From positions 448,001 to 512,000 of the forward strand of contig CAVOGR010000002.1 in the NCBI GenBank assembly GCA_963695555.1: DNA of 64,000 nt, in the 5' to 3' direction. Source of the DNA: an uncultured Gemmatimonadales bacterium. Lineage in GTDB: Bacteria > Gemmatimonadota > Gemmatimonadetes > Gemmatimonadales > GWC2-71-9. The position numbers and the translations under genes are program-made. This document shows, piece after piece, positions 1-64,000 of the stretch. Position 1 is the first letter of the stretch; the number at the start of each line of letters is the position of its first letter. The notes under the pieces were generated by a model, which worked only from the letters and a program-made list of their open reading frames with translations, made no database searches and was not told the DNA's origin.

Positions 1-720
1 CACGTGCGCGGGCAGGCCAAGACCGTTGGGATTGATGACCGTGGCCAAGACGCCCACCAGCAAGGCCAGCCCGTAGTGCTTGGCCCAGGCGAGCCATGCG
101 GCGCGATTGGTTGGTGAGATCGCCTCCGCCAGAGCGCCCACCAGGTAAATGCCGACAAGGACCAGGCCGAAGGAAAACCCACCATGCAGGTTGGCCCACA
201 CGGCAAACAAGACACCATAGATCCAAAGCTTCGCCGGTCGTTCACGTTCGAGCAGAAAGAGCAGCAGCACGACCGCGAGGAAGGTTACCAAATGCGGCCT
301 GGCCAACCAGTGAACCCCCCCCAGGATCGCGGCAACGGTACCGGTCACATAGGCGAGAAACGGATCGACCCCGCGCCTGAGCAGGAAGCGGGTGACCAGG
401 GCATAGGTAAGAGCGAGGAGTAGTCCGGCGAAGATAGCCACGCCGGCCAGCCCAGCCAGCTGGTAGACGCCGGCATACATCACCTCGCTCAGCCACTCGA
501 AAGCAACAAAGGGCTGGCCCGCCTTGGTCCAGGAAAAGAAATCTTGCCGCACCAGCGCCCGGTGCTCGAGCATGTAGCTCCCGAGCCGCAGGTGCCTCGG
601 CAGGTCACCATCCCCGTTGATGAGGCGGCCGTAGAACACCAGCGGTATCACCAGCGCCCATGTGAGGAACACGAGATCGAAGATGGCGGGCTGGATCGAC
701 TTCCTGTGAGAATCGGTCAG
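1..720 (-). CDS. Polytopic membrane protein, putative GT-C-fold glycosyltransferase (3' end runs off the window)
   Basis: Translated by hand because it is not in the ORF track: open frame from 720 to 1, LTDSHRKSIQPAIFDLVFLTWALVIPLVFYGRLINGDGDLPRHLRLG...FEWLSE...RPHL...WANLHGGF...INPNG. It has many TM segments. An in-frame TGA lies just upstream, so the start is CTG at 720 (GAGGGG RBS) or a GTG near 672. Confidence 0.75.
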   Translation of the reverse strand, partial: MTDSHRKSIQPAIFDLVFLTWALVIPLVFYGRLINGDGDLPRHLRLGSYMLEHRALVRQDFFSWTKAGQPFVAFEWLSEVMYAGVYQLAGLAGVAIFAGLLLALTYALVTRFLLRRGVDPFLAYVTGTVAAILGGVHWLARPHLVTFLAVVLLLFLLERERPAKLWIYGVLFAVWANLHGGFSFGLVLVGIYLVGALAEAISPTNRAAWLAWAKHYGLALLVGVLATVINPNGLGLPAHV

Positions 721-987
721 GGTACCAGCCCCCTCGTAATGGGTGATGCTTCAACGACGCGCCGAGATAAGGTACGCTCGGTTCCGCAAATGGGGTGCCC
801 CTCCGGATTTTCATGGACCAGGGGGACTCATGGGTGTGGGGTGGTCGCTATGTGTGACGGCGGTCACACGGACCGACGCGGAAGCGCAACAGCCACAGGC
901 CGACCCCCGTCAGGGCCCGAAATTCTAAGTTGTTGTAATACAACACGTTATAATACCGACAACCACTCTCCCCCTCCTTCTCTTGCG

Positions 988-1001
988 GGCACGTCGATTG
1001 C
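988..1001 (+). promoter_or_regulatory. Sigma54 (-24/-12) promoter upstream of flp
   Basis: GGCACgtcgaTTGC has exact GG-N10-GC spacing. It lies about 130 nt upstream of flp, with an AT-rich IHF-like tract at 921-955. Confidence 0.7.
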
Positions 1002-1129
1002 GCAGTACCTTCGCCGCTGGTTGTTAAGCAGCGAGGGCTGCGATCGCTGTCCAGACGGCAGCGTCGTTTCGTGGTCCCCGCTCTTCGTGTCCCCGGTGTC
1101 TCAGTGTCAACTTTATGGAGGCCGCACTT

Positions 1130-1324
1130 ATGAAGACCCTTCTCACTCGGCTGCTCAGCGATGAGTCCGGTCAGGGGCTGACCGAATACGCCCTGATCAT
1201 CGCCCTCGTCGCCGTCGCCCTCGTGGCGATCCTGGTCCTGTTCCGGAATGCCATCGGCGGTGTATTCGACACCGGGGCGCAGGTCCTCAACAACGCTCCG
1301 AACTCACCAGCGTACGTCCCGTAA
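1130..1324 (+). CDS. flp: Flp/Fap type IVc major pilin
   Basis: G|QGLTEYALII Flp motif followed by a hydrophobic helix; GGAGG RBS before ATG 1130. Confidence 0.95.
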   Translation: MKTLLTRLLSDESGQGLTEYALIIALVAVALVAILVLFRNAIGGVFDTGAQVLNNAPNSPAYVP

Positions 1325-1335
1325 AGCTTGGGTGG

Positions 1336-1373
1336 AAGCAGCGGGTCGGGGGAACCCCGATCCCGCTGCTTTT
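1336..1373 (+). terminator. Hairpin after flp (terminator or mRNA stabiliser)
   Basis: AAGCAGCGGG-TCGGGG-GAA-CCCCGA-T-CCCGCTGCTT-TT. Confidence 0.8.
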
Positions 1374-1401
1374 GCCTTTGTACGGGAGGAATGGTGCGCC
1401 A

Positions 1402-1923
1402 GTGCGCCTCGTCTTTGATGTCACGTTGGTCGCTCTGGCTCTGGCCGGTGGATGGTACGATGTCCGCACGCGGAGAATCCCCAACGCCCTGACCCTCACG
1501 GGCCTGCTTGTTGGGCTCCTGCTTCGGGTGCCGTTCGGCCTGCCAGCGGTTGCGGACGGGGTTGTCGGAGCGGGGTTCGGGTTCCTCGTTGCTGTCCCGC
1601 TGTTTGCCCTAGGCGCCTTCGGTGGTGGGGACACCAAGTTCCTCATTGCCTTGGGCGCCTTTCTTGGCGGCAGCCGCCTCCTCGGGGCCCTGCTGGTCAT
1701 CGCCGTTGTCGGCGGCGTGCTGGCCGTGCTGGACGCGATCCGGCGCGGCGCCATGGTCCGTCTCTTGCGGGACTCGGTTGCGCTTACCCTGAACCTGGTA
1801 ACTTTCGGGCGGGTAGGATCGAGACCCACGATTGAGTCGCCCGGTGTTGCCACGATACCCTATGGCGTTCCGATGGCAATTGGTGCGGTTGCCTGGTGGT
1901 TTCTTGGAGGGAAAGTGCTATGA
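1402..1923 (+). CDS. cpaA: Prepilin peptidase, A24 family (CpaA/TadV)
   Basis: YDVRTRRIPN and GGGDTK aspartate motifs; C-terminal IPYGVPMA; GTG start after GGGAGG. Confidence 0.92.
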   Translation: MRLVFDVTLVALALAGGWYDVRTRRIPNALTLTGLLVGLLLRVPFGLPAVADGVVGAGFGFLVAVPLFALGAFGGGDTKFLIALGAFLGGSRLLGALLVIAVVGGVLAVLDAIRRGAMVRLLRDSVALTLNLVTFGRVGSRPTIESPGVATIPYGVPMAIGAVAWWFLGGKVL

Positions 1924-2345
1924 CGTTGCGCGCTCGGCTCAGACGTTCGGATGCGGGCCAGTCTCTGGTTGAGTTTGCCCTAGTGATGCCGATCGTGCTG
2001 CTCATGCTCGTCGGGATCATCGAATTTGGCCGCGCCTGGAACGTGCAGCAGGTCATGACGGATGCGGCTCGGGAAGGAGCGCGCCACGGCGTGCTGGCTA
2101 ATCCTGCGATTACCCAACAGAGTGTCGTAGGGACGATCAACACGGCCCTCGCGCGCGCGGCGATCGATACCAATACCACCCAGATCACCTTGACAGGATT
2201 CGGCAGCGGCACGGGCAACCTGCTCACGGTCGATGTCCAATATCCCTATCAGTTCCGGTTCCTTGGGGTGCTCATCAACCTGGCCAACTTGGGCCAGAAT
2301 GGGTACGTCGTATTGAAGACCCAATTCGTGATGCGGAACGAGTAG
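1920..2345 (+). CDS. tadE: TadE-like minor pilin
   Basis: GQSLVEFALVMP...AAREGAR motif; start overlaps the cpaA stop. Confidence 0.92.
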   Translation: MTLRARLRRSDAGQSLVEFALVMPIVLLMLVGIIEFGRAWNVQQVMTDAAREGARHGVLANPAITQQSVVGTINTALARAAIDTNTTQITLTGFGSGTGNLLTVDVQYPYQFRFLGVLINLANLGQNGYVVLKTQFVMRNE

Positions 2346-2361
2346 GCCGAGGCACACGCAA

Positions 2362-3195
2362 ATGAAACGACCCCAACCCTGGCTGCTCCTGGTGCTTGCA
2401 CTCGGCTTCGGAACCGCCGCGGCGTACTTGGCGCTCAACTACATCCGGAATCAGACGACCCCGCTCCTGTCGGCCGAGGCGCCGAAGGGGCAAGTCGTCC
2501 TCGCGATGAAGGATCTCCCGATCGGCGCGATTGTGGGCGCGCAGGATATCCGCGCAGTGGATTGGCCGGGCGATGCCCTCCCACCGGGCTTTCTCAGCGT
2601 TCCCGAGGAGGTCGTCGGACGAGGGGTCATTACCCCTGTCAAGCTCAATGAGCCCTTCCTGGAGGGGAAACTCGCCCCGCGGGGCGCAGGGGGTGGAATT
2701 ACTACCATCATCACCGAAGGATTACGAGCGCTGAGTGTCCGGGTCGATGAGGTGATTGCCGTGGCCGGGTTCGTCATCCCGGGCACGCGGGTCGACGTAT
2801 TGATCACGAAGAACGTGGCCGGCCAGAATACCACGCGCGCCATTCTTCAGAATGTTCAGGTGCTTGCAGCCGGCCAATCGATCCAAACCGATGCAGAGGG
2901 CAAGCCACAGACGGTGGCGGTCATTACGGTGCTCCTGTCGCCGGAGCAGGCCGAGCTGCTGACCCTGGCCGCGAACGATGGACGGATCCAGATGACCCTG
3001 CGGAACGCCCTCGACACCGTTCAGGTCGTCACATCCGGGGCGCGATCCTCCGAGCTGCTCTCGGTGGGCCGCCGCCCGACGCGTACCACTCGCCCCAGGG
3101 TGTCGGCCCAGGCGGCCACCCTGCCGCGGCAGACGGAGACGATCATCGAGGTGTTCAAGGGCGGGCAGAAGACGCTGACCAAGTTCAACAACTGA
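2362..3195 (+). CDS. cpaB: Flp pilus assembly protein CpaB/RcpC
   Basis: N-terminal TM, SAF domain, GLRALSVRVD...VAGFVIPGTRVDVL. Confidence 0.93.
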   Translation: MKRPQPWLLLVLALGFGTAAAYLALNYIRNQTTPLLSAEAPKGQVVLAMKDLPIGAIVGAQDIRAVDWPGDALPPGFLSVPEEVVGRGVITPVKLNEPFLEGKLAPRGAGGGITTIITEGLRALSVRVDEVIAVAGFVIPGTRVDVLITKNVAGQNTTRAILQNVQVLAAGQSIQTDAEGKPQTVAVITVLLSPEQAELLTLAANDGRIQMTLRNALDTVQVVTSGARSSELLSVGRRPTRTTRPRVSAQAATLPRQTETIIEVFKGGQKTLTKFNN

Positions 3196-3208
3196 GCTGA
3201 CCCAAACC

Positions 3209-4519
3209 TTGCGAGGGGTGTTCGTGTCGATTCAACGGTTGCTTTCCAGATCCAGCTTGGCACCTCGCGGTCGCCGGTGGTCGGTGTTGACACTGGTGGC
3301 GCTGGCCTATCTACCCGCATCCCTCGGGGCCCAGCAGGTTCTGAAGGAGCCGGAACAGGTGCTCTCGGTTGCGAGGGGAGCGTCGCTCTTGTTGACCAAC
3401 CCCTTCCGCTTCGAGCGGGTTGCCTTGGGCGACCCTTCGATTGCAGAGGCGAATGCGGTCTCCCCCACCGAACTCCTGATCACCGGCCAGACCCTCGGCA
3501 CGACCAGCCTCCTGATCTGGTCAACCACGGGTACGCCGAGGTTCTATTCGGTGGAGGTCACCGCCGATGCACCCGGCCTCGAGCGCTTCATCAAGGAACT
3601 CATGCCGGACGAGGATATCCGGGTCTCTGCCAGTGGCAACACTGTGACCCTGTCGGGCACGGTACGGGATCCCAACTCGGTGGCCCGCGCCATCGAGATC
3701 GCCGAAACGAGCGGGGCCACCGTCATCGACAACCTGGTGGCGCCGCCGGCGGTTCAGGTTCTGCTGCAGGTGCGTTTTGCGGAAATTACCCGGAGCGGGA
3801 TGAAGGACTTTGCGACCGCCCTCTCGACCTTGAACCCGCAGGACCTGAGCGATAACGGCGATTGGGAGGGCGAATCGATTTCTGACGGACTGCTGAGGGT
3901 GCTGCTCTCCAATCCGAACGCCAATATCGAAGGCATTATTAGGGCGTCGATATCCAAGGGCAACTTCCGGAGCCTGGCCGAGCCGAATCTCCTGACATTG
4001 CCCGGCAAGGAAGCCTATTTCCTGGCTGGCGGCGAGTTCCCGTACCCCACGATCCAAAGCGGCGGCAGCCAGAACGTGACGATCATCTTCAAGGAATTCG
4101 GGATCAAGCTTCGCTTCACGCCCAACATTACCCGCAGCGGAGCCATCCGGCTCAAGGTGGAGCCGGAGGTGTCCTCGCTCGACTTCGCCAACGGCCTGGT
4201 GATTGGCGGATTCCAGATCCCGACCCTGATCACCCGCAAGGCCCAGACCGAGGTCGAGCTCCGGGCGGGCCAGTATTTGGCCATTGCCGGGCTCATCGAC
4301 AACAATCTGATCGATAACGTGAGCAAGATCCCCATCCTCGGGGACATCCCGATTCTGGGCCAGTTCTTCCGGACCACCGATGCCCGGCAGCGCCGGAGCG
4401 AACTACTGGTGTTGATCACCCCGCACTTCGTCGTCGCCAACGAGACAGCGGTCCCGCTGCCGACCGGCGAGCCCGAGACCTGGAAGTGGCCCGGGTGGCT
4501 CAAGTATCCGAAGAACTAG
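3209..4519 (+). CDS. cpaC: Tad secretin CpaC/RcpA
   Basis: Signal peptide, BON-like segment and secretin motifs (LAEPNL, FLAGGEFP, KIPILGDIPILGQFF). The start may be a few codons later. Confidence 0.93.
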   Translation: MRGVFVSIQRLLSRSSLAPRGRRWSVLTLVALAYLPASLGAQQVLKEPEQVLSVARGASLLLTNPFRFERVALGDPSIAEANAVSPTELLITGQTLGTTSLLIWSTTGTPRFYSVEVTADAPGLERFIKELMPDEDIRVSASGNTVTLSGTVRDPNSVARAIEIAETSGATVIDNLVAPPAVQVLLQVRFAEITRSGMKDFATALSTLNPQDLSDNGDWEGESISDGLLRVLLSNPNANIEGIIRASISKGNFRSLAEPNLLTLPGKEAYFLAGGEFPYPTIQSGGSQNVTIIFKEFGIKLRFTPNITRSGAIRLKVEPEVSSLDFANGLVIGGFQIPTLITRKAQTEVELRAGQYLAIAGLIDNNLIDNVSKIPILGDIPILGQFFRTTDARQRRSELLVLITPHFVVANETAVPLPTGEPETWKWPGWLKYPKN

Positions 4520-4557
4520 GGGCGGCTGGCCGCTCATCCCCCTGGAGGAACCTGGCA

Positions 4558-5841
4558 ATGCAGTCCAACCGAAGTTTGGTCCGGAACACGCGAGGCGCGA
4601 CGCTTGCTTTGATCGCCGTCTCCATGATCGTAGTGTTGGCGATGGCGGCACTCGCGATCGACCTAGGGATGCTGATCAAGACCCGCGCCGAGGCCCAGCG
4701 CACCGCCGACGCGGCGGCGCTGGCCGGTGCGAGCGCCTTCCTGAGCGGTCCCGCGGTGGCGCATGTGCAGGACGCCATCGGCCGGGCGCTCGAGGTGGCT
4801 GCCAATAACTATGTGGACGCGAACTACGTGGACACCACGGGACAAACGCAGCAGGTGACCGGCGGGAGTACCTGGGCCTACACCAACGAGGCCACTGTCG
4901 AAGTGGTACCAAACGACGTGTTGGTACGGGTCACGATCAGGCGTCCCAACGTCGGGACCTGGTTTGCCGAGGTGCTCGGAATCCAACTCGTACCCGTGCT
5001 GGGCCGGGCCGCGGCGGTGGCGGCCCAGACGGGCGCCGCGCGGTGCGTCAAGCCCTTCGCCGTCCCGGACATCTGGGATGAGAACTCGGCTATGCGGACC
5101 GGAGGCCCCTACTTCGAGACCGGCGATACTGATGGCGATTTGGAGTGGGACTGGAACGAGCACTGGGTGTTCGACGACGCCACCTCGCCCTACAACGGGA
5201 CCGACTACTACGAGCCTTACGACCCCAATGTGGCAAGCGGTACCCAGACCGGTTATGGCAGTCCGTGGCGGAACGGGAACGGCTCCGGAGTCGTCGGCGA
5301 CTACGGTCGCCCACTGGTCATCAAGGCCCAGAGCCCGTCAGGGGCGCTCGGCCCTGGGTTCTTCTATCCGTGGCGGCTGCCGGGTCTCCAAGGGGCCTCC
5401 GACTACTTCGACGCCATCGTGGGCTGCCCAGTACCCGGTGCGGTGTCGGTCGGTACCCCCTACGACGTCGAGACCGGCAACATGGTGGGGCCGACGCATC
5501 AAGCCATCGACAGCCTGATTTCCACGGACCCCAACGCCCAGTGGAACTCCTTGGCGGGGCAGGTCACCGGTTGGGACCAGACGCGGTATGGCACGGATTG
5601 GCGGAACAGCCCCCGGGTCATCAAGGTCGGGCTCATGGACCCGCACGAGGTCATCGATATTCACGACGGCGGGCATACCCAGGTGACCTTCAACAACTTC
5701 GCGCTGCTCTTCCTCGAGGGGTTCCAGGGCAATGGCAACCAGGCGCCGCTCGTCGCGCGCTTCCTCTGGTTCGTGAGCGGCACCGGGAACCCCGGTGGCG
5801 GTCCCGGGTCGCTCGTGAGGACTCTCCAGCTTGTCGAGTAG
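4558..5841 (+). CDS. tadG: TadG-like pilus tip/adhesin protein
   Basis: RGATLALIA...LAIDLG...AQRTADAAALAGA Tad N-terminal motif; GGAGG RBS before ATG 4558. Confidence 0.85.
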   Translation: MQSNRSLVRNTRGATLALIAVSMIVVLAMAALAIDLGMLIKTRAEAQRTADAAALAGASAFLSGPAVAHVQDAIGRALEVAANNYVDANYVDTTGQTQQVTGGSTWAYTNEATVEVVPNDVLVRVTIRRPNVGTWFAEVLGIQLVPVLGRAAAVAAQTGAARCVKPFAVPDIWDENSAMRTGGPYFETGDTDGDLEWDWNEHWVFDDATSPYNGTDYYEPYDPNVASGTQTGYGSPWRNGNGSGVVGDYGRPLVIKAQSPSGALGPGFFYPWRLPGLQGASDYFDAIVGCPVPGAVSVGTPYDVETGNMVGPTHQAIDSLISTDPNAQWNSLAGQVTGWDQTRYGTDWRNSPRVIKVGLMDPHEVIDIHDGGHTQVTFNNFALLFLEGFQGNGNQAPLVARFLWFVSGTGNPGGGPGSLVRTLQLVE

Positions 5842-7129
5842 CGACCCGAGGCCCGGGACCGCCCCGACGCGACCGGTTCCATGCGCGGTCATCTCGACCG
5901 ATGGCGCGTTCCGGAAGATCGTGGAGCAGGCGGTCCGCCATCCCGACGCGGGGACCACGCTCGAGATCGAGTTCGGGGTCCCGTTCGCGGCCTTCGGGAA
6001 CGTCGAACTGAAGGCGCTCAAGGGGGCGTCTCCCGAGGTCGTGATCGTCGACCTGGGGGACGACCCCGCGCTCGGCATCAAGCTGGCCCATTTTCTTGCA
6101 GGGGCATCCTCCCCTTCCTATAGAATTATCGCGTCGGGGCCAACACTCGAGGCCGAGCTCTTGCTCGAGCTCATGCGCGGAGGCATCACCGAGTTTCTGC
6201 CCAAGCCGGTGACGCCCGAGGAAGTGCGCGAGGCGGTGCGCCGGATCAAGTCGAGCACGGTCTCGACCGGCCCGGGACCGGCCACGACTCTCGGGGAGAT
6301 CTACGCCTTTTTTGGTTCCAAGGGAGGCTCGGGGGCCACTACCCTCGCCACCAACCTCGCGATCGTGCTGCACCGGCTCACCAAGAAGACGACGCTCCTG
6401 GTGGATCTCGACATGGAGCTGGGCGAGGCGTCGCTCTTGCTAGGCATTCAGCCGCGGTTCAACTTCGTCGACCTGATTCAGAATTTCCACCGGGTGGACG
6501 CCGGGCTCCTGGCCTCCTACATCGAGCGCCACGAATCGGGAGTGCACCTGCTGTCGGCGCCATTCCATCCCGATCGAGCTCAAGTCGTGAGCGCCGACCA
6601 AATCCGCCGAATCTTGCAGTATCTCAAACAACACTACGAGTACATCGTCATCGATGTCTCGAAGTCCTTTACGCCGGTCACGATGGCCGCCTTCGAGCAA
6701 GCGGATCAGATCTTTCTTACGACGACGGTTGATCTTCCGTCGCTGCGCAACGTGCAGCGGGCCCTCCCCATGCTGCAACGGGTGACCCGGGGAGATAAGG
6801 AGCGGATCCGCCTCCTGCTCAATCGATTTGAGAAAGGCGGCGAGGTGAGCACTCGTGAGGTGGAGCGCTCCGTCGGGATCCCGGTCTACGCGACCCTCAG
6901 CAACGACTACGAAGCAGTGATGCGATCCCTCAACACGGGGAAACCCGTGGTGCTGAACGGCAACTCGCCATACTCCCAGGACCTGACCAAGCTGGGCACG
7001 CGCATCACCGGCGTCCAGAACCAGAAGACGCCAACGGGGGCATTCCAGCGCTTCACCAGTGGCTTGGCTCGGGTCGTGCCCGGTCGGCGCCGAGAATCCA
7101 AGCCACCCAAGGGGAAGTCGGATGAGTGA
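5831..7129 (+). CDS. cpaE: CpaE/TadZ (receiver domain plus MinD-like ATPase)
   Basis: Receiver-like N-terminus (VIVDL, FLPKP) and deviant Walker [11 protein letters not shown]. Confidence 0.9.
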
Positions 7130-8678
7130 CTCGACCAAGGACCGAGGACGGGAACGGCTGCCGTGGGAAGCACCGGACGCCGACCCGCCGCCCGCCAAAG
7201 CGGACCCCGCGGCACGCGGTGGCCCGAAGGGCCCGCCCCCGTCCCCGCCGGCCGGCCGGGAGCAGTCGTGGGCCGGCGATGGCAAGGGCGATGCGTTGCC
7301 CTGGGAGTCTCCCAGCGCGCCTGGCTCAGGGTCTGCTCCGTCGTCCACGGAGCCGGCAGCCCAGCAGTGGGGCACCGACATGCACGACATCCAGCAGGTC
7401 AAAGGCCGGATCCACCGGCGCCTGCTGGAGCGTCTCAACCTGTCGAATCTCGACAAACTGGAACGCGACCAGGTGGTGGCCGCGATCCGCAAGGTGGTGC
7501 ACGAGTTGCTCACCCAAGAGTCGGTTCCTCTCAATTACGAGGAGCGCGAGCTTTTGGTGGGCCAGGTATTGGACGAGATCTTCGGCCTGGGACCGCTCGA
7601 GCCGCTGATGAAGGACCACAACGTGTCCGACATCTTGGTAAACACCTTCAAGAGTGTCTATGTCGAGCGTCATGGCCTGATCGAGCGCACCGACGTCCGC
7701 TTCCAGGATGATCGCCACTTGCTCCAGATCATCGACCGGATCGTCTCGGCGGTGGGTCGGCGCATCGATGATTCCTCGCCCATGGTGGACGCTCGGCTGC
7801 CCGACGGGTCGCGGGTCAACGCGATCATCAAGCCGCTGGCGCTCGACGGTCCTCATCTGTCGATCCGTAAATTCAAGCGCGATGCGCTGACCGGCGAGGA
7901 CCTGCTCCGCACCGAGACATTGACCGAGCCGATGCTCGCGCTCCTCAGCGGGATCGTCAAGTCTCGGCTCAACGTCTTGATCTCGGGGGGCACCGGGGCC
8001 GGGAAGACCACGCTGCTCAACATCCTGTCCGGGTTCATCCCGGTCACCGAGCGCATCGTCACCATCGAGGACTCGGCCGAACTGCAGCTGCGCCAGCCCC
8101 ATGTGGTCCGGCTGGAGACTCGTGCGCCGAACATTGAAGGCAGTGGCGCCGTGTCGCAGCGGCTCCTGCTCATCAACGCACTCCGGATGCGCCCCGACCG
8201 GATCATCGTAGGGGAGGTGCGGGGAGAAGAAGCGATCGACATGCTCCAGGCCATGAATACCGGGCACGACGGCTCGCTCACTACGCTCCACGCCAACACC
8301 CCACGCGACGCGCTGAGCCGGTTGGAAACCATGATATCGATGGCACGACTGGATCTCCCGGAGCGGGCCATGCGCCAGCAAACGGCGAGCGCCATTCAGG
8401 TGGTGATCCAGGTGGCCCGGTTATCGGACGGCACCCGCAAGGTGATTCAAATATCCGAGATCGTGGGTATTGAGGGAGAAGTCATCACCATGCAGGACAT
8501 CTTCACGTATCAGCGACATGGTCTCGGCGAAGGCGGCAAGGTAACAGGCGAGTTTCGTGCGACGGGAATCCGCCCCCGCTTTGCGGACCGGATGAAGGCG
8601 TACGGGATCGATCTGCCCGCCGTGCTGTTCGACAACATCCTGGGTGAGGAGCCGTCCCGGAAAGGACGGCGGGCGTAG
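7122..8678 (+). CDS. cpaF: Tad motor ATPase CpaF/TadA
   Basis: [39 protein letters not shown]. It has a Pro-rich N-terminal extension; an alternative start is ATG 7380. Confidence 0.95.
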
Positions 8679-9652
8679 TGCCCACCAGTTCGTGGCTGTC
8701 GGCCGGGATGGTCTTCCTGGCAGTGGCGCTGGGCACGGTGGCCATCGCGCTCTTGTTGGAGTTCTCGCGCGAGCGGCTTCGGGGCCGGAAGATGGTCGGC
8801 CAGCTTCGGAGGCTCGCCCAGGAAGGACCAGATGAAGCTTCGGACGCCTTGATCCGCAGGCCGGGCTTCCAGCAGAAACTGTTCGATCCTATTCTCGCGC
8901 ACCTTCCCCATGCGGCCGACATCGCCTTGCTCATGCAGCAGGGTGGCCTTCAGTGGACCCTACAGACCTACGCCGTTGTGACGCTTGGGCTGGCTCTGAG
9001 CTTCGGCCTGGCCGCCGCGCTCATCTTCCGGCTCTGGCTGGCGGGCCTGGCCGCCGCGCTCTTTGCCGCGTCCATCCCGTATGTGGTCATCAAGCGGAAG
9101 GCGGCCAAGCGAATGGGTCAGTTCGAGGCCCAGCTGCCGGGTGCCATCGATTTGATCGGACGCGCTATCCGGGCTGGCCACCCGCTGTCGGCAGGCCTCA
9201 AGATGGTGGCCGACGAAACCACCGACCCCATCGCCGGCGAGTTCCGGCGAGTCTTCGAAGAGCAGCGGTTCGGGCTGGCCTTCGAGGACACCCTGCTCTC
9301 CCTGGCGGATCGCGTGCCGCTGGTCGACGTACGAATCCTGAATACCGCCATTCTCATCCAGCGCGAGGTCGGAGGAAACCTGGCCGAAGTGTTGGATAAC
9401 ATGGCCCAGATGATCCGCCAGCGGTTCAAGCTCCGGCGCCAGTTGCGGGTGATCACGGCCCAAGGCCGGATCAGCGGCTACGTCCTCGCCGTGCTGCCCA
9501 TCGCGCTCGGGGTCGTCATCTTTCTGCTCAATCCGTCGTACATGTCCACGCTCTTCCAAGCCGGGATCGGCCGCATCCTCGTGGCTGGTGCCATCGTCTT
9601 GCAGATCTTGGGGTATTTCTGGATCCGCAAGATCGTGGATATCGACTTCTAG
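8678..9652 (+). CDS. tadB: TadB inner-membrane platform protein
   Basis: T2SS-F domain (RAIRAGHPL, IQREVGGNLAEVL). Confidence 0.93.
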   Translation: MPTSSWLSAGMVFLAVALGTVAIALLLEFSRERLRGRKMVGQLRRLAQEGPDEASDALIRRPGFQQKLFDPILAHLPHAADIALLMQQGGLQWTLQTYAVVTLGLALSFGLAAALIFRLWLAGLAAALFAASIPYVVIKRKAAKRMGQFEAQLPGAIDLIGRAIRAGHPLSAGLKMVADETTDPIAGEFRRVFEEQRFGLAFEDTLLSLADRVPLVDVRILNTAILIQREVGGNLAEVLDNMAQMIRQRFKLRRQLRVITAQGRISGYVLAVLPIALGVVIFLLNPSYMSTLFQAGIGRILVAGAIVLQILGYFWIRKIVDIDF

Positions 9653-9659
9653 AGGCGCC

Positions 9660-10586
9660 GTGATCTACCTCATCGCTCTCCTCGTCCTCTGCGCAACCGC
9701 CTTCGTGGTGATGCTGGTGCTGCAGCTGATGCCGAGCGATTCAGCCGTCATCCGCCGCCTGGGCGACATGCAGCGGGTCGAGGGCTATCAGACGGTGATC
9801 GTCCGGCGTCGTCGGCAAGAGCGGGCGGAGCGGCTCCAGGCCATCCTCGAGGGATTGGGCTCACGGGGTGTTGGCGGGGATGCGGTCACAGGCCTTCGAC
9901 TCAGACTACTCAACGCCGGATTCGTTGATCTCAACGCGCCCTACATCTTCCAAGGCGCCCGCATCGTTCTCGCACTCGGCCTCGGGTTCCTGATGGTCAG
10001 CGTGGCGCCGATTCTCGGGACGCCGTTCGCCGGGGTCGTGCTCGTTGGCGTCTGGGGCTTGCTGATGGGATGGGTGATACCCGGATTCTACATCGGTCGC
10101 CGCGTGGCCAACCGCAAGTTCCAGATCCAACGATCCTTGCCCGACGCCCTCGACCTGTTGGTGGTGTGCGTCGAGGCCGGGTTGGCCCTGAACCAGGCCC
10201 TGCTCCGCGTGTCCGAGGAGATTGCCAACATCAGCCCCGTCCTCGGCGAGCAACTCGCCATGGTGAACCTCGAGATTCGGGCGGGGTCGGCTCGGGAGGA
10301 GGCCCTCCAGAATTTGGCCACGCGCACCGGGGTCGAGGACATCCAATCCTTCGTCACCATGTTGATCCAGACGGACCGATTCGGCACCTCCATCGCCGAC
10401 GCACTCCGGGTCCACTCCGAAGATCTGAGGACCAAGCGACGCCAGCTGGCCGAAGAGGCATCTGCCAAGACGGCGATCAAGATGCTGTTCCCGCTGGTGT
10501 TCTGCATCTTCCCCGCCATGTTCGTGGTCATCCTCGGCGCGGCCATCATTCAGATCGTCCAAGCGCTCTCGGCCTTCGGATCATGA
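9660..10586 (+). CDS. tadC: TadC inner-membrane platform protein
   Basis: LPDALDLLVVCVEAGL, FGTSIADAL, KMLFPLVFCIFP. Confidence 0.93.
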   Translation: MIYLIALLVLCATAFVVMLVLQLMPSDSAVIRRLGDMQRVEGYQTVIVRRRRQERAERLQAILEGLGSRGVGGDAVTGLRLRLLNAGFVDLNAPYIFQGARIVLALGLGFLMVSVAPILGTPFAGVVLVGVWGLLMGWVIPGFYIGRRVANRKFQIQRSLPDALDLLVVCVEAGLALNQALLRVSEEIANISPVLGEQLAMVNLEIRAGSAREEALQNLATRTGVEDIQSFVTMLIQTDRFGTSIADALRVHSEDLRTKRRQLAEEASAKTAIKMLFPLVFCIFPAMFVVILGAAIIQIVQALSAFGS

Positions 10587-10990
10587 CGCACGTCCGGGTC
10601 CGGAATGAGACCAGCGGAGTCGAGCTCGGTTGGCGGATCGGACTGGCCGATTCATGGTGGCCACGTTTGCGTGGCCTGCTTGGTAGACCAGCACCGGAAG
10701 AAGGTGCAGGATTACTTCTCGTGCCGTGCCGGTCGGTCCATATGATCGGTATGAAATTCCCGCTCGATGTTGCGTTCCTGGATGACCGTGGCGAGGTGAT
10801 TGCCGTCTACCACGAACTCCAGCCCGGGAGCCGGACCCGGTGGCACAAAGAGGCCCGCTACGCGCTCGAGTTGGCCGCGGGAACCCTGGTGGCAACACAT
10901 ACGGCGGTGGGACACACGCTCGAGTGGGGGCCGCCAGAGGCGCGGCCGGCTCGCCCACCCTCGAGAATCGAGGAGGAGGTCGCCTCATGA
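10583..10990 (+). CDS. DUF192 family protein
   Basis: ADSWWPRLRGLLGR...SVHMIGMKFPLDVAFLD...ALELAAG; coupled to tadC. Confidence 0.85.
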   Translation: MTHVRVRNETSGVELGWRIGLADSWWPRLRGLLGRPAPEEGAGLLLVPCRSVHMIGMKFPLDVAFLDDRGEVIAVYHELQPGSRTRWHKEARYALELAAGTLVATHTAVGHTLEWGPPEARPARPPSRIEEEVAS

Positions 10991-12348
10991 ACCCGGCCGA
11001 CGCCACTGCCGCCATGGCCCACACCGCACCACCCGCTACACCATCGGCCCCACCGATACCACAGACGCTCGCGGACACCGGGCTCTCGGAGGAATTCCTC
11101 ACGGAGCTCATCCTGAAGACACTCTATGTCCAAGGTGCCCGAACGGGCCAACAGCTGACGGACGCCATCTGCCTCCCCTTCCCACTGGCCGATGACCTCC
11201 TGATGACCATGCAGCAGCGGATGATGGTCGAGGTGCAGGGTACCAAAGGACATGGCCGGGCCGGCTACGTCTTCGATCTGGGTGGTGAGGGCCGCGACCG
11301 GGCGCGGGAGGCCATGGCATCCAATCAGTATGTCGGCCCCGCCCCGGTACCACTCGCGCAGTATCGCCGGTGGGTCGACATCCAGTCGATCAGGCATGCC
11401 CGGGTCAACAAAGAGGTCCTCCACCAGGCCTTCAGCTGGCTCGTGCTCGACCCCGAGATGGTCGATATGGTCGGTCCGGCCGTCAACTCGGCCAAGTCGC
11501 TGTTCCTTTTTGGGGAATCGGGCAATGGCAAGACCGCGATTGCCGAGACCATCGCCCGAATGCTCGGCGGAGAGATCTTCGTCCCGCACGCCGTGGAAAT
11601 TGACGGGCAGGTGATGCTCTTGCTCGACCCGATCTATCACCGTGCGGCCAGCCCGGCCGAGCGCGCGGCGGACCAGCCTGGGATTGAGTTGCTGTGGCGC
11701 AGTGACGCTGCCGAGTTCGACGCCCGATTCGTCAAAGTCCGCCGACCCGTGGTGCTCACCGGTGGTGAGCTGACGTTGGAACAGCTCGACCTGCAGTATG
11801 ACGAACATACCAAGTTTTATCAGGCGCCGTTCCAAACGAAGGCGACCGGCGGGGTCTTGATCGTGGATGATTTCGGCCGGCAACGCGTACCGCCGCGCGA
11901 TCTCCTAAATCGCTGGATTGTCCCGTTGGAGAAGAACGTCGACTTCCTAACGCTTCACACCGGCGGCAAATTCCCTGTTCCATTCGATTGTCTCCTGATC
12001 TTCGCGACCAACCTCGATCCTCAATCGCTGGTCGAAGAGGCCTTCCTCCGGCGAATCCACTACAAGGTCGAGGTCGAGAGCCCAACGCCTCGCCAGTATC
12101 AGCAGATCTTCCGGCGCTGTTGCGAGGCCAAAGGCATTCCGTTCAAACCCGAGGCAATCGAATACCTGTACCATGAGTACTATGGAAAGCTCTCGATTGA
12201 GCCCCGCGGGTGTCACCCGCGTGATCTGGTGGACCACCTGAGCGACATTGCGCGCTACCTCGAGGTCGAAGCCACCCTCTCCACCGAGTTGGTCGATTAC
12301 GCGAGTCGATCGTACTTCCTTGCCGATTTCCCGACCGCCAGCACGTAG
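10987..12348 (+). CDS. Tad-locus-associated AAA+ ATPase of unknown function
   Basis: Walker A GESGNGKT, Walker B LIVDDFGRQ, FATN sensor-1-like motif, EAFLRRI arginine-finger region. Confidence 0.85.
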   Translation: MNPADATAAMAHTAPPATPSAPPIPQTLADTGLSEEFLTELILKTLYVQGARTGQQLTDAICLPFPLADDLLMTMQQRMMVEVQGTKGHGRAGYVFDLGGEGRDRAREAMASNQYVGPAPVPLAQYRRWVDIQSIRHARVNKEVLHQAFSWLVLDPEMVDMVGPAVNSAKSLFLFGESGNGKTAIAETIARMLGGEIFVPHAVEIDGQVMLLLDPIYHRAASPAERAADQPGIELLWRSDAAEFDARFVKVRRPVVLTGGELTLEQLDLQYDEHTKFYQAPFQTKATGGVLIVDDFGRQRVPPRDLLNRWIVPLEKNVDFLTLHTGGKFPVPFDCLLIFATNLDPQSLVEEAFLRRIHYKVEVESPTPRQYQQIFRRCCEAKGIPFKPEAIEYLYHEYYGKLSIEPRGCHPRDLVDHLSDIARYLEVEATLSTELVDYASRSYFLADFPTAST

Positions 12349-12390
12349 CACCGCTCGCGGGCCCGTAGGACGCTGAACCGAGGGGGCGCC

Positions 12391-13032
12391 ATGTCCCATC
12401 CACAAGAGCCAGCATCATCTCCGACTGAGGAATCCGGCGTGCGGGCGATGATGCACCGCGTGGCCGAGATTGAGCGAGATGCAAGCCGAGCCAAACGCCT
12501 CAGCCTCACGAGCTTGGTCACCGTCGGCATCATTCTCGGCTTGGCCGCTGCACTGGTGTACATCAGTGCGAAACGTGGGATGCCGGGAACGGTCAACAGC
12601 GTGGTTGAATCGCGGCAGTATCTGCTGCGTGACGCCGAGGGGCGGGTGCGTGGCATTTGGGGTACAGCCGAAGATGGAACGGTCCGCCTGGTACTTCGAG
12701 ACCAGAACGGGCGCTCGATGCTGAAGATCAACCTGCTCGCGGATGGGTCTTCCGCCGTCACCTTCGCCGATACGACGGAGCGGGCGCGAATCGTGCTCGG
12801 CCTGCTCGAGGACGAGACGTCGACCTTGGTGTTGGCCGACGGCACTGGGAGAGCCCGCGCCGTCCTCGGCCTCAGCGCCGATGGCTCCTCGACGCTGGTG
12901 TTCGCGGATACGCTCGGCGTCAGTCGGTCCGGCCTGGGCATCGACGCCGAGGGTGGCCCTACTGCCACCTTCCCCACCACCTCGGTGATCTTTCCCGAGG
13001 AGGACGCCGACTCGGCCGACGAATCCCCGTAG
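12391..13032 (+). CDS. Membrane-anchored protein with five 23-aa beta repeats
   Basis: Short helical segment, one TM, then LxxDxxGxxRxxLGxxxDGxxxL-type repeats; GAGGGGG RBS. Confidence 0.75.
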   Translation: MSHPQEPASSPTEESGVRAMMHRVAEIERDASRAKRLSLTSLVTVGIILGLAAALVYISAKRGMPGTVNSVVESRQYLLRDAEGRVRGIWGTAEDGTVRLVLRDQNGRSMLKINLLADGSSAVTFADTTERARIVLGLLEDETSTLVLADGTGRARAVLGLSADGSSTLVFADTLGVSRSGLGIDAEGGPTATFPTTSVIFPEEDADSADESP

Positions 13033-13058
13033 CCTGAGACGCCACCGCCTTCCTTCAG

Positions 13059-13092
13059 AGCCCCCCGCCTGAGTAGCTAGCCACGGGGGGCT
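13059..13092 (+). terminator. Inverted repeat after the tad-associated genes
   Basis: AGCCCCCCG...CGGGGGGCT stem with only a weak U tail. Confidence 0.45.
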
Positions 13093-13112
13093 TGTCGTAG
13101 ATTCACTGCTTC

Positions 13113-14990
13113 ATGAATGCGCGCTACGATGTGATCGTGATCGGCGGTGGGCACGCCGGGAGCGAGGCAGCCACGCTGGCGGCCCGCGCGGGTGCCCACA
13201 CGCTGCTCCTGACCCAGAATCTCGAGACCATCGGACAGATGTCGTGCAATCCGGCTATCGGCGGGATTGCCAAAGGCACCGTCGCGCGCGAGGTAGATGC
13301 GTTTGGCGGGATTATGGGCCGGGCCACCGATCTCGCCCGGATCCAGTTCCGGATGCTGAATCGCTCGAAGGGCCCGGCGGTATGGTCTCCGCGGGCCCAG
13401 TGCGACCGGGGACTCTACCGCCGGGCGGTGCGCAGCCTGCTCGAGCGCCAGACTGGACTGGACGTGGTGCAAGGCACCGTATCGGAACTGCAAGTCACCG
13501 GCGGACGCGTCAGCGGGGTGACCACGGCGGATGGTCGTCGGTTCGAGACCAAGGCGATTGTTGTGACCGCCGGCACCTTCCTCCGTGGCCGGATTCACAT
13601 GGGCCTCGGCGCGCAGATTCCCGCCGGGCGGGCCGGCGAAAGCCCCACGATCGAGCTTGCACAAGTACTTGAAAACAATGGACTTACAGTAGAACGCTTC
13701 AAGACGGGCACGCCGCCACGAATTGATGGACGGAGCGTGGACCTGGCGCGCATTGAGCGCCAGGACGGGGAGCCTGGGCCCTATTGGTTTTCCTTCTTCG
13801 AGCGTGGTGTGCATCCGCGTCAGCTGCCCTGCTACATCACGTGGGCCGGCGGCGAGGTCAAGGAGATCATCAGCGAACACATCGGCGAGTCAGCGCTCTA
13901 TGGCGGAGCGATTAGCGGCCGCGGCCCGCGGTATTGCCCGTCGATCGAGGACAAGGTGGTCAAGTTTCCCACCGCCGAACGTCACCAGGTCTTCCTCGAG
14001 CCGGAGGGCCTGGACACGTCCGAGATGTACGTCAACGGACTCTCGACGTCGCTGCCACCGGCAGTCCAGCTGGCCTTCCTCCGAGCGGTGCCTGGGCTCG
14101 AAGGCGTAAAGATGACCAGGCCGGGCTATGCCATCGAGTACGACTATTTCCCGCCCACCCAACTATCCCAGACGCTCGAAGTGAAACAGCTGCCGGGGCT
14201 GTTCCTGGCCGGTCAGGTGAACGGGACCACGGGATACGAGGAGGCCGCTGGCCAGGGCGTCATTGCGGGCCTCAACGCTGCCCACTCGGCGCTGGGCCGG
14301 GAAGAGGTGGTCCTTCGGCGTAACCAGGCCATGATCGGGGTCTTGGTGGACGACCTCGTTCAGCGGGGAGTAGACGAACCATACCGGCTATTCACCAGCC
14401 GGGCCGAGTATCGCCTGCTACTGCGACAGGACAATGCGCTGCGCCGCCTTGGGGTCTTGGCCACAGAACTCGGCCTGCTCTCGGATGCTGAGCGACGCAC
14501 CATGGAGGCGCGACTCGAGTTGGAAGAGCAGGTCGAGGAATCGGCGCGCACGGCCACGCTCGAACCTGAACTGGCCAACCCGATACTCGCCCGAGCGGAA
14601 TCGGCCTTGGTCAGCGAGTCTGTCCGGCTGGCCGACCTGGCCAAGCGACCCGGTATTTCACTCCACGACTTGATGGAGGCTGCGGGGTTCGATTTCTCTC
14701 AGGAAGAGGTGGAGTGGGCCGCCATCGAGCTGCGCTATGCCGGCTACATTGCGCGGGAACAGGCAGCAGCTGAGCGGCTCGCCCAAATGGACCACTTCGA
14801 GTTGCCAGACGGGATCGCGTACCGCCCGCTGGCAAGCCTCTCCTTCGAGGCTCGGGAGAAGCTCGAAGTGGTACGCCCGAGGACGCTGGGCCAGGCAAGC
14901 CGTATCCCGGGCGTTTCGCCGAGCGATCTCCAGGGCCTGGTCGTGGAAGTCCTTCGCTGGCGGAAGCGGACCGCGCCGGCCACAGACTGA
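13113..14990 (+). CDS. mnmG: tRNA uridine-5-carboxymethylaminomethyl modification enzyme MnmG/GidA
   Basis: GGGHAGSEAA, MSCNPAIGG, KTGTPPR, GPRYCPSIEDK, GQVNGTTGYEEAAGQG. Confidence 0.98.
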   Translation: MNARYDVIVIGGGHAGSEAATLAARAGAHTLLLTQNLETIGQMSCNPAIGGIAKGTVAREVDAFGGIMGRATDLARIQFRMLNRSKGPAVWSPRAQCDRGLYRRAVRSLLERQTGLDVVQGTVSELQVTGGRVSGVTTADGRRFETKAIVVTAGTFLRGRIHMGLGAQIPAGRAGESPTIELAQVLENNGLTVERFKTGTPPRIDGRSVDLARIERQDGEPGPYWFSFFERGVHPRQLPCYITWAGGEVKEIISEHIGESALYGGAISGRGPRYCPSIEDKVVKFPTAERHQVFLEPEGLDTSEMYVNGLSTSLPPAVQLAFLRAVPGLEGVKMTRPGYAIEYDYFPPTQLSQTLEVKQLPGLFLAGQVNGTTGYEEAAGQGVIAGLNAAHSALGREEVVLRRNQAMIGVLVDDLVQRGVDEPYRLFTSRAEYRLLLRQDNALRRLGVLATELGLLSDAERRTMEARLELEEQVEESARTATLEPELANPILARAESALVSESVRLADLAKRPGISLHDLMEAAGFDFSQEEVEWAAIELRYAGYIAREQAAAERLAQMDHFELPDGIAYRPLASLSFEAREKLEVVRPRTLGQASRIPGVSPSDLQGLVVEVLRWRKRTAPATD

Positions 14991-15005
14991 CGCCTCCTGG
15001 TGGAG

Positions 15006-15021
15006 TGTTTCACGTGAAACA
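15006..15021. promoter_or_regulatory. parS: parS centromere site
   Basis: Perfect palindrome TGTTTCACGTGAAACA matching the canonical parS consensus, about 190 bp upstream of parA. Confidence 0.95.
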
Positions 15022-15212
15022 CCGCACCTATTCCTTCCCACGCTGGGCCTCACAGTGGGCCTCGGCACGCGAACCTCTTCGCCTGGCACGGCATTGCCTC
15101 TCGCTCACCTGAGCATATATTCCTGATCTCTTCAGACCACGCCGAACGCAGTCGATTGCAACGAAAATAATTTATCTATTAACTGTATATTTAACAACAA
15201 GTTAGGCAACTT

Positions 15213-16025
15213 ATGAGTCGCATCGTCGCGATCGCCAATCAGAAGGGTGGTGTGGGAAAGACCACGACTGCGGTCAACCTCGCTGCCTCGCTGGCCGCGG
15301 CGGAGCATCCCACGCTCCTGATCGATGCGGATCCGCAAGCCAATGCCACCAGTGGAGTTGGAATCCCGCGCGAGCGAATTGGCAGCTCACTCTACGATGT
15401 GCTGATCGATGGCCGCCCGCTGGCCGACGCGATTCTCAGCCACCCGACGCTGCCGGCCCTCGACGTGGTGCCCGCGACCCAGGACCTAGTGGGTGCGGAA
15501 GTCGAGCTGGTCGACCGGCCCGACCGAGAGACGACGCTCCGGCGCGCCCTGTCCGGTGCGACGAACGGGTATGAATTCGTTCTGCTCGATTGTCCGCCGT
15601 CGCTCGGGCTCCTGACGCTCAACGTATTGGCTGCGGCGGACTCGGTGCTCATTCCGATTCAATGCGAGTACTACGCCCTCGAAGGCATGTCTCAGCTGCT
15701 CAACACGATTCGCGTGGTCCAACAGAACTTCAATTTGTTGTTGGCCATCGATGGCGTGGTGCTCACGATGTACGACTCGCGGCTGAACTTGTCGCGACAG
15801 GTGGCGCAGGACGCCAACGAGTACTTCGGACCGAAAGTCTTCCGGACGGTGATTCCCCGGAATGTCCGACTGGCGGAGGCGCCGAGTTTCGGGAAGCCCA
15901 TTCTGTTGTATGACGTGCAGTCCGTCGGCGCGAAGCGCTACATCGCGCTGGCGCAAGAACTGGTGCGGCGACGCCCCTCGCTGCCGTTGGAGACCCCGAC
16001 ATCGATATCGGAGATTACTCGATGA
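15213..16025 (+). CDS. parA: Chromosome partitioning ATPase ParA/Soj
   Basis: NQKGGVGKTT, DPQANAT, DCPPSLG, IPRNVRLAEAPSFG. Confidence 0.97.
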   Translation: MSRIVAIANQKGGVGKTTTAVNLAASLAAAEHPTLLIDADPQANATSGVGIPRERIGSSLYDVLIDGRPLADAILSHPTLPALDVVPATQDLVGAEVELVDRPDRETTLRRALSGATNGYEFVLLDCPPSLGLLTLNVLAAADSVLIPIQCEYYALEGMSQLLNTIRVVQQNFNLLLAIDGVVLTMYDSRLNLSRQVAQDANEYFGPKVFRTVIPRNVRLAEAPSFGKPILLYDVQSVGAKRYIALAQELVRRRPSLPLETPTSISEITR

Positions 16026-16903
16026 CTGAAACGCGCCGTCTGGGACGCGGACTCGAGGCGTTGCTCGGCCCGATCACGCGAGAGGAAGCCGAGCGCGAAG
16101 GCAGTCTCCGCGAGCTGCCGACGATCGCCATTCGCCCCAACCCGTATCAGCCCCGCGAAGCAATTGATGACCAGGCGCTGCAAGAGCTGACTGATTCGAT
16201 TCAGGCGTCGGGTCTCCTCCAGCCGGTGCTGGTGCGACCAGCGGGCGACGGTTATCAACTCATTGCCGGCGAACGGCGCTGGCGTGCCATCCAACGCCTG
16301 GGTTGGAAGAGCATGCCGGCCGTCGTGCGTGAGGTCGATGACCGCACCTTGCTGACCCTGGCATTGATCGAGAACCTGCAGCGCGACAACCTCTCGCCCA
16401 TCGAAGAGGCGCGGGGCTATCAACGACTGGCGGACGAGTTTGACCAGTCCCTGGCCGAGGTTGCCCGGCTGGTCGGCCGCGACCGCTCGACCGTGGCGAA
16501 TACCGTTCGCTTGCTGAACTTGCCGGAAGCAGTGCAGGACATGGTCGGCAGAGGCGAGCTCTCCGCCGGACATGTCCGGCCGCTGCTCGCGCTCACGAGC
16601 GCCCCCGCCATGCTGCGGCTCGCCCGTGAGGCCGTGACCCATGGGTGGTCGGTGCGAGACGTCGAGAACCACGTCCGTACCGGCGGCGCCCGAGCCGGCA
16701 CCCGCGGCAAGAAGCCGGTCAAGCCCCAGGCCGCCACGACCGAGGCGCGGCGCATCGAAGAGGCCCTCCGGGAACGGCTCCAAACCGACGTGCGACTCAC
16801 AGCGCGGCGGCGCGGGCGAGGGCTCTTGACCATCAGCTACTATTCCAATGACGACCTGGCCCGGATTCTCGAAGTCGTGCTCGGGAGGCCATTCGACGGA
16901 TGA
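16022..16903 (+). CDS. parB: Chromosome partitioning protein ParB/Spo0J
   Basis: LGRGLEAL, PNPYQPR, GERRWRA, ENLQR and an HTH. Confidence 0.97.
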   Translation: MTETRRLGRGLEALLGPITREEAEREGSLRELPTIAIRPNPYQPREAIDDQALQELTDSIQASGLLQPVLVRPAGDGYQLIAGERRWRAIQRLGWKSMPAVVREVDDRTLLTLALIENLQRDNLSPIEEARGYQRLADEFDQSLAEVARLVGRDRSTVANTVRLLNLPEAVQDMVGRGELSAGHVRPLLALTSAPAMLRLAREAVTHGWSVRDVENHVRTGGARAGTRGKKPVKPQAATTEARRIEEALRERLQTDVRLTARRRGRGLLTISYYSNDDLARILEVVLGRPFDG

Positions 16904-17700
16904 CGCGTTCCGATCGTGGAGTCACGATCGTCGTGCACCGTGACGGGGAGCTAACGTCACGCAGTCTGCGATTCTCCCAGCGAGCCCTGGTAGCGGGGGC
17001 GGTGGCGGCAACCCTGTTGCTGTTAGGGCTTGCCGCGATTCTCTTCTTCTACGGCCCCATCGTGCGAGCCGCCGCCAGCGTTCCCGGTCTCAAACGTGAT
17101 ATCGCACGATTGGAAGCGGACAACGCCCAAGTGCACACGCTGGCCCGGGCACTCGAAGATGCGGAAGCCCGCTACTACCAGCTTCGGGAAATGATGGGGG
17201 CGGACATCATCCGCGAACCGGTGGGATTCGCCCCGACGGTACCCGTTGCGCTGCCCATCGAGGCGCGGCCCCCTGGTGCTGCGCCCCGGTTCGAGTCGGG
17301 GGCCTCGATTCCGAAACACTGGCCACTCGACGAAGAGGGCTACGTCACTCGCGGCCAAATCGGAGCGGACACGCGCGACGAAGCACACCCCGGCATCGAT
17401 GTGGCCGTGTCCATCGGAAGCCCGGTACGCGCGGTCGGCGGAGGCCGGGTGCTCGATGCCGGGTCGGACCCCGAAGTGTACGGGCTCTTCGTGTTGCTCG
17501 AGCATCCCGAGGGCTACCAGTCGATGTACGGTCACCTCTCACGAGTGACCGTGGCGGTGGGAGACTCCGTTTCGGCCGGTCAAGTGATCGGCCTCTCAGG
17601 AAACAGCGGCCGCTCCAGTGCACCCCACCTGCACCTCGAAATCCGCCGCGAAGGCCGCTCGCTCGACCCGCTGACTCTGGTTCAGGAGGAAACTCGCTGA
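16900..17700 (+). CDS. M23 family peptidoglycan endopeptidase with TM and coiled coil
   Basis: HPGID, YGHL and HLH zinc motifs. Confidence 0.92.
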   Translation: MTRSDRGVTIVVHRDGELTSRSLRFSQRALVAGAVAATLLLLGLAAILFFYGPIVRAAASVPGLKRDIARLEADNAQVHTLARALEDAEARYYQLREMMGADIIREPVGFAPTVPVALPIEARPPGAAPRFESGASIPKHWPLDEEGYVTRGQIGADTRDEAHPGIDVAVSIGSPVRAVGGGRVLDAGSDPEVYGLFVLLEHPEGYQSMYGHLSRVTVAVGDSVSAGQVIGLSGNSGRSSAPHLHLEIRREGRSLDPLTLVQEETR

Positions 17701-18128
17701 TGGCCATGTTCAAAGAGCCGGCTCGCGAAGGCGCAGAGCCTCCGCGACGCAGCACCCAGCCAGCTTCGTTATCGATTATTGCGAGCGACCTGACCGTCAT
17801 CGGCGATCTCGAAACGTCCGGCGTGGTCAAAGTCGAGGGACGGGTCCAGGGATCCGTTCGGGCAGGCACCCAAGTGTTGGTCTCGACCGAGGCGCTGATC
17901 GAAGGAGACATTCAGACCAAAGAGGCCATCATCGGCGGCGAGGTGAGTGGCGCGATCCGAGCCGAAGACCGGGTCGAGATCCAGGCCACGGCGCTCATCA
18001 ACGGCGACATCACCTCGCGCCGGATCGTTATGCTCGAGGGCGGTCGCGTGAACGGAGAAATCAAGATGGACGCCGCCGCGGTGGAGAAGGCCGACGTAAT
18101 CGACGGTGGCGCCACACCTTCGGAATGA
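17700..18128 (+). CDS. Bactofilin (polymer-forming cytoskeletal protein)
   Basis: Beta-helix repeats (SII...VIGDL...VEGRVQG...IEGDI...INGDI...VNGEI) and an N-terminal MAMFK membrane-targeting-like motif. Confidence 0.92.
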   Translation: MAMFKEPAREGAEPPRRSTQPASLSIIASDLTVIGDLETSGVVKVEGRVQGSVRAGTQVLVSTEALIEGDIQTKEAIIGGEVSGAIRAEDRVEIQATALINGDITSRRIVMLEGGRVNGEIKMDAAAVEKADVIDGGATPSE

Positions 18129-18152
18129 TCGCCCCATTTTGCCGGAGTCCGA

Positions 18153-19160
18153 GTGTCTAGTTACTGGCGCTATACTGTCTTGATGCTGGCGATAGTTGCG
18201 GTCGGTTGCCGCAGCAATGACAGCTCCTCGGCCCCCCGGGTCGGACTCATCACCCCGGGGTCTATTGCCGATGCGGCGTGGAACTCGGGTGCCTTCCAGG
18301 GACTCACGCAGATCCACGACAGCCTGGGCGTCGACGTAAGCCACGTCGAAGCCAAGACCCCGGGTGCCCAGGAGGAAGCGCTACGGACCTATGCGGCGCA
18401 GGGCTATGACCTGGTGTTCGGCCATGGCTTCGAGTTCCAGGACATGGCCGAGCGAGTCGCCATGGAGTACCCCGTGACTGTCTTCATCATCACGTCGGGG
18501 ATCCGCACCGTGGGGCAGGTGGCGCCCATGATCTTTCGGCTCGAGGAAGCGAGTTACCTGGCCGGCATGGTCGCGGGGGGGATGACCCAAACCGGTATCA
18601 TCGGATTCGTCGGGGGCATCGAACTTCCACCGATCCGCTCTGCCTACGATGGCTGGGTGAATGGCGCCCGCGCGGTGAACCCGGCGGTCGAGCCCCGGCT
18701 CATCTACATCAACACCTTCGAAGACGCTGCCGCGGGACGCGAGGCCGCCCTCGCTCTCATTCGGCTCGGTGCCGACATGATCCACCACAACGCGGATGCC
18801 GCAGCCCTCGGCGTGTTCCAAGCCGTGAAGGAGAGTCCGGCCGTTTACGTCTTCGGTGCGAACGCCGATCAGTCCGACCTCGCTCCCGACCGCGTGCTCG
18901 GCTCGGCGGTCATCGACCTGCCCAGAGCGTTCTTGGCCGTCGCCCGTGAAGTTGTCGACGGGACGTTCACACCGCGGGTCGAGAGCTTTGGTTTGGCCAG
19001 CGGCGTCATCAGGTATGCAGTGAATCCAAGAACAACAGCGCTGATTCCCACGGCGCTGAGTGCCCGCATCGCCGCAGCCGCAGATTCGATCTCGCGAGGC
19101 CTGCTGAATCCGACTCCTGTTCCTGCCCCCGATCCGGTACCTGCGTCGGCCACCCCGTGA
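18153..19160 (+). CDS. BMP family (nucleoside) ABC substrate-binding lipoprotein
   Basis: Lipobox AVGC; DAAWN, GYDLVFGHGFEF, YLAGMVA. The start may be a few codons later. Confidence 0.9.
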   Translation: MSSYWRYTVLMLAIVAVGCRSNDSSSAPRVGLITPGSIADAAWNSGAFQGLTQIHDSLGVDVSHVEAKTPGAQEEALRTYAAQGYDLVFGHGFEFQDMAERVAMEYPVTVFIITSGIRTVGQVAPMIFRLEEASYLAGMVAGGMTQTGIIGFVGGIELPPIRSAYDGWVNGARAVNPAVEPRLIYINTFEDAAAGREAALALIRLGADMIHHNADAAALGVFQAVKESPAVYVFGANADQSDLAPDRVLGSAVIDLPRAFLAVAREVVDGTFTPRVESFGLASGVIRYAVNPRTTALIPTALSARIAAAADSISRGLLNPTPVPAPDPVPASATP

Positions 19161-19930
19161 ACAAGCAGGTTTCCCTCGACGCCGTCACGGACTTCCTGGA
19201 TCAGTATCTCAGGATCCATGATGTTCCCGATGAGCCCAATGCCCTCAACGGTCTCCAGGTAGAGAACTCAGGAACGATCAGTCGGCTGATGGCAGCGGTC
19301 GACGCCTCCCAGGCCACCATCGACGGGGTCGCCGAGCAGTCACCGGAAGGCCCTCCGCTCTTGCTGGTACATCATGGACTATTTTGGGATGGCAACGTCC
19401 CCCTTACGGGACGGCGGATTCGGCGCGTGCGGCGGGTCTTGGTGAATGACATCGCTCTCTACAGCGCCCACCTGCCGTTGGATATCCACCCTGAAGTGGG
19501 CAACAACGTGGAGCTGGCCCGAGCGATAGGGCTCGATGTGTCCGGATGGTTCGGCGATCATCTGGGGATCCCTATCGGGGTATGGGGTGCCCTCTCGGTG
19601 TCTCGCCAGACGCTGGTCGAACGGCTCGACCAGGTGTTGGGGACCCGCTCGCTACTGCTCCCAGGCGGGCCAGAGCAGGTCGGCCGGTTAGGCATCATCA
19701 CCGGTGGCGCGGGTTCCATGATTGCCGCCGCCCGGGACGCCGGGCTCGATACGTTCATCACCGGGGAAGGGGCACATCACACCTACTTCGATGCCATGGA
19801 ATGGGGCATCAACACGGTGTACGCAGGTCACTACGCCACCGAACAACTGGGCGTCCAGGCGCTGGCTCGAAAAGTTGCCGCCGAATTCAACCTCCCCTGG
19901 AGCTTTCTCTCGTACCCAACGGGACTCTGA
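19157..19930 (+). CDS. NIF3/YbgI (DUF34) dinuclear metal-centre protein
   Basis: NGLQV, VHHGLFW, HLPLDIHPEVGNN, ITGE, GHYATE. Confidence 0.93.
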   Translation: MNKQVSLDAVTDFLDQYLRIHDVPDEPNALNGLQVENSGTISRLMAAVDASQATIDGVAEQSPEGPPLLLVHHGLFWDGNVPLTGRRIRRVRRVLVNDIALYSAHLPLDIHPEVGNNVELARAIGLDVSGWFGDHLGIPIGVWGALSVSRQTLVERLDQVLGTRSLLLPGGPEQVGRLGIITGGAGSMIAAARDAGLDTFITGEGAHHTYFDAMEWGINTVYAGHYATEQLGVQALARKVAAEFNLPWSFLSYPTGL

Positions 19931-19953
19931 CCCACCTGCCGAGTTCCCCCGTC

Positions 19954-21438
19954 ATGCTGCCGCTCACGCTGCGTGGGATCCACAAGCACTTCGGTGCGGT
20001 TCATGCCGTGCGCGGTGTCGACTTTACCCTTGGGCCTGGAGAGGTCCACGCCTTGCTCGGGGAAAACGGGGCGGGCAAGTCCACCCTGATGCACATCGCC
20101 TTCGGTCTGGTTCGCGCCGACCGGGGTGACGTTGTGGTCGACGGCGTGGCACGAGCACTTCGCTCCCCGCGCGAAGCGCGTCGGCTTGGCGTCGGCATGG
20201 TGCACCAGCACTTCACCTCGGTTCCCGCGCTCAGCGTTGCGGAAAACATCGCCTTAGCGGCCGGCTGGAGTCCCAAGACACGACAGCTCGCCGAGCGCGT
20301 CGATGGCGTCTTTCGGCGCGTCGGTCTGGCGCTCGATCCAAACGCACCTGCCTGGACCCTCCCGGTCGCGCTCAAACAGCGACTCGAGATCGTCAAGGCG
20401 CTGGCCACGGGCGTGCGCATTCTGCTGCTGGACGAACCCACTGCGGTTCTTGCCCCGGCCGAAGCGGACGAGCTGCTCCGCGTAGTTCGCCGCTTCACCG
20501 AGCAGGGAGGCGCGGCGGTTTTGATCACCCATAAACTGCGCGAAGCGTTGGCGACCGCCGACACCGTCACCGTGCTCAGGCGTGGGCAAGTCACCTTCTC
20601 GGGCCCGACAGCGGAGGTCGACGCCGACAGCGTGCTGCGTTACATGATCGGTGGCCGATTGCCCGAGTCACGGCCGGCGCCGGCCGCGGCGCCCGGCGCG
20701 GTGCGTATTCGGGCGGAGGCACTCGAAGTGGCGCGGGACGGGCGGGGAGGAACCGCTCTGCTGCAGGCCACCTTTTCCGTACGAGCGGGTGAAATCGTCG
20801 GTATCGCAGCGGTCGAGGGCAACGGACAGCGGGAACTCATGCGTGCAGTCGTAGGGTTGCTGCCGTCGTTGCGCGGGCGCTTGGATGTCACAGGACCGGT
20901 TGGATTCGTGCCTGAAGATCGGACGACCGAGGGGCTCATTCCCGAGTTCTCCCTGACGGAGAACCTGGTGCTCGGCCTCGATCGTAGTGCGCCGTGGGTT
21001 CGCGGGCGCCGATTCAGACGCATCGACTGGCATGCCGCCCGCGAAAGCGCCGCCGACATTCTGCGGAACTTCGAGGTGGACGCACCGGGTCCCGGGGTTC
21101 CGGCGGCCAGCCTCAGTGGAGGCAACCAACAACGACTGGTGATCGCGCGGGCGCTCGAGCAGGAGCCGACGGTGTTGGTGGCGGAGAACCCAACCCGTGG
21201 CCTCGATATCCGGGCGGCCCAGGCCGTGGAGGCCAGACTTCGGGCAGCGGCCCACGAGGGAGCCGCCGTGTTGGTCTATTCGAGTGACCTCGACGAGATC
21301 CTCCAGATCGCCAACCGGGTGCTGGTCGTCGCCGGTGGAACCGTGACGGAAGTCCCGCCCCACGCACGCCGTGAGGACGTGGGGGCGATGATGCTGAATG
21401 TGCATGCTGAGCGCGCCGATCCGAGTGGGTCTCGATGA
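19954..21438 (+). CDS. Nucleoside/sugar ABC transporter ATP-binding protein (two NBDs)
   Basis: GENGAGKST, GMVHQHF, LLLDEPT, LSGGNQQ. Confidence 0.93.
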   Translation: MLPLTLRGIHKHFGAVHAVRGVDFTLGPGEVHALLGENGAGKSTLMHIAFGLVRADRGDVVVDGVARALRSPREARRLGVGMVHQHFTSVPALSVAENIALAAGWSPKTRQLAERVDGVFRRVGLALDPNAPAWTLPVALKQRLEIVKALATGVRILLLDEPTAVLAPAEADELLRVVRRFTEQGGAAVLITHKLREALATADTVTVLRRGQVTFSGPTAEVDADSVLRYMIGGRLPESRPAPAAAPGAVRIRAEALEVARDGRGGTALLQATFSVRAGEIVGIAAVEGNGQRELMRAVVGLLPSLRGRLDVTGPVGFVPEDRTTEGLIPEFSLTENLVLGLDRSAPWVRGRRFRRIDWHAARESAADILRNFEVDAPGPGVPAASLSGGNQQRLVIARALEQEPTVLVAENPTRGLDIRAAQAVEARLRAAAHEGAAVLVYSSDLDEILQIANRVLVVAGGTVTEVPPHARREDVGAMMLNVHAERADPSGSR

Positions 21439-22496
21439 CCCTTACCCGGCTCCACTGGTCGGCCCTGGTCGTGGCGTCGGCGTTCTCAGCCGGAATCGCG
21501 ATTCTCGCGCTGGGGCTCTGGGCCAGTGGTTACGACGCGCCCCAGGCACTGACCGCATTGTGGAACGGCGCCTTCGGGTCGTGGTATGCCTTTACCTCAG
21601 CCACGCTGCTGCGCGCCGTGCCGTTGATCATCATCGGGCTCGGCTTCGCCTTGGCCCTCCAAGGCGGTGCGCTCAACATTGGCGCCGAGGGACAATTCTA
21701 TGCCGGCGCCATTGCCGCAACCTGGGTCGGGCTCGAGGTCGGACACTGGCCTCTCGTACCGGCCATCGGCACGATCGTGGCCGTCGCGACAATTGCCGGT
21801 GCGCTGTGGATGGTCGTCCCGGTCTGGCTCAAACTGCGCTTCGGCGTCATCGAGGTCATCAGCACGCTGCTGCTCAATTTCGTCGCCGAGTCCCTGGTGT
21901 CACTCATGGTCCAGGGACCCCTCCAGGAATCCACCGGCGTGTTTCCACAAAGCAATCCACTTCCGCTCTCGGCCCGCCTGCCCATCCTGCCCGGCACGCG
22001 TCTCCATCTCGGCTTCCTGTTCGCGCTCGCGCTGAGTGTCGTGGCGTGGTACGTCGTGACCCGAACGGTGTGGGGGTTTCGACTTCGAGCAGTCGGCGCC
22101 AGCCCTCGGGCCGCGGAAGTATCGGGTCGGATCAAGAGCGGCCGGATCCTGGGCACGGCGCTCTTGTGGTCCGGTGCGCTTGCCGGTCTGGCCGGCGGGC
22201 TCGAGGTCAGCGGCGTCTCCTACGCGCTCTACCAAAACCTTTCGCCCGGCTACGGCTTTACCGCAATCGCCGTTGCATTGCTCGCCCGCCTCCGTCCGAT
22301 CGGAATCGTATTTACCGGGATCCTATTCGGCGCGCTCGAAGCCGGCGCCGGTGCGATGCAACGGGACGCCGGAATTCCGTCCGTCGCGGTCTATGTGGTC
22401 GAGGCTGTCGTGATTCTGGTCATCGTTCTCGCCGATTCGCGCCTCCGCCATCTGGGACGATCGACCGTACGCCGCCCAAGTCCGGCGGCCGCCTAA
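21435..22496 (+). CDS. Nucleoside ABC transporter permease
   Basis: NIGAEGQ, EVISTLLLN, GYGFTAIAVALL. Confidence 0.92.
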   Translation: MTLTRLHWSALVVASAFSAGIAILALGLWASGYDAPQALTALWNGAFGSWYAFTSATLLRAVPLIIIGLGFALALQGGALNIGAEGQFYAGAIAATWVGLEVGHWPLVPAIGTIVAVATIAGALWMVVPVWLKLRFGVIEVISTLLLNFVAESLVSLMVQGPLQESTGVFPQSNPLPLSARLPILPGTRLHLGFLFALALSVVAWYVVTRTVWGFRLRAVGASPRAAEVSGRIKSGRILGTALLWSGALAGLAGGLEVSGVSYALYQNLSPGYGFTAIAVALLARLRPIGIVFTGILFGALEAGAGAMQRDAGIPSVAVYVVEAVVILVIVLADSRLRHLGRSTVRRPSPAAA

Positions 22497-22499
22497 GAC

Positions 22500-23426
22500 A
22501 TGGACATCACCACCCTCGTCGCGGGCTTCCTGGCCGCCGCCGTCAGAGTCGCCACACCGCTCCTGCTCGCGGCCACCGGCGAGACCCTCGGTGAGCGCGC
22601 CGGCGTCATCAACCTCGGCATCGAGGGGGCGATGTTGGGTGGCGCGTTGGCAGCCGCACTCGGTGCCTTGCATGGCGGCCCATGGGTTGGCGTCCTCGCG
22701 GCTGCCCTGGCGGGGGCGGCGGTGGCCGCAATCTTTGCAATCGTGGCGGTGGGCGCCGGGGCCGATCAGATCATCACCGGGACGGCCCTGACCCTCGGTG
22801 CCTTCGGCCTGACCGGCGCGCTCTACCGGCAGTCGTTTGGCGCGGCCGGGGCCGGGCTCTCGATCCCGACCATGGGCATCATCGAGCTGCCGGGTCTTCA
22901 TGCCATCCCGATCATCGGCCAGGCTTTCTTCGCTCAGCCCGCACCTACGTACATCGCCATGGCTGCCGTGCCGGCCCTCTGGTGGCTTCTGTTTCGCACC
23001 CGGTGGGGGCTCGCCGTTCGCGCGGTTGGGGAATCGCCGTCAGCGGCGCGTGCCGCGGGTGTCCGGGTACGCACCACGCGGAGTATCGCCACCATCGTGG
23101 GGGGATTACTGGCCGGCCTGGGTGGCGCAAGCCTCGTGTTGGCTCAGGTCGGGACGTTCGCGGAGAAGATGACCGCCGGCCGCGGCTTCGTGGCCATCGC
23201 CATCGTCGTGCTGGGCCGGTGGCATCCGGTTGGCGTAGCCATCGCCGCCCTGATCTTCGGCGCGGCCAGCGCGCTCCAGTTTGTGTTTCAGGCGATGGGG
23301 CTTGCTGTGCCGTACCAGCTCTTCCTCATGCTGCCGTATGGGTTGACGCTGTTGGCGCTCGCCGGCGTGGTCGGCCGAGTGCGCGCGCCCGCGGGCCTGG
23401 GGCGAGGCACCGAGGAAACGGGATAA
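22500..23426 (+). CDS. Nucleoside ABC transporter permease
   Basis: ERAGVINLGIEG, GRGFVAIA, MLPY. Confidence 0.92.
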   Translation: MDITTLVAGFLAAAVRVATPLLLAATGETLGERAGVINLGIEGAMLGGALAAALGALHGGPWVGVLAAALAGAAVAAIFAIVAVGAGADQIITGTALTLGAFGLTGALYRQSFGAAGAGLSIPTMGIIELPGLHAIPIIGQAFFAQPAPTYIAMAAVPALWWLLFRTRWGLAVRAVGESPSAARAAGVRVRTTRSIATIVGGLLAGLGGASLVLAQVGTFAEKMTAGRGFVAIAIVVLGRWHPVGVAIAALIFGAASALQFVFQAMGLAVPYQLFLMLPYGLTLLALAGVVGRVRAPAGLGRGTEETG

Positions 23427-23444
23427 TCTTCACGAGGGCCTCGA

Positions 23445-23470
23445 CGGTCACGCCGGTCACGCCGGTCACT
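23445..23470. repeat. Short tandem repeat (CGGTCACGC) x about 2.8
   Basis: cggtcacgc cggtcacgc cggtcact between convergent genes. Confidence 0.55.
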
Positions 23471-23852
23471 CGACCCCGGCCTGCCGCTGGAGCCAGCGCA
23501 CGTAGTCCGTAATCTGGGCCACCTCCTCTCGGTTCACTCCCGGGACTGGTTGCATCGGGCCGAAATTCCAGTGGTGCGCCTGGACCCCGAATGCCACCGC
23601 ACGCTGGAACGCCGCATCGGCATGATGGGTCGGCCGATAGATTCGGTCGATGAGGGGCGGTCCGCGATCCGTCCCCGTGCCATGGCGCCCATGACATGTC
23701 GCACACCGCGCCTCGTAACGCTGCTCGCCCTCGTGGAACTCGGTCGGCGTCTGACCGGGATCGAACGCCCGGAGTTCGTTCGGGGGCGCGGCTCGTTTAC
23801 ACCCCGCTCCGCCCAGCAGCATTGTCACCGCGATCGTCCAGAACCGACTCAT
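23466..23852 (-). CDS. Mono-heme cytochrome c lipoprotein
   Basis: Lipobox-like GAGC, heme motif CATCH, distal Met in HHWNFGPM. Confidence 0.88.
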   Translation of the reverse strand: MSRFWTIAVTMLLGGAGCKRAAPPNELRAFDPGQTPTEFHEGEQRYEARCATCHGRHGTGTDRGPPLIDRIYRPTHHADAAFQRAVAFGVQAHHWNFGPMQPVPGVNREEVAQITDYVRWLQRQAGVE

Positions 23853-24604
23853 CCGATCCGTTCCCGTGATCGCGCGCGGGCCTGTTCGATCAGGTCACGC
23901 ACTTGGTTCTTCAAGGCGGCTGCGTCCTTGAGCGTGAGGCCGGCAGTTTCGACCGGAGGCAAGACTTCGACCTCGGCGACGGCGCGGCCGAACCGCCAAT
24001 CGTGCTTGGGAAGGGCGGTCCCGGTTCCGGCCACCGCCAGAGGGAGAATCGGGACGCCGGCCTTGATCGCAAGGCGAAAGGCGCCGTCTTTGAACGGCAG
24101 GAGCTCGCCCGTCGGCGAGCGGGTCCCCTCGGGGAAGAACATCACCGACACCTTGCGCCGCAATGCGTCCCGTGCGTCGGCCATTGCCTGCCCAGCGCTG
24201 GTCGGCGAGCCGCGCCTGAGCGGGATGTCGCCGGCCAGACGCATTTCCCAGCCGACCACGGGGATTCGGAAGAACTCAGCCTTGGATACCCACTTCATTT
24301 CCCAAGGGAGGTAGCTGATGAGCAGAATGTCTGCAAAGGACTCGTGGTTGGCCACGACGACGTACGGGCGGCGCGGGTCGTCGATTGAAACTCCCGAAAT
24401 CCGGAACTTCCAGAACGGGTTGGTTTTGGCAACCAGCATGGCTGCGATCCGGAACCAGCGCCCGACGACATACCGGCTTCGGTCGAAGGGCACGGTGACG
24501 ACGAAAAGGACAGCCATCAGCGGAAGCCAGACGAGCACGATGAGCCCGGTCGTGAACCAGGCCCACGCCGAGGCAATCGACCACCAGAGATGGCCGGGCT
24601 TCAC
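23849..24604 (-). CDS. plsC: Lysophospholipid acyltransferase (PlsC family)
   Basis: NHESFAD and FFPEGTRS motifs. Confidence 0.88.
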   Translation of the reverse strand: MKPGHLWWSIASAWAWFTTGLIVLVWLPLMAVLFVVTVPFDRSRYVVGRWFRIAAMLVAKTNPFWKFRISGVSIDDPRRPYVVVANHESFADILLISYLPWEMKWVSKAEFFRIPVVGWEMRLAGDIPLRRGSPTSAGQAMADARDALRRKVSVMFFPEGTRSPTGELLPFKDGAFRLAIKAGVPILPLAVAGTGTALPKHDWRFGRAVAEVEVLPPVETAGLTLKDAAALKNQVRDLIEQARARSRERIG

Positions 24605-24614
24605 GAACGGTGCC

Positions 24615-25139
24615 TCATAGACCCAGCACTCCGAGGAAAGCGCGGCCCAGCCAGACGAGGCCGACGATCGACAGGCCGGCCAGGAGCGTAAGTCCTGCGA
24701 TCACCACAACCAGGTAACGTCGGCTCAGGACGTGCGTGGTGTCGGGGTCCGCGAGATGGCGTTCGAGCAGTCGCAGGTTTCGGGTATTCGACTTCCAGAG
24801 CACATCGAAGGCGTCTCCCGCACCCGGAACCAACCCGACGATGGCTTCGAGAGCGATGTTGGAGAGCATCCGGAACAACACGCTCAGCGATGCCCCCAAC
24901 CGCGTGGCCTCGACCACGATGTAACCGGACAGCACCGTGCCGATCGCATCCCCGAGACCCGGAATGAGCCCGATCACCGGATCGAGTCCGAATCGGAACG
25001 AGGTGCCCGGGACACGAATCGAGGTGTCGAGTATGCGCCCGAGCTTGCGGACCCGCTCGAGTCTCCGATGATGGGCCGGCCCGCCCGCCACCTCGGGGTC
25101 GGGGGCAGAATCGGCCGGAGCGGGGTTGGTGGAGGTCAT
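24615..25139 (-). CDS. DUF4112 membrane protein
   Basis: RFGLDPVIGLIPGLGD...GLVPGAGDAFDVLWKSN. Confidence 0.88.
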   Translation of the reverse strand: MTSTNPAPADSAPDPEVAGGPAHHRRLERVRKLGRILDTSIRVPGTSFRFGLDPVIGLIPGLGDAIGTVLSGYIVVEATRLGASLSVLFRMLSNIALEAIVGLVPGAGDAFDVLWKSNTRNLRLLERHLADPDTTHVLSRRYLVVVIAGLTLLAGLSIVGLVWLGRAFLGVLGL

Positions 25140-25157
25140 CGTCCGGTTGCCACCATG

Positions 25158-26084
25158 TCATTCGCCGCCCATACTGTCGAGCGCCACCTTCCAGTTGCGA
25201 CGCATCCCGTCGAGCCCTGGCCGTTCGAGGGGGGTGTCTCCAAAACGGGCGTCGAAGTCGCCCTCGCTCATGGTCTCGAAATAGTCTGGCGCTTTGCCCG
25301 GTGTGTCGCGCCGCTTGAAGGCGCTGTGCGCTGACGGGGCGGCAAAGCGTTGATTCCACGGGCAGACATCGTTGCAGATATCACATCCGAATGCCCAGCC
25401 CTCGAACTTTGCACCAAACTCGCTCGGGATGGGGCCGCGATGCTCAATGGTGAGATAGGAAATGCACCGCGTGGCATCCAACACGCGTGGCCCGACGAAC
25501 GCCTCGGTGGGACAGGCGTCGAGACACAGGGTGCAACTGCCGCAGCGGTCTGCCTCGAACGCGGGATCCGGCTCAAATTCGAGATCGGTCAGCACAACGC
25601 CGACGAAGAAGAACGAGCCGCTGCCCGGGCGGAGCAGCATGGTGTTCTTGCCGATCCACCCGAGGCCGGCACGCTGCGCCAATTCACGCTCGGGCACGGG
25701 GCCGGCATCGACGAACGGTCTCGCGATCTTGGCGCCACAGGAGCGCAGGAAATCCGCCAGCTTCTTGATCCGACGCATGGTCGCGATGTGGTAGTCGGTG
25801 CCTCGGGCGTATTTCGCGACCCGGGGCGGCACGGCGTCCGCCGGCGTATCGGGGTAGAAGTAGTTGTCGAGCACGACGACCGCCGATCGAGCGCCGGCGA
25901 CAATTCGCCCGGGCTCGCGCCGGAGTGCCGCCTGGCGATGCAGATAGCGCATCGTTCCAGCATAGCCCGCCTCCAGCCAGGCATCCAACTCGCGGGCATG
26001 CGGCGTCGGTGCCAGGTCGGTAACCCCCGAGGCAAGAAACCCAAGCGATGCCGCCACCGCATTGACCTCGTCCGCGGATCTCAT
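25158..26084 (-). CDS. queG: Epoxyqueuosine reductase QueG
   Basis: YARGTDYH, AGLGWIGKN, CGSCTLCLDACPT, RCISYLTIE, GCDICNDVCPWN. Confidence 0.95.
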   Translation of the reverse strand: MRSADEVNAVAASLGFLASGVTDLAPTPHARELDAWLEAGYAGTMRYLHRQAALRREPGRIVAGARSAVVVLDNYFYPDTPADAVPPRVAKYARGTDYHIATMRRIKKLADFLRSCGAKIARPFVDAGPVPERELAQRAGLGWIGKNTMLLRPGSGSFFFVGVVLTDLEFEPDPAFEADRCGSCTLCLDACPTEAFVGPRVLDATRCISYLTIEHRGPIPSEFGAKFEGWAFGCDICNDVCPWNQRFAAPSAHSAFKRRDTPGKAPDYFETMSEGDFDARFGDTPLERPGLDGMRRNWKVALDSMGGE

Positions 26085-27365
26085 GGGGAGGCTCCGGCAC
26101 GCGCTGGGTCTCTGTCGCGGCCGTCGCCGGTGATGAGTCGCGCGCCGCGCTGAAACGTCACGTACGACCAGGCCCACTCCATCATGACGATGATCCGGTT
26201 TCGAAAGCCGATGAGGAAGAAGATGTGGACGAAGATCCAGGCGAGCCAGGCGAAGAACCCGTTGAAGTGCAACCGGCCGATGTCGGCCACGGCGCGACCG
26301 CGACCAATCACGGCCAGCTGGCCCTTGTTTCGGTAGCGGAACGGCCGCCGAGGCCGGCCGGCCAGGTCATTGGTGATCGCGCGCGCCGCGTACCGGCCCA
26401 TCTGAATAGCGACGGGCGAGAGGCCCGGGAGGGGGCCACCCGGCTGGTGGTCGAAACATGCCGCGTCGCCCAGGACAAACACCTCGCGGTGGTCCGGGAT
26501 GGTGCAATCGTCCGCCACGAACACCCGTCCTTGGTCGTCGAGGCGTGAGCCCAGCGAGCGGAGGAGGGGACTGGCCAGGTTCCCTGCCGCCCACACCACC
26601 GTGTGGGTCGGGATCCGAGTCCCCTTGGCGGAGACTTCCTCGGCCGTGATCCTGTCCACGAAGGTTCCCGTCCGCACTTCCACGCCCAGGCGCGTGAGGG
26701 CGCGCTCGGCGGCGGCACTGAGTGATTCGGGGTAGGAGCCGAGCAGGCGCGGGCCGCCTTCGAGTAACGCGACTGAGGCCTCCCGGGAGTCGATGCGCCG
26801 GAAGTCGCGACGCAGCGCATAGCGGCGGATTTCCGCTAAGGCACCCGCGAGCTCGACCCCGGTTGGTCCTCCGCCAACTACCACGAAGGTGAGCAAGGCG
26901 CGTCTCCGATCGGGGTCGGGCTCCCGTTCCGCCGCCTCGAAGGCGAGCAGGACCCGGCGCCGGATTTCGAGGGCATCTTCGATGCTCTTGAGACCAGGGG
27001 CAAGATTCCTCCCAGTCCGCGTGGCCGAAATAGGAGTGCCGAGCCCCGGTCGCGACGATCAGGTAGTCGTAGTTTATGCTACTTCTATCGACGAGCACGC
27101 TCTTCGAGGCACAGTCGACCGATCGTGCCTCTCCCAGGATCACTTGGGTGTTGGGTTGGCCGCGCAGTATCGAGCGGATCGGCGACGCGATGTCGCCGGG
27201 CGACAGTGCCGCGGTTGCCACCTGGTAGAGCATGGGTTGGAAGAGGTGATGGTTCCGCCGATCCACCAGGGTCACCGAAACGGGCGCCGATCCAAGGGCC
27301 TTGGCCGCGTACAGCCCGGCAAAGCCTCCCCCGAGAATGACCACCTGCGCCTTGGCTGACGGCAC
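26081..27365 (-). pseudogene. ndh: Type II NADH dehydrogenase with a 1-nt frameshift near 27000
   Basis: The N-half (GGGFAG, HHLFQPMLYQVAT, ATGARHSYFG) and the C-half (PGLKSIEDALEIRRR...VVGGGPTGVELAG) are in different frames. It may be a sequencing error. Confidence 0.85.
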
Positions 27366-27369
27366 GGCG

Positions 27370-27669
27370 TTACACCCCGATGGTGGTTCGTCGCCAGCGG
27401 GCGAAGCGGATGACATCCTCGACCGGAGGGATCGCATCGGGATCGGCGTAGGCGGTCTCCATCCGCCAGCGCAGATAGGTACGATCGGGCATGGGCAGGA
27501 AGGGCGGTGTCTTCCACCACCCACGGCGGCGGAACGCCCAGGCCGTGCGTAGCAAGTCGGTGGCGAGTCGAGGGTTCGCGGCGCCGCGGAACGTCAACCG
27601 GGCGACGAGCGCACCCCAAGACCTTGGCGCCTGCGCGCGAGGCGAAGGGGGAAGAGGGGCTGGATGCAT
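27370..27669 (-). CDS. Small Trp/Arg-rich hypothetical protein
   Basis: WAFRRRGWWKTPPFLPMPDRTYLRWRMETAY; fills the gap directly upstream of ndh on the same strand. Confidence 0.65.
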   Translation of the reverse strand: MHPAPLPPSPRAQAPRSWGALVARLTFRGAANPRLATDLLRTAWAFRRRGWWKTPPFLPMPDRTYLRWRMETAYADPDAIPPVEDVIRFARWRRTTIGV

Positions 27670-27840
27670 GCCGCCCTAACATAACGCCCGACGCGGCCAT
27701 CTCGGAACGAGGCGTGTCCTCGGCAGGCCGAGGGCATATATTCCCTGCCCGTGCTTGGCCAGGCGCCCGGAGAGGCTGGGCGCCGCGAAACCTCCCAATA
27801 CGAAAGCCGCCCGGGCTATGGGCGGCGCGAGCGATGACCT

Positions 27841-28572
27841 GTGGCCAGTCCTTACCGTAGGCTTCATAACCACAAGCGTCCCACCGAGGACGAAGTCCTG
27901 CTCGAGAGTGGCGAGCTGGTCGAACGGCCGGATGCGCTACGCAAGACCGACCCCTGGCGAGTCTTTCGCATCATGGGCGAATTCGTTGAAGGGTTCGATT
28001 CTCTCGGTGACATCTTCGACGCCGTGTCGATTTTCGGTTCGGCACGGGTCCCGCCTTCGGACCCGTCCTACCAAGCTGCCCGGGAGGTCGGTCGGTTGTT
28101 GGCGGAGGCAAGCATTCCGGTCATTACCGGCGGCGGTCCCGGCATCATGGAGGCTGCCAACCGGGGCGCCAGCGAGGCTGGGGGTTTGTCGATCGGCTGC
28201 AACATCGAACTGCCCTTCGAGCAGAAACCGAATGCCTATCTCGAGCGCAGCATCAACTTTCGTTTCTTCTTCGTCCGAAAGATGATGTTCGTCAAGTACG
28301 CCACGGCGTTCGTGGTGTTTCCGGGCGGGTTCGGGACCATGGACGAGCTGTTCGAGTCACTGACCCTGATCCAAACCGGCAAGGTGAAGAACTTTCCCCT
28401 GGTGCTGTTCGGTCCCACGTACTGGAGCGGCTTGGTCGACTGGTTGCGTGATACGGTTGCGAGGGAGAAGAAGATCGACGAGCCCGACTTGCTGCTGTTC
28501 CATCTGACCGACGATCCCGCCGAAGTCGTCGATCATATCCTGCGATCCCGCCCACAGGGGGTACATCGATGA
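27841..28572 (+). CDS. LOG family nucleotide 5'-monophosphate phosphoribohydrolase
   Basis: [36 protein letters not shown]. Confidence 0.93.
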
Positions 28573-29744
28573 GCGATCACGCTGCCGAACACGGCCGGCC
28601 CTCCGCATCGTATTTGCGAGGCGAACGGATCGACCCCGAGGGGATCACCGGCCAAGAGTCGGCGGCGGACCTCATCGAGAAGGCGTATTTGGCCTACAAC
28701 GCCGGTCGCCTGCGGGAGGCATGCCGGCTCTACAGCGACCGGATGCTAGCCCCGGAGGTCACGGTGGGTCTGAGCATCACCGGTGCCCTGACCCCCGCGG
28801 GGCTCGGCATGAGTGTGCTGATACCGCTCATGGAAGCCGGTTTTGTGGACTGGATCGTGTCGACCGGGGCCAACCTCTATCACGATGCCCACTTCGGTTT
28901 GGGCTTGGCCATGCACCGCGGCACGCCGTACGCCGATGACGTCGAGCTGCACGAGCAGGGCGTGGTGCGAATCTACGACGTGTTTTTCGACTTCGGTGTC
29001 TTGCTCTCGACCGACAACTTCATCCGGCAGGTATCGGCGCGTCCTGAATTCCAACGCTCGATGAGTTCCGCCGAATACCACTATCTCCTGGGCGGCTATG
29101 TCCGGGAGCGCGAGCGGGCATTGGGGCTGTCGCGCCGGTCGGTGCTGTCGGTGGCGCACGAGCTGGACGTCCCCATCTACACCAGTTCGCCGGGAGACAG
29201 CTCCATCGGATTGAACGTGGCCGAGCAGGCCATGATCGGCAGCAAGCTGCGCTTCGACGTAAGCGCCGATGTCAATGAAACCGCCGCCTTGGTGTACCAT
29301 GCGACACGAGGTGACGGACGGAGCGGCGTGTTCATAGTGGGCGGAGGGAGTCCCAAGAATTTCGTGCTCCAGACCGAGCCCCAAATTCAGGAGATCTTGG
29401 GCCTCGACGACCGGGGCCACGACTACTTCCTCCAGCTGACCGATGCCCGCCCGGACACCGGTGGGCTATCGGGCGCGACGCCGGCTGAGGCAGTGAGTTG
29501 GGGTAAGATCGACCCCGCGATGCTGCCGAGCAGTGTCGTGGTCTATGGGGATGCCACCCTGACTTTGCCGCTCCTCACCGCCTACGCCCTCGACCGGCAT
29601 CCGCCACGCCCACTCCGACGCCTCTACCCCAAGCGTGAGCTGATGTTGGAGCGCCTACGTGTGGCCTACCGCGAGGTGATTATCGGCCGCGATGCCCGCG
29701 CCAGAGAGGCCGAGGAAGCTGTCGGTCCCACGCGTGCCGGGTAG
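28569..29744 (+). CDS. Deoxyhypusine-synthase-like protein (SpeY-type homospermidine biosynthesis)
   Basis: [32 protein letters not shown] with the catalytic Lys intact. Confidence 0.88.
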
Positions 29745-31287
29745 CACCGCCGTACCCAAGCGTCCCGGCCCGATCTATAGCGGCTACGCGCTCGCGCTAT
29801 TGGCCTTCATCAATATCCTCAACTATCTCGATCGCAACGTCATCTTCGCGTTGTTCGAGCCGATCAAGCGCGACCTGTCTTTGACTGACACCCAACTTGG
29901 GTGGCTCGCCTCGGCCTATGTACTGGTCTTTTCCCTGTCGGCGCTCCCGTTCGGGGTGTTGAGCGACCTGCGTTCCCGCCGCGCCGTGATCTCGGGCGGG
30001 GTGGCCCTCTGGAGTGCGTTCACCTTCATGAGTGGTTGGGTTCGGGGCTTCTGGCAGTTGTTCCTCTGCCGGGCGTCGGTTGGCATCGGCGAGGCTGCCT
30101 ATGGGCCGGCCTCCCAGTCCCTCGTCGCCGACTACTACCCTGGCCGCGGGCGCGCGCTTGCGATGGGCATTCTCATGTCGGGGGTTGCCCTTGGCGGGGT
30201 CCTCGGCATCCTGCTCGGGGGCGTGCTCGAGGCTCGATATGGATGGCGCGTCGCGTTCATGGCGGTCGCCGTTCCCGGGTTTTTCGCCGCGATCCTGGCG
30301 GGCCGGCTCAAGGACCCGACCCGGCCGCCAGGCCCGATTTCGGTCCGCAAGTATTTCCAGGACTTCGAAATTGGCGTATCGACCGTGGTTCGCCAGTTCA
30401 CCCCCGTCATCGTGTGGTCGACCGTCGGTGGTGTGGTGGCGGTCGTGCTCGACCTGCTGTTCGGCGCGGAGTCCAACCTCGACGTTGCGGTGTTCGGCGC
30501 CTTTGCCGGCCTCGGACTGGCGTTCAACATCCGGCGCTGGGTCAAGCAGATCCAGGCCGATCACATCGACGCGACGCCGTTTGGCGGGCAGGTCGGTTCG
30601 GCCTTCGAGGACATGCTCGGCGCCATTCAATTCGTGCTCCGCACGCCGACCTTGGTCTATCTGTTCGTCGGCGGAGCCTTTATCTCGTTCGGACTGAACG
30701 GGCTCGTTGGATGGGCCCCGACGTTCACCTCACGAGAACTGGGGCTGTCGCCCGCAGCGGCATCCGTGCTGTTGGGGAAATGGGGCCTCTTATTCGGCAC
30801 GCTTGGCACGTTGGTTGGGGGCTTCGTGGCGGACTGGACGCGGCGCTACACCAGGATCGGCCGGGTCCTCACTATCGTGTTCGGCCTCGTGACCGGCGGC
30901 ACCCTGGCACTGTGGCTGCTCACGGTGCGCGACCTTCGGTTGTTCGTTCCGGTATTCAGTGCCTCGTTCTTTTTCCTGACGTGGTACAATGGTCCCCTTT
31001 CAGCCGTGATCTTCGACGTCGTGCCTGCTCGGATCGGCGCGACGGTTATCGGAGCCTATCTCCTCTTCATTCATCTCGTCGGCGACGCAATCGCGTTTCC
31101 GGTTGTGGGCATGCTGTCCGACAAGTTTGGGATCGATCGGGCCATTCTCCTCCTGCCCATCGTGGCCCTGGTCGGCGGGCTCGTCACGCTTGGTGCAGCC
31201 ACTACCGTCATCCGGGACATGGACCGCGCGTCCCACCGTGTGACCGGGATGTTCCGTCGACCGAAGGGCATCGTTCCGGAAGCTTAG
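29734..31287 (+). CDS. MFS transporter, spinster-like
   Basis: NYLDR, SDLRSRR (motif A), GIGEA. The start is GTG 29734 or ATG 29692. Confidence 0.88.
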
Positions 31288-31293
31288 GTTTGC

Positions 31294-31650
31294 TCAGCGC
31301 CCCGCGGTCTTGTACATCAGGTCGACCAGCTCATCGTACATCCCCTCGGCTCTGGCCGAATCGTCGGAGCGAATAGCCGCGGTGGCACAGTGGGCCAAGT
31401 GGTTGCGCAACAGCGCGCGCCCCGCCCCCCGGAGCGCCTCCTGCACCGACGAGATCTGCATGAGGACGTCGGCGCAATAGCGCTCGTCCTCCACCATGCG
31501 TTGGAGCCCGCGGAGCTGCCCTTCGATGCGGCGCAGCCGATTCAGCACCGCGCGTTTGATGTGGGGATCCACCGCGACGGCCTTCCGATCCGGACCCTCG
31601 GTGGCGCAGGCGCATGGGACCGTGGTGGGAGCTGTCGAATCCATAGTCAT
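31294..31650 (-). CDS. csoR: CsoR family copper-sensing repressor
   Basis: RLRRIEGQLRG...YCADV...NHLAHC (x-C-H-C fingerprint). Confidence 0.93.
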   Translation of the reverse strand: MTMDSTAPTTVPCACATEGPDRKAVAVDPHIKRAVLNRLRRIEGQLRGLQRMVEDERYCADVLMQISSVQEALRGAGRALLRNHLAHCATAAIRSDDSARAEGMYDELVDLMYKTAGR

Positions 31651-31660
31651 CCTTTCTCGC

Positions 31661-33898
31661 TCAGGCCGTTCTCAACCGCAGGCTGTTGCTGACGACACTC
31701 ACCGAGCTGGCCGCCATGGCAGCCCCGGCGATAGTCGGGGTCAGCAGCAGCCCGAAGACCGGGTAGAGCACCCCCGCCGCGATCGGCACGCCGATCACAT
31801 TGTAGATGAATGCCCAGAACAGATTCTGCCGGATGACCCGAAGTGTGCGCCGCGCAAGCTCCAGTGCCTGCGGCACACCGGCCAGGTCGCCGCGCATCAG
31901 CGTGACCCCGCCCGCCTCGATTGCGACATCGGTGCCCGTTCCGATGGCGATCCCGACATCGGCCTGGGCCAGGGCCGGCGCGTCGTTCAGGCCGTCTCCG
32001 ACCATGGCAACCACCTTGCCGTCCTGCTGCAAGCGGCGAATGACGGCGAGCTTCTCATCGGGCAGCACCTCGGCGATGACCCGGTCGATGCCCGTCGCTC
32101 GGGCAACGCTCTCGGCCGTTCGCCGAGCATCGCCGGTGAGCATCACGACCTCGAGCCCGAGCCGGTGGAGTCGCTCGATGGCGGCCGCACTGGAACCCTT
32201 GATGGGGTCCGCAATCGCGAGGAGGCCGGCGAGCGCACCATCGAGCGCGACGAACACCGCAGTTGCACCGCCGGCTGCAAGCGCATCGGCTCGATCAATG
32301 AGAGGTGCCGGGTCGATGTTTCTCGCATGCATGAGCCCCGAGTTTCCGATGACCACTTCCCGTCCCTCTACCGCACCGAGCACACCCTGGCCCGCGAACA
32401 CCTCGAACCGGTCGGGCTCGCGGAGCTCGATGCCTTCACGGGCTGCGGCGTCTACGATGGCCTCCGCAAGCGGATGCTCGCTCCGGCGCTCAAGCGAGGC
32501 AACGAGCCTGAGGATCGTCGCCCGGTCCGCGGCGATGGCGATGACTTCGGTGACCGTGGGCCGTCCTTCGGTGACCGTCCCCGTCTTATCCACCACCACG
32601 ACGTCCAGTTCGCTGGCGCGCTGGAGGACGTCTCCACCTTTGAAGAGGACGCCCCGTTCCGCTCCTCGTCCGGTGGCTACCATGACCGCGGTAGGGACCG
32701 CCAGGCCCATGGCACACGGACAGGCGATGACCAGCACGGTCACGGCAGCCGCCAAGGCATGGACATACCAGGGGCCTGGGCCGATATCGAACCAGATTAC
32801 GAACGTCGCAATGGCAATGCAGAGAATGACAGGAACGAAGACCGCCGAGACCCGGTCGGCGAGATGTTGGATCGGTGCCTTGGCCCCTTGCGCCTGCTGC
32901 ACTAAGCGCACGATTTGCGAGAGCACCGTCGCGGCGCCCGTTGCCGTGACGCGCACCTTGAGCGCGCCGTTCCGGTTCAGGGTTGCGCCGACCACGGTAT
33001 CCCCGGTCTCCTTGTCGACCGGGAGCGGCTCTCCAGTGAGCATCGACTCATCGACGTTGCTTCGCCCTTCGATCACTGTTCCGTCGGCTGGGATTTTCTC
33101 GCCGGGCCTCACCACGACAACGTCTCCCACCGCCAGATCCGAGAGCGAAACCTCGACTTCCGTACCGTCGCGGAGAACACGCGCGGTGCGCGGGCGAAGT
33201 CCCAGCAGCTTGCGGATGGCTTGGGAGGTCCGTCCCTTTGCCTTGGCTTCGAGCAGGTTGCCGAGGAGGACCAAAGCAATGACCCACACGACCGCCTCGT
33301 AATACACGTGTGGTTCCAATCCTCGTGCGGCGAACCACTCGGCCGCCAGAGTCGTGGCGAGGCTGAACCCGAATGCCGCTCCGGTGCCCACGGCGATGAG
33401 CGTACTCATGTCCGCACTGTGGTGCCTGAACCCCGCCCAGGCTCTCGTGTAGAAATGGCGCCCCGCCCAAAACACGACCGGGAGTGAAATACCCAGCAGG
33501 ATCAGATTGGTGATCCTCATGTCCCACCCGGTTGGAATGACCATGAGGCCCATCGCGACTACGGCAGCGACCCCGCTCACCACGACCTTCCGCCCGAGCG
33601 TCGTGATTTCCTCCGCACGCGTCTCATCCTGTGCGGTTACGAGATCCTCAGGGGTCACCGCGGCACGTGGGACCTCGGCGCCGTAGCCGGTGTCGCGGAT
33701 GACCTCGACTAGCCCCACCGGATCGATTGCTCCCGGGTCGAAATCGACCGTCGCCTGATTGGTCATGAGGTTCACGTTGGCCGCACTCACTCCTGGGGTG
33801 CGCTCGAGTGCGCGCTGCACCCGGGCGCTGCACGCGGCACAGGTCATCCCCGTGACCGAGATGTCACAATGCTCCAGCTGGTCAGTTGTGGCCGTCAT
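31661..33898 (-). CDS. copA: Cu(I)-translocating P1B-1 ATPase
   Basis: GMTCAAC HMA domain, TGEP, CPC, DKTGT, SEHPL, GDGLND, YN and MxxSS. Confidence 0.96.
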
Positions 33899-34286
33899 TC
33901 GACACCTCGTCTTGAACGACCAGCCGTCCGTGCACCATGCCCATGCCGCAGCTGAAGGCGAATGTGCCCGATTCGGTGGGTGTGAATTGAATCGCCGTCG
34001 TCTGGTAGGCCGGCAGATATTGCCGGATGCCGAAATCCTCCAACACCACTTCCTCGGTACAGCTATCGGTGTCGGCGCGGTGGAACAGGAGCTCGACGGG
34101 GAGCCCGCGGCGGACCGTGACCGTCGACGGCGCGTACCCGCCAAGGACCTCGATCGCCACCCGCTGAATCCCAGCGGCACCCAGCCGTGCGGTGGCCCCG
34201 GCTCTCGCGGCCAGGAAGAAGTAGTAGATCACCCATGCGATCGCGCCGGCGCCGCCGAGCGTTACCACCCACTGGGACGCGGTCAT
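33882..34286 (-). CDS. Membrane-anchored cupredoxin-domain protein (CupA-like)
   Basis: N-terminal [23 protein letters not shown]. Confidence 0.88.
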
Positions 34287-34513
34287 ACGGCCGACGGATC
34301 GCTCGGTTCCGCGGCGGCGGCCTGGTAGCCGGCGTCTCGGACGGCCGCGAGGACCTGCTCGGGCCCGAGCGCGCCTGGGTCGTAGCGAACCGAGGCGTGA
34401 CCGATGTCCACCGATTCGACCTGTACCGCCTTCATCTCCTCCAGTGCGCGCCGGACCGCGCTGACACAGTGCCCGCAACTCATGCCGTCGATCGTGAGGG
34501 AAAGTGATTTCAT
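34283..34513 (-). CDS. copZ: Copper chaperone CopZ
   Basis: IDGMSCGHC...DAGY; GAGGAG RBS. Confidence 0.92.
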   Translation of the reverse strand: MKSLSLTIDGMSCGHCVSAVRRALEEMKAVQVESVDIGHASVRYDPGALGPEQVLAAVRDAGYQAAAAEPSDPSAV

Positions 34514-34544
34514 GCGCCTGCTCCTCGGCAGTGGTTTGGAGACA

Positions 34545-34573
34545 ACGATATATAGGGGGGAGGGGTATGTCAA
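34545..34573 (-). promoter_or_regulatory. Sigma70 promoter of the cop operon with a probable CsoR operator in the spacer
   Basis: Minus strand reads TTGACA-TACCCCTCCCCCCTATA(17 nt)-TATCGT, a C tract flanked by ATA/TAT. Confidence 0.8.
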
Positions 34574-34784
34574 GCTGCGACGCACCACGGCAGCCAAACA
34601 ACCGCCAAGTCGCTGTCGGAAAGGCCGTTAGGGCAGCACGCGGTAGTTAGTGCAAGAAGGGGATTGGCCCCCCCATGGCCGGTCGGCCGACGTGCAGTGG
34701 GCTTTGCCCCTAATCACATGTACCACAGGATGTTATGTCTAGTCGCCGGGAGATCGGGCACAACTTCTGCTACCCGTCCCTATT

Positions 34785-36425
34785 ATGAAAGACGACCCCG
34801 GCTCCCACGGCTCCAATCCTGGCTCCTGGCAGAGCCAGTTTGGCGCCCGCGTGCCCTTGCTCCGGCTGGATGGCGCCGGGTGGGACGACACGGCGTTGGA
34901 GACCTGGCGGGAGGCGCTGTCGAGCATGGTGGGTACCGACCTTGCCCATGATCTGCTGGCGCTCTGGCTCTATCCTCCGGACCACCCCGCGGTGCTGCTC
35001 GGTCCGCCGGCGCTGGCCGCGGACGCGCTCGATCTTCCCCGCCCCACCCCGCGGGTGGACGAGCGGGAACTCCACGCGGTTGAGCAAACCGTGCGGCACG
35101 CAGGCTATGGGTCGGCCATCTGCGTTGCCATCCCCCACGGGGACCGTGACGTGGGTCTCCTCTTGGTTGCGAACCTTCGGCACGGGGAATACGGGTCTCC
35201 TGAGGCGATCTTCATTGAGCAGGCCGCCGGAGAGCTTGGGCCCATCCTGGCGCGACTCTCCCGGCAGTGGGTGGAAACAGTCGGGGACGGCCCATCGGAG
35301 CACCGCCAGCGAGGCGAGGCGAGTGGGATTTCCACCCGGGAGTTCAACGGCCTCATGGATACGCTCGGCGCGGCCATGCGCGATGCCGTCACACCGCGCC
35401 AGCTGACTCAGCTGATCGGCTCGGCAATCGAACACGTGCTCCCGTACGACGCGATCGAGCTGTTGATTCCCGATGAGGCGGCAGAGCAGCATTACCGATT
35501 GAGCGGCCACGTGCATGGGCTCTTGTGGTCGCATCCGTCCCTGGTCGTGACCCAATCCGACTTCGAACCCGGGCGACTGTTCGACGCCACCGACCACTTG
35601 CTCGTGACGGACGTCCAGGCCGACCGGCGAGCTCCGATCGGAGGGTTCCGCCAGGATCCCAGCGAGGAACTCCATATCAGATCGGTCATCGGCGTCCGCC
35701 TGACGGGCTCGGGAGGAGGGGTTCTCGGGTATTTGCTGCTCGGAAACTCAGGTCCGGACTTCTACTGGGAGGAAGACGTTGATCTTCTTGGTCGGATCGG
35801 CGCCGTGGTTTCGCCCCGCGTGGAGGGCCTCATGCTGGCCTGGGAGCTCGATGTGCTGCAGTCCCATCTCGGAGTTCTGCGAAGCGCCCCAGCACATCTC
35901 GGACGCATCGCCGAAATCCTGGCGACGACCGCGCACTTGAGCGCGGCCACTCGCCTGGTTGCCCAGGAAGCCGCGGCGGTCCTGCCGTTCACCCAATGCG
36001 AATTTGCACTGCGGCTCGGGGGGGACGAGGAAGTCGTTGTGTTCGAACCGGGTGAAACCCGTCCGCTATCGCAGCTGCCGGTCATGCGATACACCGGCAC
36101 GGAGTTGGGACGGGTCCTCGACGGCGAGCTGAGTCACGCCTTCGCCGAGGCGCGCCGTTCGCCTGCCGTTGGAGGGTCCGCGGCGCTCCAGCCGACCGCA
36201 GCGGTGGTGGTGCCGTTGCGGGTGGGTGGGCGCGTGTTCGGAACCATGACCCTCCTCGCCACCGGGAAGCAGTCGTTCACCCGCGCCGATGTGTCCCTTG
36301 CGCAGCAACTTGCGGATGTCATTGCGCCCCATCTCGAACTCCTGCGCCAAGGGAGGGTCCCGGCCCGCACCTCCTCGCAGGCCTGGCGCCGGGTGACCCA
36401 ACCCGAGGGCAACCGACCGGCCTGA
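34785..36425 (+). CDS. Stand-alone multi-GAF domain protein
   Basis: Three GAF-like ends (SAICVAI...GLLLV; SVIGVRL...LGYLLLG...EDVDLL; VVVPLRVGGRVFGTMTL...FTRADVSLAQQLAD). No output domain is seen. Confidence 0.75.
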   Translation: MKDDPGSHGSNPGSWQSQFGARVPLLRLDGAGWDDTALETWREALSSMVGTDLAHDLLALWLYPPDHPAVLLGPPALAADALDLPRPTPRVDERELHAVEQTVRHAGYGSAICVAIPHGDRDVGLLLVANLRHGEYGSPEAIFIEQAAGELGPILARLSRQWVETVGDGPSEHRQRGEASGISTREFNGLMDTLGAAMRDAVTPRQLTQLIGSAIEHVLPYDAIELLIPDEAAEQHYRLSGHVHGLLWSHPSLVVTQSDFEPGRLFDATDHLLVTDVQADRRAPIGGFRQDPSEELHIRSVIGVRLTGSGGGVLGYLLLGNSGPDFYWEEDVDLLGRIGAVVSPRVEGLMLAWELDVLQSHLGVLRSAPAHLGRIAEILATTAHLSAATRLVAQEAAAVLPFTQCEFALRLGGDEEVVVFEPGETRPLSQLPVMRYTGTELGRVLDGELSHAFAEARRSPAVGGSAALQPTAAVVVPLRVGGRVFGTMTLLATGKQSFTRADVSLAQQLADVIAPHLELLRQGRVPARTSSQAWRRVTQPEGNRPA

Positions 36426-36547
36426 ACCGTCCTTCGCAGTCCTTTCCTCGATTCTTCATCCAACTGATTCCTGATTAGATGGAATCCACCATCAGGGTGG
36501 ATCCGTATGGTCTTAGTATCCAATTCCTCCTTGTGTGAGCGTGAGCC

Positions 36548-38513
36548 ATGATCTCCGGTGCCCGAACCTTCATCTCGATTGTTGCCTGTGCTCTGGCGGC
36601 CACCATGTCACTCGAGGGCCAGGAGCCGCCCTCGCCCTCGCGCTCCGTCCCGGAAGGCAATCAGGCGATGTTCGCCCCTCTGGCGGTGACGCCAGCCACT
36701 GACGTCCGCACGGGTAGCGGGGTGCCTGGGTCGGACTACTGGCAGCAACGGGCCGACTATGACATCCAGGTCTCCCTCGATTCCGAGACCCACCGGATAT
36801 CGGGTCGAGAACGAATCACTTACACCAACAACTCGCCGGACGACCTCCATTTCCTGTGGTTGCAGCTCGACCAGAACCTCTTCGCCCCCACCAGCCGTGG
36901 CGCCGTCATGAATGTCTTCGGCCAGCGGGGGGGCGGGGTTCCGTTCGAAGGGGGCTACGCGTTTGACCAGGTAGCCATCGTGCAGGACGGCCAGCGGGCC
37001 GAACCGCATTATCTAGTCACGGACACCCGCATGCGGATCGACCTCGAGCGCCCCTTGAATGCGCGGGGCGGGATGGTGCAAATCGACATTGGCTGGTCGT
37101 TCGTCGTGCCGCCGCAGGGAGGCCGGATGGGACGGCTCGAAACCGAGGACGGCTGGCTCTACACCATTGCGCAATGGAATCCGCGCATGGCGGTCTACGA
37201 CGATGTCAGCGGGTGGAACACCATGCCGTACCTTGGGTCAGGCGAGTTCTACCTCGAGTACGGTACCTTTGATGTCGCGCTCACGGTTCCCCGAGATTTC
37301 GTCGTCGTGGCGACGGGCGAGCTTCAGAATCCACGCGACGTGCTCACCCGCGAGCAACAGCAGCGCCTCGATCGGGCGCGCCGAAGCTCCGAGCGCGTGT
37401 ACGTGGTCGCGCCCGACGAAGTGGGCTCGCCTGCGACGCGGCCGTCCGGTCAGGGTCCGCTCACCTGGCGCTTTCACGCTGAAAAGGTGCGAGACTTTTC
37501 GTGGGCCGCGAGCCGGTCGTTCATTTGGGATGCCGCGTCGTGGGACAATGTCCTCATCATGTCGGCCTATCCCAAAGAAGGCCTCGGGACCGAGCCGAAC
37601 CCCGGTTGGGAGCGATCAACCGAGTACTCGCTGCACACCATCAAATATTATTCCACCGAGTGGTTCCGATACCCCTATCCGGTCGCCATCAACGTCGCGG
37701 GCCCGGTGGGAGGCATGGAATACCCGATGATCGTGTTCTGCTCCGTGCGTGCGCGCGGTCAAGGGCTGTTCGGCGTAACCGATCATGAATTAGGACACAA
37801 TTGGTTCCCGATGATCGTTGGGAGCGACGAGCGGCGGCACGCATGGATGGACGAGGGGTTCAACACGTTCATCAACCACTACTCAAACCTGGCTTTCTAC
37901 GGGGAGGAGGCCAGCCGGTCCGGCCGTACCAACCCCGATGGTATCGCCCGGGCAATGAAGTCGCCCAATGCCACGCTGCCGATCATGACGTACCCCGATC
38001 ACATGGCGGGCCAGAACCTCGGATTCCTTGCGTATGCCAAGCCGGGCGCAGGGTTGGTGCTGCTACGTGATGTCGTTCTCGGGCGCGAACGGTTCGATCC
38101 GGCATTCCGGCAATACATCGCAGACTGGGCCTTCAAGCACCCCGAGCCCGCGGACTTCTTCCGGGCGATCGAGAACGGCGCCGGCGAGGACCTGAGCTGG
38201 TTCTGGCGCGGGTGGTTCTACAGCACGGAGGTGCTGGACCAGGCCGTCGACACGGTGGCCACGTAGTGACCAGGGGAGTCGCATCAGGCTGGCGAATCGG
38301 GGCGGGCTGGTCATGCCCGTGGAGGTGGAGGCCACCTTCACCGATGGCTCCAAGGAGCGATACTCGCTACCGGTCGAGATCTGGATCGGTCGTGACACCT
38401 ACACCCTGACGGTGCCCGGTCCCCGGACCGTCCAGTGTGCTACGGTCGATCCGGACGCCCAACTGCCGGATGTGGACCGGAGTAACAACGGGTGCGGGTT
38501 CGCTACACCCTAG
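36548..38513 (+). pseudogene. Secreted M1 family aminopeptidase with a 1-nt frameshift near 38260
   Basis: Signal peptide, GGMEYP, HELGH-x18-E. The frame stops at 38266, and the C-terminus (SDQGSRIRLANRGGLVMPVE...DVDRSNN) continues in another frame to 38513. Confidence 0.85.
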
Positions 38514-39364
38514 GCGGCTTCGGCCTGGGGCGCGGTCTGCGCCCCACGGCCGTTCCTCCGGGTCACTCGCTTGGCCAGCGAGGCCAACACTAAGAACACG
38601 CCGAACATACAGACCACCACCGGGCCGGTCGGGAGGTCGTAGCGGAAGCTCACAGCCAATCCCGCACCGGACGCGAGCACCCCGGCCGCCCAGGAGATGA
38701 TGGCGAGGGGCAGGTAGCGCCGGGTGAATTGAAAAGCGATGGCCGCGGGCACGACGAGGAAGGAGAACACCAGGAGCACGCCCGCAATCGGCACTGAAAA
38801 CGTGATCACCAGCCCGAACGACAGATAGAACCAAAAGTCCCACCACCGGATGTTCCAGCCGAACGCCACCGCCGAAGCCGGCTGGAATGAGATCGTCAAG
38901 AAGCGGTGTCGCAGGAACCAGTGCACTAGCCCGATCACCGCATACACGGCTGCGAGCCGCAGAATGTGCGGCCACGTGACCCAGAGCAGGGTGCCGACCA
39001 GGATGTCCTTAATGGCCTCGTTGCCCCCCGGCGTCCGGTCGGCGACCAGGATGGCCGCCGCGGACGCCACGACATACACGATGCCGATGATGGCCTCGTG
39101 CGGGACGAGTTCTTTGCCCTTGGTTCGCGTGAGGGCGAAGATCGCGGCTCCGATCGTGGTGAACCCGATTGCGTAAGCAAACGTTGCCGGGGAATCGTGG
39201 GGTGACCCGAGAAAGATGGCGACCGTGGTGCCCAACGCCGCCATCTGCGCCAGCGAGAGATCGACGAAAATCACTTCCCGCGCGATCACGTGCAGGCCCA
39301 AGTAGCTGTGGATTGCGACGATCACCATACACGCGGCGAGCGGGGGCAGGATCAGTTCGAGCAT
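38510..39364 (-). CDS. Metal (Zn/Mn-type) ABC permease
   Basis: YLGLHVIAREVIFVDLSLAQ, EAIIGIVY, GVLLVFSFLVVPA, DLPTGP. Confidence 0.9.
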   Translation of the reverse strand: MLELILPPLAACMVIVAIHSYLGLHVIAREVIFVDLSLAQMAALGTTVAIFLGSPHDSPATFAYAIGFTTIGAAIFALTRTKGKELVPHEAIIGIVYVVASAAAILVADRTPGGNEAIKDILVGTLLWVTWPHILRLAAVYAVIGLVHWFLRHRFLTISFQPASAVAFGWNIRWWDFWFYLSFGLVITFSVPIAGVLLVFSFLVVPAAIAFQFTRRYLPLAIISWAAGVLASGAGLAVSFRYDLPTGPVVVCMFGVFLVLASLAKRVTRRNGRGAQTAPQAEAA

Positions 39365-39377
39365 CGCGTTGTACCTC

Positions 39378-40397
39378 TCACTTGAATGCGGCGGCCAGCG
39401 CCGTGACCCAGGTGTCCATCAGCTGGAAATACGTCTCCACGCCGGGAGCGCCATGGGTGTTCTCGGGCACGATGACGGCCGTCGCGCCGGTCCGGTCGGC
39501 GACCTGCTTGATCTGCGAGCGGCTGAAGTAATTCGACGCGAGCAGCACGGGGATCCTTCGCTCTCGCATCAGACTAATGACGTCATGCACGTGCCGGGGG
39601 GTGGGCGGGATGCCCGGCTTCGGCTCGATGTACTCGACACAGGTGATCCGATACCGCCGGCTAAAGTAGGCCCATTCCTTGTGGTAACAGACTATCTCCT
39701 TGTCGCGAAAAATCTCGGCTGTCTTGAGCCAGCCCGTGAGTCGGCTCGACAGGGGCCGTCCGTCGAGCGTCGTGCGAGTCAGGAATGGCAGCAACTGGTC
39801 GTTGCGCAGGAGATCAAGGGCCGTTTGCGGAGTCAGGATGCGCACCACCTCCGCTCCCATGGTCGCCTCGAGGATGCGCCGCTCGAAGTCGGCCTCGCGT
39901 GCTCGGAAGTAGTCGGCATCTGCCGGCGCCACCCGCTCGAGGCCGCGCAGGATGTTCCGCGCAATCAGGATGGCGTTCAACGGGTCGGTATGAACGTGGG
40001 GATTGCCCGCGGCATGGATGTCTCCCTGGGCCCGGCTCACCGATGCGGGGATCTCGAGCAGTTCGATGCCGGCGTTGGCCGCTACATAGCCGCGACCGCC
40101 CTCGGCCACGTTTCGGTTGTTGGCCCGGTCGAGCAGCGCCGGAACCCAGAGTTCGAGGTCCATGCCCGTGGTCACGAACAGGTCGGCGTCACGCAACAGC
40201 GCCACGAAGCTGGGCTTGGGCTGCACGAAGTGAGGATCCTCATCGCCCTGGGCGATGGAGTTGACCGTGCCGCGGTCACCGACGATTTCACGGGCGATAG
40301 CGCCATACGTCGTGAGGCTGGTGACCACTTTGACCGGCGCCGGGGCCTGCGGCGGGCTGGAGAGGCCCAGAGCGAGAAACAGCATTGAGAGCAGCAT
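39378..40397 (-). CDS. Cluster A-I metal-binding protein (ZnuA/TroA family)
   Basis: Signal peptide; DPHF, GDIHAAGNPHVHTDP, YHKEW. Confidence 0.9.
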   Translation of the reverse strand: MLLSMLFLALGLSSPPQAPAPVKVVTSLTTYGAIAREIVGDRGTVNSIAQGDEDPHFVQPKPSFVALLRDADLFVTTGMDLELWVPALLDRANNRNVAEGGRGYVAANAGIELLEIPASVSRAQGDIHAAGNPHVHTDPLNAILIARNILRGLERVAPADADYFRAREADFERRILEATMGAEVVRILTPQTALDLLRNDQLLPFLTRTTLDGRPLSSRLTGWLKTAEIFRDKEIVCYHKEWAYFSRRYRITCVEYIEPKPGIPPTPRHVHDVISLMRERRIPVLLASNYFSRSQIKQVADRTGATAVIVPENTHGAPGVETYFQLMDTWVTALAAAFK

Positions 40398-40423
40398 GAT
40401 CTATCCTTCGCGCGCGGCGGCGC

Positions 40424-41812
40424 TCAGTACGTTTCGTGCTTGTGGGGCCCCATCGAGAGCACCACCTGCACGCGGAGTTGGTTTGACGTTCCTTCGAGGT
40501 CGCTCTGGCGGTGTTCCCCCTCCAGCCGCAGATAGACGAACTCGCTCTGCCACCAGGTGACGGTTGGGGTAATCCGCCATTCACGGTCGTTGACCCCTCG
40601 CGGGGCCTCGACCCAGTCGTACCTCGCCCCAAATACCCACCGGCGGCTGGTCCGCACCTGGAGATCGGCAAACGCACCGTAGCGGTTGGTGGTCTGGCCC
40701 GCTTCGGTTGCGTGCAGTCGATAGCCCTCAGCCCGGAAGGTGATGTCCCGCCGGGTCGCGGCGTCGGGCGGCCGGTAGGTCAGCCGGAAGTCCAGCCCCG
40801 CCAGACGGCTCCGCAGATCGGCATCGCTGTTGTTGCCGCCGACCCCGGTTACGCCAAGCTGCATATAGGTGCTGCGGGTGAGTTGCCAGAAGCTCTGGAA
40901 CCTGCCGAGGAGCGAGGGTTGGGTGCCGCCCGCATAGAGTGGATCGCTCTCGGCGGTGGTGCCCTGGAGCCAAACTTCGTGGGTGCCGCCGGCGATCGAC
41001 AACGGCAGCGTCGTATAGAGCGACACGCCCACGCCGGCCAAGCCCTCCTCGCCCAGGAACCGCTGATAGACCAGGGGATACTGGCTCTCAGGAAGGGCGT
41101 GCGCGTGCCAACGATTGAGGTCGCCGAGTTGCTGGCGGATCTTGCCCGCATCGACCCGGATGCGTCCCGGCAGGCCTACCCAGTACAGATAGCCTTCTTC
41201 GACCCCGATCTCGTCTTCAGAAAAGGTGAGAAAGATCTTGGCGGTCGAATAGGGATCGAGCGCCGATTGAAACGATACCTCGACCTCACGGAGCTCCGCG
41301 TTGTCGCGCTGCGGACTCTCGTCCCGTGCCGTGAGCAGGACGGTTCCGGTGACGCTGATTTCGGGGTTGAGCACATTCTGGTTCGGCCGGCCCGCCGTGC
41401 CGGAAGGTGCCTTCGGTTGCGTAGAATCACGCTCTGACGCCGCGCCTGCAGCCGCAGCCGCAGCGGCACGGATGGCGGCCAATTCATCGACCACCGTGTC
41501 GGAAGGCGTCCCGCTGGTCTGGGGTGCTGCACAGCGCTCGATGGTGAGGCGATACACCCGGTCTTGGAGCCGGGTGATGGCAGTCGCCAACGAGTCCACC
41601 GCGGGGTCTCCGGTCGGTGTTCGCTGAAGGGAGGCAATCGGTCGCGGGGGGCAAAGCCCGGTGCCGAGCGAATCCAACCTTGCTTCGAGTGCTGTGATGC
41701 GCTGGTGAAGCGAATCAACCGCGGGCCGCAGCTCGTCCTGGGCGGCCGCATTCGAAACGGGCCACAGGAAGAGCGCGCCGACCAGCGCGGCAAGGAGGTG
41801 TGTTCGTCGCAT
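40424..41812 (-). CDS. Outer-membrane beta-barrel with N-terminal coiled coils, putative metal channel
   Basis: Signal peptide, helical region, NPEISV, amphipathic strands, NRWHAH, C-terminal GPHKHETY. Confidence 0.8.
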   Translation of the reverse strand: MRRTHLLAALVGALFLWPVSNAAAQDELRPAVDSLHQRITALEARLDSLGTGLCPPRPIASLQRTPTGDPAVDSLATAITRLQDRVYRLTIERCAAPQTSGTPSDTVVDELAAIRAAAAAAAGAASERDSTQPKAPSGTAGRPNQNVLNPEISVTGTVLLTARDESPQRDNAELREVEVSFQSALDPYSTAKIFLTFSEDEIGVEEGYLYWVGLPGRIRVDAGKIRQQLGDLNRWHAHALPESQYPLVYQRFLGEEGLAGVGVSLYTTLPLSIAGGTHEVWLQGTTAESDPLYAGGTQPSLLGRFQSFWQLTRSTYMQLGVTGVGGNNSDADLRSRLAGLDFRLTYRPPDAATRRDITFRAEGYRLHATEAGQTTNRYGAFADLQVRTSRRWVFGARYDWVEAPRGVNDREWRITPTVTWWQSEFVYLRLEGEHRQSDLEGTSNQLRVQVVLSMGPHKHETY

Positions 41813-41911
41813 TCACGCTCCACGAAAGACCAAGGTTCCTCTCGGGACCCGGGACGCTGGGCATCGGCGGTGCTGTGGAAGCCGTTGTGTGGCGCCCCGG
41901 TAGGGGGTTTC

Positions 41912-42268
41912 TCAGGCGTGGCGGAGAGGAGGAGCGCGTGGTCGAGCGTGAGTGAAGTAGTGGGAGGTGTAGAGCGGCGCGTCCGGCTGGTCGACCTCGA
42001 CGATGGCCGGCACTTGGGCACCTCGAAACCCCGCTGGGTCGAGGGGGGCGTACCGTAGCGGCGCCACGAGTGCGCCCAGGGCGCAGGCCTCGGCGTGGCA
42101 CGCTGTGCTGTCGAGCGCTTCGACGTGTACTTGTCGCGACACGTCGACGGCGTCGCCCCCGTGGTACAGCGCCGCATCGACCACCGTCCGCCCAACCGTG
42201 GCAAACAGGAATGCCAGGCCGAGGACGAGCGACCGCAGCGCGACACCCCGGGAACGAGTCATGGGCAT
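41912..42268 (-). CDS. Secreted leader protein with CHxxxC and a C-terminal RAPP arrest motif (CruR/CutF/DUF2946-like)
   Basis: MPMTRSRGVALRSLVLGLAFLFA (signal)...VH...CHAEAC...HYFTHARPRAPPLRHA*; first gene of the metal-uptake operon. Confidence 0.8.
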   Translation of the reverse strand: MPMTRSRGVALRSLVLGLAFLFATVGRTVVDAALYHGGDAVDVSRQVHVEALDSTACHAEACALGALVAPLRYAPLDPAGFRGAQVPAIVEVDQPDAPLYTSHYFTHARPRAPPLRHA

Positions 42269-42345
42269 GAAGTATAGGGCCAGGCCATGGCGCTGGAAAC
42301 GAGGGCGACCACGGCCTGACCGGTTGCAGGGACCATACCGAACTA

Positions 42346-42366
42346 GTATATTCAATGTATATACAT
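42346..42366. promoter_or_regulatory. Probable toxin-antitoxin autoregulatory operator
   Basis: Perfect palindrome ATGTATATACAT (42355-42366) within GTATATTCAATGTATATAC, just before mazE. Confidence 0.7.
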
Positions 42367-42376
42367 CCCGGACACC

Positions 42377-42619
42377 ATGATGCGAACGCGTATTTCAAAG
42401 TGGGGCAATAGCTTAGGAGTCAGGATTCCCAAGGCTTTTGCCGCCGAGGCCGGCCTCGATGACGGGACGCCGGTGGACATTTCTGTGTCCGGTGGCCGGA
42501 TCGTGGTGACAGCCCTTGGCCGGGAGTACCAGCTCGAAGAACTGGTGGACGGCATCACGGCGGAGAATCGCCACACCGAAACGGATTGGGGACATCCGGC
42601 GGGGGCGGAGGTATGGTAG
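42377..42619 (+). CDS. mazE: AbrB/MazE antitoxin
   Basis: ISKWGNSLGVRIPK...LEELVDGITAENRH...WGHPAGAEVW. Confidence 0.93.
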   Translation: MMRTRISKWGNSLGVRIPKAFAAEAGLDDGTPVDISVSGGRIVVTALGREYQLEELVDGITAENRHTETDWGHPAGAEVW

Positions 42620-42936
42620 TACCCGACCGAGGTGACCTGGTGTGGATTTCCATCGCATCGCGCTCGGACGATGGCCGCTCCAGCCGGCGCCCAGCGCTGG
42701 TCGTATCACCGGCCCGGTACAACGAGCGGGCCGGGCTCGCGCTCATGTGCGCCGTGAGTGGTGCAGCCACAGGGTATCCCTTCGAGGTTCCCCTGCCCCA
42801 GGGCCTGCCTGTGAGCGGGGTCGTCCTGGCCGATCATCTGCGCAGCGCCGACTGGAAAGCCCGTGACGCTGCCATTGCCTGCCGCGTGCCGGCGGAGGTG
42901 GTGGCGGACGTCCTGGCGAAGTTGAAACCACTGTAA
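42613..42936 (+). CDS. mazF: PemK/MazF toxin (divergent)
   Basis: PDRGDLVW...RPALVVSP..YN...GYPFEV...LADHLRSADWKAR; overlaps the mazE stop. Confidence 0.9.
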   Translation: MVVPDRGDLVWISIASRSDDGRSSRRPALVVSPARYNERAGLALMCAVSGAATGYPFEVPLPQGLPVSGVVLADHLRSADWKARDAAIACRVPAEVVADVLAKLKPL

Positions 42937-42982
42937 AGCGGACATCACTCCTCCACAGACTCCGAGAGAATCGAGACGTCAC

Positions 42983-43522
42983 ATGGCCCAACCGATTCCC
43001 CTTTCGCGAGCCCACAAGGTTGCGGGACGCTTCACGGTCAACGGTGAGCAGCATGACATCACCTTCTCGTCCCACAAGACCCTGCTCGAGGTCTTGCGCG
43101 AAGACCTCGGCCTGACCGGCACGAAGCACGGATGCGAGCTGGGAGAGTGCGGTGCCTGCGCGGTGCTGGTGGACGGCATGCCGCTTTTGTCCTGTCTGGC
43201 CCTGGCTGCCGCGTACCAAGATCGCAACATCACAACCGTTGAAGGGATGGCCGACGGGCCCCTGCTTGACCCACTCCAGGAAGCGTTTGTCGAATTGGGC
43301 GCGGCCCAATGCGGCTATTGCACGCCGGGCGTCTTGCTCACGGCACGGGCGCTCTTGAACGAGAACCCACACCCCACCAGGCACGAGATCAAGGACGCGC
43401 TGGCGGGAAACCTCTGCCGCTGCACCGGCTACATCAAGATCTACGAGGCCGTGGAACTGGCTGCCCGTCGCTTGCGTGGTGAAGAGGCGGAGCCTCTGGA
43501 GGAGTCGCTCCATGGCTACTGA
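42983..43522 (+). CDS. Xanthine-dehydrogenase-family [2Fe-2S] subunit (HcrC-like)
   Basis: GCELGECGAC, QCGYCTPG, NLCRCTGY. Confidence 0.93.
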   Translation: MAQPIPLSRAHKVAGRFTVNGEQHDITFSSHKTLLEVLREDLGLTGTKHGCELGECGACAVLVDGMPLLSCLALAAAYQDRNITTVEGMADGPLLDPLQEAFVELGAAQCGYCTPGVLLTARALLNENPHPTRHEIKDALAGNLCRCTGYIKIYEAVELAARRLRGEEAEPLEESLHGY

Positions 43523-45950
43523 CACGGGGCGGAGCCCCTACTCGGTAATCGGCACCCCACGAGCCAAGGTCGACGCGGCGGCCAAGTGTACCGGCGAGGC
43601 CATCTTTGCAGACGACCTGGTCCTGCCCCGGATGCTGAGTTGTAAGATGCTCAGGAGTCCGCATCCCCACGCGCGGATCGTGCGGATCGACACCAGGACG
43701 GCGCTGGCGGTGGATGGCGTCCACGCGGTCATTACCGGCGCGGATGTTCCCATTCCGTTTGGAATTTTGCCGGTGAGCCAAGACGAACACGCGTTGGCGC
43801 CCGACCATGTGCGCTTCATCGGCGACGCGGTGGCGGCGGTGGCCGCGCGGGACGAGGACACGGCGACCGCGGCGCTCGATCTCATCGAGGTCGAGTACGA
43901 AATCCTCCCGCCGATCGGTTCCGTTGCCCAGGCAGCCACGACCCCCGAACCGAAGCTCCACGATTACGCCGATCAGGGGAACCTCCATAAACTGATTCAT
44001 CTCGAGTTCGGCGACGTGGAGGCGGGCCTCGGGCGTGCCGATATGGTGCAGGACGACCTCTTCTTTTACGAGGGAAACACCCATCTCCCGATCGAGCAGC
44101 ACGCCGCGCTCGCGCGATACGACAAGAACGGCCGCCTCACCCTCTGGTCCAGCACCCAGACCCCGCACTACGTCCATCGCGCCCTGTCCAAGGTGCTGGA
44201 ACTCCCGCCGAGCCGGATCCGGGTGATTGCCACCCCGAATGGCGGAGGGTTTGGTGGGAAGAGCGATCCGTTTCCGCATGAGATTGTGGTGTCGAAACTT
44301 GCGATCTTGACTGGCCGCCCAGTCAAGATCTGCCTCACCCGCGAAGAGGTGTTCTACTGTCACCGCGGCCGCCACCCGGTGCTCATGCGGGTCAGGACCG
44401 GCGTGACCACGGACGGCGCCATCACCGCCATGGATTTCGAGTCCTACTTGGACGGCGGCGCCTACGGATCGTACGGCGTGGCCAGCGCCTATTACACCGG
44501 TGCGCTACAAACGGTCACCTACCAGGTGCCTGCCTACCGCTTTCGCGGCGCCAGGGCATTCACCAACAAGGCCCCGTGCGGCCCCAAGCGCGGGCACGGC
44601 ACGCCGCAGCCCCGCTTCGCGGTCGAGGTCACGCTGGACAAGATCGCCGAGCGCCTCGAGCTCGATCCCGCCGAGATGCGCCTCCGACACCTCCAGCCGG
44701 CAAACTCGATTACCGCCAACTACCTGAAGATCGGTACCATGGGACTTGGCCAGTGCATCGAGCGCGTCGCTGCTGGCTCAGACTGGAACACCCGGTTTCG
44801 GAAGCTTCCGTATGGTCACGGGCTTGGGCTCGCGTGTTCTTCCTACATCACCGGCGCCGGCCTCCCCATCTACTGGAACGCGATGCCGCATTCCGGGGTG
44901 CAACTCAAGTGCGACCGGGGAGGCGGAGTCACCGTCTTCTGTGGATCCACCGACATCGGCCAGGGCTCGGACTCGGTCCTCGCCTACATCGTGGCCGAGG
45001 TGCTCGGGCTCGATCCCATGAAGATCGCGGTGGTCACCGCCGATACCGATCTCACTCCGGTCGACCTCGGCAGCTACTCGTCGCGGGTAACGCTCATGAT
45101 GGGCCAGGCCGCCATTCAGGCTGCCGAACGCGTGAGGGAGCTCATTGCCCGTGCCGTGGCCACCAAGCTCGACCTGCCGATGGAACAACTCGTGTTCACA
45201 GGAGAGCGGGTGTGCGACCGCGCGCGGCCAGAAGAAGGCATGAGCTTCGCCGAAGCGGTGGTGCTCGCGGAGTCGGCGACAGGCACCATCGGTGCTGTGG
45301 GCAGCTACACGCCGCCCCGTTCACCGGGGCGCTATCGCGGCTCAGGGGTTGGGCCGTCACCGGCCTACAGCTACAGCGCGTGTGTTGCCGAAGTCCAGGT
45401 CGATCCGGATACCGGCATCGTTCAGGTTCCCAAGGTTTGGATCGCCCACGACGTGGGGCAGGCCATCAACCCGGCACTGGTGATGGGCCAGATCGAGGGC
45501 GGCGTCTACATGGGTCTGGGTGAGGCGCTCATGGAGGAGATGTCGTATCGCGAGAATCGAAACCTGGTGCACAAGTGGCCGTCGATGCTCGAATACAAGA
45601 GCCCCACGACGCTCGAGATGTGCGACGTCATCACCTACCTGGTCGGCGAGCCGGATCCGAACGGACCGTTCGGCGCGAAGGAGGCGGGGCAGGGTCCGCT
45701 CCTGCCGGTAATGCCGGCCGTGGCCAACGCGATATACGACGCGGTCGGGGTGCGGATCGATGAGGTGCCCATGAGTCCGCCCAAGGTGCTGAAGGCAATT
45801 CAGGCAAAGGCCAAGGGCAAGGAGCCGCGCTACGGTCCCACCGAAACGCCGGAGATCGCTTGGCCGCCCGTCACGGCGGTGCCCACTCCTGCCGAAGGCG
45901 GAGATGGGCGTGCCGCGGAACCTGGTCGTGCGCCGGCAGGAGGTCGCTGA
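43512..45950 (+). CDS. Xanthine-dehydrogenase-family Mo subunit (4-hydroxybenzoyl-CoA reductase alpha-like)
   Basis: GGGFGGK, KRGHG, DIGQG, SSRVT, GQIEGG, GPFGAKEAGQG. Confidence 0.88.
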   Translation: MATDTGRSPYSVIGTPRAKVDAAAKCTGEAIFADDLVLPRMLSCKMLRSPHPHARIVRIDTRTALAVDGVHAVITGADVPIPFGILPVSQDEHALAPDHVRFIGDAVAAVAARDEDTATAALDLIEVEYEILPPIGSVAQAATTPEPKLHDYADQGNLHKLIHLEFGDVEAGLGRADMVQDDLFFYEGNTHLPIEQHAALARYDKNGRLTLWSSTQTPHYVHRALSKVLELPPSRIRVIATPNGGGFGGKSDPFPHEIVVSKLAILTGRPVKICLTREEVFYCHRGRHPVLMRVRTGVTTDGAITAMDFESYLDGGAYGSYGVASAYYTGALQTVTYQVPAYRFRGARAFTNKAPCGPKRGHGTPQPRFAVEVTLDKIAERLELDPAEMRLRHLQPANSITANYLKIGTMGLGQCIERVAAGSDWNTRFRKLPYGHGLGLACSSYITGAGLPIYWNAMPHSGVQLKCDRGGGVTVFCGSTDIGQGSDSVLAYIVAEVLGLDPMKIAVVTADTDLTPVDLGSYSSRVTLMMGQAAIQAAERVRELIARAVATKLDLPMEQLVFTGERVCDRARPEEGMSFAEAVVLAESATGTIGAVGSYTPPRSPGRYRGSGVGPSPAYSYSACVAEVQVDPDTGIVQVPKVWIAHDVGQAINPALVMGQIEGGVYMGLGEALMEEMSYRENRNLVHKWPSMLEYKSPTTLEMCDVITYLVGEPDPNGPFGAKEAGQGPLLPVMPAVANAIYDAVGVRIDEVPMSPPKVLKAIQAKAKGKEPRYGPTETPEIAWPPVTAVPTPAEGGDGRAAEPGRAPAGGR

Positions 45951-46954
45951 TGCTCCGCCTCTCGCCCTGCACCGCGAGCTTCCCAGCAACGATTGATGAA
46001 GCTCTAGCCGAGAAGGCCACCCATGGCCAGGCGGCGTCCTACGTTGCGGGCGGCACCGATCTCTATCCCAACATGAAGCGACGGGTTCAGACTCCGGCGC
46101 ATGTGATCGATATCCGGGGCATTCCCGAGCTGCGGCAACTGGAGACGTTGTCGGATGGGCGGCTCGCGATCGGCTCGTGCATTACGCTGACGGAGCTGAT
46201 CCGACATCCCGCCGTGAGAAAAGGATGGCCCGTGGTTTCCCATGCGGCGGCACTCATCTCGACACCCCTGCTGCAGAACATGGGCACGATAGGCGGGAAC
46301 CTGCTGCTCGACACCCGCTGCAACTACTACGACCAAGGGTATGAGTGGCGGAAGGCCATCGACTTCTGCATGAAGAAGGATGGCGACATCTGCTGGGTCG
46401 CGCCTTCGTCGCCGCGGTGCTGGGCGGTGCAATCGAGCGACCTGGTCCCGGTGATGGTGGCCCTGGACGCGAGCATGCGGTTTGTGGGACCGGACGGCGC
46501 CCGGACCTTGCGCGCCCGGGATCTATACCTGAACGATGGCATCGACTTCCTGGCGAAACGACCTGATGAGCTCTTGACGACCGTCGAGCTCCCGCCGCTC
46601 GCCGGTGCCCGGGCGTCGTATGAGAAACTCCGCCGCCGCGGCTCGTTCGACTTTCCGGTCCTGGGCGTTGCGGCCTGGGCTCGCATGAACGGCGGCACCA
46701 CGGTGTCGGAGGCTCGCATCGTGATCGGCGCGGTGGGTTCGGCCCCGCTGGTGAGCGACGAAGCTGCGCAGTCGTTGGTAGGGAAGGCGCTGTCGGACGA
46801 GGCTATCGATGAAGCGGCCCGCCTCGCCGCCCGGCACGCCAAGCCGCTCGACAACACCGATTTCACCATCGGCTGGCGGAAGGACATGGTGCCGGTCTAC
46901 CTGCGGCGGGCCTTGGAGAGTTTGCGGCAGGACCCACGCGACATGGAAGGGTAA
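45950..46954 (+). CDS. FAD subunit with a [4Fe-4S] insertion (HcrB-like)
   Basis: AGGTDL, GTIGGNL, DTRC...C...IC...RC four-Cys insertion, KLRRRGSFDF. Confidence 0.9.
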   Translation: MLRLSPCTASFPATIDEALAEKATHGQAASYVAGGTDLYPNMKRRVQTPAHVIDIRGIPELRQLETLSDGRLAIGSCITLTELIRHPAVRKGWPVVSHAAALISTPLLQNMGTIGGNLLLDTRCNYYDQGYEWRKAIDFCMKKDGDICWVAPSSPRCWAVQSSDLVPVMVALDASMRFVGPDGARTLRARDLYLNDGIDFLAKRPDELLTTVELPPLAGARASYEKLRRRGSFDFPVLGVAAWARMNGGTTVSEARIVIGAVGSAPLVSDEAAQSLVGKALSDEAIDEAARLAARHAKPLDNTDFTIGWRKDMVPVYLRRALESLRQDPRDMEG

Positions 46955-46957
46955 CCG

Positions 46958-47314
46958 ATGCACTCGATCATCAAGCAGTTCGAGGCACCGGACGAAACCC
47001 GCACGTTCGAGAAAGGCAAGTTCGAAGTCGTCACCGTCGGGGGAATGACCATCGGGCGAGCGTCGTACGAACCAGGGTGGAAGTGGTCTGAGCATGTGGG
47101 CGCCGCCACAGGGGCGATGAGTTGTCAGGTTGATCACGTGGGGCTGGTGTTGGCCGGCCACGCCAAGGTCTTGCTGGACGATGGCCGTGAAATCGATCTC
47201 ACCGCCGGAGACTTGTTCGCAATCGGCCCAGGCCACGATAGCTGGGTGGTCGGCAACGAACCTTACGTCTCACCTCACTTCATGGGAGCGGAGAGCTATG
47301 CAGCAAGTGACTAG
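46958..47314 (+). CDS. Cupin domain protein
   Basis: EPGWKWSEHV...CQVDHVG...GHDSWVVG. Confidence 0.85.
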   Translation: MHSIIKQFEAPDETRTFEKGKFEVVTVGGMTIGRASYEPGWKWSEHVGAATGAMSCQVDHVGLVLAGHAKVLLDDGREIDLTAGDLFAIGPGHDSWVVGNEPYVSPHFMGAESYAASD

Positions 47315-47804
47315 GCTGGGTGCCTACTGCAGCGTCCTCGGAGTCCTGTCGCTCCTTTCCTGCGCGTCGCCGGCGCACTCTGCGCAAAATCCAACCGGTA
47401 TCGATCGCGCGGCCTGGCTCAGCGGCTGTTGGGAACGCGGGTCGGGCAGCCGGACCATGGAGGAGCAGTGGATGGCCCCGCGGGGCGACGCGATGCTCGG
47501 GATGAGCCGCGCAGTGCGCGACGGACGCCTGGCAGCCTACGAGCTGGTCCTCATTCAGGAAGACACCACGGGCTTAGCGTATGAAGCACATCCGTCAGGT
47601 CAGGCGTCGGCTCGGTTTCCTGCCGTTCTGATCAGCGACACGGCGCTGATCTTCGAGAACCCGAAGCACGACTTCCCGCAGCGGATCGGCTACGACCGGG
47701 TGGGCACGGATTCGCTCATTGGCTGGATCGAGGGTACGCGAGACGGGGAGCTTCGCCGGATCGACTTCCCGTATCGCCGGGCGCGCTGCCCATCCGAGCC
47801 CTGA
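47298..47804 (+). CDS. Exported DUF6265-like protein
   Basis: Signal/lipoprotein N-terminus; WLSGCW, EEQW, FENPKHDFPQRIGY. Confidence 0.75.
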   Translation: MQQVTRLGAYCSVLGVLSLLSCASPAHSAQNPTGIDRAAWLSGCWERGSGSRTMEEQWMAPRGDAMLGMSRAVRDGRLAAYELVLIQEDTTGLAYEAHPSGQASARFPAVLISDTALIFENPKHDFPQRIGYDRVGTDSLIGWIEGTRDGELRRIDFPYRRARCPSEP

Positions 47805-47819
47805 TGGACAGCAAAGCGG

Positions 47820-48146
47820 TCAGGGTTTGATCATGACCAAAACCATCTTGAACCGAGTGGCTGCTCTGACCGCGTGCGGCTGCCCGCCTGGCAAGATGAG
47901 CATCTCTCCGGTTCCCACCCGGTGCGGAACCCCTGCGATGGAGATCTCGGCTTCGCCGTCGATCACCTGAATCAACGCGTCGTGCGGCACGGTGTGCTCG
48001 CTCAGCTCCTCGCCTCGATCGAAGGCAAAGACCGTGACCGATCCGGTCTTTTGTTTGAGCACCACGCGACTGACCACCGCGCCACTTTGGTAGGCGACCA
48101 ATTCGGCGGCGGCAAATGTGGACCCTACCAGGGCGTTCTCTTCCAT
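47820..48146 (-). CDS. Cupin domain protein
   Basis: FAFDRGEELSEHT...PHAVRA. Confidence 0.85.
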   Translation of the reverse strand: MEENALVGSTFAAAELVAYQSGAVVSRVVLKQKTGSVTVFAFDRGEELSEHTVPHDALIQVIDGEAEISIAGVPHRVGTGEMLILPGGQPHAVRAATRFKMVLVMIKP

Positions 48147-48200
48147 GAGTAGGCCATCTCTCCTATTGAGGGGGTTCTTCAGCCACCCGGATGCCGGATC

Positions 48201-48503
48201 TCAAGCCCGGCCACGGATCTTGGCAACCCACCAGCGCAGTCCCACGAACAGGAAGCGCCAATCCTTGAAGAATTCTGGTGGCTTCCCTTCGACCGCATGA
48301 CCCGCGAACTGAAAGATCCAGCCGATCAGGAACAGGCCCAGCGGGACGGGCCAGAATCCGGGGACCACGATCGCTACCAGGAAGAATGGCAGTGAAACCG
48401 CGATCATCGGGATCCCGATTGTATGGCAGATCCGGTTGATCGGATGCTGATGGCTTTGACCATATTGGACGATCCACTCGTCCCAAGGCTTTCCTCCCAG
48501 CAT
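48201..48503 (-). CDS. DUF962/Mpo1-like membrane protein
   Basis: SHQHPINRICHTIGIP...QFAGHAVEGKPP. Confidence 0.85.
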   Translation of the reverse strand: MLGGKPWDEWIVQYGQSHQHPINRICHTIGIPMIAVSLPFFLVAIVVPGFWPVPLGLFLIGWIFQFAGHAVEGKPPEFFKDWRFLFVGLRWWVAKIRGRA

Positions 48504-48548
48504 GCGCCCTCCTCAGGAACACCGGATTAGGAACGTAAGCTGATCGGT

Positions 48549-49007
48549 CTAGCTGCGGCGTCGCGAGGACCAGTGGATTGCGCGAATGCGCCATGTTCCG
48601 GAATCCTTGCTCAGGATCATGAGCTCCGCGCCGTCGCTATTGATCGGCCGGTCTCGAAATGAACCGGTGGTCGTGGAGCTCGATACCACCCAGGCCACGC
48701 TTCCCGCGATGCTGAGTCCAATGACCTGCCGGGAGCTTGCAACGGCTCGAGCGAACTCGATGTCCGCGGCCAGGTGATGGGCTCGGTATTCCCGGAGGTT
48801 CTCGATCGTCCCGGACTCGACGATTAGGACGTCCTGGCCGAGCAACCCGAGGGCGGCCGCCGAATCTCCCGCGCTCAGCGCGGCATGGAATCCTCCAATC
48901 GCCCGGACGACGTCAGCCGAGTCGGCGGCAAACGCCTGCGCCAGGACAGCCGGCACCCATCCGAGTGCGAGGGAGAGGACCATGAAGGCGATGTGGCGCT
49001 TGGGCAT
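48549..49007 (-). CDS. Exported NTF2-like (DUF4440/SnoaL) protein
   Basis: Signal peptide; FHAALSAGD, HHLAAD, WRIRAIHWSS. Confidence 0.8.
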   Translation of the reverse strand: MPKRHIAFMVLSLALGWVPAVLAQAFAADSADVVRAIGGFHAALSAGDSAAALGLLGQDVLIVESGTIENLREYRAHHLAADIEFARAVASSRQVIGLSIAGSVAWVVSSSTTTGSFRDRPINSDGAELMILSKDSGTWRIRAIHWSSRRRS

Positions 49008-49045
49008 GAGAAGACTCACCGGACCTGAGTGTGGTGGAGTAGCAC

Positions 49046-49810
49046 TTACACGGGGATAATGAGACTGCAGCATGTTACCCCGCCCTCGGCTTTGCTCAAC
49101 TCGGAAAGATCCACCGGCACCACCCTGATACCCAGACGGCAAAGCCGATCCCGGGTATGCTCGAAGGCGGCAGGGTAGACGACCGAGTCGCGGATCCTGA
49201 GGGCGTTGGCGGCATGGGGCTCGGTTGGATCGACCTCGACCAGCCGCATGCCGCGAAAGGCGTCACTGTCCACCCAGGTGCGATTGATGAGCACGGTGTC
49301 CGGCGCAACCTGTGTCACTGCGGATTTTAAGTGGAGGCACCCATCGACCGCCACGATCGTGACCCGATAGCCGAGGGGTTCGAGCACGTGGCGAATCTGT
49401 GCGACCCCTGACGCGGAGGTGCGCGACGACAACCCGACATACACTTGGCGGCCAATGACCAGGACATCTCCGCCATCGACCGTGGCTGGCTCCTCAATGA
49501 ACACAAGGTCTCGATAGAGCCGGAGCGCTTCGGCGATGGCGCTCGTTTCGGCACGGCGCGAGACCGCCCCTGGCCGTGTGATGACGGCCAGTTCATCCAA
49601 CACGACACCGACATCCTCGACGAAAACGGAATCCGGGAGCTCCGGCTCGGCCGGCAGGCGGACCACCTCTACACCGAGGCTCGTGAGACACCGCAAGTAA
49701 TCCTCGTGCTCGAGGGCGGCGCGTGCAGCATCGATCGGCTGGCGGGCGAGGTGGGTGAGTTCGCACGCATCGAGACTGGGACTTACGTCTCGCACGATCG
49801 CTATGGTCAT
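49046..49810 (-). CDS. ddaH: Dimethylarginine dimethylaminohydrolase family protein
   Basis: PDSVFVED, RPGAVSRRAE, DGGDV, LHLKS, GGVTCCS. Confidence 0.9.
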   Translation of the reverse strand: MTIAIVRDVSPSLDACELTHLARQPIDAARAALEHEDYLRCLTSLGVEVVRLPAEPELPDSVFVEDVGVVLDELAVITRPGAVSRRAETSAIAEALRLYRDLVFIEEPATVDGGDVLVIGRQVYVGLSSRTSASGVAQIRHVLEPLGYRVTIVAVDGCLHLKSAVTQVAPDTVLINRTWVDSDAFRGMRLVEVDPTEPHAANALRIRDSVVYPAAFEHTRDRLCRLGIRVVPVDLSELSKAEGGVTCCSLIIPV

Positions 49811-50037
49811 GGCGCCGCAACGGAATCTTCACGGGCCCGCCGCGCTTCCGCCGAGTCGGCCGCGCGAAGAGCTCCGCGTACTCCTGCCGCTCCCGGGAGT
49901 TGGGACTCCCCGATAGCACTGTCCCGCGCACGCTGGGCATCGGGCGCGTCGGTATGCACCCGTTCCCCGGAGGAGCAACCAAGGCCGGCCACCAAGAGCA
50001 CTCCGGAGGCCACCCGGCAGAATATCATCGCTTTCAT
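49807..50037 (-). CDS. Small lipoprotein
   Basis: MKAMIF...VAGLGC lipobox; overlaps both neighbours by 4 nt. Confidence 0.7.
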   Translation of the reverse strand: MKAMIFCRVASGVLLVAGLGCSSGERVHTDAPDAQRARDSAIGESQLPGAAGVRGALRAADSAEARRAREDSVAAP

Positions 50038-50918
50038 CGACGCACCGTCACCTTCTGAGGGATCACTCGTTCTTTGGTGACAATAGCGATGCCGACTCCC
50101 CCGAGAATGAGCACGGCCGAGAGCACCAAGCGGAGCGACACGCCTTCTGACAGGAAGAATACTCCTCCTAGTGCTGCCAAGACCGGCACGGACAGCTGCA
50201 CCGTTGCCGCTCGCGTTCTCGTGAGGCCTCGGAGTGCCGCATACCATATGGCGTATCCCAAACCGGATGCCAGCGCTCCGGAAAGAATCGCCAAAAGAAT
50301 GCCAGGGCCGGACAGGCTCACCTGTGACCGCGCCGCCAGGCTCACTCCTAAGACTAGCGGGACGGCCCGGGCGAAGTTGCCGGTGGTGTCCGCCAGGGGG
50401 TGTACGGTGCTGCGGCCCCAAAGCGAGTAGAGCCCCCAGGAGATGCCAGCCACGGCCATGAGCAGTGATCCGATGGGCGAGGGTGCCGTGAGCCCGGGGA
50501 ACACGAGGTACACCAAGCCGACAAACGCCAGGAGGAGTCCGACCCATTGCCAGGCGTGAGGCCGCTCGCCGGAGCCCAGTGCCGCGAGGATCATGGTGAC
50601 CTGAACCATGCCGAACAGGATGAGCGCCCCGGTTCCGGTGCTGAGGCTCAAGTACGCGAACGAAAAGGGCACGGCATACGAGAACAACATGAGAGCGGAT
50701 GTCCAGCTGCCGCGAAACACGGGCCCGCCTCTCCGGCGGTTCAGGGATGAGACCAGGAGCAGCGTCGCGGCGCCAGACACGACTCGGATAGTGGCAAAGC
50801 TGGACGCGTCGATCGAGGCTCGGCCCAACGCCATCCGGGTGAGCACCGAATTGGCCGCAAACGCGATGAGGGCGAACAGTGTCAGTGCGAGGGTCCGCAC
50901 CGTCTGAGCTGCCGTCAC
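50034..50918 (-). CDS. DMT/EamA transporter
   Basis: Ten TM segments in two EamA repeats. Confidence 0.9.
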   Translation of the reverse strand: MTAAQTVRTLALTLFALIAFAANSVLTRMALGRASIDASSFATIRVVSGAATLLLVSSLNRRRGGPVFRGSWTSALMLFSYAVPFSFAYLSLSTGTGALILFGMVQVTMILAALGSGERPHAWQWVGLLLAFVGLVYLVFPGLTAPSPIGSLLMAVAGISWGLYSLWGRSTVHPLADTTGNFARAVPLVLGVSLAARSQVSLSGPGILLAILSGALASGLGYAIWYAALRGLTRTRAATVQLSVPVLAALGGVFFLSEGVSLRLVLSAVLILGGVGIAIVTKERVIPQKVTVRR

Positions 50919-51307
50919 TGACCCTCTTCACCGAGCGGCTGCCACAGCTCGATCTTGTTCCCATCGGGGTCGTAACACCAGCCGAACCGCCCGTACTCGT
51001 AATCTTCAATCTTGTCGTCGACCCTAATCCCTGCCGCTCGGAGCTGCTGGAGAAGTCCTTCCAGGTCGTCCACTCGGAAGTTGACCATGAATCCGGCATC
51101 ACTCGGATCGAAATAGGTCGATTCGTCCGGGAATATGCTCCATACCGTGCTGCCGACCCGATTGGGGTCGTCCAGCTGCCGCCAGCGGAACGCATGGCCG
51201 CCGTAGTCCTCTGGCTCGACCCCCAAATGCTCGTCGTACCACCGGCGCAACTCCTTTGCCTGCTTTGACTTGAAGAAAATTCCGCCGATTCCGGTGACTC
51301 GGGGCAT
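50915..51307 (-). CDS. VOC/glyoxalase family protein
   Basis: RVTGIGGIFFK...NFRVDDL...DPDGNKIELW; GGGAGG RBS. Confidence 0.9.
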   Translation of the reverse strand: MPRVTGIGGIFFKSKQAKELRRWYDEHLGVEPEDYGGHAFRWRQLDDPNRVGSTVWSIFPDESTYFDPSDAGFMVNFRVDDLEGLLQQLRAAGIRVDDKIEDYEYGRFGWCYDPDGNKIELWQPLGEEGQ

Positions 51308-51492
51308 CCGTCCCTCCCAGGCTATTAGATCCATTGCTCGCTCACCGACCGCCCACTGCCATGTGGCAGGATGCCGATTGCCCGTGACGCCCGCAAGCCT
51401 CCGGGGCTCGGAGCCGTCCCCAAGCACCTGTTCACACGAGCTTAAAGGTCTCTTCATCCTGGGTGGGGTAATCTCCGACGAGGAGACTCCTG

Positions 51493-53742
51493 ATGATCGA
51501 AATCCGTATTCATGGCCGCGGCGGTCAGGGCGGGGTAACGCTGGCGAAGATCATCGCCACCACCCGGTTCTTAAAGGGCCAATCGGTCCAGGCCTTCGGG
51601 CTCTACGCGGCCGAGCGCTCGGGGGCGCCGCTCCAAGCCTTTTGCCGGTACGACACGGAACCGATCACCAATCGCAATTTGATTTACGAGCCCGATCACG
51701 TCATCGTGCTCGACCCTACCCTGGTAGGTCCGGCCATCACCGGAGGACTCAAGGCAGGCGGGTGGATCCTGTTCAACTCCCCCGAGCCGCCGGCCCACTT
51801 CGCAGCAGACTATCCCTCCCACCGAATCGCCACGGTCGACGCGACGGCCATCGCGCTGGAGCATCACCTCGGCACCCGGAGCGTCCCGATCGTCAATACG
51901 GCGCTGGCCGGCGCCGCGGGGCGGATGCTTGGTTTCGACCTCGAGGACATAAACGCGGCACTCGAGCACCTCGGTTTCACCGGTGCGAATCTCACGGCGG
52001 CCGCCCAGGCCAACGAGCACGTTCGACTGCTGGAGGTTGCTCAACCTGACGAAGCTGCCCCTACCGCCGCTCCCCCGTTGGCTAAGGCTCGCGCACCGGG
52101 ATTCCTCGGTGGACTCGGCGGTGAGTTTCCCCGCATCACGACCGGGCAGTGGGCCACTGAGCAGCCCAAGCGCCAGCAGATGGTACCGCCCTGCAACCAC
52201 GTGTGCCCGGCCGGAAACGACGTCCAAGGCTTCCTGCACGCACTGGCCCACGACCAAACGGACGAGGCGCTGGCCATCCTGCTCCGCACCTCGCCGTTTC
52301 CAGCGGTGTGCGGCCGGGTCTGCCCGGCGCCGTGCATGGACAATTGCAACCGCATCGGTCTCGACGGCGCCGTCAACGTGCGACAGCTCGAACGGTTTGC
52401 CGGCGATCACGGTCATGCCGACGTGGAAGCCATCGATCAGCGCGATGAGCACGTGGCCATCGTCGGGTCGGGCCCGGCGGGCTTGAGCGCGGCGTATCAC
52501 CTCGCCCGATTCGGGTACCGGGTGACCGTGTACGAGGGTGCCCCCGACATAGGCGGGCTACTGCGCTCCGGCATTCCCACCTTCAGGCTCCCGGCCGAGG
52601 TGCTGGACCGAGAGATCGGCCGAATCCTGGCGCTCGGAGTCACGGCCGAGACCGATCATCGGATCGACCGCCCGCGCCTCTTGGAGATGGCTCGGTCGCA
52701 TGACGCTGTGCTCGTGGCAACGGGTCTCCAGGAACTGCGGGGCCTTCGGTTGGGTGTTGCCGACTCTGACGCGGTGGTGCAGGGAATCGATTTCCTCGAT
52801 CGGGCGCACCGAGGCGAGGTGAGGGTCGACGGCGAAGACGTCCTCGTGGCCGGCGGCGGCAACACCGCGATGGATGCTGCACGCTCGGCGCTCCGCCTGG
52901 GTGCCTCGAGTGTCCGGGTGGTCTACCGGCGGACCCGGGCCGAGATGCCCGCAATTCGCGAAGAGGTGGATGAGGCGCTCGAGGAAGGTATAGAGATGGA
53001 CTTCCTCACTCAGCCGGTGGCTCTCGCCGATCATAGCGTCGGGACGGAAGGCCGGGCGCGCTTTCGGCTCACCTGCCGCCGGATGCAGCTTGGCGAGCCG
53101 GATGCCTCGGGACGCCGGGCTCCGGTGGAGGTGCCCGATTCCAACTTCGATATTTCCTGCCACCGGCTGATTCTGGCGCTTGGCCAATCGGCCGACCTGA
53201 CGGTATTCCCGGAAGGCACCGAAGTACGGGAAGGGGAGCACCTACTGGGCCTACTCGAAACCCCGGTCTATGCCATCGGCGACCTGGCCACCTACGACGG
53301 CACGGTGGCCGGTGCGATCGGCAGCGGCCGGCGCTCGGCCTTTCACATTCACGAGGCCCTGAGCGGCGAGTTGCTGGAGGTGCACGCACACGCCGAAGCA
53401 CGCCGCCACGTCGACGTGTGGCATGACGAGGTGATCAACGCTGGGGCCATGAAGCTCCATCTGTTCGAACGAACGGCGCCGAGCGCCGGCACCACCGTGC
53501 CTATGACCACCCGCCGCTCCACCTTCGACGAAATCCATCAGGGCCTGACCGATGCGCGGGAGGCCAAGCGCTGTCTGTCCTGCGGGGTCTGCAATGAGTG
53601 CGATCTCTGCGTGACCTATTGCCCGGAAGGCGTGCTCAAGCGGGTGGGGCACGAGTTCGTGTTCGACTACTCCTTCTGTAAAGGCTGCGGCGTGTGCGCG
53701 TCCGAGTGTCCGCGGAACGTGATTTTCATGAGTCACCTGTGA
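51493..53742 (+). CDS. 2-oxoacid oxidoreductase gamma subunit fused to a GltD/DsrL-like flavoprotein and a 2[4Fe-4S] ferredoxin
   Basis: HGRGGQG...ERSGAP; PCNHVCP...CGRVCPAPCMDNC; GSGPAG; GGGNTAMD, YRRT; CLSCGVCNECDLCVTYCP and CKGCGVCASECP. Confidence 0.9.
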   Translation: MIEIRIHGRGGQGGVTLAKIIATTRFLKGQSVQAFGLYAAERSGAPLQAFCRYDTEPITNRNLIYEPDHVIVLDPTLVGPAITGGLKAGGWILFNSPEPPAHFAADYPSHRIATVDATAIALEHHLGTRSVPIVNTALAGAAGRMLGFDLEDINAALEHLGFTGANLTAAAQANEHVRLLEVAQPDEAAPTAAPPLAKARAPGFLGGLGGEFPRITTGQWATEQPKRQQMVPPCNHVCPAGNDVQGFLHALAHDQTDEALAILLRTSPFPAVCGRVCPAPCMDNCNRIGLDGAVNVRQLERFAGDHGHADVEAIDQRDEHVAIVGSGPAGLSAAYHLARFGYRVTVYEGAPDIGGLLRSGIPTFRLPAEVLDREIGRILALGVTAETDHRIDRPRLLEMARSHDAVLVATGLQELRGLRLGVADSDAVVQGIDFLDRAHRGEVRVDGEDVLVAGGGNTAMDAARSALRLGASSVRVVYRRTRAEMPAIREEVDEALEEGIEMDFLTQPVALADHSVGTEGRARFRLTCRRMQLGEPDASGRRAPVEVPDSNFDISCHRLILALGQSADLTVFPEGTEVREGEHLLGLLETPVYAIGDLATYDGTVAGAIGSGRRSAFHIHEALSGELLEVHAHAEARRHVDVWHDEVINAGAMKLHLFERTAPSAGTTVPMTTRRSTFDEIHQGLTDAREAKRCLSCGVCNECDLCVTYCPEGVLKRVGHEFVFDYSFCKGCGVCASECPRNVIFMSHL

Positions 53743-53753
53743 GGATGTGAGCG

Positions 53754-54944
53754 ATGGCACTCGAGCTGGTTACCGGCAATCATGCAGCTGGTTATGCCTT
53801 GAGCGTCGCGGGCGAGGCGAACCGATCGGCGCGCGGCGCTGCCTGCGGCATTTATCCTATCACGCCCCAAACCGAGATCGTCGAGTACGTCGCCAAGTTT
53901 CCATTCACCAAGGGCAGGGTGGTGCCGGTCGAGAGCGAGCACAGTGCCATGGGTGTTTCGATCGGCGCTTCGCTCGCCGGCGCGCGATCCTTCACGGCGA
54001 GCTCGTCCAACGGGCTCGCGTACATGACCGAGAACATCATGGTGGCCGGCTTCTACCGGCTGCCTATCGTGATGGTTGCGGTGAATCGCACGCTCGGCCC
54101 GCCCTGGAATATCTGGGCCGACCAGGGCGATACGTTGATGCTGCGCGACTTCCCCTGGATCCAGTTCTACTGCGAGGACAACCAGGACGTGTTCGACACG
54201 ACGCTCCTGGCCTTTCGGCTGGCGGAGGACCACCGCATCCTCCTGCCCGCGATGGTGGCCATGGACGCGTTCATCATTTCCCACACCCAAATGGAAACTC
54301 AGTGTCCGGAACAGGAACAAGTCGATCGTTTCCTCCCTCTGCTCGACCTGCCTCACCGCATGCGGCAGGAGCACCCGACCACCATGGGTGGCTTGGTCTG
54401 GCCGCTCGAAGGGATGTCGCAGCGATTGGAGATCGACGAGGCGATGGCCCGAGTTCCTGAGGTCTACGAGGAGTGCCGCGAGGCCTTTCGCGGGGAGTTT
54501 GAGCGCGATGTCGGCGGCACGATCGAGACCTTCGGTACCGACGATGCCGACCTCGTCGTCATCACGTCGGGCACCATCGCCAGTACTGCCCGAGAGGTGG
54601 TGCGTCGTCGTCGCCAGAGGGGCGAGCGGATCGGGTACATCAAGATCAGGCTCTACCGGCCGTTTCCCGAGGCGGCGATCGTCGAGCACTGCCGGACGGC
54701 AAAGAAGATCGCCGTGCTCGATCGCAACTACGCGGCCGGGCAGGGGGGCATCTTCTGGCAGGACATCCGGGCCGCGTTTCAGGGCCGCCGGGACGATCTT
54801 CTGATTCAGGATTACCTGACCGGGCTGTGCGGCGGCGACGTGACGCCGGTCATGATCGACGCGATCATCGACGACCTCGGCGGCCGGCGAGAGGCGGGCA
54901 GCCCGATGTGGATGGGAATCGATGCCGCCGTGGAGGTCACCTGA
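53754..54944 (+). CDS. 2-oxoacid oxidoreductase alpha subunit (PorA-like)
   Basis: YPITPQT, ESEHSAM, RLYRPFP. Confidence 0.92.
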   Translation: MALELVTGNHAAGYALSVAGEANRSARGAACGIYPITPQTEIVEYVAKFPFTKGRVVPVESEHSAMGVSIGASLAGARSFTASSSNGLAYMTENIMVAGFYRLPIVMVAVNRTLGPPWNIWADQGDTLMLRDFPWIQFYCEDNQDVFDTTLLAFRLAEDHRILLPAMVAMDAFIISHTQMETQCPEQEQVDRFLPLLDLPHRMRQEHPTTMGGLVWPLEGMSQRLEIDEAMARVPEVYEECREAFRGEFERDVGGTIETFGTDDADLVVITSGTIASTAREVVRRRRQRGERIGYIKIRLYRPFPEAAIVEHCRTAKKIAVLDRNYAAGQGGIFWQDIRAAFQGRRDDLLIQDYLTGLCGGDVTPVMIDAIIDDLGGRREAGSPMWMGIDAAVEVT

Positions 54945-55882
54945 TGACCGCCGGTACGGAGCGCGAGCCGCTGCCCGGCCGAGTCGAGGAGGGGCTGTCG
55001 ATCCCGTGCAGCGAGGATTGCCTGCTCCGGCCGGGGAATACCAACTGCGGCGGCTGCGGCATGAGCGTTGGCCTGACCATGCTTGGCCGCGTACTCGCCG
55101 ATTCCGGTGATACCTGCAGCCTGGTGATCCCGGCCTGCTGTGGCATCGTCACGGCCGGGGGCTTTCCAACCACGAGCTACGGGGTGCCGGTCGTGGCCTC
55201 CACGTTCGCCGCCGCGCCCGCGTTCGCGAGCGGCATGGCGAGCGTGCGGGACCTCAATGGGGAAAGCGGGCAGGTCATCTGCTGGGCAGGCGATGGTGGG
55301 ACATACGACATCGGCATCGCAGCCCTCTCCGCAGCCGCCGAGCGGAACGAGAACATCATTTACATCTGCTACGACAACGAGATTTATGGGAACACCGGCG
55401 GGCAGCGATCGTCGGCGACGCCGCCCGGTGCCCGGACCAGCACGACCCCGGCGGGCAAACGCGAGGGCAAGAAGGACATCATGTCGATCATGGCGGCCCA
55501 TCGTATTCCGTATGTGGCCACGCTCTCCATTGGGCATCCGGAAGACTATGCCAGGAAGATTCGCACGGCTCTCTCGCTCGAGGGAATGCGTTTCTTGTTG
55601 CTGCACTCCCCGTGCCCCACGGGGTGGAAGTCGGAGCCGGCCGAGTCGCTGCTCCTGGTACGGTTAGCGGTCGCGAGCGGGCTCTTCCCGCTCTACGAGG
55701 TGTGGGATGGCAGGACCTATCGGATCAGCCTCGAGCCCGACTGGACCGACCCGGCGGAGTACTTTTCGCGCCAGAACCGCTTCTCGGACCACTTGATCGA
55801 TCTCGATGCAACCAGGCGAGCATGCCGTGAGGATTTCGAGCGACTGCGCATTCTCGCTGACCAATTTCCCCACGGCAGGTAG
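54944..55882 (+). CDS. 2-oxoacid oxidoreductase beta subunit, ThDP-binding (PorB-like)
   Basis: CGGCG, GDGG...DNEIYGNTGGQ, PCPTGW. Confidence 0.92.
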   Translation: MTAGTEREPLPGRVEEGLSIPCSEDCLLRPGNTNCGGCGMSVGLTMLGRVLADSGDTCSLVIPACCGIVTAGGFPTTSYGVPVVASTFAAAPAFASGMASVRDLNGESGQVICWAGDGGTYDIGIAALSAAAERNENIIYICYDNEIYGNTGGQRSSATPPGARTSTTPAGKREGKKDIMSIMAAHRIPYVATLSIGHPEDYARKIRTALSLEGMRFLLLHSPCPTGWKSEPAESLLLVRLAVASGLFPLYEVWDGRTYRISLEPDWTDPAEYFSRQNRFSDHLIDLDATRRACREDFERLRILADQFPHGR

Positions 55883-55964
55883 GCAGCCGGACCACTGGGC
55901 GGTCTGGCGCTCCTCGTTGGAACACGGTCAAGTCTCGCAGGCACGCTCGAGCGGGCCAGTTCCA

Positions 55965-57086
55965 CTAGGTTGCTGAGGCAGACCGTTCCGCTAGGTGATA
56001 GTAAAGACCCTCGATCTGATCGACCATCCGATGGGCGCAGTAGCGTGCTTGGATGATCCTCCTGACTCGCTGCGCTTCGCGCCGCGCGCCGGCCGCATCA
56101 CTTAGGAGTGAGACGAGCTCGTCGGCGAGATGTTGTGTCGTGATTCTGACCCGGTCAGGGCCATGATCGGCAAAGCACACCGACCGAGCCTCCTCGTAGT
56201 TATCGCCGGTTACGGTTCCGAAATAGCCGGTCCGACCGAACGCTACCGTCGGTGTGCCACTCGCGAGTGACTCGACCGCCGTGGTTGCGGTCGCCACCAC
56301 GACATCCCCCGCACTTAGTACCAGCGGCATGTCGCGGCGTAGGCCGGACACCACGACCGCACATTCTCCCAGCAGGCGATTGACGCTCGCTGCCTCCGCA
56401 CTGATGAGCCCGAATTGGCTGCCTGCTCCCACGAGGACGAGCCTCGCGTCGGGGATGCGGCGGCGCACCAGTGGCAGGGCTGAGAGTAACGCGAGCGCGG
56501 GCTGCGCCTTTCGGGGACTAAAGCGGGTCACGTTGAGGATGATTGGCGTGCCGTCCACTCCCCACTGGGCACGAATCGGCAAGGCGTCGAGGCCAGGCCT
56601 GAAGCGATCAGTGTCCACACCGAGGAAGCTGACGATCACGTGCTCGCTCGATACCCCGAATGCCCCACAGATGCCGTCCCGATCAGCCTCGCTTACCGTC
56701 AGCACGGTCTTGCTCCACCCACCGAAAACGGCTCGCTTCCACCAGGGCCGTGGGCCATGCACCGACATCACGTAGGGTACGTTGAGGCCGCGGGCCAGGG
56801 GCGCGGCGACACGGGCGGCACGGTAGTTGTGGGCATGCACGATATCCGCGCCGAGAGGGGTCAGGGCCTCGATGAGGTCAGGCAGCCGCTTGCTCTTGAA
56901 GGGAATCGTCACCACCTCGGCGCCGGCGGCCTCTGCCTCCTCACCGCAGACGCCCTTATCCTGGGCAACCAATACCACGCGATGGCCCCGGCTCAGAAGC
57001 CCCTTGGTCAGGCAGCAGACGTGGGTCTCCACCCCGCCGATGCCTAGCCTTCCCGTCACCTCGACTATGCTGAGTGGATCTGACAT
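55965..57086 (-). CDS. GT4 glycosyltransferase
   Basis: GGVETHV, VHAHN, GVDTDRF, ESLASGTP. Confidence 0.88.
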   Translation of the reverse strand: MSDPLSIVEVTGRLGIGGVETHVCCLTKGLLSRGHRVVLVAQDKGVCGEEAEAAGAEVVTIPFKSKRLPDLIEALTPLGADIVHAHNYRAARVAAPLARGLNVPYVMSVHGPRPWWKRAVFGGWSKTVLTVSEADRDGICGAFGVSSEHVIVSFLGVDTDRFRPGLDALPIRAQWGVDGTPIILNVTRFSPRKAQPALALLSALPLVRRRIPDARLVLVGAGSQFGLISAEAASVNRLLGECAVVVSGLRRDMPLVLSAGDVVVATATTAVESLASGTPTVAFGRTGYFGTVTGDNYEEARSVCFADHGPDRVRITTQHLADELVSLLSDAAGARREAQRVRRIIQARYCAHRMVDQIEGLYYHLAERSASAT

Positions 57087-57176
57087 GTTCCCCTATGGGC
57101 GAGTTCCGGGTTTCGCCTATGTTACGCGACCGGCTGGAATCACGCCAGAAGGCACTGGAGGCGAGGCGCGTGAGCC

Positions 57177-57827
57177 ATGTGGTGGAATGACCCAAGATGT
57201 GTTCACATACACATCCCGAAGACCGGAGGAAACAGCATCACCGCAGCACTCCGCTCTGCGTGGGCCCGTAAGCCCCTGTCCGAACGGGTCGTGCTCCGGC
57301 TGCGCCACGCGGGCCAGGCGCCGGCCGCCGTCGGTCGATTCCACAAACATGCCAAGGCCCGAGACATTTACGGTGTTGTGGGCGAGCATGCCTGGCATGG
57401 GCGCTTCAGCTTCACGGTGGTTCGCAATCCATGGGACCTCATGGTTTCGAGCTATCACTGGTGGCTCAATCGCGCCGCTCGATGGAAACACCTTCACGGC
57501 CATGTCCGGGCTGTTACGGCCCTTGGCTCGTTTTCGCGTTTCATGGATTCGCCCTATGGACGCGAGCGCATCAACGAACAAATAGGCAACTTCCACGACT
57601 GGATCTGCAACGCTGAGGGCAGGGTGTTGGTCGAGATGGCCTGTCGGTTCGAACGACTCGAGGAAGATTGGCAGGCGATTGCGACACGGCTCGGACTCCA
57701 GGTCCCTTTGCCTCATCTGAATCGGGGGAACCGTGGGACCTACCGCGACTACTATGACAGGTCATCCAAGCGGATTGTCGCCGAGCGCTTCGCTTGGGCG
57801 ATAGACTATTTCGAGTATTTGTTCTGA
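57177..57827 (+). CDS. Sulfotransferase (Sulfotransfer_2-like)
   Basis: HIPKTGGNS (5'-PSB) and RNPWDLMVSSY (3'-PB). Confidence 0.88.
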   Translation: MWWNDPRCVHIHIPKTGGNSITAALRSAWARKPLSERVVLRLRHAGQAPAAVGRFHKHAKARDIYGVVGEHAWHGRFSFTVVRNPWDLMVSSYHWWLNRAARWKHLHGHVRAVTALGSFSRFMDSPYGRERINEQIGNFHDWICNAEGRVLVEMACRFERLEEDWQAIATRLGLQVPLPHLNRGNRGTYRDYYDRSSKRIVAERFAWAIDYFEYLF

Positions 57828-57841
57828 CTCGTCCGACATTG

Positions 57842-58951
57842 CTATTGTAATCGCGCGAGGATGGTCTGCGCTCGCTGCTCCACCGAATACGTCTCGAACA
57901 ATTGCTGAATCGCCGCAGGCTGGATGGGGTAGTCGTGTGCATGATCGAAAGCGTGAGCGAGCTCGTCCGGGCTGTCCGGGCGGAAGAAGCACACGTGTCG
58001 AGCGTCGAACACATCACGATAGGCTGGGGTATCGGACACGATGGAGGTGAGCCCGCTCTCTAAATAATCAACCACCTTCATCCCCTCCTGCATCGCCACG
58101 CCGAAGCGGTACTTGGTCAGTTCGCGCGCGAGAGTTGCTGGCCGCTGCCAGCCATGGAAGGTTAGACGTTCTCCACACGGACGCGCTGCCACCTGGCGTT
58201 GCAGCTCGGCGATCTGCTCGCGTTCACCACCATACACGTTTACGTGGACATCTGTCTGCACCCGGTCGAGCGCATCCAACAAGCAGTCGACGAGCTTGTC
58301 TTCCGAGAGACTTCCTGCGTAGACAAAGCCTCGGCCTGTCGTCGGCGCCTCAGCTGGACGACGACGTAGTCCATACCACAGGTGCTCAGTATTCCGTAGC
58401 GCCAGGTCTCGCCGAGCCAGCGTCATCGAATGCCGGTGAAGGAAGAACAAGCAGTCCGCCTTCCGGTAGACCCGCCGGATAAGTGCGACGGACTCGTTCC
58501 GTTCTGCGAAGCGCTGTCGGACCTCGGCGTAGGGCGACCCGTCGAGGGGCTCCTTGTTGAAGTATCCCATCTTCTTATGAGACTCGAAAAAGATCCTCCG
58601 CTGGTGTATCCACCGATAACGGATGAGCCTGCGGGCCATCACGTACGAACGCGTGTAGAACACAGCCCCTTCGGGTGCGTTGGCCAGGATCTCCCGAAGC
58701 GCGAGCGGGAAGGAGAGACCCCGGAGCCTCCTGCCCGGCATGGTTATCACCCGGATTCGCGGTCCGAATTCCACATCGTAAAAGTCGCGGATTGCTTTGG
58801 GCAGTTCTGCTAACGGAACCGAGAGAGAGCCAACGACCAACAACACGTCGGTGTGATTACCGAGTGCGCCTACCGTTCTCGTGACCTGAATGGAATGGAC
58901 CCGGGCTGTCGGATAGCCCTCCATGGGTTGGAGGTAAATCAAGGATGGCAT
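57842..58951 (-). CDS. GT4-like glycosyltransferase
   Basis: ARVHSIQV, FESH, YAGSLSEDK, KVVDYLESG. Confidence 0.8.
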   Translation of the reverse strand: MPSLIYLQPMEGYPTARVHSIQVTRTVGALGNHTDVLLVVGSLSVPLAELPKAIRDFYDVEFGPRIRVITMPGRRLRGLSFPLALREILANAPEGAVFYTRSYVMARRLIRYRWIHQRRIFFESHKKMGYFNKEPLDGSPYAEVRQRFAERNESVALIRRVYRKADCLFFLHRHSMTLARRDLALRNTEHLWYGLRRRPAEAPTTGRGFVYAGSLSEDKLVDCLLDALDRVQTDVHVNVYGGEREQIAELQRQVAARPCGERLTFHGWQRPATLARELTKYRFGVAMQEGMKVVDYLESGLTSIVSDTPAYRDVFDARHVCFFRPDSPDELAHAFDHAHDYPIQPAAIQQLFETYSVEQRAQTILARLQ

Positions 58952-58991
58952 CACAGTGCCCCCAACTCGAGCGACGGGATAGCGCACCACC

Positions 58992-60227
58992 CTAAATGCG
59001 CCCGGCAGCGAACGGAGATCCAGGAACCGGACTCAGCGCGCCGGTCTTCGAGTCAATGTGATAGCCGGATACGTCGTTAGATCCTTCGTTACCGAGGTAT
59101 GCAAAAATACCAGAGGGCGCCACGATGATTGCCCGCGGCCGAATTCCAGCGGGGAATGGAGAGCCGGGAACGGGAGTCAACTGTCCCGTGCGTTGGTCCA
59201 TGGCATAGGCGGATACGTCGTTCGACTTCCTATTCGCTACGTAGATGAACCGGCCGGTCGGATCGATCGTCGGCCATGCCGGGTGTCGCCCTGTCGGGAT
59301 TGGTGCTCCGGGAACGGGGACGAGTGCCCCGGTGTCACGATCAATCGCGTATCCACATAAGGTATGGGATTTTTCGTTCGCCACGTACCCGAACCGGCCC
59401 GTTTGATTCACCAGCACTTGGAACGGGCGCCGGCCAGCCTTGAATGGTGTCCCCGGCACGGGCGTGAGGCTGCCGGTCTCAGGGTCGATGCTATAGGCGG
59501 AGACCGCGTTCGATCGCTGATTTGGGACATAGGCGAACAGCCCGGTCGGATCCACCGTCACAAATCGAGGATCCGACCCTGCCCGAAAGGGTGACCCGGG
59601 GGCTGGCACGAGATCGCCCGTTTCCGCGCTGATCCGATAGGCTGAAACGAGCTTCGATCGTTCATGGCACGTGAACGCGAAGCTGCCTGCCGGGTGGACC
59701 ATGACCGAACGCGGCCGGGGGCCTGTCGGTACCCGTGAGTCGCCCAACGGCGTCAGTGCTCCACTTATCTGATCCACCCGAAACGCCGAAATGTCATGAG
59801 ATCCCCGATTAGCCACGTAGGCAAATCGCCCCTCAGGGTCCAGGCGAGCATTGCGTGGGTTCTTTCCCGTGGGATAGGGAGATCCCTCGATCTCAACGAG
59901 CATCCCATCGTCGGGGTCAATACCATAGGCGGACAGCGTATGGGCCCCCCAATTGGCCGCATACAGGAATCTCCCGGTCGGATCCACTGTCACGGCTCGC
60001 GGATTGACGCCCGATGGAAACGGTGCCCCCGGAACCGCCATGAGCGCTCCGCTTGCCGGATCGATTCTGTAGGCTGAGATGTCATTCGACTTCCAGTTTG
60101 CCAGATACAGGAAGCGCCCAGTGGGGTCCGTGATGAGCAATCTGGGGCCGAGCCGCTCGGCGACGTAGTCGATCGCGAGCATCGTTCGTGAGCGGATGGG
60201 GTGCTTGCGTCCGGTGTTCGGTGACAC
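58992..60227 (-). CDS. Lactonase-like beta-propeller with eight 48-aa repeats
   Basis: GxxPRxVTVDPTGRFxYVANxxSNDxSAYxIDxxxGALxPVPGSPF repeated eight times. Confidence 0.85.
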   Translation of the reverse strand: MSPNTGRKHPIRSRTMLAIDYVAERLGPRLLITDPTGRFLYLANWKSNDISAYRIDPASGALMAVPGAPFPSGVNPRAVTVDPTGRFLYAANWGAHTLSAYGIDPDDGMLVEIEGSPYPTGKNPRNARLDPEGRFAYVANRGSHDISAFRVDQISGALTPLGDSRVPTGPRPRSVMVHPAGSFAFTCHERSKLVSAYRISAETGDLVPAPGSPFRAGSDPRFVTVDPTGLFAYVPNQRSNAVSAYSIDPETGSLTPVPGTPFKAGRRPFQVLVNQTGRFGYVANEKSHTLCGYAIDRDTGALVPVPGAPIPTGRHPAWPTIDPTGRFIYVANRKSNDVSAYAMDQRTGQLTPVPGSPFPAGIRPRAIIVAPSGIFAYLGNEGSNDVSGYHIDSKTGALSPVPGSPFAAGRI

Positions 60228-60280
60228 GGTTCTCCCGACGAGTAAGTTGCCCGTGGTGATTGCAGTCGTTGTGTCGCCGT

Positions 60281-61303
60281 CTATACCAAGGAACAGATCC
60301 GCCGCTCGAATTCCTCTCCGTCCCAGTTGCCGACGTAGACTCGAGGTAGGTCGTAGAGGTCCTCTCCCGGATGTATCATCTTGTCAACGGTCGAGCAGGC
60401 CGACGTGAATCCGGCGCTTTGTACCAGTCTTGCCGAGCCCCCTACATCTCCATAGGGATATGCAAAGCACTCAACCGCAGCACCGAGGGCGTTTTGGAGA
60501 AACCCCTTGCTGTCCTGAATTTCCCGCCTCTGCTCGGCCTCTGGCAATCTGGAGAGGGGGCGATGTGTCACCGAGTGGGCTCCCACGTCGAGCAAGGCTC
60601 CATCCACGAGCCGTATCAACTCGTCTTGGGTCAAGACCCGGTGGGTCGGGCGGATGACCGGCTCCGTCTCGGCCCAGTTGAACAGCGTCCGGAGGAGGGC
60701 AGCGCGAGAGGATTCCTCCAGTGGTTGAAGCAATTTGAACAGCCGTCGAAACAGGCGATGACGGCCCGTGGGCCTGGTGCGTCGCCGCCAATTCCACGAA
60801 CGATGGCGGGCGTAGGCGCTCTCAGTGTATCGGGCCGCCCGACCGAGCTTCCATGCGTGTGGTACTCCATCGATGTCCAGGCGAAGGGTGTTGGGCAGGG
60901 TGCCCGGCTGGAGCAACAGCTGCTCGAGCTCGTCCCACCAAAATTCCCGTCCCCGCCCAATGTAACCCGTCGTCACGAACACGGTGGCGGGAATCTCGTA
61001 TTGTTCCAACGCGGGTTTCGCTTCCCAGAGGTTGTCCGCATAGCCATCGTCGAGGGTGACCACGACGCCGCTCTCCGGGAGAGTTCCTTGGCTCAGGGCC
61101 CGCACCATGCTGCCCAACGGGTACGTGCGATAGCGAGATCGTATGATCTCCAGGTGTTCACGAAACGCCCGGGGGTGGACTGCGACCGCGTGCGGGTCGC
61201 TCTCCAGGTCGGCGATTCGGTGATAGCGGAGCACGACCACTCCGGGTTGCCGTCGGTTTCTCGCTCCGCGAAAGGCCGTTGCCAGCTTGCCAGGCATCGA
61301 CAT
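60281..61303 (-). CDS. Polysaccharide deacetylase (CE4)
   Basis: LRYHRI, TLDDGYADN, GAHSVTH, FAYPYG, LPR. The start is placed at 61303 or 61297. Confidence 0.9.
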   Translation of the reverse strand: MSMPGKLATAFRGARNRRQPGVVVLRYHRIADLESDPHAVAVHPRAFREHLEIIRSRYRTYPLGSMVRALSQGTLPESGVVVTLDDGYADNLWEAKPALEQYEIPATVFVTTGYIGRGREFWWDELEQLLLQPGTLPNTLRLDIDGVPHAWKLGRAARYTESAYARHRSWNWRRRTRPTGRHRLFRRLFKLLQPLEESSRAALLRTLFNWAETEPVIRPTHRVLTQDELIRLVDGALLDVGAHSVTHRPLSRLPEAEQRREIQDSKGFLQNALGAAVECFAYPYGDVGGSARLVQSAGFTSACSTVDKMIHPGEDLYDLPRVYVGNWDGEEFERRICSLV

Positions 61304-61374
61304 CAACTCCAATTTTACGAGGCTCTTGCAGCCGATATCTTTCCTTACGTTCCTGTCCACCTTCGGGAAAGTCA

Positions 61375-62229
61375 ATGCCCTGGCGCTCCTATTTCAAGCG
61401 ACGTGAAGCATTTGCGAACCGCGAAGGGGTGCCGGAATATGATTTCTCCCTCAGTCGGTCTCGTACTGTCCCGGGCGTAAGCGCCATGGTGCGGGTGAAG
61501 AACGAAGCGCAGAAGATCTCGTACTGCCTCCGGTCGATTCTTCCGGTGTTCGACGAGGTGATCCTGGTCGATAACGCGAGCGACGATGGGACGCTCGACA
61601 TTGTCCGAGACCTGTCGCAGCGACATCCCCTGGCAGGAAAGATCCGGTTGCTTGCATATCCCTATCGATTGGCGCGGTTTGGATCCGAGCATGCCGCCAC
61701 CCCGGACGACTCTCTTCACAGCGCCGTTTACTATACCAACTGGACACTATCGCACTGCACGCGCCGGTATGTGTGCAAGTGGGATGGCGACATGGTCCTC
61801 GTGGGGGAGAAGAGGGCAGCGTTCCAAAGCCTCCTCCATGGCATCCAGTCAGGGAGGCCTGCGTGCTGGACCTTGTCGGGCCAAACCGTGTATCGCGACA
61901 AACATGGAAACTTTTATCTTGCACGGGGAGAGATCAACAAGGAGATAGAGATTTTTCCCTATAGTCTCCTGTGCCGGTTCAGGAAGCGTCCTTACCTGGA
62001 GAGCCTGCAGCGCCCAGTGATCTTTCCCAAGAGAGACTTCTCCCCAGTCTGTTTCTTCGAGTTGAAGTTTGTCGATGAAGACGAATTCTCCCACTGGTCG
62101 GATCGGAATTGGCCGAGCGAACGCAAGCGACGCGAGTGGGCCAACTACCAACTGGTCCGTGACGGCCGAGTGAGCGTCGAACGATTCGAGCCCCTCGAAC
62201 GGACATTTCTTGACGACCAGGTCCTGTAG
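61375..62229 (+). CDS. GT2 glycosyltransferase
   Basis: VRVKNE, VDNASDDGT, KWDGD. Confidence 0.85.
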   Translation: MPWRSYFKRREAFANREGVPEYDFSLSRSRTVPGVSAMVRVKNEAQKISYCLRSILPVFDEVILVDNASDDGTLDIVRDLSQRHPLAGKIRLLAYPYRLARFGSEHAATPDDSLHSAVYYTNWTLSHCTRRYVCKWDGDMVLVGEKRAAFQSLLHGIQSGRPACWTLSGQTVYRDKHGNFYLARGEINKEIEIFPYSLLCRFRKRPYLESLQRPVIFPKRDFSPVCFFELKFVDEDEFSHWSDRNWPSERKRREWANYQLVRDGRVSVERFEPLERTFLDDQVL

Positions 62230-62256
62230 GCGACCCCACCCTAGCCGGGAATCCTC

Positions 62257-63147
62257 ATGACGCGTACTGCTCCGCCCACCCCCGCAGGCGTCAGTGCGGC
62301 AAAGCTCTGGTTCAAACGGTGGAAGCGGCAATTGGGATACTATGACGCCCGCCGCCACGTCTGGCGGGGGTTGTTTCGCCGGTCGCTCCGTCCAACGGAT
62401 GTGTTCCTCGTCGGTCACCCCAAGTCCGGCAATACGTGGTTGGCATATATGTTGGCCATCGCGCTCTTTCGCGACCATACGCACGACGTCACTCTGATGA
62501 ATGTGCGGCAGTACGTGCCATACGTGCATGGGAAGGATCACCGCATCGCGAGGTATCGTCATCTCCCTGACCCTCGCGTCTTTCGCAACGAGTACCCAAA
62601 CTATCGGGACCTGTATCCCAAGATCATCTACTTGATGAGGGATCCGCGCGCCGTGCTTCCGTCCTTGTGGCACATGTACCGGGTGATCTTCGATGATACG
62701 CGCATGACCTTGGAATCGTTTGTCTCCCAGTACATGGCCATGAGCGGATGCTTTACCGTCTGGAATCAGGACCTCGTCCGATGGGATCGCCAAGTCCGGC
62801 AGGCCATGACGGACGAGGCGCACGATCCACGCATCGTGATTGTGAAGTTCGAGGATCTCGTCCATGACCGGCGCGCGACCCTGGAACGCCTCCTGCTGTT
62901 CCTCGGGGTCTCCCGTGAAGGAGAGGACCTCGACCATGCCGCGAAGCGCGGGAGCTTCGACGCCATGCAGCGGCTCGAAGACCAGCATGGCGCGGAAGCG
63001 TATCGTGGTCGAGCAACAGGCCACGGGCGCTTCATCCGCGTTGGTGAGATCGATAGCTGGCGGCGAGAGGTTGATCCGGCGCTCGTAGCGACGGTCGAAC
63101 GGGAATTCGCACCGGTGATGCAGCTGGCTGGGTACCTACCAGAGTGA
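62257..63147 (+). CDS. Sulfotransferase (Sulfotransfer_1-like)
   Basis: HPKSGNTW, RDPRAVLPS, KFEDL, FIRVGEIDSW. Confidence 0.9.
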   Translation: MTRTAPPTPAGVSAAKLWFKRWKRQLGYYDARRHVWRGLFRRSLRPTDVFLVGHPKSGNTWLAYMLAIALFRDHTHDVTLMNVRQYVPYVHGKDHRIARYRHLPDPRVFRNEYPNYRDLYPKIIYLMRDPRAVLPSLWHMYRVIFDDTRMTLESFVSQYMAMSGCFTVWNQDLVRWDRQVRQAMTDEAHDPRIVIVKFEDLVHDRRATLERLLLFLGVSREGEDLDHAAKRGSFDAMQRLEDQHGAEAYRGRATGHGRFIRVGEIDSWRREVDPALVATVEREFAPVMQLAGYLPE

Positions 63148-63318
63148 GCCGCCACAGACGTATGTGTTCGCGCGTATCCCTTTCGATGCCCATGCCCCGA
63201 TTTCAGAGGCCTATCCTCGTTGGACTCGGTCCGAGAACACGTCAGCCCTGGACTGCGTGACTATGTCGAGCGAGTCGGAAACCATGGCCGTGCGTCGGGT
63301 ACTCCAGGGGGGGCGGCC

Positions 63319-64000
63319 GTGAGCCGGCAACGACTCCTAGCCGTCACGGGCGTAGCCCCATGGCCGCTGCGCGGTGGGTTCTCTCTGAGAGCGGCACATC
63401 TCCTCACACACCTTGCCAGCGAGTGGGATATCACGCTGGTCGCGGCGTGCGAATTGGATCGCGCCGCTATCCCGTGGCCGGCGTCGGATGCTCACGAGGT
63501 GGTCACGGTGCCGCTCGTTGAGCGATGGACTCCAGTGCCCAGCCGCCGGGCGGACATGCAACCATTGCGTGAGGCGGTCAACACGATACTCGCAACCCGC
63601 AGACCTGACGCGGCACTCCTCTGGAATGGAGCTGAGTTCCTTGCGTTCGATCGAAGTCACTTTCCCCGTACTGTCGTCGATCGAATCGATTGCGGGACCC
63701 TGGAATGGTTCCGTGCAGTCAGGTATGCGCCGTGGTCGATCGGACGAGCCATGCGATGTGCCCGATATGAACGAAGGGTCGTGCGCTCGCTCGATGCCAC
63801 GATCGTGGTAGGCCAGGATGATGCACGAGCACTCGAACGAGTGTCGGGTACCAAGCGCGTGGTGGTCATACCGAATGGGGTCGACGCGCAGCCGTCACCC
63901 CGGTTCAACGCCGAAGGCCCGCGGCCCACTATTGCGTTCAGCGGAACTCTCTCCTATTACGCAAACATCGATGCTGTCCGATACTTCCTACGGCGTCAGT
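63319..64000 (+). CDS. GT4 glycosyltransferase (3' partial)
   Basis: Translated by hand from GTG 63319: SRQRLLAVTGVAPWPLRGGFSLR...YERR...IPNGVD...FSGTLSYYANIDAV; open to the window end. Confidence 0.85.
   Translation, partial: MSRQRLLAVTGVAPWPLRGGFSLRAAHLLTHLASEWDITLVAACELDRAAIPWPASDAHEVVTVPLVERWTPVPSRRADMQPLREAVNTILATRRPDAALLWNGAEFLAFDRSHFPRTVVDRIDCGTLEWFRAVRYAPWSIGRAMRCARYERRVVRSLDATIVVGQDDARALERVSGTKRVVVIPNGVDAQPSPRFNAEGPRPTIAFSGTLSYYANIDAVRYFLRRQ

Follow-up and report, generated by a model that had tools for sequence, protein, structure and literature searches.

ApdA and SecM-RAGP are among the arrest peptides of the RAPP type. ApdA, ApdP and SecM are small exported leaders with a RAPP-like arrest motif at the C-terminus, through which the next gene is controlled; they monitor the Sec/YidC machinery, precede sec genes (PMC12992588) and are not known to carry a metal-ligand motif.

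CruR (Bp2923) of Bordetella pertussis is the prototype of DUF2946 leaders. It is a proteobacterial peptide of 145 aa heading a metal-uptake operon for a TonB-dependent receptor and a PepSY protein, and a long intergenic gap follows it. It has a dispensable signal peptide and a CxxC motif 45 residues ahead of RAPP, which in turn lies 3-4 residues from the stop codon, and a tract richer in C than in G extends from the 3' part of its ORF into the gap. Metal is expected to turn uptake off. The sequence-only reading of the present locus had described CruR as a control of translation; as reported, it acts by Rho-dependent transcription termination (PMC9426467). In the CruR family the spacing is 45 ± 1-2 residues, and five added residues abolish regulation (PMC9426467); the stall of CruR, with its toeprint, is described in PMC12992588.

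CutF of Rhodobacter capsulatus is a Sec-exported DUF2946-type leader with a required signal peptide and, at the C-terminus, a proline motif that causes ribosome stalling. It had been described as a CxxC plus RAPP-type peptide, but it has CXXXC and PPP instead. Copper induces the stall, which switches on a detoxifying oxidase through melting of a stem-loop (preprint 10.1101/2025.02.05.636593). A DUF2946-type gene linked to zinc homeostasis, CC2720, is the first gene of the Zur-activated efflux operon czrCBA-zntA of Caulobacter crescentus; PMC4176598 neither proposes nor tests an arrest or leader role for it.

Comparison of the locus with described systems

The window analysed here, 64,000 nucleotides from an uncultured Gemmatimonadales bacterium, contains an operon in the order leader, 16-strand porin, ZnuA-type binding protein and ABC-3 permease (Table 1). 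It had been described as a metal-uptake operon that opens with an exported His/Cys peptide carrying a C-terminal RAPP, and this description agrees with the CruR/DUF2946 architecture down to the 45-residue spacing. The leader resembles CruR in its place at the head of such an operon, the long gap next to it, the export signal, the distances from the Cys motif to RAPP and from RAPP to the stop codon, the C-over-G tract and the expected logic of metal closing uptake. Unlike CruR, it falls below the Pfam threshold for DUF2946, carries CHAEAC (C-x4-C) instead of CxxC, is 116 aa long, belongs to the Gemmatimonadota and not to the Proteobacteria, and is read from a seemingly almost leaderless mRNA; its target is a porin with a ZnuA-type ABC importer, and its ligand is probably zinc, judging from the binding protein. 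With CutF it shares Sec export, a C-terminal proline motif and a downstream ribosome-binding site (RBS) able to pair with upstream RNA; it differs in preceding uptake genes, and the data do not support a defined, conserved stem-loop. The efflux operon headed by CC2720 contrasts likewise with the importer found here.

Table 1. Features of the leader operon and its surroundings (window coordinates)
Feature	Position	Strand	Details
Promoter-like site	42271..42299	-	TTTCCA 42299-42294, 17-nt spacer, TATACT 42276-42271
Leader ORF	41912..42262	-	116 aa + stop; classed as diverged DUF2946/CruR-type leader peptide
Probable Sec signal peptide or signal anchor	42173..42262	-	Residues 1-30; judged by eye
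Probable metal-sensing motif	42083..42127	-	H46-V-E48 ... C55-H56-A-E58-A-C60 (CHAEAC)
Variable Pro/Ala-rich linker	41939..42082	-	Residues 61-108; sets Cys-to-RAPP spacing
C-over-G peak, candidate rut region	41900..41977	-	C 0.51-0.54, G ~0.13, C-G = 0.41
Competing RBS partner ACACCUC	41963..41969	-	Y-T-S codons; probability 0.5-0.6, minimum-energy fold
8-bp helix, 5' arm UCACGCUC	41944..41951	-	T-H-A-R codons; 4-bp extension CACG 41940-41937
Arrest motif R109-A-P-P112	41927..41938	-	CGC GCT CCT CCT; four residues, then stop
Intergenic hairpin	41849..41900	-	CCGGGGCGC (41900-41892) pairs with GCGUCCCGG (41857-41849); minimum-energy fold
Porin RBS region CGUGGAGCGUGA	41813..41824	-	GGAG at 41821-41818, five bases 5' of ATG 41812
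Porin-like outer-membrane protein	40424..41812	-	462 aa; signal peptide, N-terminal helices, 16-strand beta-barrel
ZnuA-family (cluster A-I) substrate-binding protein	39378..40397	-	339 aa; PF01297, E = 1e-47
ABC-3 (ZnuB-type) permease	38510..39364	-	284 aa; final operon gene in window
M1 peptidase	36548-38266	+	Neighbour; next gene, convergent to operon

Genes of the operon

The porin matched no Pfam family. Its structure model (pLDDT 72.9) gave Foldseek matches to chitoporin, OprO/OprP, MOMP and DcaP (E 1e-10 to 1e-8), and the motifs NRWHxH and, at the C-terminus, GPHKHE are invariant. In the binding protein, His56, His134 and His239 are invariant in 18/18 sequences. Zinc-specific cluster A-I binding proteins are characterised by three histidine ligands and lack the Asp/Glu pair of Mn/Fe-type proteins. 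The best NCBIfam match is AztC, with every NCBIfam equivalog far below its cut-off; alignment with the ZnuA profile starts at residue 230, and the closest solved structures, the Mn/Fe/Zn proteins YfeA and MntC, are distant (E = 1e-19).

Leader and porin are separated by 99 nt here and by 48-157 nt in the relatives (16 loci), a long gap as for cruR. Contigs of RNA libraries (runs X1, X16 and X17) cover leader, gap and porin, with strand, ends and level not readable and DNA carry-over possible, so that they do not gauge attenuation, and contigs from two RNA libraries span the leader end, the gap and the porin start; this is weak evidence that transcription reads through from the leader into the porin gene.

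Leader peptide

The first ORF had been described as encoding about 118 aa with His residues, CHAEAC and a Pro-rich part, and the frame is as stated: positions 41912-42268 (minus strand) encode 118 aa with several His, CHAEAC and a Pro-rich second half, ending in HARPRAPPLRHA before the stop codon. The start at 42268 chosen earlier adds Met-Pro to a peptide of 116 aa that likely begins at ATG 42262, because a sigma-70-like promoter lies next to it and database homologues begin with MTRS or MIRS. A promoter scan near the leader returned this one site against 0.1 expected from shuffles, and a -10-like box can be seen by eye 5-9 nt upstream of the leader ATG in relatives too. The site would put the transcript start a few bases from ATG 42262, so that the leader mRNA would be nearly leaderless. 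By-eye comparison of the upstream regions revealed no Zur-like operator common to them.

The Sec-type signal noted earlier is probable by inspection: an Arg-rich start and a hydrophobic run of 14 residues are followed by V-D-A, whose last residue, Ala30, is invariant in 26/26 aligned leaders, and the hydrophobic segment is conserved. By the same inspection the aligned leaders show [AV]-x-A with the invariant Ala30, an export signal as in the DUF2946/CruR family. Conservation across the aligned leaders and database homologues rules out a chance frame.

Within the probable sensor, C60 takes the position of the first Cys in the CxxC of the family, and the second Cys is replaced by Gly (C55-H-A-E-A-C60-A-L-G), so the CxxC of DUF2946 is missing from the peptide of the window. 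C60 is invariant and E48 nearly so among 26 aligned leaders. As to the conservation of CHxxxC, which the sequence-only reading had proposed as a check, C-x4-C occurs in 5/116 classable database homologues and CxxC in 107/116. The pair whose second member is lost in the clade of the window has been shown to matter in CruR, which counts against the leader reading.

From the CxxC-equivalent to RAPP there are 45 residues in this leader. Among the 26 aligned leaders the spacing is 44 in sixteen, 45 in six, 43 in three and 40 in one, and it is 43-45 in 113/117 database homologues. The arrest motif recurs in the same column in relatives, as the earlier proposal had required: R109, P111 and P112 of R-x-P-P are invariant in 26/26 leaders that are 14-29% identical to that of the window, and R-x-P-P is found in 117/120 database homologues with RAPP 1-5 residues from the stop. 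The codons of RAPP differ synonymously between loci, which indicates that selection acts on the peptide. Six-frame translation of the window contains 15 occurrences of RAPP, a single one of them within nine residues of the stop in a frame of at least 80 aa; together with its conserved column, this sets the motif above chance.

Distribution and family membership

A set of 20 loci was anchored on the porin, 17 of them with upstream DNA. Fourteen of the 17 have a leader ending in RAPP plus 1-9 residues and one has a leader ending in RSPPP; the remaining two operons (L009 and L018) are leaderless, which counts against the leader reading. A leader end with RGPP was seen at one cut porin locus. The order porin-ZnuA-permease is kept in 19 loci, and the twentieth is cut. 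In a wider sample, the leader-family profile matches 228 of 401 genomes of Gemmatimonadota. Leader identity across the phylum is 12-29%, with one Cys and R-x-P-P invariant; divergent members of a first alignment of 15 leaders are 12-26% identical to the leader of the window.

With PF11162 (DUF2946; gathering threshold 23.7 bits) there was no match to the peptide of the window even at E up to 10, nor in the six-frame translation of its own genome. Weak matches appear in 4/15 and 6/26 relatives (best E = 0.013). DUF2946 is the top Pfam family in 6/26 members and in the nearest Atlas cluster, the nearest named cluster carrying it on 11% of its members, a lead only. The profile of 15 leaders matches two loci, G130:C1:2775-3104 (E = 4.8e-10; 28.3 bits with PF11162) and G273:C1:907395-907718 (E = 5.9e-10), that themselves pass the Pfam cut-off, and coincides with at least eight more sub-threshold PF11162 places. 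Because the family profile matches loci that pass the cut-off, the leader of the window is classed, by sequence, as a diverged relative of DUF2946/CruR. Elsewhere in the phylum the same leader type precedes TonB receptors and efflux (OEP) genes; the efflux operons need the opposite logic, so that the direction of the metal effect is not readable from sequence.

C-rich tract and Rho

The C-over-G peak is the strongest in the 64 kb, at the 99.998th percentile of all 78-nt windows on both strands, and the midpoint of the peak window (78 nt) is 1 nt away from the R codon of RAPP. The C-G value is at least 0.2 for windows spanning about 42010-41849. The tract recurs in 16 loci, where it reaches the 98.3rd percentile of the respective locus or higher, and in 11 of the 16 its centre is at most 25 nt from the R codon. 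Most of the tract follows from the presence of Pro, Ala, Thr, His and Arg codons. Fourfold sites are depleted of G across 14 loci (Fisher p = 4e-4); in the window itself 5 of 22 such sites are G, which is not significant (p = 0.14), and the synonymous depletion is absent in four loci (L004, L010, L013 and L015). Rho is encoded (685.7 bits). The position of the arrest codons at the tract centre, the recurrence of the tract in relatives and the presence of rho together favour attenuation by Rho of the CruR kind.

A search for Rfam families at 41500-42500 gave none at E up to 1. The intergenic hairpin is followed by no U-tract; in the nearest relative, L002, a U-to-C change converts one G-U pair of this hairpin to G-C, by our reading. 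A weak 5-bp terminator hairpin at 41845-41830 was rejected, being no commoner than in shuffles (0.5 expected); L003 has also lost one of its base pairs.

Alternative explanations

The sequence-only reading had proposed that the T-H-A-R-P-R (or R-A-P) codons lock the porin RBS and that a ribosome stalled at RAPP frees it by melting or covering that arm, a translational control of the SecM or CutF type, independent of Rho and the way in which CutF is reported to operate (preprint 10.1101/2025.02.05.636593). The complementarity it rested on is exact, with 8 bp between 41951-41944 and 41820-41813 and 4 bp between 41940-41937 and 41824-41821. In all three folded contexts GGAG is paired with a probability of about 1, and its partner is always in the 3' codons of the leader. 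In 12/16 loci (10/14 lineages) the RBS pairs mainly (at least 0.41) with the stretch that begins 12 codons ahead of R and runs to the stop, and pairing exceeds that of synonymously recoded versions in 16/16 loci, leaving a weak excess after a composition-preserving control (13/14, Fisher p = 0.019). Nevertheless, the fold of 41790-41980 is no better than shuffles (z = -1.37; 18/200 equally stable), and the pairing of the RBS in the window is 0.58 against 0.64 ± 0.11 for shuffled upstream sequence. The helix offered as the switch is a minor conformer, its 8 bp having an ensemble probability of 0.33-0.38 and its extension one of 0.05-0.06, and the major partner at 41969-41963 would not be covered by a ribosome stalled at RAPP. 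Folding with that footprint masked leaves the RBS paired in silico, the mean going from 0.64 to 0.61 over 16 loci and from 0.58 to 0.73 in the window, contrary to the proposed release. Nor does covariation speak for the helix: in three sequences, all of one genus, beyond which the sequences differ, 34/36 cells pair with no compensatory change, and L002 carries three substitutions in the eight bases of the 5' arm within a region 96% identical, breaking two pairs. Such pairing is missing in four loci (L007, L015, L019 and L020), and the complementarity arises mostly from C-rich codons opposite a G-rich RBS. A lock of this kind is therefore rather unlikely.

The metal and the nature of the peptide can be read differently as well. 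The leader could sense copper like CruR and CutF, in an operon that imports copper or closes under copper stress. All DUF2946 members with a reported test respond to copper (PMC9426467; preprint 10.1101/2025.02.05.636593), Cu(I) is classically bound by Cys-based motifs, and the other copies in the phylum that precede TonB receptors are placed like cruR. However, the three invariant histidines of the binding protein are of the ZnuA type, and a Met or Cys site is absent from it; His, Glu and Asp abound in the sensor, and CxxC has been lost in the clade of the window; in addition, a DUF2946 gene heads the zinc efflux operon of Caulobacter (PMC4176598). Copper is on this evidence an improbable ligand. 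Non-copper sensing is plausible in view of the three-His site of the binding protein and the CC2720 zinc operon. The ORF might alternatively encode a functional periplasmic or membrane-anchored accessory of the chaperone or metallophore-like kind, with RAPP in a structural or docking role and no stall. Export, the conserved His, Cys and Glu residues and the constant location beside a transporter would suit such a protein, but conservation is limited to motifs and spacing, the 48-residue linker varying freely, while the neighbours are far better conserved between loci (porin 40-76%, binding protein 51-95% identity). The placement of RAPP next to the stop in nearly all homologues also argues against an accessory role, RAPP and RGPP being depleted from proteomes outside such leaders (PMC12992588), and CruR is reported as neither detectable nor producible as a stable protein (PMC9426467). 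We regard an accessory protein as very improbable.

Proposed mechanism

In our judgement the 116-codon ORF at 42262-41912 (minus strand) quite probably encodes a regulatory leader like CruR and CutF (DUF2946-like). Only a little less confidence attaches to the full explanation preferred here, in which an exported, RAPP-stalling leader would sense metal and control expression of the porin, ZnuA and permease genes. The leader probably turns metal uptake on or off during its own synthesis. It would be translated from a nearly leaderless mRNA, and its signal peptide would direct the nascent chain to the Sec translocon. The ribosome would stall at R109-A-P-P112, four codons 5' of the stop, with Pro111 expected in the P site and Pro112 in the A site, a position adopted from the work on the CruR stall (PMC12992588). 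During the stall the H46/E48/C55/H56/E58/C60 motif would be 45-50 residues from the peptidyl-transferase centre, a fixed distance that would place the sensor slightly past the exit of the ribosome tunnel, within the translocon or beyond it. Metal bound to the motif would alter the duration of the stall, and the stall would determine expression of the downstream porin, binding protein and permease genes.

Rho-dependent termination, as in CruR, may be the main read-out, an assignment that we make tentatively. A ribosome stalled amid the C-rich, G-poor tract would block loading of Rho, and transcription would continue; when metal relieves the stall, the ribosome would finish, the tract would be bared and Rho would terminate transcription before or within the porin gene, turning uptake off. 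Unmasking of the porin RBS, which pairs with C-rich codons near the arrest site, may act in its place or in addition, but is rather unlikely as the main route. Zn(II) is the likeliest metal sensed, with about an even chance, zinc being chosen because of the three invariant histidines of the binding protein; copper is the alternative. The most specific version, a nascent-chain switch for periplasmic zinc with the His/Glu/Cys motif exactly 45 residues from RAPP and a stalled ribosome that plugs the Rho-loading tract, is a doubtful proposal at present; one peptide would then couple extracytoplasmic metal to transcription termination inside the cell.

Significance

In the library searched, no paper joins the RAPP motif with zinc, an arrest peptide with the uptake of zinc, or CruR with both zinc and arrest of translation. 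The supplements of the CruR paper mention neither ZnuA, ABC-3, zinc nor Gemmatimonadota, and no such operon was found in the part of the RAPP-survey supplements searched; in both, such operons may stand under other names.

What is new is a well-conserved leader branch, present in more than half of the sampled Gemmatimonadota genomes, annotated publicly as "hypothetical" and overlooked by Pfam, that heads an operon for a porin and a ZnuA-type importer. The clade of the window, with CHxExC replacing CxxC, is a natural variant of the ligand set for probing what the sensor needs, and the arrest codons at the centre of the C-rich tract offer a simple, testable picture of how Rho could be blocked by a stalled ribosome. 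CruR and CutF, the two leaders of the group that have been studied, both respond to copper. If the present leader senses zinc, metal-controlled ribosome arrest would be no speciality of copper, and zinc uptake would gain a post-transcriptional layer beside Zur. If the zinc switch holds, the module, which with its constant spacing also precedes TonB-receptor and efflux operons in the phylum, would be a general and re-wirable metal sensor, in which the surrounding RNA sets the sign of the output.

The leader ORF and its operon

The sequence-only reading placed an ORF of about 118 codons, followed by an outer-membrane gene, at the head of a metal-uptake operon, and both genes are present on the minus strand. 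Six-frame translation of the window yields 15 RAPP motifs, of which only that of the leader is found close to where a long open frame terminates. Because a promoter-like site is so near, translation likely starts at the second ATG (42262), from which residues are numbered here, giving a product of 116 aa on a nearly leaderless mRNA; the same Met is the first residue of the database homologues.

Features of the leader locus
Feature	Position	Strand	Remarks
Leader open frame	42268-41912	-	118 aa, C-terminal end HARPRAPPLRHA before the stop
Leader from second ATG	42262-41912	-	probable signal peptide, CHAEAC, RAPP (R109-P112)
Porin-like gene	41812-40424	-	
ZnuA-family binding protein	40397-39378	-	PF01297, E = 1e-47
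ABC-3 permease	39364-38510	-	
M1 peptidase	36548-38266	+	convergent, next gene after permease
mazE-like gene	42377-42619	+	divergent, upstream of leader
mazF/PemK-like gene	42586-42936	+	divergent, upstream of leader
Promoter-like site	ending at 42271	-	TTTCCA, 17 nt, TATACT; promoter scan
8-bp palindrome	42284-42291		GCCATGGC, within spacer of leader promoter
19-bp palindrome	42346-42364		GTATATACATTGAATATAC, directly before mazE
Gap hairpin	41849-41900	-	9-bp stem CCGGGGCGC / GCGUCCCGG

Inspection by eye revealed a -10-like box (TATACT, TATATT, TATAGAAT) 5-9 nt before the leader ATG in several genera (window 42271-42276 and related loci L010, L011, L014, L019, L020, L040 and L043), frequently with TG in front of it and GGAACT some 17 nt further upstream; this suggests that the leader mRNAs of these genera are leaderless. 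The 8-bp palindrome is kept in L002 and L003; a transcriptional regulator might bind it as its operator and add a layer of control to that of the leader. The 19-bp palindrome is probably the mazE operator. At L004 a mazE-like gene likewise adjoins the leader.

A gap of 99 nt separates the leader from the gene of a 462-aa protein, for which a Pfam search returned no family. The hairpin in this gap has no U-tract after its stem, and one change in L002 strengthens one of its pairs; it could be a pause or stability element. A structural model of the 462-aa protein (13 homologues, pLDDT 72.9) comprises N-terminal helices and 16 beta-strands, and Foldseek matched it to the 16-strand porins chitoporin, OprO/OprP, MOMP and DcaP (E 1e-10 to 1e-8), so the outer-membrane protein is predicted to be a porin-like channel. 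This porin family, which combines 16 strands and an N-terminal coiled coil, is otherwise undescribed. The invariant motifs of the family, NRWHxH (residues 233-238) and the C-terminal GPHKHE (455-460), contain two His pairs that could form a metal site. Since the convergent M1 peptidase gene follows the permease gene, the operon (42262-38510) contains no ABC ATPase gene as far as the window shows.

Conservation of the leader

The porin, used as query, was found in 23 of 41 related genomes, yielding 20 loci; in 19 of them the genes run porin, ZnuA, permease, and the other (L016) is incomplete. Upstream DNA was adequate in 17 loci, absent in two and limited to 100 nt in one, where the frame ends PRGPPTILV. 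A small ORF ending in RAPP plus 1-9 residues lies directly before the porin gene in 14 of the 17; in one the leader ends RSPPPARA, and in L009 and L018 no leader ORF was found upstream of the porin.

Leaders were aligned as sets of 15 and then 26 sequences. The former includes two same-genus copies and one near-identical database homologue (74-89% identity); divergent leaders of other genera share 12-29% with that of the window. M1, A30, C60, R109, P111 and P112 are invariant, and E48 and A110 nearly so. The R-A-P-P codons vary synonymously between loci (CCT CCT, CCG CCG, CCA CCC and others), and selection therefore appears to target the peptide, not the RNA word.

Of 401 genomes sampled from the phylum, 228 contain a match to the 15-leader profile. 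In the best 30 places the motif (27 RAPP, 3 RGPP) always lies 1-9 residues from the stop, and the porin gene is next in 17 of the 20 new loci among them; of the others, L031 is incomplete, L033 has a 463-aa ORF without match in the porin's place, and in L050 the next gene encodes an efflux OEP protein. All 120 database homologues are unannotated and without a Pfam domain, and those with a name belong to Gemmatimonadales or Gemmatimonadetes. R-x-P-P lies within 12 residues of the end in 117 of them (111 RAPP, 4 RGPP, 2 RSPP), with exactly four residues following it in 103 of the 120. Three genomes are flagged as unpublished, namely G018 (source of L012, within the 23/41 tally) and G083 and G201 (within the 228/401 tally); no conclusion depends on these three alone.

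Genomes G019 and G034 encode a second leader-type ORF after the permease (L066, 2960-3304, minus strand; L067, 121-474, plus strand), ending SRAPPASL and SRAPPASSHS, with the gene of an 800-aa TonB-dependent receptor next. The G034 copy contains CHTERC, of the same C-H-x-E-x-C type as CHAEAC in the window, and the porin operon of G034 (L009) itself has no leader.

Relationship to DUF2946 and CruR

Roy et al. describe the DUF2946/CruR family, whose prototype is the copper-responsive leader CruR of Bordetella pertussis, as having an export signal, CxxC, and RAPP three residues from the end; the 45 residues between CxxC and RAPP are constant within 1-2, and lengthening by five abolishes regulation. 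The genes stand first in operons related to copper; the intergenic gaps are long, and a C-over-G 'bubble' bears a Rho-utilisation site (PMC9426467). The window's leader shares the 45-residue spacing from the CxxC-equivalent to RAPP, but has CHAEAC where the CruR family has CxxC. The spacing is 44 (16), 45 (6), 43 (3) or 40 (1) residues in the 26 aligned leaders and 43-45 in 113 of 117 database homologues. In the window's clade the second Cys of CxxC is lost and C-H-[AD]-E-[AS]-C occurs instead (5 of 116 classifiable homologues); CxxC is kept in 107 of the 116.

The Pfam DUF2946 model gives the window's peptide no score at all and scores six of the 26 relatives weakly (best E = 0.013). In phylum-wide scans, places above its cut-off coincide with leader-profile matches (G130:C1, DUF2946 28.3 bits, leader profile E = 4.8e-10; G273:C1, leader profile E = 5.9e-10), and at least eight sub-threshold DUF2946 places also match the leader profile. 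The nearest named Atlas cluster, from Gemmatimonadota, has DUF2946 on 11% of its members, a lead only. We take the leader family to be a diverged branch of DUF2946; as CxxC, a defining feature, is missing in the window's copy, this copy is filed as a variant that would work like CruR rather than as a plain member. There is good reason to regard it as a real, conserved, CruR-like arrest-peptide leader.

Possible read-out of the proposed arrest

In the sequence-only reading, the T-H-A-R-P-R codons can sequester the porin RBS until a ribosome stalled at RAPP frees it. The complementarity is exact, with 8 bp (41951-41944 with 41820-41813) and 4 bp (41940-41937 with 41824-41821) around a 3-nt bulge. 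The minus-strand fold of 41790-41980, in turn, is not better than shuffles (z = -1.37; 18/200 equally good), and forcing the helix costs 2.0-2.6 kcal/mol. GGAG is always paired in three sequence contexts, mainly with ACACCUC at 41969-41963 (probability 0.5-0.6); the 8-bp and 4-bp parts of the helix reach 0.33-0.38 and 0.05-0.06. Masking the stalled ribosome (P site -13 to +15) did not release the RBS, its mean pairing over 16 loci being 0.61 with and 0.64 without the mask and rising in the window from 0.58 to 0.73. Among three same-genus sequences, 96% identical here, no compensatory change was found: three substitutions in the 8-nt arm of L002 lose two pairs, and the only substitution on the RBS side produces G-U pairing; outside the genus the region has different sequences.

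RBS pairing at the 16 loci shows no excess over shuffled upstream sequence. One regularity is real: arrest-proximal codons are the main partner of the RBS window (0.41 or more) in 12 of the 16, and RBS-leader pairing exceeds that of synonymously recoded versions in all; a composition-preserving control, permuting third bases of fourfold codons, leaves a weak excess (13 of 14 lineages, Fisher p = 0.019). As the excess shrinks under this control, the complementarity arises mostly because the Pro, Ala and Arg codons are C-rich and the RBS is G-rich. The cell may still use this complementarity, but it does not count as evidence for the specific helix, and the proposed anti-RBS helix is not supported as the switch.

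Rho occlusion, by analogy with CruR, is the better supported of the candidate read-outs and is ranked first. Over 78 nt, the window size applied to cruR, C minus G is about -0.1 across the 5' half of the leader and climbs to 0.41 at 41977-41900, a peak whose centre is one base away from the R codon; among all 78-nt windows of the 64 kb, both strands included, it ranks at the 99.998th percentile. In each of the 16 loci the maximum over leader plus gap reaches at least the 98.3rd percentile for that locus; in six it is the highest value of the locus, and in 11 its centre falls no more than 25 nt from the R codon. The tract is due in part to amino-acid composition; compared with those of the porin gene, fourfold sites of the leader are also depleted in G (Fisher p = 4e-4, 14 lineages), with no significance for the window alone (p = 0.14) and no depletion in four loci. 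The genome encodes rho (685.7 bits). As in the CruR model, a ribosome arrested at RAPP would lie mid-tract and split the free C-rich RNA into pieces probably shorter than Rho needs, and Rho would be kept off. Contigs from two RNA libraries run from the 3' part of the leader across the gap into the porin gene (X1 record 5, 41682-41967; X16 record 7, 41798-41991), which fits read-through, although contigs are no measure of it.

Metal and direction of the proposed control

His56, His134 and His239 of the binding protein are kept in 18 of 18 homologues; the ZnuA profile alignment begins at residue 230. Three His characterise zinc-type binding proteins and His-His-Glu-Asp the Mn/Fe type, so these residues point to zinc; the nearest solved structures, YfeA and MntC, are distant (E = 1e-19 and weaker). 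His, Glu and Asp abound in the putative sensor segment of the leader, and the porin adds its two invariant His pairs; zinc would likely be the metal sensed. A zinc link of the DUF2946 family is hinted at by CC2720, a DUF2946 gene heading the Zur-activated czrCBA-zntA operon of Caulobacter (PMC4176598).

If CruR is the model, the natural logic for uptake genes would be that metal relieves the stall and turns the operon off. Elsewhere in the phylum, leaders of this type that keep the spacing and RAPP stand before TonB receptor genes (L053, L054 and L063) and OEP efflux genes (L050, L057, L059 and L060); one sensor design would serve both uptake and efflux. In CutF of Rhodobacter capsulatus the stall is induced by copper (CutF preprint). 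Given these targets and the CutF case, the direction of the metal effect cannot be read from the leader sequence.

Leaders of this kind are already known, CruR and CutF having been studied, and a 2025 survey includes RAPP/RGPP leaders before TonB receptor, YcnI, PCuAC and PepSY genes (PMC12992588). No link of such leaders to zinc importers or Gemmatimonadota was found in the literature and supplementary files covered; the novelty of the present leader lies in its target, its ligand set and its lineage.
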